Positions 1-64,000 of a stretch of 64,000 nucleotides of DNA are shown in pieces. Origin of the DNA: Dehalococcoidia bacterium (GTDB lineage: Bacteria; Chloroflexota; Dehalococcoidia; Plut-88900); the NCBI GenBank assembly GCA_965207225.1, contig CBDBLV010000005.1, positions 896,001 to 960,000 of the forward strand. The letters run 5' to 3'. The notes below the pieces were generated by a model. That model did not search any database, was not told the origin of the DNA, and saw only the letters and a list, made by a program, of their open reading frames with translations. Made by a program: the position numbers and the translations under genes. Within the stretch, counting starts at the first letter, position 1. Every line of letters starts with the position of its first letter.

Positions 1-699
1 ACCAAACTGCCGCTCAAGCTGTTGCTGGTGGTTCTGGGGACGATGTCCTGGCAGGGAGGCGCAATCTCCTGGGTCGCCGTCCATCGGAAGCACCACGCCT
101 TCTCGGACGAAGAAGGCGATATCCACAGCCCCCAGCTTAGCAGCAATCTACTGAAGGGGTTCGTCCATGCGCAAGTCGGCTGGCTGTTCGGAACGCGGCG
201 GCCGGATAACAGCAAGTGGGCTAAGGACCTGCTCAACGATCCCTGGATCGTGTTCATCCACCGTACCAGCCTCATCTGGTGCGCTTCGAGCTTAGTGATA
301 CCTTTCCTGATCGGCGGCTGGAGCGGCCTATTATGGGCAGGCTTGGTAAGGGTGTTCTTAACACACCACGTTACCTGGTCGGTGAATTCGGTGTGCCACG
401 TGTTCGGAAGCCGACCTTTTGAAACCAGGGACAGGAGCACAAATCACTGGCTGATAGGTTTGCTGGGCTTTGGGGAGGGGGGGCATAACACTCACCATGC
501 GTCCCCGAGGTCGGCACAGCACGGACTCCGGTGGTGGCACTTCGACGCCAGCTGGCTGTTAATCAACCTGATGCGAAAGCTGCGGCTCGCCTATGACGTC
601 TACATCCTTCATCCCGAGGACTTGCAGAAGGCACTCAGGACTCGGGCGGGAAAGGTCAGAGTGGTGTGCTCCGCACCCCAGGCAAACGACCCCGTATAA
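1..699 (+). CDS. Acyl-CoA (delta-9-type) fatty acid desaturase, 5'-truncated by the window edge
   Basis: His boxes HRKHH and HNTHH plus THHVTWSVNSVCH; the frame is open back to base 1. Confidence 0.9.
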   Translation, partial: TKLPLKLLLVVLGTMSWQGGAISWVAVHRKHHAFSDEEGDIHSPQLSSNLLKGFVHAQVGWLFGTRRPDNSKWAKDLLNDPWIVFIHRTSLIWCASSLVIPFLIGGWSGLLWAGLVRVFLTHHVTWSVNSVCHVFGSRPFETRDRSTNHWLIGLLGFGEGGHNTHHASPRSAQHGLRWWHFDASWLLINLMRKLRLAYDVYILHPEDLQKALRTRAGKVRVVCSAPQANDPV

Positions 700-816
700 C
701 CGACCCCATCCGCCGTCCCTGAGCGGCGTGCGCTTTTATACCAGCCCAGCTCCCACCACCTCAGCGTGATATCATCCCCTTAGAGCCACCTACGCTCAGT
801 TCAATGCCCATCCCTT

Positions 817-1011
817 ATGAACAAGAAGCTAGTCATACTGCCGATAATCCACCTGACCATAGTGCTGCTTATCCTGTTCGGTGGCTCTTACGCCGTGGCC
901 GAGAACGCGCTGAGCGGGCAGTCGGTCACGGGGATTGATTATTCAGATGCGGTGGGTGATGGAACGAACTGGTATGAGGACGCCGCCATCTGGGTATGCC
1001 CCCTCCACTAG
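817..1011 (+). CDS. Small protein with signal-peptide-like N-terminus and C-terminal CPLH
   Basis: 64 aa; MNKK followed by a hydrophobic stretch and an AxA-like site; ends WVCPLH; overlaps the convergent gene by 69 bp. Confidence 0.5.
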   Translation: MNKKLVILPIIHLTIVLLILFGGSYAVAENALSGQSVTGIDYSDAVGDGTNWYEDAAIWVCPLH

Positions 1012-1917
1012 GGCCTGGCTCGGGGTCAGGGTTTCTCTCACAGCCATGTCCAGCTCATCGTAAGTGACGATACCCTCGAACTTTGCAATGAGCCGCCCCG
1101 ACGCGTCTACCAGGAACACCCACGGCTCGCTGGGCAAACCCCAGGCCTGCGCTTCTTGCGAGGGTGCCAGCTTTCCTTCTCCACGGATAAGGTCTAAGTC
1201 ATACGGCTCGATGTGGATAAACTCCAATTCATCCCCGTAGACTGGGAGCAGCTTTGCAACAGTTTCCACTACGGGCCCGCAGATTCTGCTCTGGCAGAAT
1301 GCGGGAGTGGCAAAGACTACAAGGAACGGCTTGCCTTGCTCCAGCGCTTCAGCCACCGAGGTCCGGTACATTGCCGGGATAGGGTCGGGGCTGGTGGAAA
1401 TATCCCATAGCTCTTCGACGTCCACAGAGGTCGGGTGATCAATAGGGGAGACCATCGCCCCTATGCCGGGCGTAGAGCTCTCTTCCAACACTTCCACCAC
1501 GACGTTGACCTGTACTACCGAATCCATGACCGGGCTCTGAACGGATACGTTCAACTGCCAATCACCCGGTTCGTTAAAAGGGGGGTCGTCTATCGCGTAA
1601 ATGCCGCGGACTTCAGCGTCGGGGTTGTACCACTCGGGGTTGGCATTGGGTGGGGCGGTAAGGTCGATGGTGCGGTACTCGGCATGGAAAGACGCGGAGG
1701 GTGATTCGTTCCCAGGGGCTTGGAAGGCAACGTTAACCGTGGCGTCTTCCACGGGCCTGTTGGCCCGGTCCAGGATGGCGAAAGTAATGCGCGTCTGCTC
1801 GATGGCAATCTCCTGGGAGACCAGGATGAACTTGAACTCGGGGGCCGAGGGCTGGCGGCAAGCTATGACGAGAACGGCCAGTCCCGCTAGGATTATGAGG
1901 TGTTGGATCCGGGGCAT
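943..1917 (-). CDS. Thioredoxin-fold lipoprotein (CxxxxC)
   Basis: Probable start ATG 1917 (MPRIQH...LVIAC lipobox); FATPAFCQSRICGP and cis-Pro-like SEPWVFLVD. Confidence 0.75.
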   Translation of the reverse strand: MPRIQHLIILAGLAVLVIACRQPSAPEFKFILVSQEIAIEQTRITFAILDRANRPVEDATVNVAFQAPGNESPSASFHAEYRTIDLTAPPNANPEWYNPDAEVRGIYAIDDPPFNEPGDWQLNVSVQSPVMDSVVQVNVVVEVLEESSTPGIGAMVSPIDHPTSVDVEELWDISTSPDPIPAMYRTSVAEALEQGKPFLVVFATPAFCQSRICGPVVETVAKLLPVYGDELEFIHIEPYDLDLIRGEGKLAPSQEAQAWGLPSEPWVFLVDASGRLIAKFEGIVTYDELDMAVRETLTPSQALVEGAYPDGGVLIPVRSITHRI

Positions 1918-1940
1918 TGCGTGGGAAAGAAGCTGACCGG

Positions 1941-3068
1941 CTATTCCATCGAAAAGCCATAGATTCTGGCCGCATTCCCCCCGACTATCATCTGTTTCTC
2001 TTCCTCGGGTACGTCCCTGAAGGTGCGCTCGATGACCTCTCGGGAGTGGGGAAAGGTTCCCTCGTCGTGGGGGTAGTCGCTCCCCCATAATAGACTCTGC
2101 ACTCCGGTAACGTCCCTCATCCGGAGACCCACTAGATCATCCCCAAAGGTAGCTCCGCCCTGCCTTCGGAAGTAGTCGCTGGGCCTGTCTGGTAGCCGAG
2201 GCTCAATCCACATGTGCCGTTTCTCGTGCATCTCGTCCAGCGTCTGGAGGACCCAGGCAAGCCAGCCAATGCCGCACTCGACTAGGACGAATTTCAGGCC
2301 CGGGTGTCGTTCCAGGACACCGGAGGCCACCAGCAGGCACAGGGGTTTCATGGCAGCGGCCATCTCCACCACCTCGCCGGCAAGGTCCTCGCCGGGTCGG
2401 GAGCGCTTGACCTCGGTGGGAGTATCTTCGCCACTGGGGCCGTCGGTGAATACGTGTAGCGCGAGGGGGACTTCCATGTTGCCCATTGCCGACCAAAAAG
2501 GCTCATAGATGGGGTCATTGTAGGGCTGAATGGGCATGCTGATAGGGATGGAAGCAGACCTAAAACCCATGTTGGCTACGCGCGTGGCCTCGTCTATGGC
2601 GTTGTCAATGTCCAGGATAGGGACTACGGCTGATACGGCGAAGCGGTCTGGATGCGGTCCAAACACCTCGTGATAATAGTCGTTGTAGACCCGAGACAGC
2701 GCCAACTGGAATCCGGCATCTTTCGAAGAGAAGGTGTGGAATGTCCCGTGGGGATAGATTATCTCTGCACTAACCCCGTCGGTCTCCTGATCGGTAAGAC
2801 GGAGAGGGATGTCCGTACCTCCAGCGCGGTGCATGACACGGCCAACCTCTTCTTCGTCCCGCCAATAGCGCTTCATGTCGTCTTCGTTGAGCGGGTTTGG
2901 GGCCTCGATGCGAGCAGGCCCCTGGCCCTCGACAATGATGTACCGCTCTCCATCTCGTTCCTCAATGCGAGGTGCGCGCGAACGGTACTCGGGAGGAAGG
3001 CGGTCATAGACTTCCTGGGGCTCATTCAGATGGGAGTCCGCGGAGATTACCTTATATGCCGCCATCAC
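1941..3068 (-). CDS. Amidohydrolase family 2 protein
   Basis: ISADSH, LALH, ECGIGW, WGSDYPH motifs. Confidence 0.9.
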   Translation of the reverse strand: MMAAYKVISADSHLNEPQEVYDRLPPEYRSRAPRIEERDGERYIIVEGQGPARIEAPNPLNEDDMKRYWRDEEEVGRVMHRAGGTDIPLRLTDQETDGVSAEIIYPHGTFHTFSSKDAGFQLALSRVYNDYYHEVFGPHPDRFAVSAVVPILDIDNAIDEATRVANMGFRSASIPISMPIQPYNDPIYEPFWSAMGNMEVPLALHVFTDGPSGEDTPTEVKRSRPGEDLAGEVVEMAAAMKPLCLLVASGVLERHPGLKFVLVECGIGWLAWVLQTLDEMHEKRHMWIEPRLPDRPSDYFRRQGGATFGDDLVGLRMRDVTGVQSLLWGSDYPHDEGTFPHSREVIERTFRDVPEEEKQMIVGGNAARIYGFSME

Positions 3069-3131
3069 TTGCCTCGTTTGTGGTTCCTATCGGTCGCATC
3101 AATAAGGGAGCTTACTCCCTTAGATGGCCGG

Positions 3132-3899
3132 TTAACCCACCGCTGCGGGCGCTCTGGTGTATAGGAGGCTACCATAGCCTGTGATTGGAGCGTCCCAGCC
3201 CATCTTGTCAAGCAGACACCATATCGAGGCTTGGTTTGCAGTCACGACCATCTTACCCGTACGGTCTTCCAGCTCCTCTACGACCTCCAGGGAGCGCCAA
3301 CCCGTGCAGGAGACGAGAAGAGTATCGGCCTCTGGCAGACAATGCTCTACGCCGAACTCCAAGACCACCTCAGGATCATGGTTGCACATATTGAACCCGA
3401 AAACCGAGGCGTCGGCGGGCGTATCAACGTTCAATACCTCGAAGCCCTTGGCAGTGAAGTACTCCCGCAGCCGATCGTTGTTCCACTGGGGGTAAGGAGT
3501 TACAACGGAGACCTTCCTGGCCCCGATGTGAGAGAGCGCCGCAGCTACCGATGGCGTGGTGGCCACGGCAGGCACCCCCGACGCTGCCTCCAGCTTTTCT
3601 ATAATCTCCACATCCCACCCCGGGCCCCGGTAAAAGCTGCCGGTAGTGCAGCAATATGCCACGGCATCTACTTCGGCCTGCGTCAGGTATTTTGCCGCCG
3701 TGTCGATTTCATTGTTCATCCGGTCCATGCGGGCAGCGCCGGAGATGTCAAATCCGTCCCAGATGCGCTGGCCGTGAATGGAGTAGTCCTTCAGCCCCAA
3801 GGCCAGGGCGAAGTCGGCCTCGCTGGTCGAGTCCTGGGCGGGCATTATCAGTCCAATCCTCTTTCTCGGGCTCATACGCATGTCTCCTTCCCCACTCAC
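3132..3899 (-). CDS. Asp/Glu racemase superfamily (maleate cis-trans isomerase/EutA-like)
   Basis: Catalytic pair YCCTTGS and VSCTGW; VTPY; VTANQA. Confidence 0.88.
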   Translation of the reverse strand: MSGEGDMRMSPRKRIGLIMPAQDSTSEADFALALGLKDYSIHGQRIWDGFDISGAARMDRMNNEIDTAAKYLTQAEVDAVAYCCTTGSFYRGPGWDVEIIEKLEAASGVPAVATTPSVAAALSHIGARKVSVVTPYPQWNNDRLREYFTAKGFEVLNVDTPADASVFGFNMCNHDPEVVLEFGVEHCLPEADTLLVSCTGWRSLEVVEELEDRTGKMVVTANQASIWCLLDKMGWDAPITGYGSLLYTRAPAAVG

Positions 3900-3968
3900 T
3901 GGGACCCCGGTTTGCCGATGATACCAGAATTTGGAGGTGTGTATCCCATCAAGTTATACAAAGAACTA

Positions 3969-3995
3969 GGGCGTGAGAACTGAGTCCTCACGCCC
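3969..3995 (-). terminator. Hairpin, probable intrinsic terminator between the two racemase paralogs
   Basis: GGGCGTGAG...CTCACGCCC stem (11 bp with G-U on the minus strand) followed by TAGTTCTTT. Confidence 0.5.
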
Positions 3996-4041
3996 GACGT
4001 GCGATTCTATGTGCTTTTGGCGGGGTGTCAGTCCAATTTGC

Positions 4042-4794
4042 CTATCCGGCTACCGCTGCCGGGGCCGGGGTCTCCAGCAAACTCCCGAATCCCTTGACCG
4101 GCTCATCTATGCCCAAGTGCTGGAGGATAAGCCACAGGGTGGCCTGGTTGGACGTAACTACGGGTTTCCCAGTCTCCTTTTCCAAACGCTCGGCAGCTTC
4201 CATGGAGCGCCAGTCCGTGCAGGAGCAGAAGAGGACGTCGGCGTCTGGGTCACATTTTTCGATGCCGTACTCCACTATTTCGTCGGGTTCCTGCTCGTAG
4301 GCCATGATTTCCCCGAGGGACGGCTTTGGATGCGCGTCGACGTTCAGGACTTCGAACCCCCTGGCCTCCATGTAGGCCCGAAGCTTGATGTTGTTCCATT
4401 CGGGATATGGGGTGATGACCGAAATTTTGCGGGCGCCCTTGAATTCCAGAGCTTTCACGACCGATGGCGTAGTGGCAAAGGCCTGTACCCCCGACGCCCC
4501 CTCGATCTTCTGAAGCATCTCCTGGTCCCACCCGGGACCCTTGAAAAAGCTGCCGGTTGTGCAGGTGTAGGCTATGGCATCCAGGCGGACGGTCGATAGG
4601 TATCGAGCCGCCGACTCAATCTCCGAATTCATCTCCTGGAAGTGCGTCTCTGGATCGTGACGGTTGTCTCCTTGCCAGAGGCGGTGTCCGTGGACAGCCA
4701 CGCCTTTAGGTGCCAGCACCATCTGGAAGTCGGGCTCGGCGGTGCCGTCCGCCGACGGCATCATCATCCCGACCCTTTTCCTGCTTTCCATCAT
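4042..4794 (-). CDS. Asp/Glu racemase superfamily (maleate cis-trans isomerase/EutA-like), paralog of 3132-3899
   Basis: YTCTTGS and CSCTDW; ITPY; VTSNQA; starts 28 bp after the grdA stop. Confidence 0.88.
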   Translation of the reverse strand: MMESRKRVGMMMPSADGTAEPDFQMVLAPKGVAVHGHRLWQGDNRHDPETHFQEMNSEIESAARYLSTVRLDAIAYTCTTGSFFKGPGWDQEMLQKIEGASGVQAFATTPSVVKALEFKGARKISVITPYPEWNNIKLRAYMEARGFEVLNVDAHPKPSLGEIMAYEQEPDEIVEYGIEKCDPDADVLFCSCTDWRSMEAAERLEKETGKPVVTSNQATLWLILQHLGIDEPVKGFGSLLETPAPAAVAG

Positions 4795-4822
4795 CCACCC
4801 TCCTTCTCGATCATTGTGAGAT

Positions 4823-5281
4823 CTACGCCTTGTTCCGCACCTTGTCCAGGGCTTGAGCGATCTGGTCTTTCTCCAATGCCACGTCCATCACACCTACCTG
4901 CGCTTGATAGACACCGGCATCCACCGAGTCCTTAACCACGGGTTCCACCACGTGATACACCGGCAAGCCGAGGGGAACGCCCGCAAGGGGCCCGGCCCAG
5001 CTGGGGTCGCCGTGGGTCACGGTCTCAGCGTAGAGTTCGGCGCTGTTGGCATCGGGCGAGCCGAGCACCACGATAACGTCGTCCTTGCCGTTGGCTTCAA
5101 TTGCCTTCTTGATTTCTTCCTGACCATCCAGGTCCATGGCGCCCGCGGCAGTTCAGACGAAGCACTGGGTCTGCTCTATCAGCACCTCCGCCCCGGCGCT
5201 CCGGACCACCTCTGCGATGGCCGGGCCCTGTACCCCGTCCCGTTCTCCAATAGCGATTACTTTCTTACCCTTGAATTCCAA
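4823..5281 (-). CDS. grdA: Glycine/sarcosine/betaine reductase selenoprotein A (Sec at UGA 5155-5153)
   Basis: Read-through gives [22 protein letters not shown]...[14 protein letters not shown]...[26 protein letters not shown]; TTG start with AGGAGG RBS. Confidence 0.95.
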
Positions 5282-5363
5282 GGCGCACCTCCTGCTTTCC
5301 AAAGAAGGACCCGTCTGTTTCTTAACGTCAGCTGAACGGCTTTAGTCTACACCCAATTTCCGC

Positions 5364-6836
5364 TCAAGACTCGTGGTTGCGCTCCAGCATGAAGGAGATG
5401 CCATCTGCGAGCTGGGTCATGCGACCTAGAAAGAGGCTTCCTTTGGCGTAGAACATGGCCCGACTTATCTCGCCCGACAGGATCATGTCTCGGGCGTGGC
5501 CCAGGAACGGCACCGCCGAGGCTATATGGCCCTGGGTGGGGGAGAATCCTAGCATCCCGTGGTCCTCCACGAACTGCTCCAGGCCGGAGGCATCAATCTC
5601 GTTGGCCATGACCGCCATGCCGCCCAGCATCCTGTAGTTGGTGCGCGGGGTGTTGCCGCTGCCTTGGGGCTCGGTTATCTCCGGATTGTGGAGCTCGGTG
5701 GCGAACCGGTCTATGTCGGTTATCTTCAGGCCGTGCTGGTTAAGTGGATCAACCACTACCGCCTGGGTAATGGCCTGGTTGGAAGCCCCCGAGGAAATAT
5801 CGTGCTTCCCAATCATGTCTAGTCGCACATGGGGGTTCTGTCCGTCGTCCGGTCCCATAAGGACTGCAATGGAGGCCAGAACATCCTCCAGGACAGGCAT
5901 TTCGTTGGTGACATGCCCTCGGTATTTCATGCCGAGCTTGGCAAAAGACCCCCCGCCCACCACTGCCACATTTTCGAACACCCCGGACTTGATGAGCGCC
6001 CCGCCTACGATGATGGCGTGGTTAGGGGCACAGCAGAATGCCTTAACGTCCGACCCTGTGGCATTGAGGCACCCGCTCATCTCGCCGACGGCCTTGGCCA
6101 GGTTCCCGCCCCCGCGGTTGTACCGGTCCCCGATAGCCTCTTCCCCGCACCCGAGAAGGTAGTCTATGTTCTCGGCGGGGGTCTCCGTGACGGTGCTCAG
6201 CAGGTGCCGCAGAGCGAGGACCGCTGAAGCCTTGGCGCACAGGTTTTCGATCAGGAAGTCGGGAGTGAGGGACTTGTCCTCTTCGTGGCCTCTTCGCAAA
6301 CAGCCTACGAGTCGGGTTTTATCCATGTATAGGGGCAGGGCCTCTTCTTCTCCAATAGCTTTTTCGATTTCGGAAATCGGGGTCGGGTTGCCCAGATTGC
6401 TCAGGTCGTCATCGGAGACCAGGGGATGACCGGACATTGCGTGCCGGGCCTCTTCGAAAAATCCCTGCTCCAACCACATCAGGTCGAACTGGTCTGATGC
6501 TTTCATCCATCCGTAGAACTCTGCCTGGGGCATGATTTCGCCGTAGGGGCCGGTCCTGGAAGCGCTGTTGGTCGGGTTTTCGTACCAGGGCTTGGGCGTG
6601 GTCTTCAGGTCATCGGGACGGAGGTTCCCGACGAAGACCTGGTGAGGCGGGTAAGCCACGGCGTCATCGAAGCCGCGCTGGTGGCGGTGAATAAGGTCTA
6701 GAACTGATGGATCGACGGGAATGTCCCGGGAAGGCTTAGACCCGAGGCGTACCAGGTCCGGTACATGGGCCAAACAGTAGGCGACCCCCTTGATGACGGG
6801 GGCGCCTTTACCATTGCTTTGCGAGGACGATGTCAT
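5364..6836 (-). CDS. grdC: Glycine/sarcosine/betaine reductase component C, beta subunit
   Basis: YPPHQVFVGN, EEAIGDRYNRGGGNLAKA, KLGMK, ELHNPEIT, PTQGHI, KGSLFLGRMT motifs. Confidence 0.92.
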   Translation of the reverse strand: MTSSSQSNGKGAPVIKGVAYCLAHVPDLVRLGSKPSRDIPVDPSVLDLIHRHQRGFDDAVAYPPHQVFVGNLRPDDLKTTPKPWYENPTNSASRTGPYGEIMPQAEFYGWMKASDQFDLMWLEQGFFEEARHAMSGHPLVSDDDLSNLGNPTPISEIEKAIGEEEALPLYMDKTRLVGCLRRGHEEDKSLTPDFLIENLCAKASAVLALRHLLSTVTETPAENIDYLLGCGEEAIGDRYNRGGGNLAKAVGEMSGCLNATGSDVKAFCCAPNHAIIVGGALIKSGVFENVAVVGGGSFAKLGMKYRGHVTNEMPVLEDVLASIAVLMGPDDGQNPHVRLDMIGKHDISSGASNQAITQAVVVDPLNQHGLKITDIDRFATELHNPEITEPQGSGNTPRTNYRMLGGMAVMANEIDASGLEQFVEDHGMLGFSPTQGHIASAVPFLGHARDMILSGEISRAMFYAKGSLFLGRMTQLADGISFMLERNHES

Positions 6837-6847
6837 AGGGTGGGAGA

Positions 6848-8158
6848 CTAGGTGGAGAAGACGGTGGGCGATGCCACCTCGGTCTCGAGGGCTTCGAGGG
6901 CCTTCTTCAGCATGTCCTTTCGCAGCTCCTTTTCGCCTTCGTAGGACTGGCTCGGGTCTCCGACTGGATGTGGTATCGCCTTGCCCTTGACGATTCGGCT
7001 GGCCCCGACTCCTTCGGCAAGGTTGAACAAGGTTGTTACAAGGGCGGTCGGGAGTTCGGCCCTCTCCAGCTCCTTCTGAAGCGTAGCGCCGCTACGCGTG
7101 CCCGTGCCTCAGGTTGCTGTCAGGATCACCCCTTGAACCCCCGCCGACGAAAGCTCTGCGGCAATCTCCTGCCCGAACTGCTTGAAGCTGGCTATGGGGC
7201 CCATGTTGCCGGTCGTGCTGTAGACGTAATCGTGGAGTTTGCCGATGTCTCCTTCTTTTTCCATTTCCCGTGCGGCGTCCAGCGGCACCATGCGGTTGGG
7301 CTCCGCACTGGCAGCCGTGGTGTCGAAGCCGCCGTGGATACTCTGGAACTTGTCGGGGGTCATCTCCGGTTCTTCGGCGGTGTCGAACCTGACCCACTTG
7401 GTGGCCCACCCCGACTCCAGTTTTTCGGGGTTGCCCCGGTGTACGATGCCGCCTTCGGTGACGATGGCTATGGTGGAGTCGGAAGCGCTGGCCAGGGCCT
7501 GGGCAGGCGGGACCTGCTCGTACTTGGGAAGAGGCCATTCCGTTTTGGGGTCCTCGCCTCTGAGCTTGCGCATGAGCATGTCGACAGCCCGCTCGGCGGC
7601 CGTCTTGTCTGAAAAGCGGTTAACTCGGCGTCCCGTGGGGAGGTAGCCTTCCTCCATAGCTGGGCCCAATTCTTCCTTGTTCACCAGCTTGGATGCGAGG
7701 CTTGCTATGGTGGACATGGCTTCGGCCATTCCTGCAGCCGAGTCCTTGGTGGATGCCATCAGGACCTTGCCCTTAAAGGTCTCGGCGGCGGGGCTGTCCT
7801 TGTGGACACCGGTGAGAGCGGGGATATCAAGGCTTTCCTTGACCGCCTGGCAGACCTGCCCGCAGGCCAGGCCGTATCGACCTGAGCCGAAACCCGGGCC
7901 CGCAATTACGATGTCGGGCTTGAACTGGGAGATGAGCTCGACGACTTCCTGGGTCGTCTGCTCCGAGTTCTCGGAGATGTAGTTGTCGCCGCAGTAGACG
8001 GTGCCTATGACTTCCCCGGCACCACTGAGGGCATTGTTAAGGGCCATGCCTGGGCCGACGGCGCCTTCTTGCGCGCCGGGGCCGATGTCGGCCTTCTCCT
8101 CGCCGCCAACTCCGGCAAAGAACTGGTTCAGGTAGTGGACAACCTTGAATTTCGCCAT
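6848..8158 (-). CDS. grdB: Glycine/betaine/sarcosine reductase selenoprotein B (Sec at UGA 7111-7109)
   Basis: KVVHYLNQFFAGVGGEEKA, AGPGFGSGRYG, HGGFD; reads through VILTAT-U-GTGTRSGATLQKELER into the 6848-7030 ORF (IPHPVGDP). Confidence 0.93.
7081..7097 (-). promoter_or_regulatory. Putative bacterial SECIS hairpin of grdB
   Basis: GCGTAGC-GGC-GCTACGC, a perfect 7-bp stem starting after an 11-nt spacer from the UGA, with G in the loop. Confidence 0.7.
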
Positions 8159-8241
8159 TTTCCTCTCCCTCTTCACGCTCGCCCAACTGCTGTTGCAAGA
8201 CTCGGATTTCGGCTCGCATTATACACGACAGGCCCGTGCAG

Positions 8242-9261
8242 CTAGTCCGGGAATGCGGGCATTACGTGCTCGGCGAATAGGCGCATGGATTCCAGCACCT
8301 CCTCGTGTGTCCCGCCAAAGCTCATGTTGGCGCAGACGTACTTGATGCCCAGGTCTCGGTATTGCTCGACCTTTTCGATGGCCTCGTCGGGCGTACCGCT
8401 TATGACGTTGTCGAAGACCTCCCAGGGTTCGTAGGGGACGTTCTGGGGTTCGATCATGCCTTCTTTGACAACACTGGGCCCCGTGTAGACGGTGACGAAC
8501 TGCTGGTGGTTGTAGTGCAGGTGGTTCGCCTGCCGTTCCAGGACATCCCTGTTCTCGGATACGAAGGTGTTGCGAAGAATCAGGAGAGGGCATTCCTCCT
8601 CCGTCTTGCCATACTCATCGAGGGCATCTGAGTAGACCTCGTAGGTGTCCTCGAGAGCTTCAAACCCGCTGCGCAGAGGCGTGTTCATCAGCTTGTAGCC
8701 GTGGGAGACCGCGTACTGTACCGAGAGGTCAGACTGGCCCGACATCCAGATCGGAGGGTGAGGATCTTGGAGGGGCCGGGGGAGAACAGTGGTCTCCGGG
8801 AACTGCCAGAAGTCCCCCTCGTAAGAGAAATCATCCTTGGATGTCCAGGCCTTTATCATGATGTCCAGGCATTCATTGAACATGGCCCGGTTCTGGTCTC
8901 GGGGAATCTGCAGCCGTTCAAACTCATGCACGAATGCCCCCCGCCCGAGCCCAATCTCCAGCCGGCCCTCCGACAGCACGTCGGCAAAAGCAATGTCCTG
9001 CGCAAGCCTGAGGGGGTGATAGAGTGGTATCGGAATCACCGCCGACATAACCCGCAGCTTAACCAGCTGCGAGACCCTGACCGCGAACATCAGGAGGTTC
9101 GGGACAGCCAGGTAGTTCATAAAATAGTGTTCAGGAATAACGACGGCGTCGTAGCCAAGTTGCTCTGCGTACTGGGCCTGGTATTCGGCTTCCTTGTAGA
9201 GCTCGGCAGCAGGCTTGGCTTTATCCGTGTAGTAGCAGGGTAGGTAGTAGCTGAATTTCAT
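8242..9261 (-). CDS. Luciferase-like (LLM) flavin-dependent oxidoreductase
   Basis: IPEHYF, HPLRLAQD, GRLEIGLGRG, PRPLQDPHPPIW. Confidence 0.9.
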   Translation of the reverse strand: MKFSYYLPCYYTDKAKPAAELYKEAEYQAQYAEQLGYDAVVIPEHYFMNYLAVPNLLMFAVRVSQLVKLRVMSAVIPIPLYHPLRLAQDIAFADVLSEGRLEIGLGRGAFVHEFERLQIPRDQNRAMFNECLDIMIKAWTSKDDFSYEGDFWQFPETTVLPRPLQDPHPPIWMSGQSDLSVQYAVSHGYKLMNTPLRSGFEALEDTYEVYSDALDEYGKTEEECPLLILRNTFVSENRDVLERQANHLHYNHQQFVTVYTGPSVVKEGMIEPQNVPYEPWEVFDNVISGTPDEAIEKVEQYRDLGIKYVCANMSFGGTHEEVLESMRLFAEHVMPAFPD

Positions 9262-9286
9262 GGGTGAGTTTGCTTTTCCAGGTTCT

Positions 9287-9709
9287 TTAGATTAGTTTTC
9301 CGTCTTCATCGTAGACGCTTCGGTCGCCGCCCGGGGCCCAGCTGAATATCAGGGCAAGCAAGGGCTCTTCGCTGGTGATTTTCATGGCATGGGAGGTAAA
9401 GGAGTCGCCATAGATAATGGTCCCCGGCTCACACACGAACGAGTCTTCACCCCAGGTGCAGTCGGCGGTGCCCTGGATTATGTAGTATGCCTCGGGCCAG
9501 GCGTGGGTGTGGGCGGCGTAGTCGGTGCCGGGGTCAATCTGCAGGACGCCGGCGTGGGCGTCTTCAGTCTTCAGGTGGGCATTGGGCCCGATAAGTGACT
9601 TCTGCTTAAAGGTGTCCAAAAGAGACTGGGGATAGTTGCCATATGGTTTCATTTCACCCAGCTCGTAGTTATTGATGTGGTTGGGCCCATATTCTTCTCT
9701 GCCTGCCAT
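9287..9709 (-). CDS. Cupin protein resembling cupin DMSP lyases (DddK/DddW/DddQ type)
   Basis: HTHAWPEAYYIIQG ... SHAM metal motifs; PLLALIFSW. Confidence 0.7.
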   Translation of the reverse strand: MAGREEYGPNHINNYELGEMKPYGNYPQSLLDTFKQKSLIGPNAHLKTEDAHAGVLQIDPGTDYAAHTHAWPEAYYIIQGTADCTWGEDSFVCEPGTIIYGDSFTSHAMKITSEEPLLALIFSWAPGGDRSVYDEDGKLI

Positions 9710-9719
9710 TGTGAGCCTC

Positions 9720-11363
9720 CTATCCAGCATCTCTGTTATAGACTTGCTTGCCGTCTACCCACGTCTGGTCGATGCGGATGTCCTTCAACTCTTCCTCCGG
9801 CGCCGTCAGGGGGTCCCGCTCCAGCACCACCAGGTCGCCGAGCTTGCCCACTTCTATGGACCCCTTTACCTGTTCCTGGAATTCAGAGTAGGCGGAATTC
9901 CACGTGTATATCCGTATGGCCTCTGCCACCGACACCTTTTCCTCGGGTTCCAGGAGGTCGCCGGAGTAGGTCCGACGGTTGACCATACACCAGAGTCCGA
10001 ACATGGGGTTGACGAGCCAGGGGTCTGTGCCCGTGCAGTCGGAACTGCCGGGCACATTAAAACCGGCGTCCAGCAGCGTCCTGAAGCGGAAGGACGGATG
10101 ACTTCTCTCAGGCCCGAGATACGGTGCCACGAACTCAGCAACGCTGTAGATGAACGCTGGATTGGGGCACGGGAGTATCTTGGCGCTGGCAAGTCTAGAA
10201 ATAGTCAAATCATCCCGGAGCAGTACATTGCCCACATGCTCCGCCCGATGCCTGAGAGACGTGTCGTCTCCCACGCCCGCGGGGATGCCGAATACGGTCT
10301 CGAAAACGTCGATCAACTGCTTGATTGCGCGGTCTCCGTTGGTATGCATGCGGAGTTGAAGCCCGGCCCTGTGCACCTTACGGACTATCCTGCGGAGCTC
10401 CCGGTCGTCATATCCGAGCTTGCCCGTGATGTCGGGGTGGCCTTCATAGGGGTCCACGAGGGCTGCGGCCCTGGCCGAGAACCCGCCATCGTTGAACAGC
10501 TTCACCCCCCCGAGCCTGAACCACTCATCATCAAACTCAATCCCTCCTATATCCCCTTCGAGCACTTTGTCGAGGGACAGGGTGCCGGGCACGTGGATGT
10601 AGACGCTTAACCGCAGGGGCATTTCGCCGGAGTCGATTAGTTCCCTCATCGCCGTCAGGCCCGACACCGTCTCAGACTTCTCCTGCACATTAGTGACGCC
10701 GTTTGCGAGGAATCGCTCGTGGCCCGTGCGCCGGATAGCGTCCTTAACCGTATCGTAGTCAGGCATGGGGACTGGTAGGCGGTGGTACATGTCCTTCATG
10801 CGACCTGTCGGCTGCCCGGAGGCGTCCCGCTCGATAATCCCGCCCTGGGGATCGGGGGTGTCGGCGGTAATGCCGGCAATCTCGAGGACCTTGGAGTTAA
10901 CCACCACCATGTGATAGCTGGTCTTGAAGAGTATGGGATGTTCGACGCTGACGCGGTCCAGATCGTGACGGTCGGGGTAGCGCTTCTCTCTAAGGCGCAT
11001 GTCCTGGAACAGGCTGCCTTGAGCGATAATCCACTCTCCTCTGGGGGTGGCTGCCGCGTGCTCACGCAGGGTGTCCAGAATGTCGTCGATGCTTTCGTGC
11101 GGCGGCGTGTGGCAACTCACCGCAAGCGCTAGCCCCAAACTCGTAAGTTCCAGGTGCGTGTGGGCGTCGTTGAAACCGGGTAGAAGAGCCCGACCGGCCA
11201 GGTCGACTACCCGTGTCCCTTCTCCCTTCGCCCGCAACACCTCGGCCTCAGGCCCTACAACGGAGATCTTGTTACCGTTGATTGCAACGGCCTCTGCTAC
11301 CGTATCCCGCGCATCGACGGTTATCACCTTGCCGTTGTGAAATATGACGTCAGCTTGAGGCAT
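9720..11363 (-). CDS. Amidohydrolase family 3 (YtcJ-like)
   Basis: LLPGFNDAHTH, VKLFNDG, HTNGDRA, RHRAEH, GSIEVGKLGDLVVL. Confidence 0.9.
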   Translation of the reverse strand: MPQADVIFHNGKVITVDARDTVAEAVAINGNKISVVGPEAEVLRAKGEGTRVVDLAGRALLPGFNDAHTHLELTSLGLALAVSCHTPPHESIDDILDTLREHAAATPRGEWIIAQGSLFQDMRLREKRYPDRHDLDRVSVEHPILFKTSYHMVVVNSKVLEIAGITADTPDPQGGIIERDASGQPTGRMKDMYHRLPVPMPDYDTVKDAIRRTGHERFLANGVTNVQEKSETVSGLTAMRELIDSGEMPLRLSVYIHVPGTLSLDKVLEGDIGGIEFDDEWFRLGGVKLFNDGGFSARAAALVDPYEGHPDITGKLGYDDRELRRIVRKVHRAGLQLRMHTNGDRAIKQLIDVFETVFGIPAGVGDDTSLRHRAEHVGNVLLRDDLTISRLASAKILPCPNPAFIYSVAEFVAPYLGPERSHPSFRFRTLLDAGFNVPGSSDCTGTDPWLVNPMFGLWCMVNRRTYSGDLLEPEEKVSVAEAIRIYTWNSAYSEFQEQVKGSIEVGKLGDLVVLERDPLTAPEEELKDIRIDQTWVDGKQVYNRDAG

Positions 11364-11491
11364 GTCGGAAGCCGGCTGGAGAGGGGGCCAGAAGCGGCCC
11401 AAAACATACCTTTACCCGGCTTCGGTGTCAATTGGGAGGAGGCATGTTTTACATAGGGGGGTGATAAACTGACTGATGGCATTCAAGACAG

Positions 11492-11752
11492 GTGAATCAG
11501 GTGGCTCTCAACATCAAGAACGAAAAGACCTATCGACTGGCTCGTGAATTAGCCGAATTGACTGGGGAGACGATGACTGAGGCAGTCACAATAGCTTTGA
11601 AAGAACGGTTGGAGCGAAGGCGGGAGGTAGAAGAACGACTCAGGAAGATGCGCGCTATTTCAAAACGATGTGCCGCTATGATACGTAATGACTGGCCTTC
11701 CGCCGTGGAGCACGGTGATTATCTCTACGACGAGCGGGGGTTGCCGAAGTAA
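11492..11752 (+). CDS. Type II antitoxin VapB (Rv0623-like), orphan
   Basis: ALNIKNEKTYRLARELAELTGETMTEAV ... LYDERGLPK. Confidence 0.85.
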   Translation: MNQVALNIKNEKTYRLARELAELTGETMTEAVTIALKERLERRREVEERLRKMRAISKRCAAMIRNDWPSAVEHGDYLYDERGLPK

Positions 11753-11845
11753 TAGAGTTGCATTAGAGAGCTAAGAAAGGACTTCCCATTCCTCTATATC
11801 TGAGTCAACGTCCCTTCTAAAGGATATCTACTCCCCCTCCCACCC

Positions 11846-12244
11846 CTAACCCCCCACCCGACCCCTCACCTCGCATTCCATGCACTCGTCCATCACCACC
11901 ATCAAACCCGCGGCCCTGGCCGCCGCCGCCCCTTCCTCGCTCACAACCCCCTTCTGCATCCACACGGCCTTTGCGCCTATTTTGATAGCGTCGTCGACTA
12001 TCGCCGGTACCTCCTCAGCGCGTCTAAAGATATCGACCACATCCACGGGATCTGGAACCGAGCGTAGGTCGGGGTAGCACTTTTCGCTCAGGATCTCTGT
12101 GGCTGAGGGGTTCACGGGGATGATGCGATACCCCATTTCTTGCAGATAGGCCGCAACCCCATTGCTGTCCCTCTCCGGTCGCGGGGACAGGCCCACCACC
12201 GCCACGGTCTTGCATGTTTCCAGAATTCTGTCGATATCGCTCAT
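11846..12244 (-). CDS. CoA-binding protein (YccU-like)
   Basis: VAVVGLSPRPERDS, IIPVNP, DVVDIFR, AVWMQ. Confidence 0.92.
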   Translation of the reverse strand: MSDIDRILETCKTVAVVGLSPRPERDSNGVAAYLQEMGYRIIPVNPSATEILSEKCYPDLRSVPDPVDVVDIFRRAEEVPAIVDDAIKIGAKAVWMQKGVVSEEGAAAARAAGLMVVMDECMECEVRGRVGG

Positions 12245-12312
12245 GTCGTGCCTCCCGGTGATTTCTCAGATGCATTCGAAGGCGACTATATCACGCAGGG
12301 TCTGAGGGTAGC

Positions 12313-13542
12313 CTATGCCGATACCTGATCCTCGGTTGCACGAGAGCCCATCATAGGCTTGAGGAGCAGAGCCGAGACCACGAGAGTCAGTGAGAAGAAG
12401 GTAGTAACAAACAGCGCGGACCGCAGGTCTCCGGTCGCCTGCTGAATCCCCCCTACCACAAGGGGCCCCAGCCCCGCGCCTGCGTTCATTACGGTGTAGA
12501 TAAAAGCGAGCCCCACGGCCACCTCCCGCGGTCGGATGCCGGGAAGCTGATAAGCCATGGTAACGATGACCGGAAAGTAGCAGATGGAAAATCCGCGGAA
12601 GACGTTGATGAGAACCACCAGGATTTCTGAGTCGGTGAACAGCAGCGCCATGTGGGTGACCATGGTCACTATTCCTGTCACTGCCATCACCGTTAGCTGC
12701 CTGCTCTGAAGAAACGACAGTGAGACCACAAACAGCTCAGCGGGGGCGGCGGCGAACATGTACATTGCAAGCCCAAGCCCGACAATGCGGGGATCGACTC
12801 CAAATTCCTGCTGCGCCAGGGTCGGCCAGAACACGTTGAAAGCGCTCTCAAGGGCCAGACCCCCCGCCATCCCTACACCCAATAGCCAGAGTTGCTTGTA
12901 TTTGAATATGCTGGCCAGAGGCGATCCTCTCTGGGACCGGAACCGCTCCACGTATTCCGGCGTCTGCCGTTCTCCGCCCAGCGTTATCCAGCTGAGCGCG
13001 CTGAGCAAGGCAAGACCCGACCACAAGTACATGGTGTTCCGCCATCCACCGAGCCAGTCGATAAGAAACGGCGTCATGAGCAGCGCGAGGCCGTTAATGA
13101 TGTCGCTTCCGGAAATCATCAGGCCGTTGGTCCGGGCGACCTGCCTGGGAGTCGACCATTGCTGGATCAGCAGGGCGGTGGCAGCTTCAGTCTGGGAATA
13201 GGCCATGGACATGGCGAGCCTGCCCAGTAGAAGGAGAAGGAAGCTCGGGGCCCAACCCTGCATGAAAGTGAACCCCGAGACAACGATTAAGCCTAGGCCC
13301 GCCATCCTCCAGGGTCGGAACCGCGACGCAATCCATGCCGTGGGTATGTTGAGGAATAGCACTGCCAGGGTCGCCGATGCACCCAGTACACCCTGCTGCA
13401 GGGGCGACAGGCCCAGATCGGCGGTCATGTCGGGCAGCATCAGCCCAATGGTCATGATGATGGAGATGCTGATGGCGTGGCCCGAGGTCAGGGACCCGAT
13501 GACGAGCCAGCGCCGCCCGGTGGGTGGAGCGTTCTGTATCAA
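12313..13542 (-). CDS. MFS transporter
   Basis: 409 aa with ~12 hydrophobic segments; LLLGR and GLGPLVVGG. Confidence 0.85.
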   Translation of the reverse strand: MIQNAPPTGRRWLVIGSLTSGHAISISIIMTIGLMLPDMTADLGLSPLQQGVLGASATLAVLFLNIPTAWIASRFRPWRMAGLGLIVVSGFTFMQGWAPSFLLLLLGRLAMSMAYSQTEAATALLIQQWSTPRQVARTNGLMISGSDIINGLALLMTPFLIDWLGGWRNTMYLWSGLALLSALSWITLGGERQTPEYVERFRSQRGSPLASIFKYKQLWLLGVGMAGGLALESAFNVFWPTLAQQEFGVDPRIVGLGLAMYMFAAAPAELFVVSLSFLQSRQLTVMAVTGIVTMVTHMALLFTDSEILVVLINVFRGFSICYFPVIVTMAYQLPGIRPREVAVGLAFIYTVMNAGAGLGPLVVGGIQQATGDLRSALFVTTFFSLTLVVSALLLKPMMGSRATEDQVSA

Positions 13543-13680
13543 GGATGTCTTGCCAAAGGGGATTAATACCGACTTCTTGACGATTCGGACGAGGGTAACT
13601 CTGCGAGCGGAAGAGCCTGCGCGAAAAGCAGGCCCAGGAGGCCCGGTTGTCAGAACACGGGCCGGAACGGTGATTATACG

Positions 13681-14685
13681 CTAGTCTTCCCAGACTTCCC
13701 GCAGCAGCCGCACCCAGTTTCCGCCCAGTATCTTCCTGATGTCGTCCTCGCCGTACCCTCGATTCAAGAGCTCCAGGGCGATGTTGCCGAATCGGTCGGG
13801 GGTCTCCATACCTTTGGGATGAAGCAGGGGAGAGGGGTAGGGCACCGGGCGGGGCTTTATCTTGGTGCCCTGCTGGGAGAACAGCCAGTCGAAGAAGGAG
13901 TTTGACTGGTCCTGCGTGTAGTCCGTTCCTATGGCGACGTGGTCTATGCCGACCCTGTCCACTAGGTCGTCGATCGCGTCCACATAGTCCTGCAGGGTCG
14001 ACTCGAAGCTCTTGGGAAGGAAGGGCGGAAAGGCATTGGCCCCGATGACTCCGCCCTTCTCAGCGATGAGCTTCAGGGCATCATCAGTCTTGTTGCGGAC
14101 GTGATCGAAGAAGGAGCGGGCGTTAGCATGGGTCGCAGACACGGGCTTGTCCGAAAGTTCGGCCGTCTCCAGGGTGGTCCGGTCCCCGACGTGGGACAGG
14201 TCAATAAGAATCCCCAACCTGTTCATCTCCCTCACCGCATCCTCCCCGAAATTGCTCAAGCCCTCGTCGGTGCGCTCCCAGCAGCCGTTGCCCAGCAGGT
14301 TCCTTTCGTTATAGGTGACCTGGATGACCCTCACGCCGAGATCGTGAAAAAGCTCAAGCCTGTCTAGCTTGTTCTCGATGGGAGAAGCGTTCTGGAACCC
14401 GAGAATTATGCCGACGGTTCCGTCTTCCTTGGCCTTGAAGATATCGTCAACCGACTTGACCTGGGAGAGGGTTGCAGGCATTTCTCGGAAACGCCGTTTC
14501 CAACCTGCCACATGGTCCATCGTCTCCTCGAACCCCTCCCAAACGGCGATGGTGGCGTTTATGGCGGTGAGGTTGCCGTTGCTCAGGCTCTGGTAGACCG
14601 CAGGGCTCTCCCAGTTGCTGATATTCAGCCCGTCAATGGCGATGGCATCCTGGTAGATAGACTGGGCGCGTTCCTCAATGCTCAC
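13681..14685 (-). CDS. Membrane dipeptidase (M19) homolog
   Basis: GFQN, TYNERN, DLSH, THAN, RNKTD, GTDY, GGNWVR. Confidence 0.88.
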   Translation of the reverse strand: MSIEERAQSIYQDAIAIDGLNISNWESPAVYQSLSNGNLTAINATIAVWEGFEETMDHVAGWKRRFREMPATLSQVKSVDDIFKAKEDGTVGIILGFQNASPIENKLDRLELFHDLGVRVIQVTYNERNLLGNGCWERTDEGLSNFGEDAVREMNRLGILIDLSHVGDRTTLETAELSDKPVSATHANARSFFDHVRNKTDDALKLIAEKGGVIGANAFPPFLPKSFESTLQDYVDAIDDLVDRVGIDHVAIGTDYTQDQSNSFFDWLFSQQGTKIKPRPVPYPSPLLHPKGMETPDRFGNIALELLNRGYGEDDIRKILGGNWVRLLREVWED

Positions 14686-14789
14686 TTGCCCTCTCCTTAT
14701 TAAGCGGGGTACCGGATCGCGTAGGGCGCTAGTTTACCACTGGCCTGCATGATCTAAGTCGCATGTAAGTTTGCCAAAGCCCCCTTATC

Positions 14790-15275
14790 TCCCATTCCGA
14801 TGCCCTGGGAGGAATCTAGGACTTGCCCACTCACGTCCCTCCCCTCCCGGTAGGGGCAATCCCTTGTGGTTGCCCTGGTGTGGGGCCGCTCGTGCTGAGG
14901 CCCTCGAAGTATGAGCGGGGGGAGGCCCACATCCTGCCGACCCGTCGCATGCCTCCATAGCCAATCACCCCCCTCACTGTCATTCCGAACGGCAGTGAGG
15001 AATCTGGGGAAGGGAGGTGCAGGTCTCCCATCCCACCCGAGCATTCACTACCCCTCTTCCTCCCCCCTCCCCCCTATCTCCGTCATTCCAGACTCCGATC
15101 GGGCATCCATCCCCGGTGTGGGCTGGGCCACTCGTGCTGAGACCCTCTCAAGCATGCCCCGAGTCCCTCGAGGGGTATGAGCGGGGGGCGGCCCACCCCT
15201 TGCCGACCCGTCGCATGCCTCCATAACCAACCACCCTCCTCACTGTCATTCCGATGCCCCGCGAGGGATCTCCAG
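14790..15275. repeat. Cluster of REP-like palindromes including a ~130-bp imperfect direct repeat
   Basis: ~14877-15005 is repeated at ~15115-15271; GTAGGGGC... palindrome at 14850; GTCATTCC... units at 14979, 15082 and 15245. Confidence 0.8.
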
Positions 15276-15342
15276 CACCCCTCCCTAAGCCCACCCTACT
15301 CATTGCCACTCTCACCCCTTCCTGGCATCCCCCCTTGGTAAC

Positions 15343-15383
15343 GAATTATCGGGAATGCTGCTTGGCAGCATTCCCGATAATTC
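15343..15383. repeat. Perfect 19-bp hairpin, module 1 copy A
   Basis: GAATTATCGGGAATGCTGC-TTG-GCAGCATTCCCGATAATTC; its flanks recur inverted around 46068. Confidence 0.9.
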
Positions 15384-15508
15384 AATAAAACAGGGCGGGC
15401 GGGTGGGAACCAATTTAATCCGGGGGTAGGTGGAGGGAGGGGGATCAAGGGGGTGAGGGTTACCTTGGGGGACCGGGGGATATTCCCCCCATAAATGTGA
15501 CCTACCCC

Positions 15509-15537
15509 TTGACATGCAAACACTTGAGCCTTATATT
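15509..15537 (+). promoter_or_regulatory. Sigma70-type promoter
   Basis: TTGACA-17 nt-TATATT. Confidence 0.65.
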
Positions 15538-15652
15538 TGTTCTAAGTCTAGACCCTACATCTACCTTAAGGAGGAACCGAAAACCCAGGGGAACAACCCC
15601 GGCGCCCGAGGGGACTCAACGCCCAAGCCCATCCCAATGCCTCTCCCCTCCC

Positions 15653-15676
15653 GTAGGGGCGACCGGCTGGTCGCCC
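15653..15676 (+). repeat. GTAG-class REP-like palindrome
   Basis: GTAGGGGCGACCGGCTGGTCGCCC; related copies at 14850, 16314, 44492, 46324, 48604 and 54636. Confidence 0.85.
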
Positions 15677-15760
15677 TCCCTTGTGAGGCGAGCAGGTTGC
15701 GGCACAAGCGAAAGACGCCATCTCCTCCACCCCAGTCCCGACCCTTCCCCTGTCCCCCCA

Positions 15761-16219
15761 GGCGATGGAAAGACGCCCTGGAGCAACCCGACCTAAGGAG
15801 CGGAACGGGGTCGCCCGTAGCCGAGGACCGCTCGGCTCTCCGTCCGCTTCAGCAAATGAAACTGGGCAGACCGCCACTCCGGGTTCCTGGATACAGGCGG
15901 CGAACTGGAAACCCCGTACTCCTGCGTGGGGACATGACTCTGGACATTCCCCTTCCTGCATGTAGGTGCAGCGCAGCTAACCCGTTTATTGGAACCTGTG
16001 ACGGATGACGGACCCGTATGTCCGCCTACACAGCCAGATCTAGGCAGCGGCGGAGACACGTCCCCAGCCTTGGGACGCCTCCAAGCCGACACTAAAGATA
16101 GGGGCTTCTGCCGGCCGCGGTTCGACCGTCCAGTGAGGCGAGACCGGACTGACCGACCCTGTACGGCCGGGCCAGCGACACCCTACGGGGTCACCGCTCC
16201 AGGTGCGTCTTCCATCGCC
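15761..16219. other. ~460-nt structured element closed by imperfect 24-bp inverted repeats (candidate ncRNA or MITE)
   Basis: GGCGATGGAAAGACGCCCTGGAGC at 15761 pairs with GCTCCAGGTGCGTCTTCCATCGCC ending at 16219; several internal hairpins. Confidence 0.5.
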
Positions 16220-16408
16220 AACCTCCTTCAACACAAACAAAATGCAAACCCAAACCCCACAACCGAACAACTTATCTTCCACCGCCATCCCAGATGTGCG
16301 GGGCCGGGTTCTCGTAGGGGCGACCGGCGGGTCGCACTCCCCGGTGCGGGGTGAGGATCCCCCTATGGTGCTGAGAAGCATCCCTTCCTTTCTACCCAGT
16401 ATTGAACT

Positions 16409-16448
16409 AGAGGCAGAGGTTGGCACTTCTGCGCCAACCTCTGCCTCT
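16409..16448. repeat. Perfect 16-bp hairpin, module 2 copy A
   Basis: AGAGGCAGAGGTTGGC-8 nt-GCCAACCTCTGCCTCT; its flanks recur inverted around 45948. Confidence 0.88.
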
Positions 16449-16666
16449 GTTCTTCTCTCCCCCTCTCCCTTAGGGCCTGTAAGGAAGAGGGGGACCAAGA
16501 GGGTGAGGGTGATCCCCGGTGTGGGGCCGCTCATGCTGAGGCTCTCGAAGTACGAGCGGGGGTGGCCCACACCCGACTGTCACATCTCGCCGGTCATCCC
16601 CGCCCACCCCATGCCGTCCTCTCCTCCCTGCACCACGCAAAATCCCCAGCAATCCCTTTAGGCGTC

Positions 16667-16719
16667 GTTCAATCAAACCAGCTACGAGTTCAATCAACGT
16701 TCAATCAATGTTCAATCAA
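16667..16719 (+). repeat. Four phased GTTCAATCAA direct repeats
   Basis: Copies at 16667, 16688, 16699 and 16710 (spacing 21, 11, 11). Confidence 0.9.
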
Positions 16720-16827
16720 ACCTCACCCCCACAACTGGTTCGGCTGCTAGCCTCTCGGACGAGAAAGGCCCTAGAATAGCGGCACGAACACCCGGCAGCA
16801 TATGACGGCACTCATGGGGAGGTGAGC

Positions 16828-18006
16828 ATGTACTCTTACCCGGAAATCGACTGGGACGGTCTGCGCCGGCACCGGACAGACAAGGTCTCCCAAGTTATGA
16901 GGGACGCCGACGTCGACGCCCTGGTTCTCATGGGCCACGACAACATCCGCTACGCCACCGACTTCGGAGTCTTTCTCATCTGCGAAGCCTACGACTGGTT
17001 TGCCGCAATAGTCACCCAGGAAGGCGAGGCCTCGCTCTACATTCCCTACGTGGACAAGGTGGTCGACAATCCAATGCCTGACTACCCTTGGATCACGGAA
17101 TTCGTCCCGACTCCGTCCTGGGTTTCCAGCATCAGCCAGGCCGAGATCTGGGTCGACATCCTGTCCCGCAAGCTGCGCAGCCTCAAGGCCCGACGCGTAG
17201 GCGTCGATGCAATGCCCTTCCAGCTTTGGGATGGCATGAAGAGGATGATGTCCGAGGCACTTTTCCTGGACGCGTACATGCCTCTGGCCATGGCCCGGCA
17301 GGTGAAGCATCCGGAAGAGGTAAAGCTGATCCGCTCCAGCGCCGAAATCGCTTCCGCAGGAGGTGAGGCTGGGCTGAAGGCCATGCAGGAAGGCGCCCTG
17401 GACTTCGAGGTGCTATCGGCCATAGATGGAACTATGCGGGCCCAGGGCGCCGAATTCATCACCCACAACGTTTGCATCAAGGGTGAGAGCCAGGTTACCG
17501 CTGGCTGGTTTCCAAAGGGCAGCAAGCTCGAGTCAGGCGGGACTATGGCCTTCGACTGGGGATGCTACGTGAAGGGCGGATACGGCTCCGATATGTGCCG
17601 GACAGGGTTTGCGGGTGAACCTCCTGCGCCCGTGCAAAAGGCATGGCAAGTGCTGATGGAGGCCCACCGGGCCACGGAGGCCGAGGCCCAACCCGGTGTC
17701 CGGGTGTCCCACCTTGACCGAACGGTAAACGACCACCTTGCCAGGTCGGGTTACCCGACCACGCCTTATTCCTTGGGACATGGTGTCGGGCTGAGGGCGT
17801 GTGAGCTCCCCATCATCTACCGCCCCGACATGATGATGGTGGATGCACAACTGGAAGAGGGAATGGTCATCTGTCTGGAGCCCGAGACCTCGGTGGAGGT
17901 CGGCGGCGAGACAGTCTTCGTCAAGGTCGAGGACATGTACGAAGTCACCGCTACGGGGCTAGACCGTCTCACCACCACCGGCTACACGCCCTATTGGGAT
18001 GATTAG
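16828..18006 (+). CDS. M24 family (Xaa-Pro peptidase/creatinase/EutD-like) hydrolase
   Basis: NIRYATD, VKHPEEV, GYGSDMCRT, GHGVG, CLEP, KVED; GGAGG RBS upstream of ATG 16828. Confidence 0.88.
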   Translation: MYSYPEIDWDGLRRHRTDKVSQVMRDADVDALVLMGHDNIRYATDFGVFLICEAYDWFAAIVTQEGEASLYIPYVDKVVDNPMPDYPWITEFVPTPSWVSSISQAEIWVDILSRKLRSLKARRVGVDAMPFQLWDGMKRMMSEALFLDAYMPLAMARQVKHPEEVKLIRSSAEIASAGGEAGLKAMQEGALDFEVLSAIDGTMRAQGAEFITHNVCIKGESQVTAGWFPKGSKLESGGTMAFDWGCYVKGGYGSDMCRTGFAGEPPAPVQKAWQVLMEAHRATEAEAQPGVRVSHLDRTVNDHLARSGYPTTPYSLGHGVGLRACELPIIYRPDMMMVDAQLEEGMVICLEPETSVEVGGETVFVKVEDMYEVTATGLDRLTTTGYTPYWDD

Positions 18007-18944
18007 AGGGTGGCCAGGAGTCGGGCGGAGCGTTCCCAGGAGGCCTGTTTGTCTGGGCCGGCGGAGATGATGGAAACAAGCACTTCCTCAGCGCCCGCAG
18101 CGAAGAACGCTTTAAGTCTGGGTGCGACATCGTCTTCGGAGCCGGAAATGACTATCTCCCGGAGCATACGGTCGCTCCAGCCGTTTAACTCTTCCGCCTC
18201 CGGGAACCCCGCCAGGGCAAACATCTGCTGGTAGAAGGGCGCCGTGGGGTAGTACGCCATCTCCTCAAGGGCGGCCTCTTTGACCTCTTCGTAGTTTTCA
18301 CGGACCGAGACCACGGCGTGGGCGATGAGCGGTGGCGTCGGGCGTCCGGCGGCCTGTGCGCCTTCTCGCATGGCCGGAAGAGCGGAGTCCCTAAGATAGG
18401 CCAGCGGACAGACCCAGCTTATCGCGCCGTCCGCCTCTTCGCCACACAGCCTGAACGACCTGGGCCGGAGCGCCGAGGCCATGACCGGTAGCTCGGAGAA
18501 GGAGTCAGAAGCGGAGACGTGGGCGCTGTACATCTCGCCATCGAATTCTACCGAGCCTTGTTGTACCAGTGGCTTCACGATTTTCAGGTACTCGCGCAGG
18601 TTGGTCAGGGGTTTTCGGAAGTTGAAGCGGAAGGGTTCGTACATTTCCGAATGGTGGCTGGGCCCGATGCCGAGCCGGAATCTGCCCGGAGCCAGGTGAG
18701 CTATGACGCTGGTCTGTTGGGCGGTGGTGATGGGGTGTCGGGGCCAGGTGGGTACGATGGAAGTGCCAAGTAGTATTGAGTCGGTGCGCATGGCGGCAAC
18801 TGCCAGTAGGGTAATCGGGTCAGAGTCTCCACCAGAAGTAGCCCACGCAGCCTTGACGCCCAGCTCTTCCAGGCGCTGTATCTGCTGAACGCTTTCGGAG
18901 GCGTTGGCCCCAGTAACCTCCACGCCGATAGTTCCCATGGTCAT
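18003..18944 (-). CDS. LLM class (probably F420-dependent) oxidoreductase
   Basis: GTSIVPTWPRHP, GRFRLGIGPSH, ADGAISW. Confidence 0.88.
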   Translation of the reverse strand: MTMGTIGVEVTGANASESVQQIQRLEELGVKAAWATSGGDSDPITLLAVAAMRTDSILLGTSIVPTWPRHPITTAQQTSVIAHLAPGRFRLGIGPSHHSEMYEPFRFNFRKPLTNLREYLKIVKPLVQQGSVEFDGEMYSAHVSASDSFSELPVMASALRPRSFRLCGEEADGAISWVCPLAYLRDSALPAMREGAQAAGRPTPPLIAHAVVSVRENYEEVKEAALEEMAYYPTAPFYQQMFALAGFPEAEELNGWSDRMLREIVISGSEDDVAPRLKAFFAAGAEEVLVSIISAGPDKQASWERSARLLATL

Positions 18945-18945
18945 G

Positions 18946-19650
18946 TCAACTGTCCTCGTCGGATTCTGTCTGCTGCTTCTCCCTTGCTTCCCACAACGCT
19001 TCTACGGTAGCACGATATTCAGGAGCGGTTTCCCGGATATCCCCTTCCCTGAGACGATACTCCTCTATCGGCAGCCACAAGTCGCAATTGCTTGAGTAGA
19101 AGGCTTCATCCGATTCATCAATTTCAACAATGGCCTCATCCCGGAACAAGTTGACCTGCTCAAGCTGAAGAATCATATCGTTTTGGATGAAGCTGCCATA
19201 GGCCCTTGTCGGGGTCCGACCAACCTCCGTCGAGAAGAAATTGAGTCGAATCCAGATGCAGGGCGGAATAGTGGCCCCCGATAACTCGCTCACAATCTCG
19301 TCAACAGTCATTCTACCCAAAGACTGGGTCCTGTCCGGGTCCCTGCTGGGGTCTCTTACGGCAATGTAGGCGCCCGGAGATAAGTCGGGACCCACCTCAT
19401 AGTAGCCATCCACAAACGCAGCTAGTGTCATCGGCGATATGGTAGGGGTTGGGGTGGGCTGGGGAGTAGGTGTAGGCTCAGGAGAACAGGCAATCATGCT
19501 CAGGACGACTGAGAAGACCAGTGCAACATGTACAAGGCGGGATGGTGTGATTCTATTCAAGTCCGTTACGGAGAGCTGCTGGACTGTCGGCACGGGATGA
19601 TATATCGCTGGAATGCGTTGAAGCAGTGAGCAGTGCCTGGTTTTGTCCAA
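18946..19650 (-). CDS. Hypothetical lipoprotein (start uncertain)
   Basis: SMIAC lipobox then a PTPTP linker; DGYYEVGPDLSPGAY and CIW..SSNCDLW. Confidence 0.6.
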   Translation of the reverse strand: MDKTRHCSLLQRIPAIYHPVPTVQQLSVTDLNRITPSRLVHVALVFSVVLSMIACSPEPTPTPQPTPTPTISPMTLAAFVDGYYEVGPDLSPGAYIAVRDPSRDPDRTQSLGRMTVDEIVSELSGATIPPCIWIRLNFFSTEVGRTPTRAYGSFIQNDMILQLEQVNLFRDEAIVEIDESDEAFYSSNCDLWLPIEEYRLREGDIRETAPEYRATVEALWEAREKQQTESDEDS

Positions 19651-20850
19651 TTAAGTGAGAGGTTGAAGGATGTCCTGCCTAGACGGGCCCACACTGATCA
19701 CTGGCTCGTCGAACATGGGCATGACCCGCTCGGCATAGAGTTCGAGGCTGTGCATCACCTTCTTGAAGGGCACTCCGACGGGGTTAGGCCAGATGGTGAC
19801 GTGGTCGCAGTTAAGCTCGGTGCGGAGGTGATCAATGCGCTCGGCGACGTATTCCGGTGACCCGACCCAGATGATCTCCTTCTCCATCAGGAAGTCGAAC
19901 CACTCAGCATTCATGTCCCGGTCTTTCAGCGTCTCCCAGGAAGCGACACACGACTGTTTTCCCCGGCTGGCGTTCAGGCCTACGGTAACGTCATACCAGC
20001 GGTTAATGCCCTCCCGGGCCTCTTTCTCGGCCTGCTCCTGGGTGTCAGCGACATAGCAGGTGCGCATGACGTTGAGGGTCTTGCCATCTGCGCTGCGGCC
20101 CATTGGAACATCGCGATCCCAGACCCGGGAAGCGGTCTCCTTGTAGGTAGTCCAAGCCTCCCTGACTCCTTCAAAGGAGCGGCTGAGACAGGTAGCGGCG
20201 TGTCCTCTCTCAGCTGCGAAGGCGTAGGAAGCGGTTGAGTCTGCAGCCTGCCAGATGGGGGGATGGGGTTTCTGGTAGGGCTTGGGGCGGACAGGCATGG
20301 CAATGATCTCCCCGTCAGAGGAGTAGTGGGCCGGGTTGTCGGAGTATATGCGCTCGCCATGCTCCTTCCAGCCGGTCGGGGGGAAGTTGTAAAACCGACC
20401 TTCGTGAACGAAGGCGTCTTCTGTCCAGGCCTTGATGAGCACGTCCAGGGTTTCGCTGAAAAGCGCATAGTTGCGGGCTTGGTCCCGACGATCGGCGTCG
20501 GCATTGAATGTGATTCCGGCCAGGGTATTGACGCCCCGGGCTACGCCCACGTCGAGCCTGCCCCGGGTCATGTTATCGAGGAGCGCGAGGTCCTCGGCGA
20601 GGCGGATGGGGTGCCAGTCGGGAAGCACACAGGCGCTCTGCCCAACCCTTAGGCGCTTGGTGTGGGTGGCAAGATGGGTGTTTATGAGGATTGGGTTAGG
20701 GGCCGCAATCCAGAAGTGCTGCTCCCCGATCCAGATGGTGGTGAAGCCGGCCTGGTCGAAGAGTTCGGCCTCTTCGCGCCACTCTTCCATCAAGAGGTCA
20801 GGAGGGTAACGTTCGAGGAGGTGGTAGAAGACGTTGCCATCGAATCTCAA
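19651..20850 (-). CDS. LLM flavin-dependent oxidoreductase
   Basis: IGEQHF, WHPIRLAEDLA, GRLDVGVARG, PKPYQKPHPPIW; paralog of 22007-23200. Confidence 0.9.
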   Translation of the reverse strand: MRFDGNVFYHLLERYPPDLLMEEWREEAELFDQAGFTTIWIGEQHFWIAAPNPILINTHLATHTKRLRVGQSACVLPDWHPIRLAEDLALLDNMTRGRLDVGVARGVNTLAGITFNADADRRDQARNYALFSETLDVLIKAWTEDAFVHEGRFYNFPPTGWKEHGERIYSDNPAHYSSDGEIIAMPVRPKPYQKPHPPIWQAADSTASYAFAAERGHAATCLSRSFEGVREAWTTYKETASRVWDRDVPMGRSADGKTLNVMRTCYVADTQEQAEKEAREGINRWYDVTVGLNASRGKQSCVASWETLKDRDMNAEWFDFLMEKEIIWVGSPEYVAERIDHLRTELNCDHVTIWPNPVGVPFKKVMHSLELYAERVMPMFDEPVISVGPSRQDILQPLT

Positions 20851-20960
20851 AGGGTCGGGCTCCGGCGGGGGTTTGGTTTCATGTGCGTATCAGTTCCGGA
20901 AGCGGACGTATCACAGCTAGACCCCCGAAGTCACCGCAACCCATGGCGGTGCTATGTCTC

Positions 20961-21959
20961 CTAATTGGCCGCGGCGCTCACTTGGTCAATAAGCCGGAGG
21001 TAGTTGCCGCCCATGATCTTGGTGACTTCTTCCTCGTTGAAACCGTTCTCTCGGAGGCCGTTGGGGATTACGCGGAGTCCCGAGGGCTTTTCACACCACT
21101 CGGGCCAGTCGACCTGGGGCCACTTAGGACTGTGGAACCCCTTGGCGCTCATGAATTTAGGCACTTCCCGCGACCATCGACCTCGGGCCCAGTAGCGCTT
21201 TTCGTCGGGGAGGAAGCCGGTGTTGTGGTCGCTGCCGAGACCCACGTGGTCGATGCCCATGAACTCCACTGTGCGAGCCACCATGTCGCAAAACTGCTCA
21301 AGGGTGCCATCAGGGGCGAAGAGGTTGGGGTAGGTGCCAAGACCCATCACCCCGCCGTTCTCGGCGAGGGCCCGCATCATGTCCTCCGACTTGTTGCGCT
21401 GGACGTCTTTCCACCAGAGGGGGTTGGCATGGGTGATGGCTACGGGTTGGGTCGAGGCTTCGATAGCGTCCATGGAAGTGCGTTCGCCGGTGTGGGAGAG
21501 GTCGATGACCACGCCGTGCCGGTTCATCTCTGCAATGACGTCCCGGCCGAAATAGGTGAGGCCGCTGTCGTTGGGCTCATAGCAACCGCAGCCGATGAGG
21601 TTCTGGGTGTTGTAAGTGAGCTGCATGACCCGGACCCCGAGCTTGGCAAATACGGCCACGAACTCGATGTTGTCCTCGATGGGCGACGTGTTCTGAAAGC
21701 CGAACAGGATTCCGGTCTTCTTTGCCTCGTACGCGGCGCGGATGTCATCGGAGGTGTAGACGGGCATGATCAGATCGGAGAATTGGTCGAAGCGCCGATA
21801 CCATTGCCCGATCTCGGCGATCGTCTCCCGGCAGTTTTCCCAGATGGCGAGGGTGATGTTGATGGCGCTGATGTCGCCTTCTCGGATGTCCTCGAACGTC
21901 TCACGGGTCCACTTGTGATGTTGTGCTCCGTCTACTATCAGAACTCGATCTTCGGCCAT
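20961..21959 (-). CDS. Membrane dipeptidase (M19) homolog
   Basis: GFQN, TYNTQN, DLSH, THAN, RNKS, GSD, GGNYLR. Confidence 0.88.
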   Translation of the reverse strand: MAEDRVLIVDGAQHHKWTRETFEDIREGDISAINITLAIWENCRETIAEIGQWYRRFDQFSDLIMPVYTSDDIRAAYEAKKTGILFGFQNTSPIEDNIEFVAVFAKLGVRVMQLTYNTQNLIGCGCYEPNDSGLTYFGRDVIAEMNRHGVVIDLSHTGERTSMDAIEASTQPVAITHANPLWWKDVQRNKSEDMMRALAENGGVMGLGTYPNLFAPDGTLEQFCDMVARTVEFMGIDHVGLGSDHNTGFLPDEKRYWARGRWSREVPKFMSAKGFHSPKWPQVDWPEWCEKPSGLRVIPNGLRENGFNEEEVTKIMGGNYLRLIDQVSAAAN

Positions 21960-22006
21960 GGGGTGTCCTTTCAATTTCGCTGTGGTTTCTTGTTTGGGGG
22001 CCTCTG

Positions 22007-23200
22007 TTAACCGGCGACCTGCAAAGCCGGGGATTTCTTCCTTTCGAAGTAAGGTATGACCTTATCGGCGAAGAGTTCCAGGCTGCGGTAAACCTTCTTG
22101 AAGGGAACGTAGGATGGGTTGGGCCAGAGCGTTACGTGCCGGCAATTGAGCTCTGTCTGGAGCCTTTCGATCTTTTCCGCGACGGTCTCGGGGGTGCCGA
22201 CTAGGATGGCGTCTTTCTCCATAGCGAATTCGAACCATTCCATGTTCTTCTGGTCGGGAGTTATGTCCTCGTCCCTGGCAATGACGCCGCTACGGTTCCA
22301 GTTGCGGCTAAGGCCAAAGGTGACGTCATGGTGAGCGTTTATGCCGTCCCGGGCGTCCTTGATTGCCTCCTCCATGGTGTCGGCAATGTAGAACATGCGC
22401 ATGATGTTGAGGGTGTCTCCGTTGGCGGTTTGACCCATGGGAATATCGTGTCCGGAAACCCGAGAGGCGGTGTCCCGATACGCCGTCCAGGCCTCTTTCG
22501 TTCCCTCAAGAGTACGCGCGAAACCCGTGACGGAAATTCCTCTCTCTGCGGCGAAGATATAGGACTCTGTGGAGTCGGCGGCCTGGTAGATGGGGGGATG
22601 AGGCTTCTGATAGGGCTTGGGCACGACGCCCAGGCCGATGAGCTCTCCGTTGGGGCCGTAGTGGGAGGTGTCTCCAGTGTATATCTGAGGGTTATTCTGA
22701 GTCCAGCCGGGGACCGGGAACGTATAAAACTCACCCTGGTGGACGAGAGCATCCTGCGTCCACGCCTTGATCATGATGTCCAGGGTCTCCTTAAACAGGG
22801 CGTAGTTGCGCTCCTTGTTGCGTCGGTCGGCGTCTATGTTGAACTGAATGGAAGCGGAGCTGTTGGTGCCCCGTGCTATGCCAACGTCCAGGCGCCCCCT
22901 GGTCATCTGGTCCAGCATGGCCAGCTCCTCGGCGAGGCGGATGGGGTGGTAGTCGGGGAGGATGCAGGCGCTCTGCGCGACCCTGAGCCTCTCCGTGACG
23001 GAGGCCAGATGGGTGCACACCTGCACGGGGCTCGGGGCGGCGACGTGGTAGCCTGCGTACCAGAAGTGATGCTCCCCGATCCATACACCGGTAAAGCCGG
23101 TCTGGTCGTAGAGCTTTACGGTTTGTCGCCACTCTTCAACCATCCGGTCAACGGGATACACCTCCAGCCCGTGGTAGAAGACGTTGCCATCGAATCGCAT
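22007..23200 (-). CDS. LLM flavin-dependent oxidoreductase
   Basis: IGEHHF, YHPIRLAEELA, GRLDVGIARG, PKPYQKPHPPIY. Confidence 0.9.
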   Translation of the reverse strand: MRFDGNVFYHGLEVYPVDRMVEEWRQTVKLYDQTGFTGVWIGEHHFWYAGYHVAAPSPVQVCTHLASVTERLRVAQSACILPDYHPIRLAEELAMLDQMTRGRLDVGIARGTNSSASIQFNIDADRRNKERNYALFKETLDIMIKAWTQDALVHQGEFYTFPVPGWTQNNPQIYTGDTSHYGPNGELIGLGVVPKPYQKPHPPIYQAADSTESYIFAAERGISVTGFARTLEGTKEAWTAYRDTASRVSGHDIPMGQTANGDTLNIMRMFYIADTMEEAIKDARDGINAHHDVTFGLSRNWNRSGVIARDEDITPDQKNMEWFEFAMEKDAILVGTPETVAEKIERLQTELNCRHVTLWPNPSYVPFKKVYRSLELFADKVIPYFERKKSPALQVAG

Positions 23201-23238
23201 TACTCTGTGCTCCCCGCTAAACCGAGTCCTGCCAATCG

Positions 23239-25530
23239 CTAGCCCCGGGCCTTGATGGCTTCGCGAACGGCGGTGGGGTTCATAGGGAGAGTCTCCAGCC
23301 TTACGCCTACCGCGTCGGCGATGGCATTGGCCAGGGCCCCCGCGGGCGGGATGATGTTCGCCTCCCCGACACCCCGCACACCGTAGGGGTGACCGGGGTT
23401 GGGAACTTCAACGATCACGGTGTCGATCATGGGTAGGTCGAGGCTGGTGGGGAGGCGGTAATCAAGAAGGCTGGAGTTGACGACCTGGCCATCCTGGTTG
23501 AGGAAATACTCTTCGTTCATGGCCCAGCCGATTCCCTGGGCGCCGCCGCCCTGCAGCTGTCCCTCGACGTAGCTGGGATGGATGGCCTTGCCCACGTCCT
23601 GGACCATGGTGAAGCGGAGGATCTTCACCTTGCCGGTCTCGGGGTCGACCTCCACGTCGGCAATTGATCCAGCGAAGGACGCCCCAGCCTTGGTGGCCTG
23701 GACGTTACCCACTCCAACAACCGGCTCGCCGGTCTCCTCGATCTTGGAGGCGAGTTCGGCGAACGTCATCTTGAGTTCGGGGTCCGACTCGGAGAAGAAA
23801 ACGCCCTTTTCGAACATTATGGAGTCGGGGTCGATGTCCCAGATGGTCGCGGCTCGGGCCAGCATCTGCTGCTTCACGTGCTCGGCAGCTTCGTGGGCCG
23901 CGAGGCCCTGCTTGAAAGTAACGCTGCTGCCGCCGGTGCCGTTGGTGTAGCCCACGGAGTCGGTATCGACAACTCCAGGCACCACGCTCTCAGCGGGGAT
24001 GCCGAGGGTCTCGGCGGCCATCATGGCGATGGTTGTCCTGGTGCCCCCGATGTCGGGAGACCCTTCCCGAAGGGCGACGGTGCCATCCGCATTGACCTTA
24101 ATGGTGCAACTTGCCGGGCCTCCAAAGTTCATCCAGAACCCGAGGCCCACGCCCCGTCCTTGGTTTTCACCCTCTAGAGGCGTGTTCCAATGGGGATGGT
24201 CTTTCATGGCCTGGAGCACTTCAACACACCCAACCTTGGGGTGCGGTACGCTGTCGGCCCTGCGGGTACCTTCTTTGGAAGCGTTGTTGATCCGGAAGTC
24301 GATGGGGTCCATACCGACCAGGGCTGCGAGTTCATCTACGACGGTCTCGGAGGCGAAGGAGGCGTTGGTGGCACCCGGGGCCCGGTAGGCAGCGGTCTTG
24401 GGCTTGTTGACCACTACGTCCAGACCGTCTATCAGGACATTGGGAATGTCGTAGGGGCCGAATACACAGAGGGCTCCAGCACCGACGGGTGATCCGGGAT
24501 AAGCACCGGCCTCGTAGGCGAGGTAGGCCTGCGCGGCCGTGAGTTTGCCATCGTTGGTGGCGCCCATTTTGATCCTGATGTATGAGCCGGGGGTCGGGCC
24601 CGTGCTCTCAATCTCTTCGGAGCGGGTCATGACAATCTTGACCGGGTGTCCTGTCTTCTTTGAGAGAAGTGCAGCAACCGGGTCTCCGTAGGGCTCGAAC
24701 TTACCCCCGAATCCACCGCCGATCTCCATGGGCACGAGATTGACCTGTGAAACGTCCAATCCAAGGATGCTGGCAGTGGCATCCCTGACCTCGAAGGGGC
24801 CCTGGGTGCTGCACCATATGGTGACCCGGCCATCGCGGTTCCAGAATGCGGTGGCGTTGTGGAGCTCGATATAGCCCTGATGGACGGTCTTGGTGTCGAA
24901 CTCCCGCTCGATGACGTGGTCGGAATCTGCGAAGGCCTTTTCCACGTCGCCCATAACGTGTTGGAAGTGGCTGGCAACGTTGCTCACCTTGTCGGTCTGC
25001 TGGCCGAACTCCTCGGTCTTGAGGTCGTCGTGGAGAAGGGGAGCGCCGTCGGCGATGGCATCGCGGACGGTGGGCACGGGGTCGAGGACTTCGTACTCGA
25101 CTTCTATGAGGTTGACGGCTTCCTCAGCGACGTGGGCGTTGACTGCAGCTACTCCGGCCACTGGGTGTCCGGGGTACAGGACTTTCTTGCTGGCTAGCAC
25201 GTTGTCGCGCATAAAGCGCAGGCTCATGCTGATCTCGCCCATCTGCATTTCACCTTCCTGCGTGCCGGAGGGAAAGTCTGCTGCGGTTACTACTGCCTTG
25301 ACGCCCGGATAGGCTTCTGCCCTGGAGGTGTCTATAGAGATGATGCGGGCGTGGGCGTGGGGGCTGCGAAGAATCTTGCCGTGGAGAAGGTCGCTGGTCT
25401 GGAAGTCTGCGCCGTAACGGGCGCGGCCGGTAACCTTGTCAACTCCGTCGTGCCTGATGGGTCGGGTGCCGATGGTGTCATATTCACCTGTAGCCAGGAC
25501 AACGTTGGGTTCGTAGTCGGTAGTAGTCAT
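23239..25530 (-). CDS. Xanthine dehydrogenase family molybdopterin-binding large subunit
   Basis: DKVTGRARY, LRSPHAHA, IGGGFGGK, AYRAPGA, VEGQLQGG, RGVGE. Confidence 0.93.
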   Translation of the reverse strand: MTTTDYEPNVVLATGEYDTIGTRPIRHDGVDKVTGRARYGADFQTSDLLHGKILRSPHAHARIISIDTSRAEAYPGVKAVVTAADFPSGTQEGEMQMGEISMSLRFMRDNVLASKKVLYPGHPVAGVAAVNAHVAEEAVNLIEVEYEVLDPVPTVRDAIADGAPLLHDDLKTEEFGQQTDKVSNVASHFQHVMGDVEKAFADSDHVIEREFDTKTVHQGYIELHNATAFWNRDGRVTIWCSTQGPFEVRDATASILGLDVSQVNLVPMEIGGGFGGKFEPYGDPVAALLSKKTGHPVKIVMTRSEEIESTGPTPGSYIRIKMGATNDGKLTAAQAYLAYEAGAYPGSPVGAGALCVFGPYDIPNVLIDGLDVVVNKPKTAAYRAPGATNASFASETVVDELAALVGMDPIDFRINNASKEGTRRADSVPHPKVGCVEVLQAMKDHPHWNTPLEGENQGRGVGLGFWMNFGGPASCTIKVNADGTVALREGSPDIGGTRTTIAMMAAETLGIPAESVVPGVVDTDSVGYTNGTGGSSVTFKQGLAAHEAAEHVKQQMLARAATIWDIDPDSIMFEKGVFFSESDPELKMTFAELASKIEETGEPVVGVGNVQATKAGASFAGSIADVEVDPETGKVKILRFTMVQDVGKAIHPSYVEGQLQGGGAQGIGWAMNEEYFLNQDGQVVNSSLLDYRLPTSLDLPMIDTVIVEVPNPGHPYGVRGVGEANIIPPAGALANAIADAVGVRLETLPMNPTAVREAIKARG

Positions 25531-25611
25531 GCTCTCCCCCTGAAATGCTGAGTGGGTACCTCTCGGGACGGGCTGGCCCTATTCTACCCGATTCCGGTGT
25601 CGATACTACCC

Positions 25612-26907
25612 TCAATATGCCGTACCGGTTAGCTTACCTATTCCAAAGGTCTGGGTAGCTCCGAGAATCTGGGTGATTCGGGTAGCGAACGAATTCCTTG
25701 GATCGTCACCCGACACGAATATCGCATTGCCGCCTATGACGCGGTCAACGGGCGGAAGGACTACTTCTTGCTCATAGTTGCCGGTGCTGACGATGGATTC
25801 GGCTTCCGGAGTGAAGTAGACGAATCCGGTGTCGTCGGGGGTTTGGGCCATCTCGGGGCTGAGGAGTGTTGCACTTATGGCTGCCCTCTCACAGTTTCTG
25901 ATGAGCAGCATGGGGTCGACGGCCAGGTGTCCGCCGCCCATCCAGGATATGACAATACCGTCGGCGGTCATCATCCTGAGGAGCTTGGTGGCGTAACCAG
26001 CGCCCAGTTCCTTCTCTGTCAGTTTCTCCGGGCCGGCCGGGACGAGGAGGACGCCCAGGAAATTGAGGTCCCTTCCATGCCGCTGGTAGAGATGGTTAAT
26101 GAGGGGGTTATTCAGGTGATGATAGATGGTCGTCCTGACTGCGCCTGGGGTGTTGAATGGGCGGTACAATGCGCCGTCCATGAGTTCATTGGGATGAAGC
26201 AAGGTAGGCTGCCATCCTATCGATTGGCCATATAGGAATTCACCCATGACCTGCGCACAATAGGCGACCCGAGGCAGGCCCGGGTCAACATCCGTAAGCT
26301 CGTAAGTGTCGATAGAGGAAGATTGTAGGCCTGCTACGGTCTCGGCGAGATAGGATGCCAGCCCAATCTGCGCTTCCCTGATAGCCAAGTTCAGGCGCTG
26401 GCTGAATGCCGACCCGCGGATAGTGTTAATCATCTCAAGGTCTTCGGCGGGAGTTTCGGGGCCTGGAACCTTGGGAGTGACTTCCACGACCAGATTTGCG
26501 TTTTGAGAGAAGGGGGAATACCGGGCCCCGGGGCCAGACATGTCCAGCAGGGCTTCCCGCCAGTAGTAACCTTCACCGGGTGCGGGTTCGGACGTGGACA
26601 GGACGGCCATTCCGGTGAGTCGGGCAGTCCTGCCGCTGCCGACCTGCGTGGGCGGGCCTAGGACGCCTGGGAAGACGCAGCCGGCCCCCGACTGCTTGGC
26701 TCGGGGCTCGACCACATCCACGGCGTGGATGATCCGGGTGGAGTCGCCGGGGTGGGCGACGTGGACGGTTACGTCTTCGAAATAAGCATCGTCCATCATC
26801 CTGGCTCGGACATCACAGGCGTCCACGTAGAGTTCGCCGTCTGCGTAGCGGGTCTCGTCACTCAGGCTAATGTGTTTCACGGGATAGTTGGCGAGTTCAA
26901 GTTTCAT
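25612..26907 (-). CDS. Glycine/sarcosine/betaine reductase component B proprotein (GrdE/GrdI-like)
   Basis: MKLELANYPV, DVVEPRAK, VGSGRT, DMSGPGARYSPFS, PTLLHPNELMDGA, NNPLI, IVSTGN. Confidence 0.88.
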   Translation of the reverse strand: MKLELANYPVKHISLSDETRYADGELYVDACDVRARMMDDAYFEDVTVHVAHPGDSTRIIHAVDVVEPRAKQSGAGCVFPGVLGPPTQVGSGRTARLTGMAVLSTSEPAPGEGYYWREALLDMSGPGARYSPFSQNANLVVEVTPKVPGPETPAEDLEMINTIRGSAFSQRLNLAIREAQIGLASYLAETVAGLQSSSIDTYELTDVDPGLPRVAYCAQVMGEFLYGQSIGWQPTLLHPNELMDGALYRPFNTPGAVRTTIYHHLNNPLINHLYQRHGRDLNFLGVLLVPAGPEKLTEKELGAGYATKLLRMMTADGIVISWMGGGHLAVDPMLLIRNCERAAISATLLSPEMAQTPDDTGFVYFTPEAESIVSTGNYEQEVVLPPVDRVIGGNAIFVSGDDPRNSFATRITQILGATQTFGIGKLTGTAY

Positions 26908-27020
26908 GTCGTTCTCTTGGAGGGCTGACCGAGACTATATCGAATATCAAGGGTTTGGATGATACTATGGAGGGCATCCCGGGCTAAAGAAGCAGTACAG
27001 CCGTCGGTACAGGGGGGAAC

Positions 27021-28190
27021 ATGAAATATCAATTCACCGGAGAAGAGCAAGCATTTCGGCAGGAGGTGAAGGACTTTCTCGCCAAAGAGTGGTCGGACGA
27101 CTCCTTCGCCGTGGAAGGCAGCGAAGAGGCCCATGTAACCGAGATGAACATGCGCAAAAAGCTGGCCAACCAGGGCTGGCTTGCCCTCTCCTGGCCCGAG
27201 GAGTACGGCGGCGCGGCCGCGAGCCACATGCAGCAGGCCATCTTCACCGACGAATGGTCCTATGCTTACGCTCCCGGCCGAGATGGCGAAGGCATCGGGT
27301 ACATAGGACCGGCCATAATGGTGCATGGGACGGAGGAGCAGAAGAAGCAGCACCTGGGTGGCATTGCGCGGGGCGAGGTGGTGTGGTGCCAGGGGTACTC
27401 GGAGCCGGAGTCGGGGTCGGATCTGGCTTCGCTCGGGACTCGGGCGGTGCTGGATGGCGATGAGTGGGTGATCAACGGGCAGAAGATATGGACGTCCCAG
27501 GCCCACTACTCGGACTGGATTCTGTTACTGGCCCGCACGGACCCCGACGCCCCCAAGCACCGGGGCATCACCATGTTCCTGGCCGACATGAAGACGCCCG
27601 GCGTTTCGGTAAGGCCAATTATCGACATGTCGGGGGGGCATCCTTTCAACGAGACATTTTTTGACAACGTGAGGATTCCCAAGGAGAACGTGGTGGGGGA
27701 GATAAACCGGGGTTGGTATGCCGGGATGACCCTGCTGGACTTCGAGAGGTCATCGCTATCTCACTCGGCTGCGGCCCGGCGGTGTTTCGACGAGACCGTA
27801 AAGTTCGCCTCGGAGACGATAGTGGATGGGAAGCCGCTGATTCAGCACCCGATGGTGCGCAACAAGCTGGCAGAGATGGCCATCGAGGTGGAGATTGCCT
27901 ACATGCTTTCCTACCAAGTAGTGCACATCCAGAGCAGGGGCGAGGTGCCCAATAAAGAGGCGTCCATCGACAAGCTGTGTGGCTCCAGCACGGAGCAGAG
28001 GGCCTTCAACACAGCAATGGAGATTCTGGGATTGTACGGGCAGTTGGTCGAAGGGTCCAAGCACGTTCCGCTCAAGGGATTCATCGAGAAGAACTACCTC
28101 TTCACGCGGTCCAGCACGATAGCGGGCGGCACGAACGAGATACAGCTAAACATCATCGCGACCCGGGGGCTGGGGCTGCCGAGGCAGTAG
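27021..28190 (+). CDS. Acyl-CoA dehydrogenase
   Basis: WCQGYSEPESGSDLASL, NGQKIWTS, TIAGGTNEIQ. Confidence 0.95.
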   Translation: MKYQFTGEEQAFRQEVKDFLAKEWSDDSFAVEGSEEAHVTEMNMRKKLANQGWLALSWPEEYGGAAASHMQQAIFTDEWSYAYAPGRDGEGIGYIGPAIMVHGTEEQKKQHLGGIARGEVVWCQGYSEPESGSDLASLGTRAVLDGDEWVINGQKIWTSQAHYSDWILLLARTDPDAPKHRGITMFLADMKTPGVSVRPIIDMSGGHPFNETFFDNVRIPKENVVGEINRGWYAGMTLLDFERSSLSHSAAARRCFDETVKFASETIVDGKPLIQHPMVRNKLAEMAIEVEIAYMLSYQVVHIQSRGEVPNKEASIDKLCGSSTEQRAFNTAMEILGLYGQLVEGSKHVPLKGFIEKNYLFTRSSTIAGGTNEIQLNIIATRGLGLPRQ

Positions 28191-28193
28191 TAG

Positions 28194-28964
28194 TTACCAG
28201 ACCGTCCAGCCACCGTCCACAAGAACAACCTGTCCGGTGATGTAGCTGGAGGAATCGGCGGCCAGGAAGAGGAGCGCCGTCTTCAGCTCTTCCGGCTTGC
28301 CCATGCGGCCCATGGGGGTGCGAGCAGCGAGACCGGTGAACTCGTCGGATAGGAATTCGGTAAGCTCAGTCTCGAAGTAGGCGGGGCCGATGGCGTTGGC
28401 GGTTATGCCCTTCTTGGCCCACTGCAGGGCGAGGGCCTTGGTGAGCCCGACCATCCCGTGCTTGGAGATCGAATAGGCGTATGAATAGTCCTCCGGCACT
28501 CCCCCGACCACCGACAGCACCGATGCTATGTTGATAATCCGTCCGTAACCTTGGTCCAGCATTTTCAGGCCCGCGCGGTGGGAGCAAAGAGCCGCGCTGG
28601 TCAGGTTGGCGTCCATCACTTTCTGAACAGCTTCGAAATCCAGGTCCTCAGCAATTTTCGATCCGGGGAAGAAAGCGCCGGCGTTGTTGACCAGAATGTC
28701 GATCTTGCCGAAGGTCTCCATGGCGCGTTCTACTAGGTTATCCACCTGTTCAGGGTTGGTGACGTCGGTCTGTACGACGAGGCACCGGGCGCCGAGGTCT
28801 CGGATTTTTTGGGCAGTCTCGTCCAGCTTGTGGAGGCGTCGGGCGCAAATGACGATGTCGGCGCCAGCCTGGGCGAGGGTCTCGGCGAAAGTGACCCCCA
28901 GCCCCGAGGATGCTCCGGTGACGATGGCAACACGGCCTGACAGGTCGAAGAGGTCTCTGGACAT
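28194..28964 (-). CDS. Short-chain dehydrogenase/reductase
   Basis: TGASSGLG, NNAG, YSISK. Confidence 0.93.
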   Translation of the reverse strand: MSRDLFDLSGRVAIVTGASSGLGVTFAETLAQAGADIVICARRLHKLDETAQKIRDLGARCLVVQTDVTNPEQVDNLVERAMETFGKIDILVNNAGAFFPGSKIAEDLDFEAVQKVMDANLTSAALCSHRAGLKMLDQGYGRIINIASVLSVVGGVPEDYSYAYSISKHGMVGLTKALALQWAKKGITANAIGPAYFETELTEFLSDEFTGLAARTPMGRMGKPEELKTALLFLAADSSSYITGQVVLVDGGWTVW

Positions 28965-29077
28965 GGGTGCCTCCGAGGGCTAAATGTCGCTGCGATTCTA
29001 CCACCCCCCGCTGCAAGGGCTCTTTCTGCTAAACTCCCCGAGTCTCGAGTCATCGACCAGTCAACTCGGAGGAGACT

Positions 29078-29695
29078 ATGATCTACGAATTTCGGAGCTA
29101 CGTGCTAAAGGTTGGGAGCATGGGAAAGTTCGAGGAGAACTTCGCGAAAGCGCTGCCCATTAGGGAGAAGCATTCGAAGCTGACGGCCTGCTGGCATACG
29201 GAGATAGGGCCGCTGAACCAGATCATTCACGTCTGGGCCTATGAGAACATGAAGCACAGGGACGAAGTGCGGGCTGCGGCCGCGGCGGAACCCGGCTGGC
29301 CCCCGCCCGGAGATGATGAGCACATAGTGAAGATGGAAACTGAGATAGTTATCCCCGCGCCCTTCCAGAAGGCGATAGAGCCGGGCCATCACGGCAACTT
29401 CTTTGAGATGCGCTACTACGATGCGCTGCCGAACTCCATGCCAGAGATAATGGATGTCTGGGGAGCGAAGCTGCCGAGTAGGCTGAAATACTCGCCCCTA
29501 TTCTTCTGCGGATACACGGAGATGGGCGCGCTGAACAGGCTAATCCACATCTGGGCCTATGAAGACATGAAACAGCGCAGTGAGATCCGTGCCGCGGCGG
29601 TCGCGGCGGGGGACTGGCCTCCGGCTACGGGAAAATTCCTGGTCACCATGAATAACAAAATCATGGTGCCGTCGTCATTCTCGCCCGTTCACTAG
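29078..29695 (+). CDS. NIPSNAP family protein (two domains)
   Basis: IYEFRSY, HTEIGPLNQIIHVWAY, repeated internally. Confidence 0.9.
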   Translation: MIYEFRSYVLKVGSMGKFEENFAKALPIREKHSKLTACWHTEIGPLNQIIHVWAYENMKHRDEVRAAAAAEPGWPPPGDDEHIVKMETEIVIPAPFQKAIEPGHHGNFFEMRYYDALPNSMPEIMDVWGAKLPSRLKYSPLFFCGYTEMGALNRLIHIWAYEDMKQRSEIRAAAVAAGDWPPATGKFLVTMNNKIMVPSSFSPVH

Positions 29696-29718
29696 ACTCA
29701 AAACCATCGGAGGAAACC

Positions 29719-30333
29719 ATGATCTACGAATTTCGCACCTACACCCTTAAACCGGGCAGTGTACCCAAGTTTGAGGAGATATTCGGGGAGGCCTTGCCGC
29801 ACCGGGAGCAATATTCCAAGCTGGCGGCGTTCTGGCATACGGAGGTCGGGCCCCTGAACCAGGTAATCCACGTCTGGGGATACGAAGATGCTCAGCAGAG
29901 GTCGGAGATCCGGGCGGCGGCTGCTCAGAATCCCAACTGGCCTCCGAAGGGCGGGCACCTCATCGTCAAGATGGAGAGCGAGATAGTAGTGCCAGGGCCC
30001 TTCCAGAAGCCGATAGAACCCGGCAACTACGGCCCCCTCTACGAGATGCGTTACTACGATGCCGTGCCCGGCTCCATGCCCGAGATCATGGAGGCATTTG
30101 GGAACAAGCTACCCGACCGGCTAAAGCACTCAGGGCTGTTCTTTGCCGGGTCCACGGACATGGGGCTGCTGAACAAGCTAATCCACATCTGGCCGTACGA
30201 GCACATGAACCACAGATCGGAGACTCGCGCCGCGGCGGTGTCCGCGGGAGACTGGCCTCCGCCCATTGGCCCGCATATCACGGCTATGAACACGAAGTTC
30301 ATGTTGCCGGCTGCTTTCTCTCCCGTTCAGTAG
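29719..30333 (+). CDS. NIPSNAP family protein, tandem paralog
   Basis: IYEFRTY, HTEVGPLNQVIHVWGY, ends FSPVQ. Confidence 0.9.
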   Translation: MIYEFRTYTLKPGSVPKFEEIFGEALPHREQYSKLAAFWHTEVGPLNQVIHVWGYEDAQQRSEIRAAAAQNPNWPPKGGHLIVKMESEIVVPGPFQKPIEPGNYGPLYEMRYYDAVPGSMPEIMEAFGNKLPDRLKHSGLFFAGSTDMGLLNKLIHIWPYEHMNHRSETRAAAVSAGDWPPPIGPHITAMNTKFMLPAAFSPVQ

Positions 30334-30350
30334 GCTGGGCGAATCGAGAC

Positions 30351-30394
30351 AAAAAAGTCGGGGCGACGGATTTTCCGTCGCCCCGATTGCTTTT
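30351..30394. terminator. Bidirectional intrinsic terminator
   Basis: AAAAAAG-TCGGGGCGACGGA-TTT-TCCGTCGCCCCGA-TTGCTTTT between convergent genes. Confidence 0.85.
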
Positions 30395-30408
30395 GGATGA
30401 AGTGTGAG

Positions 30409-31386
30409 TTAGAGAACCTGGTTGTAGAGGTCGGGCTGGCCGGAGGTCAGGCGATCGATGTTTTCGAGGAGGATGTCGATGACGTTGTCCTCGTAGGCCT
30501 GGGTCTCGCCGCCCGTGTGGGGTGTCAGGACCACGTTGTCCATATCCCAAAGCGAGCTGTCGTCCGCCAATGGCTCCTGGTCTACGACATCCAGCCCCGC
30601 GCCTGCTATCACACCGTTATTCAGAGCATCGATAAGCGCCGCCTCATCAACACATCCGCCCCGGGCCATGTTGACCAGGTAGGCGGTGGGTTTCATGCGG
30701 GATAGGGAGTCAGAGTCGATGAGGTTTCGGGTCTGGTCGTTGAGGGAGCAGGTGAGAACGATGATGTCTGACTCGGTGAGTAGTTCGTCGACCCGGTCCG
30801 GGGTGACGACCTTGTCGGCAGGACCCTCGGCGGAGGCGGGGTTGCGCTTGGTGGCAAGGACGGTCATGTCGAAGGCCTTGGCGATCTTGGCCACCCGGGA
30901 CCCGATAGCGCCCATCCCCACTATCCCTAAGGTCTTCCCTGCCAGCTCATCTTCCCGCTTCGGTATCTCGGAGATCATGCCCCGCCAGAAGTGGTCGCGC
31001 TGGTTCCTAGCCCCGGATTTGAGGTGTCGGGTGAGGGATAGGATGAGGGAGAAGGTGTGCTCGCTGACGGCATTCTTGTTAACACCGCTGGCGTTGGCGA
31101 GGCGGACGCCACGGCTCCGGAGTTCGTCCAGCGGGAACTGGTCGTAGCCTGCGCCAATGGACTGGATAAAACGGAGGCCGGGGGCGTGAGGGAGAATGTC
31201 GTTGTTCCAGAGGCCGGAGATGACTAGCACGTCGAGGTCCGATCCTCGTGCAACCAGGGAGTCATAGTCCCACACCTGGAAGCTGGATATGCCGGTATCG
31301 CGCTTCTTCAGGGTGTCGTCGAGTGCGTAGGCAACGTGGGCAAAACAGATTCGCAGGGAGTCCTTGGTCGGGAACGGGGTTGTCAT
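30409..31386 (-). CDS. D-2-hydroxyacid dehydrogenase
   Basis: GMGAIG, NMARG, GLDV, EPL, TPHTGG. Confidence 0.92.
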   Translation of the reverse strand: MTTPFPTKDSLRICFAHVAYALDDTLKKRDTGISSFQVWDYDSLVARGSDLDVLVISGLWNNDILPHAPGLRFIQSIGAGYDQFPLDELRSRGVRLANASGVNKNAVSEHTFSLILSLTRHLKSGARNQRDHFWRGMISEIPKREDELAGKTLGIVGMGAIGSRVAKIAKAFDMTVLATKRNPASAEGPADKVVTPDRVDELLTESDIIVLTCSLNDQTRNLIDSDSLSRMKPTAYLVNMARGGCVDEAALIDALNNGVIAGAGLDVVDQEPLADDSSLWDMDNVVLTPHTGGETQAYEDNVIDILLENIDRLTSGQPDLYNQVL

Positions 31387-31416
31387 TGTGTAATTTCCTT
31401 TATTGGTGAGGGTTGG

Positions 31417-32178
31417 CTAGAACCAGCTTACGCCCTTTTGATAGCCGCCGGCGATATGGAGCGCGGTGCCCGACACCCATCGTGAGGCAGGGCTGGCGAG
31501 ATATCTGACGGCCTCCCCGATGTCTCTGGGGGCGCCGAGACCCAGGGGGTATTCCGCAGTCTTGCCCGCGTCTTCTTCTTCAGACCAGCCAAACTCTTTC
31601 GAACGGACGAGACCGGGTGTCACGGCGTTCACCCGCACACCCCTGTCTGCAACTTGGGCAGAGAAGGCCATGGTGAGACCCAGCACCCCTGCCTTGGAGG
31701 TGTTGTAGGCGGGGGACATCCGCTTTGAGCCGATCCGCGCCGACTGCGAGCTGATGTTCACTATGGCGCCGCTGCCCGCCTTGAGCATGGGCTGGAGTGC
31801 CGCCTTGGAGCAGTAGAAGACTCCGCTGAGGTTTACGTCGATAACCCTGGTCCATTCCTCGTCTGGCAGGTCCCAGGCGTTGCCGTCGGGTGCGTCGATC
31901 CCGGCATCGTTGACAAGGATATCCAGCCTTGCAAAAGTGTTCAGGGCCAGGTCAACGAGAGCTTGGGCGTCCTCTGGGTTGCTGGTGTCCATCTGCATGG
32001 AGACGGCTTTGCCTCCCAGGTCGTCGACCATGCGCACGGTCTCCGAGGAGTCAAGCAGGTCGCCTATCACAATTGAAGCTCCAGCCTCGGCGAGGACAAT
32101 GGCGATGCCACGGCCAATGCCTCGGGCGCCTCCGGTGACTATGGCAACCTGGTTATCGAGTCTCGTTGCGTCTGGCAT
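31417..32178 (-). CDS. Short-chain dehydrogenase/reductase
   Basis: TGGARGIG, YNTSK. Confidence 0.92.
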   Translation of the reverse strand: MPDATRLDNQVAIVTGGARGIGRGIAIVLAEAGASIVIGDLLDSSETVRMVDDLGGKAVSMQMDTSNPEDAQALVDLALNTFARLDILVNDAGIDAPDGNAWDLPDEEWTRVIDVNLSGVFYCSKAALQPMLKAGSGAIVNISSQSARIGSKRMSPAYNTSKAGVLGLTMAFSAQVADRGVRVNAVTPGLVRSKEFGWSEEEDAGKTAEYPLGLGAPRDIGEAVRYLASPASRWVSGTALHIAGGYQKGVSWF

Positions 32179-32186
32179 GGCGTTTC

Positions 32187-33434
32187 CTAGGTTATCCCCT
32201 CTTCGCTGAGGGAAGCTATCTCTTCCGAGGTGAGGCCGAGCAACTTCGAGTAGACCATCTCGTTGTCGTAGCCGAGGGCTACCGAGCCCCGCCAGATTTT
32301 CCCCGGCGTCTCCGAAAACTTGGGCACGATGCCCGTCCCTTTCACCGTGCGGCCCAGCTGGACGTCATCCCATTCCACGTGCATGTCCCGCATCTCGAAG
32401 TGGGGATCGTTGGCCGTATCTTCGGGAGTCATGATGGGGCAGCAGGCGACCTGGGCCTCGTTCATGGTCTCTACGATCTGGTCGACTGTGCGCTCCTCCG
32501 CCCAGGCCCGGATGACGGCGTCGAATTCCAGTCCCTCGGGGGTGTAGACGCCTCGGTGGGCTTTCTGCCATTTCTCTTCCTTGGGGTCGAGGCCCAGGAC
32601 TTCGCATACTCGGTCGTAGGGCGTGCCGACAGCGGCGATTATCACCCAGCCATCCTTGGCCCGGAACACGTCGTAAGGTTGGAACAGGCCGGCCTTGTTG
32701 CCCGACCGTCCCCGGTTCAAACCCATTTCGTAGTATGCGACCATCGTTCCGGCGAGAATCTTGTGTATGGCCTCGTACTGAGCGAGGTCGATGACCTGCC
32801 CTTGGCCCGTGCGCTGGGCATGGATATAACCGGCAAGGGAAGACCAGAGGCAGAACCCGGCGGTGATGTAGTCGGCGGTCCAGGGCACGGCGCGGACGGG
32901 CGGCTCGGGGTCTGCGAAGCCTGTGAGGTGCATCATACCGCCGAAACCCTGGCCGATGAAATCGTATGAGGCGCGCCCGAGGTAGTCGGGGTGGCCGCTC
33001 TGACCGTATCCCGAGACGTGGCATATGACGATTTTCGGGTTGGCCTTGAGAACTTCTTCGTCGGTGATGCCCCATCGCTTGTAGGCTCCGGGCTTGGAGG
33101 ACTCCATCCAGATGTCGGCCTGGGCAGCGAGTTGAAGAAATAGCTCCTTGCCCCTGGGCTTGGAGAGGTCCAGGGTGACATGAAACATGTTGCGCCGTTC
33201 TTGCACCCAGGCGCTGGCCGTCGAGACTCCGCCCGGGCCCTCCAGAGGGAACTCCAGGTTGCGCCAGACCAAGTCTCCCTGGCCGGGGCGCTCCACCTGG
33301 ATTACCTCGGCGCCCATCTCTGCGGCGAGAAGGGCGGCGAAGGGCTGGGCTATGATTGTGCCGCTGGACAATATCTTGACGCCCTGGAGGGGGCCGAAGG
33401 CCTCGGGAACGAGGGGGGTTGCATCAGGGGTCAT
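32187..33434 (-). CDS. Family III CoA-transferase, CaiB-like
   Basis: FGPLQG, DIWMESSK..GITDE..NPKIVICHVSGYGQ, WTADY, PGKIWRG recall E. coli CaiB. Confidence 0.88.
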   Translation of the reverse strand: MTPDATPLVPEAFGPLQGVKILSSGTIIAQPFAALLAAEMGAEVIQVERPGQGDLVWRNLEFPLEGPGGVSTASAWVQERRNMFHVTLDLSKPRGKELFLQLAAQADIWMESSKPGAYKRWGITDEEVLKANPKIVICHVSGYGQSGHPDYLGRASYDFIGQGFGGMMHLTGFADPEPPVRAVPWTADYITAGFCLWSSLAGYIHAQRTGQGQVIDLAQYEAIHKILAGTMVAYYEMGLNRGRSGNKAGLFQPYDVFRAKDGWVIIAAVGTPYDRVCEVLGLDPKEEKWQKAHRGVYTPEGLEFDAVIRAWAEERTVDQIVETMNEAQVACCPIMTPEDTANDPHFEMRDMHVEWDDVQLGRTVKGTGIVPKFSETPGKIWRGSVALGYDNEMVYSKLLGLTSEEIASLSEEGIT

Positions 33435-33460
33435 AGTGTTCTCCCGTAATGATTAGGCGA

Positions 33461-35113
33461 TCAGTCCTTGGCATAGCGTTGGAGCTCGCGTTGCCGGAGC
33501 TCGACGCGGCGGATCTTGCCGCTGATGGTCTTCGGAAGCTCGGTGACGAACTCTATCTCACGGGGGTACTTGTAGGGAGCTGTGGACTGCTTGACGTGGT
33601 CCTGCAGACTGACGACGAGTTCGTCGGAAGGCACGTGGCCCGGGCTCAAGATTACGAAGGCTTTGACTATATCCCCGCGCACAGGATGAGGGCTGGCTAC
33701 GACCGCCGACTCTGCAACTGCCGGATGCTCTATGAGGGCACTTTCAACTTCAAAGGGGCCGATACGGTATCCGGCGGAGATAATCACGTCGTCGGCGCGG
33801 CCTACGAAATAGTAGTAACCGTCCTCGTCCTTGTAGGCCTTGTCGCCGGTGTAGTACCAGTCGCCGAGGAAGACGCCTCGCGTCGTCTCCTCATTGCGCC
33901 AGTATTCCTGGAACAGGCCGACGGGGCGCTCGGGTTTGACCCGCACGGCTATCTGGCCCTCTTCGCCGGGTGGGAGCTCAACGCCTTCCTCGTTGACGAT
34001 GGAGATATTGAAGCCGGGGGTAGGTTTGCCCATGGATCCGGGGATTACCGGCAGGCAGCGGTAGTTGCCGACCAGGAGGACAGACTCGGTCTGGCCGTAG
34101 CCATCGTAGATGGTGAGGCCAGTGCCGTCGTGCCACTGCTTGATGACTTCCGGGTTCAGAGGCTCACCGGCGCTGGTGCAGTGTCGAAGGCCGGAGAGGT
34201 CGTACTTTGCCAGATCTTCGAGGACGAGGAGTCGGTATACGGTTGGGGGGGCGCAGAAGGAGGTGACGCCGAAGTTGCCGAGGATGTTCAAGGTGACCTC
34301 GGGGTCGAAGCGGCCCTTGGCATCGTGCTGCATAACGGTGGCACCCTGGGTCCACTGGCCGAAGAGTTTGCCGTAGGCTGTTTTGGCCCAGCCAGTGTCG
34401 GAGATGGTCCACTGGAGGTCTGTGGAGCGGAGGTCGTGCCAGAACCTGGCAGTGATAACGTGGGCGAGGCCATAGGAGGCCTGGGTGTGGAGCACCATTT
34501 TCGGGTAGCCGACCGTGCCCGAGGTGAAATACAGCATCAGGGGGTCGTCGCTACGGGTGGGCTCAACGTCTTCCAGGTGTGGGGAGGCTTTGGCCATCTC
34601 GTCATCGTAGGAGAGCCAGCCGGTCCTCGAGCCCCGGGTGGTCATAAGGACCTGGAGCGACGGGCATTGCCCGGCGACCTGGTCGACTTTTGGTGCGTTT
34701 TCTACGTCGGTGATGACGATGGCGGCGTCCGAGGCGTTGATGCGGTATTCGATGTCCCTGGGGGTGCACATGGTTGTGGCGGGCATGGGCAGAACACCCA
34801 GCTTGATCATACCCAGCAGGGCAATGTACCACTCCGGGTTCCGGGGCAGCATCAGGAAGGCGCGATCGCCCTTCTTCAGCCCCTGGGCCCGCAGGATGTT
34901 GGCGAAGCGGTTGGACTGGACTTTAAGGTCCCAGAAGGAGTGGCTTTCGGCGGTGATGCCGTCGGAATCTACGGTGAGGAGAGCTAGCTTGGTGCGGTCC
35001 TCTGCCCACTTGTCAACCACGTCGAAGGCGAAATTGTAGAACTCTGGCACGTCCAGCCGGAAGGATTTATAGGTCTCCTCATAGTTCTCCATGTTCATGG
35101 GAGACTCGGCCAT
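33461..35113 (-). CDS. Acyl-CoA synthetase (medium-chain, AMP-forming)
   Basis: YFTSGTVGYPK, YGQTE, GRADD, PKTISGKIRR. Confidence 0.92.
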   Translation of the reverse strand: MAESPMNMENYEETYKSFRLDVPEFYNFAFDVVDKWAEDRTKLALLTVDSDGITAESHSFWDLKVQSNRFANILRAQGLKKGDRAFLMLPRNPEWYIALLGMIKLGVLPMPATTMCTPRDIEYRINASDAAIVITDVENAPKVDQVAGQCPSLQVLMTTRGSRTGWLSYDDEMAKASPHLEDVEPTRSDDPLMLYFTSGTVGYPKMVLHTQASYGLAHVITARFWHDLRSTDLQWTISDTGWAKTAYGKLFGQWTQGATVMQHDAKGRFDPEVTLNILGNFGVTSFCAPPTVYRLLVLEDLAKYDLSGLRHCTSAGEPLNPEVIKQWHDGTGLTIYDGYGQTESVLLVGNYRCLPVIPGSMGKPTPGFNISIVNEEGVELPPGEEGQIAVRVKPERPVGLFQEYWRNEETTRGVFLGDWYYTGDKAYKDEDGYYYFVGRADDVIISAGYRIGPFEVESALIEHPAVAESAVVASPHPVRGDIVKAFVILSPGHVPSDELVVSLQDHVKQSTAPYKYPREIEFVTELPKTISGKIRRVELRQRELQRYAKD

Positions 35114-35184
35114 GAGGTTCCTCCTTCCTTCTTGGTTTCGATAGCAGGCTCGGATATTTACCCGGAAGCGGTCACTGGGGCCGG

Positions 35185-36141
35185 CTACAGGCTCTTGTTG
35201 ATCTCGCTGAGTGCTGCGACAGTGCGCTGTCGAGAGGCTATGGGGTCGGGGCCCGGTGTGACGATGGAGGCGTAGACCTCGTCGGCGCCGTCTTCGAAGA
35301 GGGACTGTACCTGGGAGGCGACGGCGTTCTGGTCGCCGGAGAAGGTGAAGGAGTCGATTAGCTCATCCGAGAGGCCGGAGTCTCGGCTGATGCCGGGGAA
35401 GCCTGCGGCGGCGAACATGTTGATGTAGTACTCGGCGGAGGCGAAGTAGGTAAAGTCCTGCCGGACGGCGGCTCGCACCTCTTCAACGTCTTCGTGGAGA
35501 CAGGTGACGAAGTGGGCGATGAGGGGTGGGGTGGGACGGCCGGCGTTGCGAGCGCCTTCTTCGAGAGCGGGTCGGGCGTAGTCCCGGAGGTAGGGAGGCG
35601 GGCATAGCCAGCTTATTGCGCCGTCTGCGACTTCGCCGCAAGCACGAAAGGCTCCGGTGCCGAGGGCCGAGCCGATGACCGGGACATCGGGAATCGGGGC
35701 GCCGATGCTGGCGTTGGCCCGGTACTGGGTGCCCTGGAAATCGACATTCCCCGTCTGCAGCAGGGATCTGGCGACCTGGATGTACTCCCGCATGTTGGTG
35801 ACGGGCTGCCGGAAGTCGGCGCCGTAGGTCTTTATCATGCCGCCCTTGCCGCTGGGCCCGACCCCGAACCGCAACCTCCCGGGAGCGAGGTTGGCAATGA
35901 CCTGGATCTGCTGGACCGAGTAGACGGGGTGCTGGCCCCAGGTGGGTGTCACGGCGGTACCCATCTTTATGGTGTCGGTGCGGGCGGCGGCTGCGGAGAA
36001 TATGGTAAGGGCGTCGGCGCCGGGGGCCCCGGTAGTGAGCCAGACGGCGGGGATGCCCATGTCTTCCAGGTCCTTGATGCCATGCACGATGGCTCGGGGG
36101 TCTCCGGGTACATTTACTACGCCGACGTTTCTCTCAGACAT
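35185..36141 (-). CDS. LLM class (probably F420-dependent) oxidoreductase
   Basis: GTAVTPTWGQHP, GRLRFGVGPS, ADGAISW; paralog of 18003-18944. Confidence 0.87.
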   Translation of the reverse strand: MSERNVGVVNVPGDPRAIVHGIKDLEDMGIPAVWLTTGAPGADALTIFSAAAARTDTIKMGTAVTPTWGQHPVYSVQQIQVIANLAPGRLRFGVGPSGKGGMIKTYGADFRQPVTNMREYIQVARSLLQTGNVDFQGTQYRANASIGAPIPDVPVIGSALGTGAFRACGEVADGAISWLCPPPYLRDYARPALEEGARNAGRPTPPLIAHFVTCLHEDVEEVRAAVRQDFTYFASAEYYINMFAAAGFPGISRDSGLSDELIDSFTFSGDQNAVASQVQSLFEDGADEVYASIVTPGPDPIASRQRTVAALSEINKSL

Positions 36142-36304
36142 TGGGTTCTCCTGGGAAGTTGGGATGCTTTGCCATATTAGCAGGGGAGAGGTGAGGGGTG
36201 GTAGTCCTACCCTGTTTTCACGGTTCCTGGATAACTGCTAACATGTCAGCGGATTTTGGGCCTGACTTGGGCCTTCTTTACATCGCAACAACGGGAGAGA
36301 GAAC

Positions 36305-38209
36305 GTGGTAGAGCAGAGACAGATTGACCACTTGCTGCAGGAGACCGGCGAGATTGAGCCGCCTCCACACCTTGTGGAAAATGCCAACATCCAGGACTAC
36401 GAGACCGAGTATCGGCGCTCCACGGAAGACCCTGAGGGATTCTGGTCGGAGATTGCGTCGGAGCTGGACTGGTTCAAGCCCTGGACCCGGGTCTTCGAGT
36501 GGGACTACCCCAACTTCAAGTGGTTCCCGGACGGCGAGTGTAACATTACCTACAACTGCCTTGACCGGCACCTGTCCGATGGACGTAAGAACAAGGCCGC
36601 GTTCATATGGCTGGGGGAAGATGGCTCGGAAAAGGTGCTGACGTACGGTCGGCTGACACAGCTGGTTAACCGGATGGCCAACGGGCTGAGGGGGCTCGGG
36701 GTGGGTAAAGGAGACCGGGTGGTAATCTACATGCCTCTCACGCCGGAGGGTGTTATCTCCATGCTGGCCTGCGCACGGGTCGGGGCGGTGCACAGCGTAG
36801 TGTATGCGGGTTTCAGCGTCGGGGCGCTGCGGCAGAGAATCCTGGATGCGGAGGCGAAAGTGGTCATTACGGCTGACTACGGATACCGGCGGGGCAAGCC
36901 CGTGGATTTGAAGGGGATTAGCGACGAGGCGTCGAAGGACATCGACCATCTGAAGCACATCATTGTCTGGCGTCGGGAGACGAAGGACGTGGCGCTGAAG
37001 GAGAAAGAGGTCGACTTCGACGACTTGCTGGCCAGCGGGGGTGTCGAGTGCGAGGCCGAGGTGATGAATGCAGAAGACCCGCTGTTCATACTGTACACCA
37101 GCGGCACGACGGGCAAGCCGAAGGGCGTACAGCACGTGCACGGCGGGTTCATGGTCGGGACGTACTACCACTTCCGGTCTTTCTGGGACATGAAGGAAGA
37201 TGACGTCTACTGGTGCACCTCGGATATCGGGTGGGTTGTGGGACACAGCTATATCGTGTATGCGCCCCTGCTCTATGGAGCAACCACGGTCTTCCGAGAA
37301 GGCGCCCCCGACTATCCCGATCCGAGCGCTTTCTACGAGGTAATTGAGAAGTACGGTGTGAACGTCATGTTCACTGCGCCCACGGTGCTCCGGATGCTGA
37401 TGCGCTACGGCGAGCGGCATGCCGAGGGCTACGACCTGAGCACGCTGCGGTTGCTGACCTGTGCGGGTGAACCCCTGAACCCGGAGGCCCAACGCTGGGC
37501 CTATGAGCACCTATGCGGCAACGGCGAGTGGGGCTACATCGTCGATAACTGGTGGCAGACGGAGACGGGCGGGCCGTGCCTCGGGACCATGCCGATTATG
37601 AAGGTCAAGCCGGGAAGGGTGGGAAGGCCATTGCCGGGTGTCGAGATGGACATAGTCGACCGGGAAGGCGTGCCCATCACGGAGCCCGACAAGGGCGGGA
37701 TGCTGGTCATCAAGCGGCCCTTCCCGAGCTTCTTCCGCACCGTCTACGGCGACGCATCCCGGTTCGATAAGGACTGGAATACCATCCCTGGCGTCTATTT
37801 CTCAGGAGACGTAGCCCTACGGGACGCGGAGAACTACTACATGGTGGTGGGTCGGGCGGACGACGTGCTGAACGTGGCAGGCCACCGGATTGGGTCGGCA
37901 GAGGTGGAGAGTGCGCTAGTGTCGCACCCGGCTGTAGCGGAGGCGGCGGTAATCGGGAAGCCGGATGAGATAAAGGGAGAGCAGATCAAGGGGTTTGTGA
38001 CACTGCGGGCCGGGGAGACGGGATCGGACGAGATGGTGAAGGCGCTGAAGCTGCACGTCAGAAAGGAACTCGGACCTATTGCAGTCCCAACAGATATAGA
38101 CTTCACCCCTGTCCTGCCAAAGACGAGGTCAGGTAAGATCATGCGCCGGCTGTTGAAAGCGCAGGAGTTGGGGCTCGACCCCGGAGATATCACGACGCTG
38201 GAGGACTAG
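36305..38209 (+). CDS. acs: Acetyl-CoA synthetase
   Basis: LFILYTSGTTGKPKG, DNWWQTETGG, GHRIGSAEVESAL, LPKTRSGKIMRR. Confidence 0.92.
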   Translation: MVEQRQIDHLLQETGEIEPPPHLVENANIQDYETEYRRSTEDPEGFWSEIASELDWFKPWTRVFEWDYPNFKWFPDGECNITYNCLDRHLSDGRKNKAAFIWLGEDGSEKVLTYGRLTQLVNRMANGLRGLGVGKGDRVVIYMPLTPEGVISMLACARVGAVHSVVYAGFSVGALRQRILDAEAKVVITADYGYRRGKPVDLKGISDEASKDIDHLKHIIVWRRETKDVALKEKEVDFDDLLASGGVECEAEVMNAEDPLFILYTSGTTGKPKGVQHVHGGFMVGTYYHFRSFWDMKEDDVYWCTSDIGWVVGHSYIVYAPLLYGATTVFREGAPDYPDPSAFYEVIEKYGVNVMFTAPTVLRMLMRYGERHAEGYDLSTLRLLTCAGEPLNPEAQRWAYEHLCGNGEWGYIVDNWWQTETGGPCLGTMPIMKVKPGRVGRPLPGVEMDIVDREGVPITEPDKGGMLVIKRPFPSFFRTVYGDASRFDKDWNTIPGVYFSGDVALRDAENYYMVVGRADDVLNVAGHRIGSAEVESALVSHPAVAEAAVIGKPDEIKGEQIKGFVTLRAGETGSDEMVKALKLHVRKELGPIAVPTDIDFTPVLPKTRSGKIMRRLLKAQELGLDPGDITTLED

Positions 38210-38254
38210 GGCCGGGAGGGAGTCATCGCTACTTCGAGATATTCTGAACAACAT

Positions 38255-38521
38255 GATCCTCGGGGGCCGAAGCCTGACGTGCCCCAGGACCGCACCGCCC
38301 CAGAGTACAGCCATTCCCAGCTGCTGGAATTGACCAGGTGGGTGCTGTCGGACAACGTACCTCGTACAGATGATGAACTGAGAGAAGAGCTAATGAATGA
38401 GCTGGGTCTACGACGCCGGGGCCTGCGAATGAACCTGTACCTGAATACGGCCATATCCAACGCCCGACGGGAGGCCGCGAAGGCTCAAGAGTCGGGCGGG
38501 ATGGAATCGACGGAAACCTAG
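38255..38521 (+). pseudogene. Probable C-terminal fragment of a larger protein (resembles tails of SF1/AAA helicase-nucleases)
   Basis: PRGPKPDVP..EYSHSQLLELTRWVLSD..RTDDEL..ELGLRRRG; no good start or RBS. Confidence 0.4.
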
Positions 38522-38539
38522 AGGAGCAAGGAGCGGAAG

Positions 38540-39352
38540 ATGAGAGAAGTCCAGCCGGGTCGAGTGCACCTGATAACCGGGGGATATCCGCCGGGCGCCC
38601 TGGCCCAGCATGACATGGACTATGCACGGATTCGGCTCCTGGAACTTCTGGAGGAGAGGGGCGTGCAGGCGACGGTCGGGAATGACTTTACCGACATTGA
38701 GAAATGGCTGCCAGGCACTTCCCTGATGCTGACATATACGGCAGGCCCTTTCTTGAGTGGCGACCAGAATAAGCTGGTACGCAGGTGGATGGAAGACGGG
38801 GGTCGGTGGTTCGGGCTGCATGGGACCAGCGGGGGAAGGGCGAAACGGGTAGAGGGAGAGACGCGACGGATGATGATCAAGTCGGAGCATCACGACACCT
38901 TGGGGAGCTTCTTCATCAGTCATCCGCAGACCAGGAAGTTCCGGGTGGACGTGTCGGGAGCGGACAATCCTCTCACGAAAGGGTTGCCGTCTTCGTTCAT
39001 GACCATCGACGAGCCGTACATGATCGAGATCCAGCACCCGAATGAGACGGAGGTTGTGCTGTCAGCGGAGCTGGGGCCCGATCACTCGGGGTACGGGTTC
39101 ATCTACGATGAGGACACGTCGTTGCAGGCCGATGGCAAGACGCGGATCCTGGCATACACACGGGATGTGGGGAAGGGCGGGGTGGCTTACATAGCACTGG
39201 GGCATTGCCATTCACCGGCCAGCCAGACCAACCATGCTTTCGACGAGACTATCGAGGACCCGGAGTCGATGCCGAAGTCGTTCAGGGCGAGCTGGGAGGT
39301 AGAGGAGTACCTGCAGATGCTACGGAACGGTATCGACTGGGGGGTGGGGTAA
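38540..39352 (+). CDS. ThuA-like (class I GATase-fold) protein
   Basis: HDMDYAR, GGRWFGLHG, DEPY, YIALGH. Confidence 0.82.
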   Translation: MREVQPGRVHLITGGYPPGALAQHDMDYARIRLLELLEERGVQATVGNDFTDIEKWLPGTSLMLTYTAGPFLSGDQNKLVRRWMEDGGRWFGLHGTSGGRAKRVEGETRRMMIKSEHHDTLGSFFISHPQTRKFRVDVSGADNPLTKGLPSSFMTIDEPYMIEIQHPNETEVVLSAELGPDHSGYGFIYDEDTSLQADGKTRILAYTRDVGKGGVAYIALGHCHSPASQTNHAFDETIEDPESMPKSFRASWEVEEYLQMLRNGIDWGVG

Positions 39353-39370
39353 CTCCAGGCGTCTTTGCAG

Positions 39371-40312
39371 TTAGGCCGGTCGGAGGGCGTTGCTGATCAG
39401 GCGAATGTGGTCTCGGCCTATGCCGCAGCAGCCCCCGACTACCCGGGCGCCGAGGCCTATCCATTCTCGCACGAGTTGTACGTAGGCCTCAGGGGTAGTG
39501 ACCTCTTCGTAGTTACGTTGGGGTACGGCGAAGAAGATGCCGGAGTTGGCGTAGGCGGCAAGGGGGCCCTTCCATTTCGAGCGGGCGGCCCTTAGACCGG
39601 GGCTGATGCAGTGAACCTCGCTGTGCATCACGGCGAGCAGGGACCCGCCGATGGCCATGACCTGCTCAAGGGTCTCGATGAAGTCGAGGTCGGATGGGGC
39701 GGTGGCTTCGACCTCGGAGAGCATGTGAAGGTCGCCCTCAGGGGTGAGGGCACAACTGAGGCCGACCCATACGGGAAGACCCGTCTCCAACGCCGCCCTT
39801 AGGAGTGCGCCGCCATGGACGGGCTCCCGAATCATCTCGAGGAGCAGGAAGTCGGCGCCGGCTTCGGCGAGGGTGTGGGCCTGGCGTCGGTAGCTCTCTT
39901 CAATGACGGGGAACGGGAGGAGGGGCCTCTCCCTCCGGCTGAAGGCGTATATCCCAAAGCTGGACAGGGACCCGGCAACCCATATCGGCCTGGTCGGGAC
40001 GGTGCTGTCGATGGCCTCCCTGACGAGTTGGACGGACAGCGCGTTCAGTTCGTCGGCGCGGTCTCCGAGTCCTGCGGCTTCCAGGTTGTGGGGTGAGGAA
40101 GCGTAGGAATTAGAGGTTATGATGTCGGCGCCGGCGTCAATGTAGTCCTGATGGAGGCGGCGCACGGTGTCGGGGTGGGTGCTCAAGGCAGAGGCACACC
40201 ACGCAGGCCCGTTTACGGGCACGCCCATTTTGTCGAGTTCGGTGCCGACCGCTCCGTCGAGGATGAGGGTCGGGCCGGAGTCAAGTCGGGCCTGGAGTTC
40301 GGCTACACCCAC
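39371..40312 (-). CDS. Homocysteine S-methyltransferase family protein
   Basis: ILDGAVGTEL, AGADIITSNSY, YAN, VGGCCGIG. Confidence 0.9.
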   Translation of the reverse strand: MGVAELQARLDSGPTLILDGAVGTELDKMGVPVNGPAWCASALSTHPDTVRRLHQDYIDAGADIITSNSYASSPHNLEAAGLGDRADELNALSVQLVREAIDSTVPTRPIWVAGSLSSFGIYAFSRRERPLLPFPVIEESYRRQAHTLAEAGADFLLLEMIREPVHGGALLRAALETGLPVWVGLSCALTPEGDLHMLSEVEATAPSDLDFIETLEQVMAIGGSLLAVMHSEVHCISPGLRAARSKWKGPLAAYANSGIFFAVPQRNYEEVTTPEAYVQLVREWIGLGARVVGGCCGIGRDHIRLISNALRPA

Positions 40313-41631
40313 GGCGAGTGGCTGTTGTTACTGCCGAAGGTCTTGCCATCCGAGTAGCGGCTGAAGGCGAAGGGCTTGAGGTCGGGGACGTCCTCTCCCA
40401 TGAGGAGCTTTGAGACCAGCTTGCCGAGGCCGATCATTTTGAAGCCGTGGTTGCTATCTTCGATCATGTAGACGTTTGGAGCTACCCAGTCGAGGACGGG
40501 GAGGTTGTCGGGGGTGAAGGCGCCTATGCCGCCGTTGGGGCGCTGCTTGAAGGAAGACCGTATGCCCTCGAAGCGGGACATGGTGGCGCCCATGGCGGCG
40601 CAGAAGTAGTCGGCGAACTCGGGCTCGGCCTGGTAGAGTTCGTTGGCGTGGCCGTAGGGGTCAACGACGGCGTCGGGGCCGATCTTGACGGGGGTTATGC
40701 CGCCCTGGAGGCCAGGCCTTTCCATGCGCTCGTTGGCGTTCTTGAAGTAGACGTAGAGATAGTCCCGGAGCTGTTCGCCGGTGTGCTCATCGTAAACTGG
40801 GGTGCTCATCTTCTCGATGTGGAGGATTGGAGGGTTCTTGCCCTCGGGGGTGAGGTAGGGCTCGTCGAAGTAGACCTCGCCTTCCCGAAGTCTCCAGAAA
40901 GTCCACATATCCTTGTTGACCACGGAGCCGTCGGGGTAAGAGCAGTCGATGTGCGAAGACTTGCCGAGCATGGCCCAGTGCTTAGGGGTCCACGCTCCCA
41001 AGGCCCAGATGACGGCATCGCAGTCGATGTCGCCCTGGTTGGTGGTTACGGCCTTGACGGATCCGGCGCGGGTGTCGTAGCCGGTAACCTCTACGCCGGT
41101 GCGGATTTCCACGCCGTGCTGCTCACACTTCTCGACCAGGCCACGAAGGACGTTCCGAGTACCGACGTAGCCGCTGACGCGTTCGTCGAGGGCTACGTCA
41201 ATGCCCTCGGTCTTGAAGTCGGGCCAGATAGAGGTGAGGAAGTCCCGGGCTTCCTTGCCGACGTAGAGATTGGAAGTGTAGTCGGAGGCCTGATGGGACT
41301 TGTGCATCTTTTCGAAGTCGGGGGTCTGGTTGGCCTCGCCGCAGGAGACATAACCGACCTGCTGGAAGCCGAGGTTGATGGGGTCCGACATCCAGACGTC
41401 GACGCTGTGGCGGAGGATGGGGTGAAGGGCCTCGGTCATGTAGAAGTTGCGGACGTTGCCGCAGGCTACGCCGGTAGCACCCGCCCCGACATGGCTCTTT
41501 TCGAGGATGAGGATGTCGCGGCCGGAGCCCTGGCCCCGGGCCTTTAGTTCCATGGCAAGGTGCCAAGCGGTGCTCATACCGTGGATGCCGGCGCCGACGA
41601 TTACGTATTTTCGAGACTCATTAGTGGGCAT
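40303..41631 (-). CDS. FAD-dependent oxidoreductase, MgdA/sarcosine oxidase beta-like
   Basis: GAGIHGMSTAWHLA..GAGATGVACGNVRN, FTPDNLP, DSNHGFKM. Confidence 0.82.
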   Translation of the reverse strand: MPTNESRKYVIVGAGIHGMSTAWHLAMELKARGQGSGRDILILEKSHVGAGATGVACGNVRNFYMTEALHPILRHSVDVWMSDPINLGFQQVGYVSCGEANQTPDFEKMHKSHQASDYTSNLYVGKEARDFLTSIWPDFKTEGIDVALDERVSGYVGTRNVLRGLVEKCEQHGVEIRTGVEVTGYDTRAGSVKAVTTNQGDIDCDAVIWALGAWTPKHWAMLGKSSHIDCSYPDGSVVNKDMWTFWRLREGEVYFDEPYLTPEGKNPPILHIEKMSTPVYDEHTGEQLRDYLYVYFKNANERMERPGLQGGITPVKIGPDAVVDPYGHANELYQAEPEFADYFCAAMGATMSRFEGIRSSFKQRPNGGIGAFTPDNLPVLDWVAPNVYMIEDSNHGFKMIGLGKLVSKLLMGEDVPDLKPFAFSRYSDGKTFGSNNSHSPWV

Positions 41632-41697
41632 GGGACTTCCTCCGGATAGCAAGGGACGCTGAGTTTCGGGGAGTGTAGGGCGGGGTGTGGGGTGGGG

Positions 41698-42117
41698 TCA
41701 AGGGAGGGGGGTGGTGAAGGGGTTGATGACGCGGAGGCCCTGGTAGTCCTGGAGTGGGTTTAGGTCCTCGGTGTATACGACATCGCAGGAGAGGGCTCGG
41801 GCGGCGGCGAGAATGGCGGCATCCCAGTAGGAGATTTGGAAGCGCTGGGAGAAGGATACGGCGGATTGGAAGATCTCGAGGGTGACGGGAAGGATGGGGA
41901 ATTTCAGAATGTCGACCAAGAAATCCAGAGCTTCATGGTGTGTCAAGGGAGCAAATTGGTTAGTGCGGGTGGCCTGATAGTAGAACTCCTGTAGAACTTG
42001 AACGGATATGGCTAGATTGCCTTCGTTCAAAAGCTCCCGGGCGAGCACGCGCTTTCGGGCCTCTTGAGGGATTACGCTTGTTGCGTAAAGGAGAACGTTG
42101 GTATCAACGAAGCGCAT
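41698..42117 (-). CDS. PIN-domain VapC toxin
   Basis: MRFVDTNVLLYA, QVLQEF, SYWDAAI, TEDL, INPF. Confidence 0.92.
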   Translation of the reverse strand: MRFVDTNVLLYATSVIPQEARKRVLARELLNEGNLAISVQVLQEFYYQATRTNQFAPLTHHEALDFLVDILKFPILPVTLEIFQSAVSFSQRFQISYWDAAILAAARALSCDVVYTEDLNPLQDYQGLRVINPFTTPLP

Positions 42118-42373
42118 TGCGATCGTAGATGGCTTCACGAGGGAGTATCTCGGACACTCCTCGACCTCTGGCGTCAAACTCTTCAAAGAACTTCTTGAGG
42201 CGGCGACGTCGTTCCAGAGGGGTCTCCAAATCTTTGTCGGCGGACGAACGAGTACCGGCGAGGGAGTGGAGATATTTCCTGACTAGAGCGGATATGGAGA
42301 CTCCCATCTGCGCGGCCCTAATGCGGGCGCGATGATCGGCCTGCTCGTCAATGTAGACCGTAATGTTCTTCAT
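42104..42373 (-). CDS. Ribbon-helix-helix antitoxin, cognate to the PIN toxin
   Basis: MKNITVYIDE..ARIRAA..SISALVR; overlaps the toxin start. Confidence 0.85.
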   Translation of the reverse strand: MKNITVYIDEQADHRARIRAAQMGVSISALVRKYLHSLAGTRSSADKDLETPLERRRRLKKFFEEFDARGRGVSEILPREAIYDRNALR

Positions 42374-42445
42374 GGAGTGTTCTCAAGATAGTCGGGGGCA
42401 CTGTGGGAACTAACTCTGTATGAATGGCTTTTCCCTCTGCCAGTT

Positions 42446-42688
42446 CTATCCTATGCGTGAGCCGCCGCTGGTTGCAGTAATTTCTGCGATTGTCTCCTGT
42501 ATGAGCCTTAGTCTTTGTTGTTCAGGCGTTTCGCCCTTCAGCGCGGGTATTTCACTCTTACGGGGTTCGGCTGCCAGGCGATTGATGAAGACTCTTACCA
42601 GAGCGGATAGAGAGGTGCCCTTCTCTGCGGCGAGGGTGCGGACCTGACGGTGGGTCTGTTCATCTATTGAGACGGTTATTTTCTTCAT
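42446..42688 (-). CDS. Second antitoxin paralog, possibly truncated
   Basis: MKKITVSIDE..AAEKGTSLSALVR; stops before the PRE-like C-terminal motif of its paralog. Confidence 0.7.
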   Translation of the reverse strand: MKKITVSIDEQTHRQVRTLAAEKGTSLSALVRVFINRLAAEPRKSEIPALKGETPEQQRLRLIQETIAEITATSGGSRIG

Positions 42689-42788
42689 AGCCGTCATATC
42701 TCTGTGTGGCACAGTATAGTCAATTAGGAATTTTGGTGCAAGCTGCGATGGTCTAGACGTAGGATAATGCGAGCACTGTATGGATGGC

Positions 42789-43223
42789 TTAGAACCGGGT
42801 TTGGATGCGGGAGGAGGCGTCGAAGAAGTACTGGAAGGTCTGGTTGTAGCGGAAGAAGAAGTCGAGGCGGTAGCCATCTTCGTTGAGGGAGTGGGCGATG
42901 CTGTCGGGGGACTTGTTGAGGTCGAGGCTGTTGAGGGAGTGGTCGAGGTCGGCGGAGCCGTTCTGGGCGATGTTCTCGAGCATTTCCCGCCACTCGTCGG
43001 GGGTCATTTCCAGGTAGAAGTCGGCCTCGTAGAGGTCGTCCTCGCCGGCTTCACGGGCGGAGCTGCACTCGAAGCCTTCAAAGACGAGGACGTAAATTTC
43101 GTCTCCAATCTTCAGGCCGACTATTGCGTCGCAGGAGCCGCCGCCGGCGGTCTGGTACTCGTCCTCGCTGTTGAATACCTGGCGGACGGCCTCGAACCAT
43201 TCCACGGAGGGGAAGCGGGGCAT
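42789..43223 (-). CDS. Hypothetical protein, SCP2-like
   Basis: MPRFPSVEWF...FFRYNQTFQYFFDAS; TAATG coupling with the upstream amidohydrolase. Confidence 0.75.
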   Translation of the reverse strand: MPRFPSVEWFEAVRQVFNSEDEYQTAGGGSCDAIVGLKIGDEIYVLVFEGFECSSAREAGEDDLYEADFYLEMTPDEWREMLENIAQNGSADLDHSLNSLDLNKSPDSIAHSLNEDGYRLDFFFRYNQTFQYFFDASSRIQTRF

Positions 43224-44308
43224 TATGCGCCTCCTTCGGAATCGTTGATGCCGTACATGGCGAGGGGGTTGTCCCTGAGGATGGCCTTCTTCTGGCTCTC
43301 GGTGATGTCTACCCGCTCCCAGATGTGGTCGATGCTGTTGGGGAAGTCGTTGTCCCAGTGGGGCCAGTCGGAGGCGTAGACGAGGGCGTCGTCGCCGAGG
43401 ATGTCGATGGTCTGGGGGAGGAGCTTTTCGTCGGGTTCGAGGTGGACGAAGACGTTGCTGCTGCGGAGGTACTCGCTGGGAGGGCGCTTGCAGTCGGGGG
43501 CTTCGACTTTGCCGCGGAGCTCCCACTCCTCGTCGAGGCGGTCGAGCATGTAGGGAACCCAGGTGCAACCGGCTTCTAGGAAGGCGACGCGGAGCCGTGG
43601 GAAGAGCTCGAAGATGCCCTCGAGAGCGAGGCTGGTCATCTGGATGATCTGGGAGACGGGGAAGCCGACGGCGTGGCGCTGGATGAAGCGGGTGTAGGGG
43701 ATGTACTCGGCGGTGGCGTGGCCGCCGTGGATGGCGACGGTGGTGTTGAGGTCCTGGGCCTCGGCGAAGAAGGGGTGGTTCTGTTTCTTGCCGATGAGGC
43801 CGTAGCCGACCGCGGGCGTGAAGGCACCGGCGAACCCAAGCTCCGTTACGGACCGGCGCAGCTCTCTGGCTGATTCCTCCGCGTCGAGGAGGGGCATGAC
43901 GGCGACTGCTCCGAAGCGGTCGTCGGCCTGGAGCCAGTGGTCGTGCAGCCAGGAGTTATAGGCCCGGGTGACGGCCACGGTGTATTCGGGGTCAACGAGC
44001 ATGGAATAGGGGAGGAAGGCGGTGGGATAGAGGTAGGTCTTTTCGACGCCGGCTTCGTCCATGATGGCGAGCCAGTCGGAGGGGAAGGGGAAGCCGGGAG
44101 GGCCGTTGGTGCCGAGGGTCCCGCCCATGGTCGGGTCCATTCCGGGCTGCTTGGGTACCAGGGTGTTGTTGGAATAGACCGTACCGTCTGCGTTGGCCTT
44201 CCAGGCATGGAGGTAGGCGTCGTAGGGGGGAGGCATGTAGGTGGCGATAATCTCCTCGGGCTCGTTGATGTGGCCGTCAGAGTCGATGACCTTGAAGGGG
44301 GGTCTCAT
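43223..44308 (-). CDS. Amidohydrolase family 2 protein
   Basis: IDSDGH, LYPT, EAGCTW, ASDWPHWD. Confidence 0.9.
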   Translation of the reverse strand: MRPPFKVIDSDGHINEPEEIIATYMPPPYDAYLHAWKANADGTVYSNNTLVPKQPGMDPTMGGTLGTNGPPGFPFPSDWLAIMDEAGVEKTYLYPTAFLPYSMLVDPEYTVAVTRAYNSWLHDHWLQADDRFGAVAVMPLLDAEESARELRRSVTELGFAGAFTPAVGYGLIGKKQNHPFFAEAQDLNTTVAIHGGHATAEYIPYTRFIQRHAVGFPVSQIIQMTSLALEGIFELFPRLRVAFLEAGCTWVPYMLDRLDEEWELRGKVEAPDCKRPPSEYLRSSNVFVHLEPDEKLLPQTIDILGDDALVYASDWPHWDNDFPNSIDHIWERVDITESQKKAILRDNPLAMYGINDSEGGA

Positions 44309-44568
44309 GGAGGGCCTCCGGGGGGTGGAATGGAGGGATTATAGCAGGGAGGCCGACCGGACACTCCACCCGCTCCGCTCTTGAGACCCCCTTCGAGGGG
44401 ACATCCGCCTGAGGCGGATGAGCGGCCCCGCGCCGGGGAAGGCGCCCACGAGGGACGCCACTGCGGCGGATATCAGCGTGGGAGGCGTCCAGGGTACCCA
44501 CGAGGGGCACCCCTACAGGGAGAGGGAAAGGCCAGGATATTCAGTTTTGGGACTGAGTTTCAATAGGG

Positions 44569-45750
44569 TCAGGGCGGGGGGCGGCCCCGGGCGATGCGGG
44601 GTTTGGGGTTGGGGGGTGGGCTGGGGTCGGGCCATTCGGGGGACCCGCCGGTCGCGTCTATGGGGGAGGAGAACGAGTCCGTTTCCCAGTAGTTCGGGGC
44701 GCCTGCCCCGATGGGAGTGAAGGAAGGAGGAGGGTCGAGCGCAGCCTGGGTTGGGGTATGGGGATGGGTTCCCCCGCCTTCGCAGGGGCAGGCTCTGTCC
44801 TCTACAGGAACGACGGATGGAAGGGTGTGGGTGGGAAGGGACGGGGTCGGCTCAGGTGTGGGCGCGTCAGATTCCTCGCGGGGCATCGGAATGGGAAGGG
44901 GGGCGGGGATGGATTCCCGATCGGAGTCGGGAATGACGGAGGGAGAGAGGGGTGGGTCGTCGTCGGGAGGTTGGTAGAGGTGAGGGGGGAGGGGGCGCAT
45001 TCCGAAGGGCGGTGGTTCTTCTTCGTCGGTCGGATTGTCTACAAAGGGGGAGCCGTGTTCCCGCTCCCAGGCATCCTTGACTTCCAGCAGGGAGTCCAGC
45101 AGTTCAGGGTGGATGGGAAGGAGGTTGTCGTAGCGGGTCAAGTCCTTGCCGGGTGAGGCCATGATCATGGGGAGGAGTTCCCGGTAGCCGATGATGCGGT
45201 CGGCCATGGTGGACTCCCAGAACCTTCTCATGCCTGCGGCAATCTTGTCGACTTCCTCGTCCGATTCGTTGTTGAAGTAGCGGGCCTTGACGGTGGTACA
45301 CCTGGCGATGAGGTTGAGGCATCGGAAGAGATAGGGGTAGTTGATGCGGCGCCTGCTCAAGAGGCGGTTGGCAAGGGAACGTAGGAGAGCGATCTCCTGC
45401 TCGATGTCCTGGCCCTCGGGGGCCAGACGCGGCAACGAGCCTTCGGCTAAGCCGGCTTTACCGGACCCGTCGCGGTTTTGCGGGTACGGTCTTCCGCGTC
45501 GACTGCGCTCCTGGCGTGCAGGGGCGGGGGTGCGGGTCTTCTTCTGCGGTAGGTTGCCGCAGGCATCCGGGGCCTGGAGGAGTGCTCCTTGAGGAGCCGG
45601 GCCCCGGGGGTTCTTCCGCGGCGCAGGGCCGCGGGCATCCGGGGCCGGGTCGGGCCCCGGGGAGGGATCAACCGCCTCTTGAGCGGACGCCCCGTTGGAG
45701 GGGCGATGGTCTATTGACAATGGTTTGTTGTGAAGTTTGGGTGTAGACAT
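44569..45750 (-). CDS. Hypothetical protein (helical core DIEQEIALLR; Pro-rich, REP-derived C-terminus)
   Basis: 393-aa open frame directly behind a promoter; the core resembles Dehalococcoidia hypothetical proteins (from recall). Confidence 0.55.
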   Translation of the reverse strand: MSTPKLHNKPLSIDHRPSNGASAQEAVDPSPGPDPAPDARGPAPRKNPRGPAPQGALLQAPDACGNLPQKKTRTPAPARQERSRRGRPYPQNRDGSGKAGLAEGSLPRLAPEGQDIEQEIALLRSLANRLLSRRRINYPYLFRCLNLIARCTTVKARYFNNESDEEVDKIAAGMRRFWESTMADRIIGYRELLPMIMASPGKDLTRYDNLLPIHPELLDSLLEVKDAWEREHGSPFVDNPTDEEEPPPFGMRPLPPHLYQPPDDDPPLSPSVIPDSDRESIPAPLPIPMPREESDAPTPEPTPSLPTHTLPSVVPVEDRACPCEGGGTHPHTPTQAALDPPPSFTPIGAGAPNYWETDSFSSPIDATGGSPEWPDPSPPPNPKPRIARGRPPP

Positions 45751-45764
45751 TAGGTCTGAACATT

Positions 45765-45792
45765 AGTATAGAACGTACATAACAGAAGTCAA
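45765..45792 (-). promoter_or_regulatory. Sigma70-type promoter with an overlapping LexA-like box
   Basis: TTGACT-16 nt-TATACT on the minus strand; ATAC-TAAT-GTTC overlaps the -10. Confidence 0.55.
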
Positions 45793-45947
45793 TAGGCAGA
45801 GGGGGCGCAGTTTTGGGGGAGTTTCTCCCCGGGCCCCTGGGGAACCCTCACCCCCTTGGTCCCCCTCACCCCCTTGGTCCCCCTCTCCCCCTCGAGGGAC
45901 TCGGGGCAGGCTCTTAGGGCCTATAAGGGAGAGGGGGAGAGAAGAAC

Positions 45948-45986
45948 AGAGGCCCAGGTGCGTGCGGAGCACGCACCTGGGCCTCT
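45948..45986. repeat. Perfect 18-bp hairpin, module 2 copy B
   Basis: AGAGGCCCAGGTGCGTGC-GGA-GCACGCACCTGGGCCTCT. Confidence 0.88.
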
Positions 45987-46067
45987 AGTTCAGTACTGGG
46001 GGAGGAGATCACCCCCTCGGCCACCCCGGGGAGTAATATGAGTCCCACCCGCCCTCCCTGTTTTATT

Positions 46068-46108
46068 GAATTATCAGAAATGCCGCTTGGCGGCATTTCT
46101 GATAATTC
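46068..46108. repeat. Perfect 19-bp hairpin, module 1 copy B
   Basis: GAATTATCAGAAATGCCGC-TTG-GCGGCATTTCTGATAATTC. Confidence 0.9.
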
Positions 46109-46179
46109 TTTGCCAAGGGGGATGCTAGGAAGTGGCGAGAGTTGCAAAGAGTGGGATGGGTCCAAAGAAGGGCGTGACA

Positions 46180-46500
46180 GATCCTTCGCGGGGCATCGGG
46201 ATGGGAGAGGAGAAGGGGGTGGGTGGGGTTGGCGATGGAGGTGTAACGGATTGTAAAAGCGTGAGCCTCCCCCCACTCATACTTCGAGGGCCTCAGCATG
46301 AGCGGCCCCACACCACCGGGGAAGGCACCCACGAGGGATGCCCCTACGGGGAAGGAGGACCCTTCCACACCACCCTGCGGGATGGATTCCCGATCGGGGT
46401 CGGGAATGACGGATAGGGAGTAGGATGTGCGTGGCAAGGGGCAGGGTTGATCTAGGGAGGGGCGCTGGAGATTCCTCGCGGGGCCTCGGAATGACAGGGA
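46180..46500. repeat. Cluster of REP-like palindromes
   Basis: CTCATACTTCGAGGGCCTCAGCATGAGCG, ...CCCCTAC at 46347, GGATTCCCGATCGGGGTCGGGAATGAC, AGATTCCTCGCGGGGCCTCGGAATGAC. Confidence 0.8.
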
Positions 46501-46593
46501 AGGGCGTGGGTGGGGTTGGGGGAGGGATGGGGGAACAAAAGCGGGAGGTGAATCGTCTAACAGTCCATACACAGCAGAAGGAGAACCAGAGAC

Positions 46594-48447
46594 ATGCTGT
46601 TTAGACGATTCGTTCTGGCAAGCGCCCTGGCTTTAGTGATGGCGCTAGTGGGGTTTGGGTGCGGAATGAGCGCAACTGCGACTCCGGAACCGATGCGGGA
46701 AGATTCGGACTCTTATATCGTGCCTGCCGCCCCAATTCCCACGGCGATGATGGATGAGCCGGACATGGCTATGCCCGCGACAACGTCCACACCAGTACCT
46801 GCACCGGGTTCATATCGGGTCACGGCTATGCCTGAGCCGACGGCCATGCCCGACAGCGAGGAGGCGATGTATGAGGAAGAGGAGGCAATGGCTGAAAGTT
46901 CTTCTAGCTCCTATACGGTGGCAGAGGACTCGGGGGGGACGATAAGGTCTCTTTCGAGCAGTGAGCCGGCGCTGGCGCCAGTACCTACTGCCGTGCCTTC
47001 CGCTACGACATTCCAGGACTACCGGCAAAGCCCTTTGGTGGCGGCGAGTCGGGATCGGACGTCGACTTTCAGCCTTGACACGGACCGTACATCGTTCCAG
47101 CTGGCGTTGAACTGGGCCAGGAACGGATACCAGATCGATCCGGACTCCGTCAGGGCCGAGGAGTGGGTCAACGCGTTCCATTACGGATATCAGAAGCCGC
47201 ATCGACAGGACAGCTTCGCAATCTCGACGGCGCTGGTGGAGCATCCGCTGCAGAGCGAGATGCACCTGGCCCGGATAACCTTCCAGGCGCCCGATGTGAG
47301 AGACGAACACAGGCCACTTAACGTAACGCTGGTGCTGGATGCATCGGGGTCGATGGCGGACGGGAACCGGGTGGAGATAGCCAGGGCGGCGGCGGATTCG
47401 ATCAGGAAGAGCCTGGGTCGCAATGACCGCATTTCGATAGTGCAGTTTTCGGATAACGTGCTGCACCAGTACACGGTAGAGGGTCGGGGGCCGGATGACC
47501 GGGAGGTCAGCAGATCGATAGGCAACCTTCGGCCCAACAACAGTACGAACGTGCAGGCGGGGCTGAACTTAGGCGTGCAGATCGCAGACAGGATGCGCGA
47601 TGACCGGCCAAACGCTTATAACTACATCATCCTGATGTCGGACGGGGTTGCGAACGTAGATGCCACGGACCCGTTTGCCATCCTGCGGACGGCGGGGGAC
47701 CGCCAGAGCAACAACCCCCTGCGCCTGATTACCATAGGCGTCGGGATTGAGAACTACAACGACTACCTGCTGGAGCAGCTGGCGCAGCACGGCAACGGAT
47801 GGTACAGGTACCTGGATGACCAGACACAGGCCCGGGCGACGTTCAGAAGGGACAACTGGATGACGATCTCGACTCCGTTTGCGGACCAGACTCGGGCGCA
47901 GGTTATCTGGGACCCGGCCAAGGTGGACTCCTGGAGGCTGGTGGGCTACGAGAATCGGATTGCCCCCGACCAGGCATTCGTGGAGAACCGCAAGGAATTT
48001 GCGGAAATCCCCTCGGGGGCGGCTACAACGGTCTTCTTCGAGCTTCAGCTCACTCCGCATGCGGGCGGATGGTCCGGGGAGGCCGTTGACCTGGGAGACG
48101 TACACCTGAGGTGGGTGACACCGATAAGCGGGGAGACCCGGCAGCAGGATGCGGACATCCGGGGCCACTCCAACATCCGGTTCGAGGAATCGGGGGACGA
48201 CATGCTTAGGTTCGGGGCGGTTGTTGCGCTGGTGTCGGACAGGTACGGCGGGCTGCCTTACGTGCAGACGGAGGGGGCGTCGATTGTGGGGCACGACCTG
48301 AGGACGCTGGACAGCTGGCTTCGGTACATCGAGCCGTCGTTGTCCCACCTGGACTCCTTCAACGACTTTGCGTTCGTGCTGGGGCAGTTGATAGATACGC
48401 TGCCGAGGTACGAGGGGGCGTCGGGGGGTTCGGGGTACAGTCCATAG
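46594..48447 (+). CDS. VWA-domain lipoprotein (YfbK-like)
   Basis: GFGC lipobox, STFSLDTD, VRAEEWVNAF, MIDAS DASGSM, SDGVAN, RLVGYENR. Confidence 0.9.
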   Translation: MLFRRFVLASALALVMALVGFGCGMSATATPEPMREDSDSYIVPAAPIPTAMMDEPDMAMPATTSTPVPAPGSYRVTAMPEPTAMPDSEEAMYEEEEAMAESSSSSYTVAEDSGGTIRSLSSSEPALAPVPTAVPSATTFQDYRQSPLVAASRDRTSTFSLDTDRTSFQLALNWARNGYQIDPDSVRAEEWVNAFHYGYQKPHRQDSFAISTALVEHPLQSEMHLARITFQAPDVRDEHRPLNVTLVLDASGSMADGNRVEIARAAADSIRKSLGRNDRISIVQFSDNVLHQYTVEGRGPDDREVSRSIGNLRPNNSTNVQAGLNLGVQIADRMRDDRPNAYNYIILMSDGVANVDATDPFAILRTAGDRQSNNPLRLITIGVGIENYNDYLLEQLAQHGNGWYRYLDDQTQARATFRRDNWMTISTPFADQTRAQVIWDPAKVDSWRLVGYENRIAPDQAFVENRKEFAEIPSGAATTVFFELQLTPHAGGWSGEAVDLGDVHLRWVTPISGETRQQDADIRGHSNIRFEESGDDMLRFGAVVALVSDRYGGLPYVQTEGASIVGHDLRTLDSWLRYIEPSLSHLDSFNDFAFVLGQLIDTLPRYEGASGGSGYSP

Positions 48448-48537
48448 GGTATTGCAAGCTGAAGAGGCTCGTGGGACGGGGCCCGGGTTTAGCTCGGGCC
48501 CCGTATCGCATGGCCCCGCCCCCATCCCGTTCGGTTG

Positions 48538-48677
48538 ACCCCCTGCCTTCGCAGGGGCAGGCTCTTCGACTTCGCTCAGGGCGAATGGAATGCCCCGCCC
48601 CCAGGGCGACCCGCCGGTCGCCCCTACGGGAGAGAGAACCCCGCCTCCCCAGATTCCTCGCGGGGCATCGGAATGAC
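48538..48677. repeat. Cluster of REP-like palindromes
   Basis: CCTTCGCAGGGGCAGGCTCT, CTTCGACTTCGCTCAGGGCGAA, GGGCGACCCGCCGGTCGCCCCTAC, AGATTCCTCGCGGGGCATCGGAATGAC. Confidence 0.8.
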
Positions 48678-48815
48678 AGAGGGGCAGGAGTCGCTTGTGT
48701 CGGCACAGAAGAGGGCCTTCGGCCGCCCTGATAATCCGGCATCGATAATGCCCTGTGCTAGAATTTAGGGTAGAGCTATGTCTAGCAGTAAGGGCCGAAA
48801 TCGGCGAGTTATTCA

Positions 48816-48980
48816 GTGCTGATTTGCAATTCGTGCGACGTAATCTGGAGCAAGGTCCCGCGTGACAAGGAGTACATGGACATAGACGCCACGGTTCGCA
48901 TGTACAAGAGGCGTCGGTGCCCCGACTGCGGGAAGGCCCTTGAAGAGATCACGTTTGTGTCGGGCCTGAGCGACGGTTAG
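48816..48980 (+). CDS. Small zinc-ribbon protein (54 aa, not in the ORF track)
   Basis: (V/M)LICNSCDVIWSKVPRDKEYMDIDATVRMYKRRRCPDCGKALEEITFVSGLSDG; two CxxC knuckles. Confidence 0.65.
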   Translation: MLICNSCDVIWSKVPRDKEYMDIDATVRMYKRRRCPDCGKALEEITFVSGLSDG

Positions 48981-48992
48981 TCAATTCCCAGT

Positions 48993-49628
48993 TTGTTACT
49001 TCCCACACTCTATCCTTTGAAGACTCGGCCCGCCTTTCTTTTCACCTCACTAGTTGTGATCTTTGCCGTGCTGTGGGTCGGGCTTGTGCCGCAGGCTCTG
49101 GCGAACGGGGGCGCAGACACCCGGACGATCTTCGAAGGGCGTACCGAGAGTTACGAGGTGGTGGTGACGTCGACGCCCGGGCGGCCGACCGAGGGGCTGG
49201 TGCACTTCACATTCAGCGTATCGGATGCGGAGAGCGGGGCGGTTATCAGGGATGCGGAGCTTGAACTGACTGCGAGTCCGCCTGCGGAGTCGGGGCTGGC
49301 GGAGGCGTCTTTTCCGATCAGCAAATCTGAGCTAAACCCGGAACTGTACGACGTCGATGTCCGGTTGGATGCGGAGGGGGTATGGGAGTTGGGTCTGTCG
49401 ATTGACGGGCCCCTGGGGCCGGCCATGGTCGAGGTCCCGCTGGAGGTGAGGGGCCCGGCGAGCAAGATTTTCGCAATCCTGATTGTGGTACTGGCGTTTC
49501 CGTTGCTTCTGGCCCTACTGGAGATCTGGAGACGGTGGGACAGACGCAAGAAGAGGGCGCGACTAATTGAGGGTCCTGACGTTGTAGATACCGGGTATAA
49601 AGAAGACTCGAAGGAGGAATCGACCTAA
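48993..49628 (+). CDS. Exported Ig-like (YtkA/FixH-like) protein with C-terminal membrane anchor
   Basis: Signal ending ALA-NGG, GVWELGLSIDGPLG, C-terminal TM followed by a basic tail. Confidence 0.65.
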   Translation: MLLPTLYPLKTRPAFLFTSLVVIFAVLWVGLVPQALANGGADTRTIFEGRTESYEVVVTSTPGRPTEGLVHFTFSVSDAESGAVIRDAELELTASPPAESGLAEASFPISKSELNPELYDVDVRLDAEGVWELGLSIDGPLGPAMVEVPLEVRGPASKIFAILIVVLAFPLLLALLEIWRRWDRRKKRARLIEGPDVVDTGYKEDSKEEST

Positions 49629-49630
49629 AG

Positions 49631-50410
49631 ATGAGACGGCTTGCTGTATTGACGCTCGGAATCACGGCGGTGGCGCTGCTTGTAGTGGCGGCATGTGGGG
49701 GGTCGGCACCGGAGACGGTGGAATTCAATCTCGACATCCGGGAGAGGGAGTTGGAGCAGGAATCGGCGGTGTTCAGGGTGAAAAACGGGGACACCGTGGT
49801 ATTGCTCATAACGTCGGATGAGGTCGGGGCCCTGCACGTACACGGGTATGACCACGAGGACGAACTGGGGACGGAGGGGGTGACGAGGATGGAATTCGTG
49901 GCGGACATAGAGGGTCGGTTTGCACTGGCGCTTCACCCGGGCGTAGGTGAAGGGGGACACACCCATGGTGACGAAGGAGAGGGGTGTGAAACGACGCTGG
50001 AGTTGGCCGAGGGCGTCGGGGCGCCGGAGATCAGGGTGAATGCCGAGCCGGGTTCCGAGGCGGGGGAGATAGAGGTCGGGGTTGAGCTGGAAAACTTCGA
50101 GCTGTCGTTGACGGAGACCGAAGGCGGGGTGACGGAAGGGCACTGGCACCTCTACATCGATGGGGAGCTCCGGGGGATGTACATGCTGCCGCAGGCGAAG
50201 GTGTCGGGGGTGGGGGCGGGAGAACACGACATCATGGTGAGGCTCTCGGATACCGAGCATTGCTACTTTGGGGTCGATGCGATGACGACGGTAACCTTGT
50301 CGGAGGGGGCTTCGCACGGGGAAATGGATATGGGGGAGGATGACGGGGGGCACGGGGCGACTGAACCTGAGGAGACGATTATCGGGTTCTTAGAGGTGCT
50401 TCCGCGGTAG
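49631..50410 (+). CDS. Cupredoxin-like His-rich lipoprotein
   Basis: VAAC lipobox, GDTVVLLITSD..LHVHGYD, GHTHGD, GHWHLYIDG, LEVLPR. Confidence 0.7.
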   Translation: MRRLAVLTLGITAVALLVVAACGGSAPETVEFNLDIRERELEQESAVFRVKNGDTVVLLITSDEVGALHVHGYDHEDELGTEGVTRMEFVADIEGRFALALHPGVGEGGHTHGDEGEGCETTLELAEGVGAPEIRVNAEPGSEAGEIEVGVELENFELSLTETEGGVTEGHWHLYIDGELRGMYMLPQAKVSGVGAGEHDIMVRLSDTEHCYFGVDAMTTVTLSEGASHGEMDMGEDDGGHGATEPEETIIGFLEVLPR

Positions 50411-50452
50411 GGGCAAGCCGCACCGCCTCTCTCTTGCGCTAGACTGGACATC

Positions 50453-51991
50453 GTGATTACTCGCGTCCTAATCGTATCGGGGCTGATTCTCGGGGCGTTG
50501 CTGCTGTTCCCGGCCGCCCATGCTCACGCGCACGGGTTCGGGGAGCGGTATGACCTCCCCGTACCGCTGTGGCTGTACCTTTACGGGGCAGGGGCCACGG
50601 TGCTGGTGTCGTTCGTCATCATCGGGATGTTCATGCGGGGGAGGGAAGAGGGGCGGGGGCCTCGGCGGTTCGACCTGTACGGCATTTCCGGGGTCCGGGC
50701 TGTACTGGAGAGTGTCGTCACCCTCACTGCGCTGAGGGTGGTGTCGGTGGGGACGCTGGGGCTGGTGATAGCGACGGCGTTCTGGGGAGACCCGGCGTCG
50801 ATAGTGAACTTCTCGGTGGCGTTCATCTGGGTGGGGTGGTGGGTGGGGCTGGGCTACGTTTTTTCGCTGGTGGGGAACCTGTGGGCGCTGCTCAACCCGT
50901 GGAAGGTGATCTTCGAATGGGTGGAGGGCCTGTACGGGGCGGTGTCGAGGGGGAAGAGGTTGGGTCTCGGGTTGCGTTATCCGTACGAGATAGGGGTGAC
51001 CCCGGCGATTGTCGTATTCTTCGGGTTTGCGTGGATAGAGAACGTCTACGCGAATGCCGGGGCGCCGACCCACCTGGGAATCATGGCCGTGTTCTACACG
51101 GTGGTTAGCCTCGGAGGGATGTTCCTGTTCGGGAAGCACACATGGCTGCACTATGGGGACGCGTTTGCGGTGCTCTACCGGTTCCTGTCCAAGTTTGCGG
51201 TGACGGAGGTGCGGGTCACGGACTCCAAGCACTGCTCGGGGTGCGAATTGCCGTGCGAGGCGGAGGAGTCGGGGTGTGTGAATTGCTACGAACGCTTCGA
51301 GAAGGCCAAAGGAGCCCGACAGCTGAATCTCCGGGCCCCGGGGGTTGGACTGGCGTATCCGGAGAGGGTCGGGACTTCGGAGGTGGTGTTCATAGTGCTG
51401 GCGCTGTCTACGGTGACGCTGGACGGGTTCAAGGAGACGGAGGCGTGGCAGAGTGTGAAGGACGCCGTCCTCACGGGTGTCACCTTCTACCGGAACGATC
51501 TGAACACGACCCTGGCGCTGGTGACATTCCCGATTATTTTCGTGGGGGCGTACCTGTTGACGTGCAAGATATCTAACCGGGTGTCGGGGGACACCAGATC
51601 GACGAGGTCGACGGCTCGGGCGTACATCTACTCGCTGATCCCGATTGCGCTGGCGTATAACGTGGCGCACTTTTTCTCGTTCCTGGCGATACAGGGGCAG
51701 CTGATCGTCAAGCTGATATCGGACCCATTCGGGTTCGGGTGGGACCTGTTCGGGACGGCGGACTGGGAGGTGCAGATTTCGATAGTCAGCGCCCGGCTGG
51801 TGTGGTTCGTCGGGGTGGGGGCGATAGTGATAGGGCACGTGATTGCGGTGTACGTGGCGCACGTGATATCGATGCGGAGGTCGGGGAGCCGGGGGGCGGC
51901 GCTGAGGAGCCAGTACCCGATGGTGGCGTTGATGGTGGGGTACACGGTGGTGAGCTTGTGGATTGTGGCGCAGCCTATTGTGGCGGGGTGA
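50453..51991 (+). CDS. Polytopic membrane protein ('fenitrothion hydrolase'-annotated family) with a Cys-rich insert
   Basis: AHGFGERYDLPVP, LNPW, SLIPIALAYNVAHF, SDPFGFGWDLFGT, SQYPM. Confidence 0.75.
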   Translation: MITRVLIVSGLILGALLLFPAAHAHAHGFGERYDLPVPLWLYLYGAGATVLVSFVIIGMFMRGREEGRGPRRFDLYGISGVRAVLESVVTLTALRVVSVGTLGLVIATAFWGDPASIVNFSVAFIWVGWWVGLGYVFSLVGNLWALLNPWKVIFEWVEGLYGAVSRGKRLGLGLRYPYEIGVTPAIVVFFGFAWIENVYANAGAPTHLGIMAVFYTVVSLGGMFLFGKHTWLHYGDAFAVLYRFLSKFAVTEVRVTDSKHCSGCELPCEAEESGCVNCYERFEKAKGARQLNLRAPGVGLAYPERVGTSEVVFIVLALSTVTLDGFKETEAWQSVKDAVLTGVTFYRNDLNTTLALVTFPIIFVGAYLLTCKISNRVSGDTRSTRSTARAYIYSLIPIALAYNVAHFFSFLAIQGQLIVKLISDPFGFGWDLFGTADWEVQISIVSARLVWFVGVGAIVIGHVIAVYVAHVISMRRSGSRGAALRSQYPMVALMVGYTVVSLWIVAQPIVAG

Positions 51992-52179
51992 GTTACACCT
52001 AGCACGGGGCTCCACCCCCATTCCGTTCTTGAGACCCTTCGACTCCGCTCAGGGCGAACGGAATACCCCGCACCGGGGAGGGAACCCTCAGCCCCTGTTC
52101 AGTACCGGGTAGAAGGAAGGGATGGATTCTCGATCGGAGTCGGGAATGACGGGGGGGGTTGTGGAGATGGTGGGGAGGG

Positions 52180-52956
52180 TTAGATGAGGACCCGACCCCC
52201 GTCTACGGGGATGATGTGGCCGGTGACCATGGCGGAGAGGTCGCTGGCGAGGAAGAGGGCTGCGCCGACGAGGTCCTGGGTCTCGACCATTCTTCCGGTT
52301 GGGATTTCCGCTACTGTCGCGGCAAGTCTTTCGGGGTCTGAGGTGGTTGCGGCCATCATGTCGGTGTTGGTCGGGCCTGGGGCGATGCCATTGACCTGTA
52401 TGCCGTATTGCGCCCACTCGACGGCCAGAGTCCTGGTCAGGCCGACCACCCCGTGCTTGCTCGAGATGTAGGTCGCCGACTGGTGGCTCCTGGAAACTAC
52501 GAAAGCGAGTTCAGAAGCGGTGTTGACGATCTTTCCTCCTCCCGTCTTCACCATCTCCCGTGCTGCGGCCTGGCACCCGAAAAAAACGCCCCGGAGGTTG
52601 ACGTTATGGACATGGTCCCACTGCTCGGGGGTAAGGTCCAGAGCCGTGCTGCGTACGATGACGCCGGCGTTGTTAAACATGATGTCGAGGCGGCCTTTGT
52701 CGGCGACGGTGCCCGAGACTGCGTTGCGGATCTGGTCGGGGTCGGTGACATCAACGTCGAGGGCGCGGGCGATGCCGCCGGACTCTTCGATGAGGGCGAG
52801 GGTTCTTGCGGAGTCGGCCTGGCGCTGGGGCAGGTCGGCGATGGTGACGTCGGCGCCGGCTGAGGCGAGACCTCGGGCTATGGCCGCCCCGATGCCCCGG
52901 GACGCGCCGGTGACTATTGCTATGCGGCCAGTGAGGTCTATGGAGGTGCCTGGCAT
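52180..52956 (-). CDS. Short-chain dehydrogenase/reductase
   Basis: TGASRGIG, NNAG, YISSK. Confidence 0.93.
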   Translation of the reverse strand: MPGTSIDLTGRIAIVTGASRGIGAAIARGLASAGADVTIADLPQRQADSARTLALIEESGGIARALDVDVTDPDQIRNAVSGTVADKGRLDIMFNNAGVIVRSTALDLTPEQWDHVHNVNLRGVFFGCQAAAREMVKTGGGKIVNTASELAFVVSRSHQSATYISSKHGVVGLTRTLAVEWAQYGIQVNGIAPGPTNTDMMAATTSDPERLAATVAEIPTGRMVETQDLVGAALFLASDLSAMVTGHIIPVDGGRVLI

Positions 52957-53113
52957 TCTTCAACTCCCCGACTTGTTGGCGTAGATTTCATTTTGGCTCT
53001 GACACGATATCACATCCTACGATCCCCTCGTGCCCGCATTCATGCGCCGCGATTGCCGAAGGTATCGGGTGTCTGTAGCATTCCAAGGTAGATTGATACG
53101 GGTAAGTTGGGAT

Positions 53114-53581
53114 ATGACCGTAACTTGGCAACAATTTTCGGAGAAAGACCCTGAGCTTGCTGGGCTGGGGGAGGAGCAGTTTGGGCGGACGGGGCTGGCA
53201 CTGGTCGGGACGCTGCGTCGGGATGGATGGCCGCGGATATCGCCGGTTGAGCCGTTTATCGTGGGTGGGCAGCTATACCTGGGGATGATGTGGCGGTCGA
53301 GGAAGGCGCTGGACCTGCTTCGGGACCCGAGGTGCGTGGTGCATAGCACGGTGTCGGACAGGCTTGGGACGGAAGGGGAGTTCAAGGTGTATGGTCGGGC
53401 GGTGGAGGTGAAAGACCTGGGTGAGAGAAAACGCTTCGGCGATGCAGTTTTCGAGGCTATCGGGTATCGGCCGGAGGAGCCGGAGTTCCACTGTTTTGCC
53501 ATTAGCATCGAGAGTGTGGCGTTTACCCGGCTGGAGGGTGACAAGATGGTGCATCAGGTGTGGAAGTCGGGGGAGGGTTAG
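53114..53581 (+). CDS. Pyridoxamine 5'-phosphate oxidase-like (split-barrel flavin/F420) protein
   Basis: GTLRRDGWPRISPVEP, SRKALDLLRDPR. Confidence 0.87.
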   Translation: MTVTWQQFSEKDPELAGLGEEQFGRTGLALVGTLRRDGWPRISPVEPFIVGGQLYLGMMWRSRKALDLLRDPRCVVHSTVSDRLGTEGEFKVYGRAVEVKDLGERKRFGDAVFEAIGYRPEEPEFHCFAISIESVAFTRLEGDKMVHQVWKSGEG

Positions 53582-53668
53582 GAGCTTGTATCTGTTGCCG
53601 TGAGTCGGGCGTGGGCATACCATTGCTTCACATCCCGGCACACACATTCCAAACTGGAGGCCAAAGGC

Positions 53669-54619
53669 ATGGCGGACGTATTGAAGATCGACACCCACTT
53701 GCACTTGTACGAGACGAAGGAGATAGGCGCGTTCGAGAAGGGGGACTACGGGATCTGGGAGTACGGGCAGAAGGCGGACGTGAAGTTCAGCGCCTACGAC
53801 GGTGACCTCGAGGATACCCTGGACGCGATGGAGTCGGCGGGGTTTGCGAGGGCGATAGTGGTCAACCTGTTCTCGACCCGAGGGGTGATGCAGCGGGCGG
53901 TGGCAGGGATGTCGGGGAGGATGTCGGCGTCAGAGAGGGAGGCGGAGATCAGGAAGGTGGTGGCGGGTTACGCGGATGCGTTACGGGAGTTCAATATCGC
54001 TTCGTGTGAACGGGTGAAGGGGCACGATAACCTGATCCCGTACATTGCGCTGGACGCCATAGCGATGCCGGGGGAGGAGGGGGCGGCGCACCTTCGGGAG
54101 ATGGTTGAACAGCACGGGGCGAGGGGGGTGAAGCTGCACGGGCCAGCGCAGGGGTTCAACATGAGCGACGAGCGGATGTGGCCTTCATACGCGGTCTGCC
54201 AGGAGATGGGGTTGCCGATAGTTGCACACTCGGGGCCGGACAAGCTGGGTTTCGGGTATGCGGAGCCTCGGGCGTTTGCGGGGATGCTGGCGGCGTTCCC
54301 AGACCTGAAGGTGATTGTGGCGCACATGGGAGGGGGGACGTGGGGGCAGGCCCGGGAGCTGGCGGAGGCATATCCCAACGCGTATTTTGACTGCTGCGAG
54401 ATCATCGAATGGGTCGGCGGGGCCACCAATGCACCGACTGGGAATGAGTTTGGGCAACTAATCCGCGATATTGGGGCGTCTCGGGTGTTTATGGGGTCGG
54501 ACTTTCCGTGGTACGACCTGGACCGGACGGTGGAGCAGGTGATGGGGCTGCCAGTGCTGTCTGAAGAGGAGAAGGAGGGGATGCTGGGGGCTTATGCGGT
54601 GGAGGCGTTGGGGATTTAG
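53669..54619 (+). CDS. Amidohydrolase family 2 protein
   Basis: IDTHLH, GVKLH, AHMGG, MGSDFP; GGAGG RBS. Confidence 0.88.
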   Translation: MADVLKIDTHLHLYETKEIGAFEKGDYGIWEYGQKADVKFSAYDGDLEDTLDAMESAGFARAIVVNLFSTRGVMQRAVAGMSGRMSASEREAEIRKVVAGYADALREFNIASCERVKGHDNLIPYIALDAIAMPGEEGAAHLREMVEQHGARGVKLHGPAQGFNMSDERMWPSYAVCQEMGLPIVAHSGPDKLGFGYAEPRAFAGMLAAFPDLKVIVAHMGGGTWGQARELAEAYPNAYFDCCEIIEWVGGATNAPTGNEFGQLIRDIGASRVFMGSDFPWYDLDRTVEQVMGLPVLSEEEKEGMLGAYAVEALGI

Positions 54620-54687
54620 CCCTGCTCGCATCCAAGGGCGACCCGCCGGTCGCCCCTACGGGTGTGGGGGCTAAGCCTATTTGCAGG

Positions 54688-55497
54688 CTATTTCTGGCAG
54701 GTGCGGCAGAAGTTGGTCATGCGCTGGTTGGCCTTGACCTCGCCGATCCTGCCGCCGCAGTTGGGGCAGTCCTGACCACCCTTACGGTGGACCTTGAGGA
54801 AGTCTCTTATCTTGGCGTCGATGCGGCCGTCCATGCGCTCACCGACGATTTTCGTAGCTTCATTCAGGACGGAGTGCATGCTGTTGTAGAGGGTCTCGAC
54901 TTCGTCGTCGCTGAGGGTAGTGCGCCTGCGGAAGGGGTAGATGCCGGCGTCGAAGAGGATTTCGTCGGAGTAGGCGTTGCCTATGCCGGCGAGGAAGGTG
55001 TCGGTGACCAGAATGCGCTTGATCTGGCCCGAGTAGCGGCGTAGGCGCTGGCGGAAGATGTCTAGGGTGAGTTCGGGGTCCAGGGCGTCGGGGCCCATGC
55101 GGTCGAAGTTGGGGATGATTGACTCTTCACCCGGGCCTACGCAGTAGACTTTGCCCATGACTCGCATGTCGTGGTAGCGGAGGTCCATGCCGTTTTCGAG
55201 GTTCAGGGTGAAGCAGGTCTTGGCGTGGACCTTGGTGTCGGGTGCGACATACTGGAAGCCGCCGGTGAGCATGGGGTTGACGGCAAGGGTGTCGCCGGAT
55301 TGGGCCTTGAAGAGAAGGAACTTGCCGCGGCGATTGACAACGGAAAAAGTCTGTCCTTCCAGTTTGGAGGCGAAGGCGTCGATGGCGGGGTAGCGGATGA
55401 CGATGGGGATGCGAGGTTGGACGGAGTCGATGCGGACGCCGGGCAGTCTTTCGTTGAGGAATATGAGGATGTTTTCGAGGTCTGGGATCTCGGGCAT
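54688..55497 (-). CDS. Fpg/Nei family DNA glycosylase
   Basis: N-terminal MPEIPD, RRGKFL, GIGNAYSDEIL, zinc finger CPNC..CRTCQ. Confidence 0.92.
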   Translation of the reverse strand: MPEIPDLENILIFLNERLPGVRIDSVQPRIPIVIRYPAIDAFASKLEGQTFSVVNRRGKFLLFKAQSGDTLAVNPMLTGGFQYVAPDTKVHAKTCFTLNLENGMDLRYHDMRVMGKVYCVGPGEESIIPNFDRMGPDALDPELTLDIFRQRLRRYSGQIKRILVTDTFLAGIGNAYSDEILFDAGIYPFRRRTTLSDDEVETLYNSMHSVLNEATKIVGERMDGRIDAKIRDFLKVHRKGGQDCPNCGGRIGEVKANQRMTNFCRTCQK

Positions 55498-55615
55498 GGG
55501 GGGTCTCCTGGGGGGATTATACCCGGCCCCGCGCTCCATGACCGCGTTGACACCCGAAAAGGCGCGATGGCACAATTTGCGCCGTCCCAACATCTTCCGA
55601 CGAGACCTTCTGAAA

Positions 55616-56791
55616 ATGGATTCCGTCCTTACTGGATACACCATCATCGACCTGTCCCGCGATATGGCGGGTTCGTATGCGTGTATGCTTCTGGGGGACA
55701 TGGGGGCGTCGGTGGTCAAGGTGGAAACGCCGGAGGGTCGGGGGTGGAGGGGTAATGCGCCGTTCCATCACTGGAACAGGGGCAAGAAGAGTGTAGCGCT
55801 GGACCTGTCGGTGGAAGGGGCACGGGGGGCGCTGGAGGCGATCGTGAAGTCGGGGGACGTGGTAGTGGAGGACTACTTGGCCGAAGAGGCACGGGAGCGA
55901 GGGCTGGACTATGAAACGCTTTCCAAACTCAACCCGGAGGTCGTGTACTGCGCCATGCCCCCATTTGGAGATGATGGGCCCCTGGCGGACAAGCCTGGGA
56001 ACGATGGAGTAGTTTCGGCGTATTCCGCACTGATGGGGAACCAGAACGGGCCAGGCGGGGCCCCGGAGTACGTTACTGTTCCAGGCCCGAGCTGCGGGGC
56101 CGCATTCCTCGCGGCGTATTCGATAACCTCGGCGCTTTACGTGAGGGAGATGGAGGGAGTCGGGCAGAAGGTGGAAGTGCCGCTGCTTAACGGCTCGATA
56201 GTCATGCAGGGAAGCGCGTTCATCCGGGGCCCGGGCATACACGGGGACCCGGAGGGCGACACTCGGGACCAGAGGGGAGTGCAGTCTGCCTACCGCCTGT
56301 ACAGGTGCATCGATGGGAAGTGGATATTCATCGCATGTGGGAATGACAGGTTCTGGGGCAAGCTCTGCATTGCAATGGGGATGGAGGACTTAATGACCAA
56401 CCCCAGGTTCCGGGACGCGCCCTGGCATTTCGAGCCGGAGGACGAGCAGAGAATGAAGGCGGTGCTGGATGAAGAGATTGGGAAGGAGACCCAGGACTAC
56501 TGGCTCCGGCACTTCGATGAGCACGACGTGCCCGCCGCCCCCGCCGACACCCGGGACGACTTTATAGTCGATCCCCAGGTGTTGTCCGACGGCATCCTGG
56601 TGAATATTGATGATCTTACTTTTGGCATGATAACCCAGTTGGGACCGCTGGTCACTGTGGCGGGTCTGCAGGGCTCGGTGTCCGGACCGGCGCCGGGGTT
56701 GGGACAGCACGGGGTGGAGGTGCTGAAAGGGCTGGGGTTTGCGGAAGGGGAATGCCGCAAGCTGGTGGAGTCGGGGGGGTTGATTTGCTGA
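55616..56791 (+). CDS. Family III CoA-transferase-like subunit, catalytic Asp apparently absent
   Basis: GDMGASVVKVE, WNRGKKS; VPGPSCG at the position of the usual xxDy motif. Confidence 0.83.
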   Translation: MDSVLTGYTIIDLSRDMAGSYACMLLGDMGASVVKVETPEGRGWRGNAPFHHWNRGKKSVALDLSVEGARGALEAIVKSGDVVVEDYLAEEARERGLDYETLSKLNPEVVYCAMPPFGDDGPLADKPGNDGVVSAYSALMGNQNGPGGAPEYVTVPGPSCGAAFLAAYSITSALYVREMEGVGQKVEVPLLNGSIVMQGSAFIRGPGIHGDPEGDTRDQRGVQSAYRLYRCIDGKWIFIACGNDRFWGKLCIAMGMEDLMTNPRFRDAPWHFEPEDEQRMKAVLDEEIGKETQDYWLRHFDEHDVPAAPADTRDDFIVDPQVLSDGILVNIDDLTFGMITQLGPLVTVAGLQGSVSGPAPGLGQHGVEVLKGLGFAEGECRKLVESGGLIC

Positions 56792-57927
56792 AGCATCCGT
56801 TCTCTAAAGTCAAAGTTGTCGACCTGGCCAGCTACATAGCCGGCGCTTTGTGTCCGGGACTGCTGGCGGACTTCGGGGCGGAAGTGATCAAGGTAGAGTC
56901 ACATGCAGGGGACCCGTTTCGGGGGTTCGGGCTAACGTTCCAGGACTGGAACCGCGGTAAGCGGAGCATCTGCATCGACCTCAAGACTGAGGCGGGGCGA
57001 GGGGTGCTGTACAAGCTGGTGAAAGATGCGGATGTGGTGGTGGAGAACTACAGGCCGGGTGTATCCAGACGACTCGGCGCCGATTACGAGACCCTAAGCA
57101 AGATAAATCCCAACCTGGTGTATTGCTCCGTTTCTGCGTATGGACAAGAGGGACCGTACAGGAGCAAACCGGGCTTCGATCCATTGCTCCAGGCCCGGAG
57201 CGGGGCGATGGACTATCAGGGTGGGGAGACGAGACCGCCGGTTTTCCTTGTCATGGCCATCTCGGATTACGGAGCGGCGTGTCTCGGGGCTTACGGGGTG
57301 GCGTTGGGTTTGCTCGCCAGGGCTCGGACGGGAAAGGGCCGGAAGGTGGAGACGTCCTTGCTGAGGGCCTGCATGGCGATGCAGTCGGGAAGGTTTGTGG
57401 TAGTGAGTAGGGGAGAGAACGGGACACGGGAGGCGGACTACGTGGGAGAAGGGCCAGGGTACCGGATTTACCAGACGGCCGACGGCTGGATATTCGTTGG
57501 GGTCCGGTCGGAGGAGGAGTGGGGTCGGCTTGGCAGGGCGGTCGGGCTGGATCTTGCTGCTCTCCGAAACGGAGACTCTTCAGATGAGGCATTGGGCCAA
57601 ACTCTTGGCAAGACGTTCGCCTCGGCCTCCTCCGGCGAGTGGCTGTCTTGCCTGGAAGAGCATCTCGTTCCCTGTGCGCCCATTCAACAGGTCACAGATT
57701 TATACGAGGATGAACAGATGAAGAGGAACGGGCTGAGCGTCGACTATGATTCCCCGGACTTTGGGCCCATAACCCTTCGGGGCGCTCCGGCTATATTCTC
57801 AAAGACGCCCGGTCTATCAGAGAAGGCTGCACCGTCGTTAGGGCAGCACACTGACGAGGTGCTGAGGGAAGTCGGGTACTCTGACGAGGATATCCGGAGC
57901 TTACACACAAACAAGGTGGTCAGGTAA
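56785..57927 (+). CDS. Family III CoA-transferase
   Basis: ADFGAEVIKVE, WNRGKRS, ENYRPG, AISDYG, APSLGQHT; overlaps the previous stop. Confidence 0.9.
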   Translation: MLKHPFSKVKVVDLASYIAGALCPGLLADFGAEVIKVESHAGDPFRGFGLTFQDWNRGKRSICIDLKTEAGRGVLYKLVKDADVVVENYRPGVSRRLGADYETLSKINPNLVYCSVSAYGQEGPYRSKPGFDPLLQARSGAMDYQGGETRPPVFLVMAISDYGAACLGAYGVALGLLARARTGKGRKVETSLLRACMAMQSGRFVVVSRGENGTREADYVGEGPGYRIYQTADGWIFVGVRSEEEWGRLGRAVGLDLAALRNGDSSDEALGQTLGKTFASASSGEWLSCLEEHLVPCAPIQQVTDLYEDEQMKRNGLSVDYDSPDFGPITLRGAPAIFSKTPGLSEKAAPSLGQHTDEVLREVGYSDEDIRSLHTNKVVR

Positions 57928-57932
57928 GGGTA

Positions 57933-58712
57933 ATGGCAACTGAGAGACTGCAAGGGAAGAAGGCCCTGGTGACGGGTGGGGGTGTGGGGATTGGGGAGTC
58001 GATAGCGCTGGCGTTTGCCCGGGAGGGGGCGGACGTGGCGATCGCATCCCGGAACACGGCAAACCTCGAAGGAGTGGCTGCAAAGATACGGGAGATGGGT
58101 CGCACAGCACTGGCGATTACCGCGGACATTGCTGAAGAAGACGAAGTCAAGGCGATGGTGGAGAAGACGATGTCGGAGTTTGGGCGGATAGACGTGCTGG
58201 TGAACAACTCGGGGATACCGGGCCAGTTCCTGGATGTGTCGGAGATGGACCTGTCGGACTGGAACCAGGTGCTGGCAGTTAACATAACGGGTACGATGCT
58301 GTGCAGCCGGGAAGCTTTGAGGGACATGCGGGCACGGAAGTCGGGCAACATCATCAATATCTCGTCGATGGCGGGGAAAAGGGTTACGCCCAAACGCAGC
58401 TCATACGTGTCTTCCAAGTTTGCGATGCACGGGTTCACGCTGACCCTGGCGCAGGAGGTCGGGCCCGACAACATCCGGGTGAACTGCATATGCCCCGGGG
58501 CGACGGAGGGAGACCGGATTGAGAGGGTTATCAACTCCTTTGTGGAGAGCACGGGTCGGAACTACGAGGAGGTGAGGAAACGGCTGGAGAGTAGGGCGTC
58601 GTTGCGGAGGATGGTAACGCCGGAGGAGGTGGCGGAGTGCGCGGTTTTCTTCGCGAGTGAGGAGTCGAGCGGGATGACGGGGCAGATAGTGGATGTATCG
58701 GCGGGGACGTGA
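57933..58712 (+). CDS. Short-chain dehydrogenase/reductase
   Basis: TGGGVGIG, NNSG, YVSSK. Confidence 0.93.
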   Translation: MATERLQGKKALVTGGGVGIGESIALAFAREGADVAIASRNTANLEGVAAKIREMGRTALAITADIAEEDEVKAMVEKTMSEFGRIDVLVNNSGIPGQFLDVSEMDLSDWNQVLAVNITGTMLCSREALRDMRARKSGNIINISSMAGKRVTPKRSSYVSSKFAMHGFTLTLAQEVGPDNIRVNCICPGATEGDRIERVINSFVESTGRNYEEVRKRLESRASLRRMVTPEEVAECAVFFASEESSGMTGQIVDVSAGT

Positions 58713-58818
58713 GGGGGGAAGGTGATTTGGCTCTAAGTCCTGAAGGCTGGCAGATAGCTTATTGATTGCATAATTGATAACAATGTGTAATACTGCTGGT
58801 GGAAGCGAAGATGCTGCT

Positions 58819-59082
58819 ATGACACTCAACGTAGAAGGCTATGAGTCTCTCAAGGACGAATTTCACTATTACCTTGATCATCAAGATGAGTTTGTGAAGA
58901 AGTATGATGGGAAGGTCATTGCGCTAAAGGACCACAAGGTGCTGGGTGCTTATGAGAATTACGGCGATGCTTATATGCTGACTAAGAGGCACCACAAACC
59001 CGGGACCTTTATGCTGCAAAGAGTGAGTGAGGGGGAAGAGGACTACACTGTAACAATTCACTCTCCGGTGTTTCCCTCATAG
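58819..59082 (+). CDS. Small DUF5678-like protein
   Basis: EFHYYLDHQDEFVKKYDGKVIAL; lower GC than the flanks. Confidence 0.7.
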   Translation: MTLNVEGYESLKDEFHYYLDHQDEFVKKYDGKVIALKDHKVLGAYENYGDAYMLTKRHHKPGTFMLQRVSEGEEDYTVTIHSPVFPS

Positions 59083-59567
59083 CTCACCAAAAGCAATCCT
59101 ACAGCTTCACGACTATACAAACCGGTCGAGTGTTAGCACTCAAGACCATGTGCATGGTTTCGGATGGATGGTACCCTAGCGGTGATGAATCGCATCCCCC
59201 CATGTACGAATTTATAGCTCTATGGGACACGGGTGCAACCGGCAGCGTGATCTCCCAGGCAGTAGTTAACACTTGCGAACTACAGGCCACGGGCACGCGA
59301 ACTATGCTCCATCCACAAGGATTCACTCGAGGTGTAAGAGCATACACAATCAACGTCAAACTACCCAACGAGGTGGAATTTCAAGCCCTTCCCGTGATAC
59401 TGGGAAATTTGCCCGGCTACGATGTACTGATTGGAATGGACATCATAAGCCTTGCTGACTTTGCTATCACGCACCCAGTCGGAGAGACGAAATTCTCTTT
59501 CCGCATCCCTTCGCAGGCCGACATAGACTTTGTAAGAGACGAAGAGAGAGACGTGCGGGCGAAATAG
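59079..59567 (+). CDS. Retropepsin-like (clan AA) aspartyl protease; start uncertain (ATA 59079 or GTG 59130)
   Basis: ALWDTGATGSVIS, DVLIGMDII, FSFRIPS. Confidence 0.82.
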   Translation: MAHQKQSYSFTTIQTGRVLALKTMCMVSDGWYPSGDESHPPMYEFIALWDTGATGSVISQAVVNTCELQATGTRTMLHPQGFTRGVRAYTINVKLPNEVEFQALPVILGNLPGYDVLIGMDIISLADFAITHPVGETKFSFRIPSQADIDFVRDEERDVRAK

Positions 59568-59638
59568 CGGGCAGTAAGGGAAGAGGCGGGCACGGGCCCA
59601 GCTTATCCCTACTTCGCCTCGTTCTTTCGGTTAACTGT

Positions 59639-60448
59639 CTAGCGGTTGAGCCAATACTCGGCGATGTCTATGCCGCGCCAGAATTCGACGTTGGGGTGGG
59701 ACTTGGCGTAGCGGATGAGCCGCTCTACGGAGGTTAGCCTGGCGGGACGGCCGCTGGCCTGGGGGTGGAGGGTCATGGTCATGACGTTGCCTTCCTTGTA
59801 GGCACCGTCGAACTCGGCGGCGTAGGTCTCGTAGACAGCCTGAGGGTCCTGCATGGCAGATCTTCTACCGGCCTGGGGGATGAAGGCGAAGTAGCCGTAG
59901 TCGTCCAGCACCCATTTCACGGGCACTTCGACAAGTTGCTTCCCTTCGACATCGTGGACGTAGGGCACGTCGCTGTCGTGCATGCTGGTGTCGTAGGCAA
60001 AGCCGTGCTCGGCGAGGAGACGGATGGTGTCGGGGCTGCAGTCAAAGAAGGGGGCCCGGTACCCGAGGGTCTTGGTACCCGTGATGCGCTCCAGAATCTC
60101 CATACCTCTTTCGAGGATTTCGGTTTCCTGGTCGATGGGCATGTTGCCTAGGGCCTCGTGCATGTAGCCGTGATGCCCGACCTCGTGGCCCCTCTTCACG
60201 ATATCTTTGACCATGTCTTCGTAGTTTTCGGCGACGTATCCGGGGATGTAGAAGGTGGCCTTGATATCGTAGTCATCGAGCAGCTTGAGAATGCGGGGAA
60301 CGCCGCGTTTTGGTCCGTATTCGGCCATGGAGAGCAGACCGGGGCGGTTGGCGAAGTCGGGATTCATGCCGAGCCACGAGCTGACACCGTCGATGTCGAA
60401 ACCCAGGGTTACTACGGTCTGGATATCTCCGGGCCAAATGCCTGCCAT
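59639..60448 (-). CDS. CE4 polysaccharide deacetylase (PuuE/HpPgdA-like), copy 3
   Basis: FDIDG, HGYMHE, GYRAP, WVLDD, LHPQ. Confidence 0.9.
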   Translation of the reverse strand: MAGIWPGDIQTVVTLGFDIDGVSSWLGMNPDFANRPGLLSMAEYGPKRGVPRILKLLDDYDIKATFYIPGYVAENYEDMVKDIVKRGHEVGHHGYMHEALGNMPIDQETEILERGMEILERITGTKTLGYRAPFFDCSPDTIRLLAEHGFAYDTSMHDSDVPYVHDVEGKQLVEVPVKWVLDDYGYFAFIPQAGRRSAMQDPQAVYETYAAEFDGAYKEGNVMTMTLHPQASGRPARLTSVERLIRYAKSHPNVEFWRGIDIAEYWLNR

Positions 60449-60480
60449 GGTATTCCTCCTGAAGTTGTGTGGGGTCGGGG

Positions 60481-61299
60481 CTATGAATAGCCCTGTTGAA
60501 GCCAGTATTGGGCGATTTCATCGCAGCGCATGAAGGCGACGTTGGGATACGAGATGATGTGCTGAATGGTGCGTTCCAGGCTGGACAGCCTGCTGGGATG
60601 GCCGGAGACCTGGGGATGAAGGGTCAGGATGTAGCAGCGACCCTCGTGGTATAGGGTGTCGAATTCGGCAGTCCAGGTGCGGGTGACAGACTCGGGGCTG
60701 GAGAGAGGGCCGCGGACGCCTGCGACCGGCGCATAGCCCCAGAAAGGGAAGTCGTCCAGGTGCCATTGGACGGGAAGCTCGGCGAGGCGGGTGCCGCTGA
60801 CATCGTGAACGTAGGGGGCGTCGTCGTCCATGAGGCTGGAGTCGTAGGTGAAGCCGTATTCGACGAGGAGGTCTAGGGTCCTGGGGCTGATGTCCCAGGA
60901 GGGCGAGCGGTAACCGGGGACCCGGGTACCGGACTGGTGTTCAAGTATCTCCAAGCCGGTCTCGATAGCTCGGCGTTCTTCGCCTTCGTCAAGGGCTGCT
61001 GGGCGTTCGTGGACATAGCCGTGGTGGGCGATTTCGTGGCCGCGGTCGAGGAGGTCGGGGATGATGTGGGGGTGGTTCTCGGCGGTGTGGCCGGGGACGA
61101 AGAAGCTGCCCTTGATGTCGTACTCTTCGAGGAGGGCGAGGATTCTCGGGAGCCCGACCTTGGGGCCGTATTCAGCCATGGTGGTGGCTACGGGTCGGTT
61201 GGCGAAATCGCCGTCTCGGCCCAGCCACGAGCTTACGCCGTCAACGTCGAAGCCGATATTGACGACGCACTGGACGCCGTCTTTCCAGAGGCCTGCCAT
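60481..61299 (-). CDS. CE4 polysaccharide deacetylase (PuuE/HpPgdA-like), copy 2
   Basis: FDVDG, HGYVHE, GYRSP, WHLDD, LHPQ. Confidence 0.9.
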   Translation of the reverse strand: MAGLWKDGVQCVVNIGFDVDGVSSWLGRDGDFANRPVATTMAEYGPKVGLPRILALLEEYDIKGSFFVPGHTAENHPHIIPDLLDRGHEIAHHGYVHERPAALDEGEERRAIETGLEILEHQSGTRVPGYRSPSWDISPRTLDLLVEYGFTYDSSLMDDDAPYVHDVSGTRLAELPVQWHLDDFPFWGYAPVAGVRGPLSSPESVTRTWTAEFDTLYHEGRCYILTLHPQVSGHPSRLSSLERTIQHIISYPNVAFMRCDEIAQYWLQQGYS

Positions 61300-62115
61300 C
61301 TAAGCGTTCTTGTCCAGCCACTGCTCGGCTATGTCCGCGGCGGTGGTGATGGCGACGTTGGGCTTGGTGATCATGTGCTTGATGGTCGTTTCCAGGGCGG
61401 CGATATGGCCCGAGTGCCCGGTGACCTGGGGGTGCATGACGAGAATCATGCACCGGCCTTCGGTGTAGAGGCCGTCGAACTCGGCGATCCAGGTGCGGGC
61501 GACGGAGGCGGGACTGCAACCCGGGCCCCGCATGTCGGCGGCGGGGACATAGGCGAAATATGGAAAATCGTCGAGGAGCCAGTGGAAGGGGAGCTGGACT
61601 ATGTTGCCGTTGTCGGTCTCTATAAGGTACGGTGCGTCGTCGTCCATGAGGCTGGAGTCGTAGACAATGCCACGCTCGGCGAGAAGGGACATGGTGCGGT
61701 TACTGGCGTCGCCGCCGGGGACCCTGTAGCCGGTTATCTTTTGGCCGGCGGCCTTTTCGAGGGCCTCAAGTCCCCGGTCCAGGTCTTCAATTTCCTCCTC
61801 GAGGGTGAGTTCAGCGGGTCGGAGGTGCATGTAGCCGTGGCCAGCAACCTCGTGGCCCCTGGCGATGATCTCCCTGACGAGGTCGGGGTACTGGTCGGCG
61901 GTGAAGCCGGGGATGAAAAAGGAGGCCTTGAGCCTGTATTCGTCCATCAGGTTGAGGATTCTCGGGACTCCGACCTTGGGGCCGTAGTCGGCGGCCGTCA
62001 TTACTACGGGCCTGTCTCGAAAAGCCGGGTTCCTGCCGATCCAGTTGCTCTGCGCGTCGATGTCGAAGCCTAGGTTTACGGTGCACTGGGTGAGTCCGGG
62101 CCAAATGCCGGTCAT
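61300..62115 (-). CDS. CE4 polysaccharide deacetylase (PuuE/HpPgdA-like), copy 1
   Basis: FDIDA, HGYMH, GYRVP, WLLDD, MHPQ. Confidence 0.9.
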   Translation of the reverse strand: MTGIWPGLTQCTVNLGFDIDAQSNWIGRNPAFRDRPVVMTAADYGPKVGVPRILNLMDEYRLKASFFIPGFTADQYPDLVREIIARGHEVAGHGYMHLRPAELTLEEEIEDLDRGLEALEKAAGQKITGYRVPGGDASNRTMSLLAERGIVYDSSLMDDDAPYLIETDNGNIVQLPFHWLLDDFPYFAYVPAADMRGPGCSPASVARTWIAEFDGLYTEGRCMILVMHPQVTGHSGHIAALETTIKHMITKPNVAITTAADIAEQWLDKNA

Positions 62116-62159
62116 ATCGAATAGCCTCCTGGGGGTAGGGTGGAGGGGTCTACGGGGGG

Positions 62160-62972
62160 CTAGTTTACACTATTGGGGTGGGGTGGGCCCGAATGAGACC
62201 ACCGTTTGCGGCTACGTATCAAAGACATTTGCTTCTTATAGGTGAACATGTAGTGCTTGTCTATTTCCTTGAAACTCCTTTTGAGCCGTGATTGAGCGGG
62301 TCCGAAATATTTGTTCAATCCGGCTTCCGTATAAGCCGCTCGGGTAGTTCTGATGATGTCCTCCACTCCAGTCTTTTCCTGGAATTTTCTCCACTCATTA
62401 GGGAAGAAACCGCTAGCCATCTTGGCCGCGCCAGTTACTTGCTTACTCCAGTGTAAGATAGGTTCAGCCAGCATACGTCCCGCGAAATCCGTTTTGGGCT
62501 TACGCTTGAGAAACTTGCTAGTGGCACTGCCCACGGGAATGATTGTGGCGGTAGGCTTGGCGACGAGTTCCAACTCTTTTAGGAATTCGCAATACCAAAA
62601 AGAAAACTCCTTCATTTGGAGTTTTTTTGCTTCTCCGGCAGGTATAGCTGCCTTGCCCAAGTCGGTGATGTAGTATGTCTCCCCGGTCTTGCAGAGATGT
62701 CGTCGGGCAGCGTAGTGCAAGGTAAGGTCACCCAATGACGTGAAGATGCTTTTAGGCGCATCGAATTCAGTAAGAGGATAATCGCCCCATTTGACATTTT
62801 CTGCTTCTGCTTTCTTCTCATCGACATTTGGTATTTCGGCGACAAGAACATAGTCAACCTTACTACTAGGTGATACGTAGGGGAGATAGTGGCGCTTACG
62901 GTTTATGGCGTGTTGACGCCACTGGGCTTGCAGGGTTTCGTATTGCTGATGAAAGTCCAAATCCGTGGTCAT
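62160..62972 (-). CDS. Hypothetical low-GC protein, uracil-DNA-glycosylase-like fold
   Basis: VLVAEIP, YYITDLGK, ELELV..IIPVG, ILHWS follow the UDG-superfamily motif order. Confidence 0.55.
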   Translation of the reverse strand: MTTDLDFHQQYETLQAQWRQHAINRKRHYLPYVSPSSKVDYVLVAEIPNVDEKKAEAENVKWGDYPLTEFDAPKSIFTSLGDLTLHYAARRHLCKTGETYYITDLGKAAIPAGEAKKLQMKEFSFWYCEFLKELELVAKPTATIIPVGSATSKFLKRKPKTDFAGRMLAEPILHWSKQVTGAAKMASGFFPNEWRKFQEKTGVEDIIRTTRAAYTEAGLNKYFGPAQSRLKRSFKEIDKHYMFTYKKQMSLIRSRKRWSHSGPPHPNSVN

Positions 62973-62990
62973 ATCTTGCGTTACTTCCCC

Positions 62991-64000
62991 TTAGACAATG
63001 CCAATCCCATAAAGCCCAATCGCATTATCCCCCAGCACCTTGGCCTGGTCAGACTCAGATAGCGGGCTGATGTTGTTCTTGAGGACGTCTACGGCGCCGT
63101 AGAGGCCGTCGGAGTGGGGGTAGTCGGCGCCCCATATGAAGCGGTCCGCGCCGAGGATGTTGATGGTGGAGACGGCCATTTCGTCGTCGGGTTCGAGGGA
63201 TATGTAGCACTGCTTGTGGAAGTACTCGCTGGGCTCTTTAGCCATGCCGGTGGCGAAACCGAACTTTTCGTAGAACTCGTTCATGCGATCGAGCCAGTAG
63301 GGCATGAACCCTGCGCCTGTCTCCAGGACTATGACCTCGATGTTGGGGAAGCGGTCGAAGACTGCGCCCTTGAATAGGCTGGCAAAGCCGATGAAAGTAT
63401 CGTTGGCGAGGGTGAGGAAGTTCCACCAGGTGTTTTCTGGGAGGCCGCCGGTGTAGAGGTTGTTGAAGACCTGGCGGGGGGTGGCGGCGATGTGCAGTGA
63501 CACGGGCAGGCCCGAGTCCTGGGCGATGCTCCAGAAGCGGTCGTGGCGGGGGTCTCCGTAGGAGACGCCGTTGATGGGGTAACCGCTGAGGAAGACGCCC
63601 CGGGCGCCGAGTTTGGCCGTTCTTTCCAGTTCCGTTGCGCCTTCCTGGGCATCGGACACGGAGATGTGGGCGATGGGTATGAGGCGGTCGGAGTTGTGAC
63701 GGCAGAAGTCCAGGACCCAGTCGTTGTAGACGCGGCAATAAGCGGCGGCGAGCTTGTAGTCGGGGCATTCGGCTTCCCAGGCGAGGCCCATGGTCGGGTA
63801 GAGGACTGAGGCTTCGATGCCCTCGGAGTCCAGCACTTTTAGGCGCTCTGCAGGGTCAACGGCGCCGGGCTCAAGGCCCTGCCGGTATGTAATTTTGCCG
63901 GGGGTGAGGAGGTCCCGGACATCTTTGCCTATGCCGCTGGGTCTGCCGAACATCCCGCCGGAGATGAGGTAGCCGGTCGGTTTCCTGCCGTCGATCTCCA
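62991..64000 (-). CDS. Amidohydrolase family 2 protein, 5'-truncated by the window edge
   Basis: LYPT, YNDW, ETGAGF, WGADYPH. Confidence 0.9.
   Translation of the reverse strand, partial: EIDGRKPTGYLISGGMFGRPSGIGKDVRDLLTPGKITYRQGLEPGAVDPAERLKVLDSEGIEASVLYPTMGLAWEAECPDYKLAAAYCRVYNDWVLDFCRHNSDRLIPIAHISVSDAQEGATELERTAKLGARGVFLSGYPINGVSYGDPRHDRFWSIAQDSGLPVSLHIAATPRQVFNNLYTGGLPENTWWNFLTLANDTFIGFASLFKGAVFDRFPNIEVIVLETGAGFMPYWLDRMNEFYEKFGFATGMAKEPSEYFHKQCYISLEPDDEMAVSTINILGADRFIWGADYPHSDGLYGAVDVLKNNISPLSESDQAKVLGDNAIGLYGIGIV

Follow-up and report, generated by a model that had tools for sequence, protein, structure and literature searches.

Grd systems are the energy-conserving reductases of Stickland-fermenting anaerobes, and their value to the cell lies in the acetyl phosphate obtained through GrdC/GrdD. 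D-proline reductase (Prd) needs no GrdA or GrdC. According to the accessible part of PMC10838667, FarE of the fluoroacetate reductase and GrdI of the betaine reductase lack the processing cysteines and are not proproteins, and FarB is devoid of a CxxC motif. Homologs from Dehalococcoidia have been called glycine reductases in a paper on serpentinites (PMC9751293, accessible part). Our literature search found no description of a GrdD-less Grd system in Chloroflexota, although supplementary files may list such genes.

The window (the whole 64,000-nucleotide stretch of DNA that was analysed) contains grdB, grdC and grdA in one tight minus-strand operon encoding two selenoproteins (Table 1). Two paralogs of the Asp/Glu-racemase superfamily, rac1 and rac2, begin 28 bp past grdA and are followed by an amidohydrolase gene on the same strand. 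Reading frames and profile matches confirmed this set of GrdB, GrdC and GrdA, in one orientation and with two in-frame UGA codons, as given in a preliminary description, together with the racemase pair and amidohydrolase (1941–4794). The cluster itself is also free of grdD, trx and grdE, as described there; the lack of grdE, however, is confined to the cluster, since seven dispersed GrdE-like genes, all unlinked to the operon, occur in the genome, one of them 17 kb away within the window. The order grdB-grdC-grdA was kept in 10/10 related loci, and in more distant relatives grdE lies directly upstream. A search of the neighbourhood for a GrdD substitute returned only the grdE, grdB, grdC and grdA families as common to the window and two other, divergent loci (L032 and L033). 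At dN/dS values of 0.05–0.07 (against a relative at ~85% GrdC identity, with dS saturated), grdB, grdC and grdA are by this measure under purifying selection.

The gene string that holds the operon also includes a DMSP-lyase-like cupin; its alignments to DddQ-type lyases in the PDB (E between 3.7e-6 and 2e-5) include the Tyr. The luciferase-like (LLM) gene next to grdB is 0.45–1.7 kb from it in relatives, versus 65 bp here. Amidohydrolases and the LLM protein were considered as functional partners and rejected: their adjacency is weak evidence in a genome with 79 and 61 paralogs of the respective families (tblastn).

Table 1. Features of the grd locus and the GrdE-like gene in the window.
Feature	Position	Strand	Remarks
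Amidohydro_2 family protein	1941..3068	-	Pfam
rac2, rac1 paralog	3132..3899	-	Pfam Amdase + Asp_Glu_race
Terminator-like 12-bp hairpin between rac1 and rac2	3969..3995	-	
Promoter-like site between rac1 and rac2	4004-4031		
rac1, Asp/Glu-racemase superfamily (Amdase/maleate-isomerase-like)	4042..4794	-	Pfam Amdase + Asp_Glu_race
grdA, selenoprotein A	4823..5302	-	NCBIfam 203.7 bits (cut-off 130)
grdC, protein C beta subunit	5364..6836	-	490 aa; NCBIfam reduct_C_beta 653.8 bits (cut-off 450)
grdB-like selenoprotein B	6848..8176	-	442 aa from GTG 8176; likely ATG 8158; Pfam GRDB E 1.3e-136
7-bp local hairpin, possible SECIS	7081..7097	-	14 nt after grdB UGA
Luciferase-like (LLM) flavin or F420 oxidoreductase	8242..9261	-	65 bp upstream of grdB
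Cupin, DMSP-lyase-like motif HxHxxxExY	9287..9730	-	Pfam DMSP_lyase 42.9 bits (cut-off 27)
Amidohydro_3 family hydrolase, first gene of tight gene string	9720..11402	-	Pfam
Promoter-like site ahead of Amidohydro_3 gene	11403-11431		
GrdE-like protein, 431 aa, without pyruvoyl-forming Cys	25612..26907	-	Profile search

The host is equipped to read both UGA codons: a search of the whole genome, as the preliminary description had proposed, found SelA, SelB, SelD and tRNA-Sec. The in-frame TGA is codon 356 of grdB (7109–7111) and codon 50 of grdA (5153–5155), and the two are not chance occurrences because they fall exactly at the Sec positions of the family. The grdA TGA was kept in 11/11 Chloroflexota loci read, and that of grdB in the window locus (L008) and all ten related loci. 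The hairpin downstream of the grdB UGA was also found in the paralog (L022); its role as a SECIS is only suggestive because the 65-nt fold following the codon was no better than shuffled sequences (z 0.06; 0.38 and -0.46 for the other folds examined after UGA codons).

GrdB departs from the glycine reductase pattern. Its Sec motif is TATUGTGTRSG (UxxGxxS), whereas the references carry UGTCTRCG, the UxxCxxC signature of glycine reductase protein B. It scored 463.8 bits against the TIGR01917 GrdB model (cut-off 602.2; five reference-type proteins reached 610–774 bits), 507.5 against GrdF (cut-off 800), 438.5 against GrdH (cut-off 775) and 83.4 against PrdB (cut-off 300). In a tree built with GrdB and GrdF references, the clade of the window GrdB (support 100/98) fell outside the reference GrdB/GrdF clade (100/99). 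Nesting within the characterised glycine/betaine clades would, by the preliminary description, have counted against an undescribed reductase. By scores and tree this protein does not nest with reference GrdB and GrdF; a GrdH-like position stays compatible with the tree. Within the phylum, UxxCxxC was kept in 15/28 other GrdB homologs read, with GrdD absent there too, so loss of CxxC and loss of GrdD are not tied. A second Sec-GrdB is encoded elsewhere in the genome.

The pyruvoyl-forming Cys is missing from all seven GrdE-like proteins. In the alignment, Cys242 was present in 3/3 references and 0/13 Chloroflexota GrdE-like proteins, which do not share the Asn-Cys cleavage site and are probably uncleaved rather than pyruvoyl proproteins. 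The absence of both processing cysteines agrees with the E subunit of betaine reductase, a comparison made with the property of GrdI described in the accessible part of PMC10838667. The missing Cys fits a substrate that forms no Schiff base, e.g. a quaternary nitrogen or sulfonium compound. One relative has GrdEs linked to its operon, and of the seven paralogs it is the protein encoded at 25612..26907 that resembles these most. All seven were matched by the NCBIfam FarE model at 97–136 bits, below its cut-off of 675, and by the GrdG model at 203–229 bits (cut-off 780).

By contrast with GrdB, the remaining operon products pass the models of their families. GrdA carries its Sec in CFVUTAAG (CxxU), matching the references, and GrdC exceeds its equivalog cut-off. 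The predicted GrdC structure (pLDDT 89, from 70 sequences; an earlier 8-sequence model with mean pLDDT 39 was discarded) gave FabH and OleA as best fold matches, and by this model GrdC has a KAS III/thiolase fold. Its Cys268 is invariant in 70/70 aligned homologs; canonical GrdC has the same Cys, so GrdC itself offers no sign of an altered release step. A PDB sequence search retrieved no relatives of GrdE or GrdC.

GrdD had no match in the own genome (92.3% complete, 8.3% contamination) with either PF02504 or NF040747, and it scored over the cut-off in 0/10 related genomes and 0/14 further GrdC-bearing Chloroflexota genomes; a true GrdD scores 549 bits. These absences, from the own genome and 24 other GrdC-bearing Chloroflexota genomes, uphold the initial view of a non-canonical Grd system. 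Canonical grdD and trx elsewhere in the genome would, on that view, have spoken against it; GrdD was not found, and a full-length TrxB-like gene is present elsewhere but scores under its model's threshold (282 bits, cut-off 343). Acetate kinase (AckA) was found in 0/11 and phosphotransacetylase (Pta) in 1/11 related genomes, which fits the proposed different fate of the GrdA-bound acyl group. COX1 of the haem-copper oxidases was detected in 10/11 genomes, and genomes of this branch encode dozens of flavin monooxygenases.

The racemase-like pair shares about 50–52% identity (tblastn), and rac1 and rac2 belong to the superfamily by their Pfam Amdase scores (108.7 and 118.4 bits, cut-off 25.9), a membership that gives no information on the substrate. 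The EutA (137 and 127 bits, cut-off 318) and arylmalonate decarboxylase models (95 and 111 bits, cut-off 225) scored below threshold, and by Pfam neither protein is of the proline-racemase family. Automatic annotation labels the wider family (about 56% identity) maleate isomerase, and rac1 matched the maleate isomerase 4fq7 (E 6.6e-14) and 2xec (1.2e-13). In the 4fq7 alignment, the Cys of YTCTTGS in rac1 aligns with a chain Cys and, at the second motif, a chain Cys lies one column off a rac1 Cys; these residues we take to be catalytic. On this alignment rac1 carries both catalytic-type Cys. Both genes have dN/dS of 0.02–0.04, indicating strong purifying selection. The linkage of grdA to rac, whose conservation the preliminary description proposed to test, holds in 8/10 related loci, all at ≥83% GrdC identity, and is absent from loci at 72% and 60%, so that it marks one subclade only. 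Of 17 metagenome contigs with rac relatives (34–71% identity), one, a short contig with rac1 71% and grdA 77% identical, bears a grd gene; no grd genes were found on the other 16, some of which have several kb of flank.

Do the racemases feed the reductase, as was initially proposed? Such a system would act on a substrate chiral at the alpha-carbon, with rac1 (perhaps also rac2) interconverting the enantiomers, as PrdF does for D-proline reductase. The position of rac1 directly after grdA, with a terminator-like hairpin only after rac1, speaks for this, as do the concentration at this locus of two of only three rac-family paralogs in the genome (tblastn), the adjacency in most related loci and one metagenome contig, the catalytic-type cysteines and the low dN/dS. 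Against it, the adjacency is absent from the more distant loci and nearly all rac-bearing contigs, the grdA-to-rac1 gap widens to about 170–210 bp in five of the eight linked loci, the wider family is auto-labelled maleate isomerase, and the pair is not of the proline-racemase family. The third paralog belongs to a cluster that has no grd genes and includes genes for a MoCo hydroxylase, an isochorismatase-family protein, two amidohydrolases and an MFS transporter. One relative has a toxin-antitoxin-like insertion between rac1 and rac2, and rac2 with the amidohydrolase probably forms a transcription unit separate from rac1. The proposal thus retains the adjacency of rac1 and is weakened for rac2, behind its hairpin; as a whole we regard it as possible but doubtful.

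Three readings invoke described enzymes. An ordinary GrdH/GrdI glycine betaine reductase that makes trimethylamine, its genes merely scattered, would account for GrdE-like proteins without the cleavage Cys, as in GrdI (PMC10838667, accessible part), and agrees with the JGI label 'betaine reductase' on some GrdC and GrdB homologs. It is unlikely given a GrdH score no better than those of the GrdF or GrdB models, the absence of GrdD, a GrdB without CxxC, and a cluster with an MFS transporter and no BCCT/OpuD-type transporter. A reductive dehalogenase of the FarB/FarE fluoroacetate type, acting on haloacetates, would share the missing processing cysteines of FarE and the missing CxxC of FarB (PMC10838667, accessible part), and the FarE model does match all seven GrdE-like proteins; those model scores are nevertheless lower than for GrdG, and we consider this very improbable. 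Slightly less credible still is a classical glycine/sarcosine reductase in which unrecognised proteins replace GrdD and the pyruvoyl group, or a decaying relic of one. GrdA and GrdC are canonical by equivalog models and homologs have been named glycine reductases (PMC9751293, accessible part), but GrdB falls under both the GrdB and GrdF cut-offs, Cys242 is missing from every GrdE-like protein aligned and GrdD from 25 genomes, and the intact frames, conserved Sec codons and low dN/dS contradict decay.

We favour, with somewhat better than even confidence, a different reading of the observed gene content, motifs, conservation and absences: a working, stripped-down selenium-dependent reductase of the Grd family, independent of both the pyruvoyl group and GrdD, in oxygen-respiring Chloroflexota, represented here by a marine-type Dehalococcoidia bacterium. 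On sequence grounds, its style is best read as closest to betaine or fluoroacetate reductase. It probably cleaves a non-glycine substrate with another mode of product release, because there is no acetyl-phosphate-forming subunit and no self-made cofactor site. Sec-GrdB, together with at least one of the seven unlinked, uncleaved GrdE-like proteins (a pairing we assume), would attack the alpha-carbon of a carboxylate, and the leaving group would need no Schiff base, with quaternary ammonium, sulfonium or halide as candidates. The canonical GrdA would then receive the carboxyalkyl group on its Sec, and GrdC, with its predicted KAS III-type thiolase fold and invariant Cys, would take the acyl group as a thioester. 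From GrdC it would probably leave as acyl-CoA or the free acid rather than acetyl phosphate, for want of GrdD, acetate kinase and phosphotransacetylase. A bolder version of this reductase, which we find rather improbable, is a modular catabolic tool of oxygen-respiring marine Dehalococcoidia, drawn from a selenocysteine enzyme family otherwise familiar in strict anaerobes. In it, two Sec-GrdB and seven cofactor-free GrdE would serve reductive C-N or C-S cleavage of several methylated osmolytes (betaines, sulfonium compounds) or other alpha-substituted acids, with a shared GrdA-GrdC passing the acyl group to CoA without an acetyl phosphate intermediate and, in this clade, the cupin and a chiral-substrate racemase wired in.

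That GrdD and the pyruvoyl site have been lost, as has CxxC within this clade, in genomes with haem-copper oxidases and flavin monooxygenases and no acetate kinase, argues for a different chemical use of Sec-GrdA/GrdB. This use is probably the catabolic cleavage of compounds unable to form a Schiff base. Should the substrates prove to be marine osmolytes, an abundant ocean or sponge-associated lineage would have an unrecognised means of releasing methylamine or dimethylsulfide and of taking up carbon. The system is also open to biochemistry, as a defined set of four proteins with seven E subunits to try.

Among known systems, the betaine reductase GrdH/GrdI of Peptoclostridium/Eubacterium acidaminophilum, which works with GrdA, GrdC/GrdD and Trx/TrxB, was compared through the GrdH model and its description. 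It resembles the window system in its Sec-containing GrdB-type subunit, non-proprotein GrdE-type subunit, canonical Sec-GrdA with CxxU and GrdC. The window system differs in lacking GrdD, in a GrdB without CxxC after Sec and far under the GrdH cut-off, in its seven unlinked GrdE-type genes, and in an oxygen-respiring host without AckA and Pta. The E. acidaminophilum megaplasmid showed only two grdG-grdF pairs and one grdA. The Far system of Cloacibacillus porcorum MFA1 shares a B subunit without CxxC, an E subunit without both processing cysteines and the common GrdA, but its host is an anaerobe that keeps grdC and grdD (both from the accessible part of PMC10838667), and the FarE model remains far below threshold here. 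GrdB/GrdE and GrdF/GrdG of Peptostreptococcales and Photobacterium represent the same protein families with the same Sec positions, and Photobacterium GrdA and GrdC are 47–53% identical to those of the window; these glycine/sarcosine references have N241-C242...C246 in GrdE/GrdG, UGTCTRCG in GrdB/GrdF and grdD adjoining grdC, whereas the window system has none of the three. In D-proline reductase PrdA/PrdB with PrdF, a racemase-superfamily gene likewise lies beside a Sec reductase, but the window GrdB reaches only 83 of the 300 bits set for PrdB, and the neighbour here is of the Asp/Glu-racemase/maleate-isomerase type, not of the proline-racemase family.

In an oxygen-respiring Dehalococcoidia lineage, the GrdB-GrdC-GrdA operon is conserved, under selection, and selenocysteine-decoding; GrdD, AckA, Pta, the pyruvoyl site, and the CxxC motif were not found there, and grdE is multiplied and dispersed. 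At the sequence level, Pfam and NCBIfam models firmly assign GrdB, GrdC, and GrdA to their families. Intergenic gaps from Amidohydro_3 down to the racemase-like gene rac1 measure -11, 25, 65, 11, 61, and 28 bp, and 142 bp separate rac1 from its paralog rac2. A promoter-like site (10/12 matches) lies immediately 5' of Amidohydro_3 and a 12-bp terminator-like hairpin, the sole strong one in the string, between rac1 and rac2; both are consensus matches, with counts not above those in shuffled sequence. Positions 3100-8300 are contained wholly or partly in 22 public runs from 10 studies (no RNA runs on record), including five labelled sponge metagenome (shares 0.32, the largest, and 0.11-0.19 for the other four) and two labelled marine metagenome (0.29 and 0.16); these are labels only and no evidence of habitat.

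Features of the grd locus and of related loci. Positions are those of the window unless preceded by a locus (L) or genome handle; G000 is the genome of the window, and C3 and C5 are its contigs.
Feature	Position	Strand	Remarks
Amidohydro_3	9720-11402	minus	first gene of string
cupin	9287-9730	minus	Pfam DMSP_lyase 42.9 bits (cut-off 27)
luciferase-like oxidoreductase (LLM)	8242-9261	minus	
grdB-like	6848-8176	minus	Pfam GRDB E 1.3e-136; one in-frame TGA, codon 356
grdC	5364-6836	minus	reduct_C_beta 653.8 bits (cut-off 450)
grdA	4823-5302	minus	reduct_selen_A 203.7 bits (cut-off 130); one in-frame TGA, codon 50
rac1	4042-4794	minus	Asp/Glu-racemase superfamily
rac2	3132-3899	minus	Asp/Glu-racemase superfamily
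Amidohydro_2	1941-3068	minus	
GrdE-like gene of the window	25612-26907	minus	
surroundings of this GrdE-like gene	23239-27506	minus	
tandem GrdE-like genes	L024:4838-14044 (G000:C3)		
second Sec-GrdB	L022:9053-10381 (G000:C5:1360053-1361381)		
third rac paralog locus	L086:911-10453 = G000:C5:1811911-1821453		
selD	G000:C5:649975-650898		outside window
second grdB, Anaerolineales relative	L033:16960-18255		
insertion between rac1 and rac2, relative	L028:13029-14154		

The in-frame TGAs of grdB and grdA are selenocysteine codons. The genome search proposed in the preliminary description recovered SelA, SelB, SelD, and tRNA-Sec, all encoded in G000 (5 contigs, completeness 92.3%, contamination 8.3%). 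The grdA TGA sits in CFVUTAAG, a motif identical in all 11 Chloroflexota loci read and in E. acidaminophilum, with a single Ala-to-Ser change in Photobacterium (CFVUTSAG); the grdB TGA is present in the window's locus and in 10/10 related loci. Local hairpins occur 3' of both UGAs, with folds not better than those of shuffled sequence. Relative to one relative (~85% GrdC identity), dN/dS is 0.05-0.07 for grdB, grdC, and grdA, values that are rough because dS is near saturation. One in-frame TGA lies within selD, and the selenophosphate synthetase of G000 is probably a selenoprotein too.

Gene order was compared across ten related loci from nine Dehalococcoidia MAGs and one Anaerolineales MAG, most of them single-chromosome assemblies. 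The order grdB-grdC-grdA recurs in 10/10, and the block from an M19 dipeptidase to Amidohydro_2 is whole in eight (83-99% GrdC identity). The locus with 72% GrdC identity has an MFS gene beside grdE-grdE-grdB-grdC-grdA, then a flavoprotein and Amidohydro_3; the Anaerolineales locus (60%) has grdE-grdB-grdC-grdA followed by GntR, aldehyde dehydrogenase, SDR, grdE, and a second grdB. The gene order of these two loci therefore indicates grdE-grdB-grdC-grdA as the wider pattern, and the grdE genes are relocated away from the operon in the window's clade. The second Anaerolineales grdB carries a Sec codon plus an extra in-frame stop other than TGA, which may point to a pseudogene or a misassembly.

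The cluster indeed holds no grdE, as described before, but GrdE is not missing: seven PF09338 genes are dispersed in G000 (contigs 3 and 5 carry three each, and the seventh lies in the window), and the ten relatives have 3-9 matches each, fragments among them. Among the G000 copies, the window's most resembles the GrdEs linked to the operon in the 72% relative (55% and 52% identity). The pyruvoyl group of C. difficile GrdE is on a peptide beginning at residue 242, according to passages of PMC9908766. N241-C242 and C246 are present in E. acidaminophilum GrdG (two copies) and Photobacterium GrdE; among 13 Chloroflexota GrdE-like proteins, none has Cys at column 242 and two keep the second Cys. 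Upstream of the window's GrdE-like gene is a 200-aa ORF without a Pfam match whose stop the gene overlaps; after an 81-bp gap comes the large subunit of a MoCo hydroxylase (xanthine dehydrogenase family), with two LLM genes farther downstream. A GrdE-like protein may be usable in a GrdB-free context. On contig 3, three tandem GrdE-like genes have two family III CoA-transferase genes on each side (four in total), which may bear on a CoA-linked product fate or represent mere family expansion.

The absence of grdD extends from the cluster, where it had been noted, to the whole genome, with no match to PF02504 or NF040747 in G000. NF040747 also matched nothing in 10/10 relatives. GrdC was found in 17 of 401 sampled Chloroflexota genomes, namely G000, 14 others, and the unpublished G048 and G282 (counted in this tally only), and GrdD exceeded the cut-off in 0/14 of the other published GrdC-bearing genomes; the three genome sets searched may share species. 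Matches of only 19-34 bits occurred in 8/14 of these genomes and similar below-cut-off matches in 6/14 control genomes, and the true GrdD adjoining grdC in Photobacterium, the positive control, scored 549 bits. PF02504 (PlsX/FA_synthesis) had zero matches across the 92.3% complete G000, and the ten relatives, searched for PlsX-type genes by the GrdD model only, gave no match, weak or otherwise; G000 may lack acyl-phosphate-dependent phospholipid synthesis or have a substitute for it. Across G000 and the ten relatives, acetate kinase was detected in 0/11 genomes, phosphotransacetylase in 1/11 (the Anaerolineales one), and haem-copper oxidase subunit I in 10/11. The reported lack of trx stands for the cluster but not for the genome, which encodes a full-length TrxB-like protein elsewhere (282 bits, under the cut-off of 343).

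The window's GrdB fell below the equivalog-level cut-offs of the GrdB (464 vs 602), GrdF (508 vs 800), GrdH (439 vs 775), and PrdB (83 vs 300) models; five reference-type proteins exceeded the GrdB cut-off. Its Sec site, like those of its paralog and close relatives, reads UGTGTRSG vs STUGTCTRCG in references. Among 28 other Chloroflexota homologs with a readable motif (from 29 loci), UxxCxxC prevailed (15/28), followed by UxxSxxC (4/28), UxxCxxG (3/28), UxxSxxS and UxxGxxC (2/28 each), and UxxGxxS and UxxAxxC (1/28 each). In a midpoint-rooted maximum-likelihood tree of 44 rows, built without GrdH, PrdB, and FarB, the window GrdB, its paralog, and the 72% relative formed one clade (support 100/98), sister to a UxxCxxG clade and outside the reference GrdB/GrdF clade (100/99), so that the tree check proposed earlier gave no nesting within the latter. 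The paralog, a second Sec-GrdB on contig 5 (55% identity, also UGTGTRSG), stands alone, with small ORFs without Pfam matches upstream and a convergent amine-oxidase-like flavoprotein and two Zn-dehydrogenases downstream. A fragmented Chloroflexota genome (G365, 74% complete) has 10 GrdB-family matches (loci L040, L054, L058, L061, and L063-L068) with five different post-Sec motifs, one match having an internal TAG.

The GrdC structure predicted from 70 homologs (pLDDT 89) had FabH/KAS III, OleA, PqsBC, and thiolases as nearest solved folds (probability 1.00, E down to 4.5e-10), and Pfam ACP_syn_III was found on some homologs. Cys268, between strand 260-265 and helix 270-283, is unchanged in 70/70 aligned sequences, and canonical GrdC bears the same Cys; we take it, from the FabH motif, to be the probable KAS III nucleophile-elbow position.

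A functional link between the racemase-like genes and Grd remains a sub-hypothesis. Two of only three rac paralogs in G000 sit in the window, and the grdA-racemase linkage proposed for a conservation check is found in 8/10 related loci and on a 1.1-kb metagenome contig (grdA, 77% identity, then rac1, 71%); however, it is missing from both more distant loci, and of the 17 metagenome contigs on which rac relatives occur (34-71% identity), only the 71% one carries a grd gene. Moreover, one relative has a PIN/antitoxin-like pair inserted between rac1 and rac2, and the third paralog has Amidohydro_3 on one side and Amidohydro_2 plus MFS on the other, in a neighbourhood that includes a MoCo hydroxylase and an isochorismatase-family gene and no Grd genes. 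Maleate isomerase takes part in nicotinate-type N-heterocycle breakdown, and the layout around the third paralog presumably resembles such a cluster. The paralogs rac1 and rac2 (~50-52% identical by tblastn) have both Cys motifs, score under the NCBIfam cut-offs for EutA and arylmalonate decarboxylase, and are nearest to hypothetical protein 4ix1, maleate cis-trans isomerases, and arylmalonate decarboxylases among solved proteins (E 1e-15 to 1e-8); the wider family (~56% identity) is common and automatically labelled maleate isomerase. The inserted pair lies on the opposite strand and consists of a 150-aa ORF with a PIN domain and a neighbouring ORF of 220 aa; insertions of equal size occupy this site in two further relatives.

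Linkage of the cupin to grd is limited to the same eight loci with the whole block; its HxHxxxExY residues are in place when aligned to DddQ-type lyases, at weak similarity. By tblastn (E 1e-8 or better, at least 60% coverage), G000 has 79 Amidohydro_2, 61 luciferase-like oxidoreductase, 17 single-type MFS transporter, and 8 Amidohydro_3 paralogs.

Phosphorolysis is the step assigned to GrdD. Acetyl phosphate is formed by protein C, that is, GrdC plus GrdD (PMC9908766, in part). For the window's Grd enzyme, we propose that the substrate would need no Schiff base and that the acyl group of the GrdC thioester would be released to CoA or water. Our literature search (supplementary files outside its scope) found no published account of a GrdD-less, pyruvoyl-less Grd branch; Dehalococcoidia homologs have been named glycine reductases, in a text where a term search returned neither GrdC nor GrdD (PMC9751293, in part). 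A parallel exists in the related Far and GrdI systems: according to passages of PMC10838667, the two cysteines are missing from FarE and from GrdI, neither of which is a proprotein, and FarB has no CxxC.
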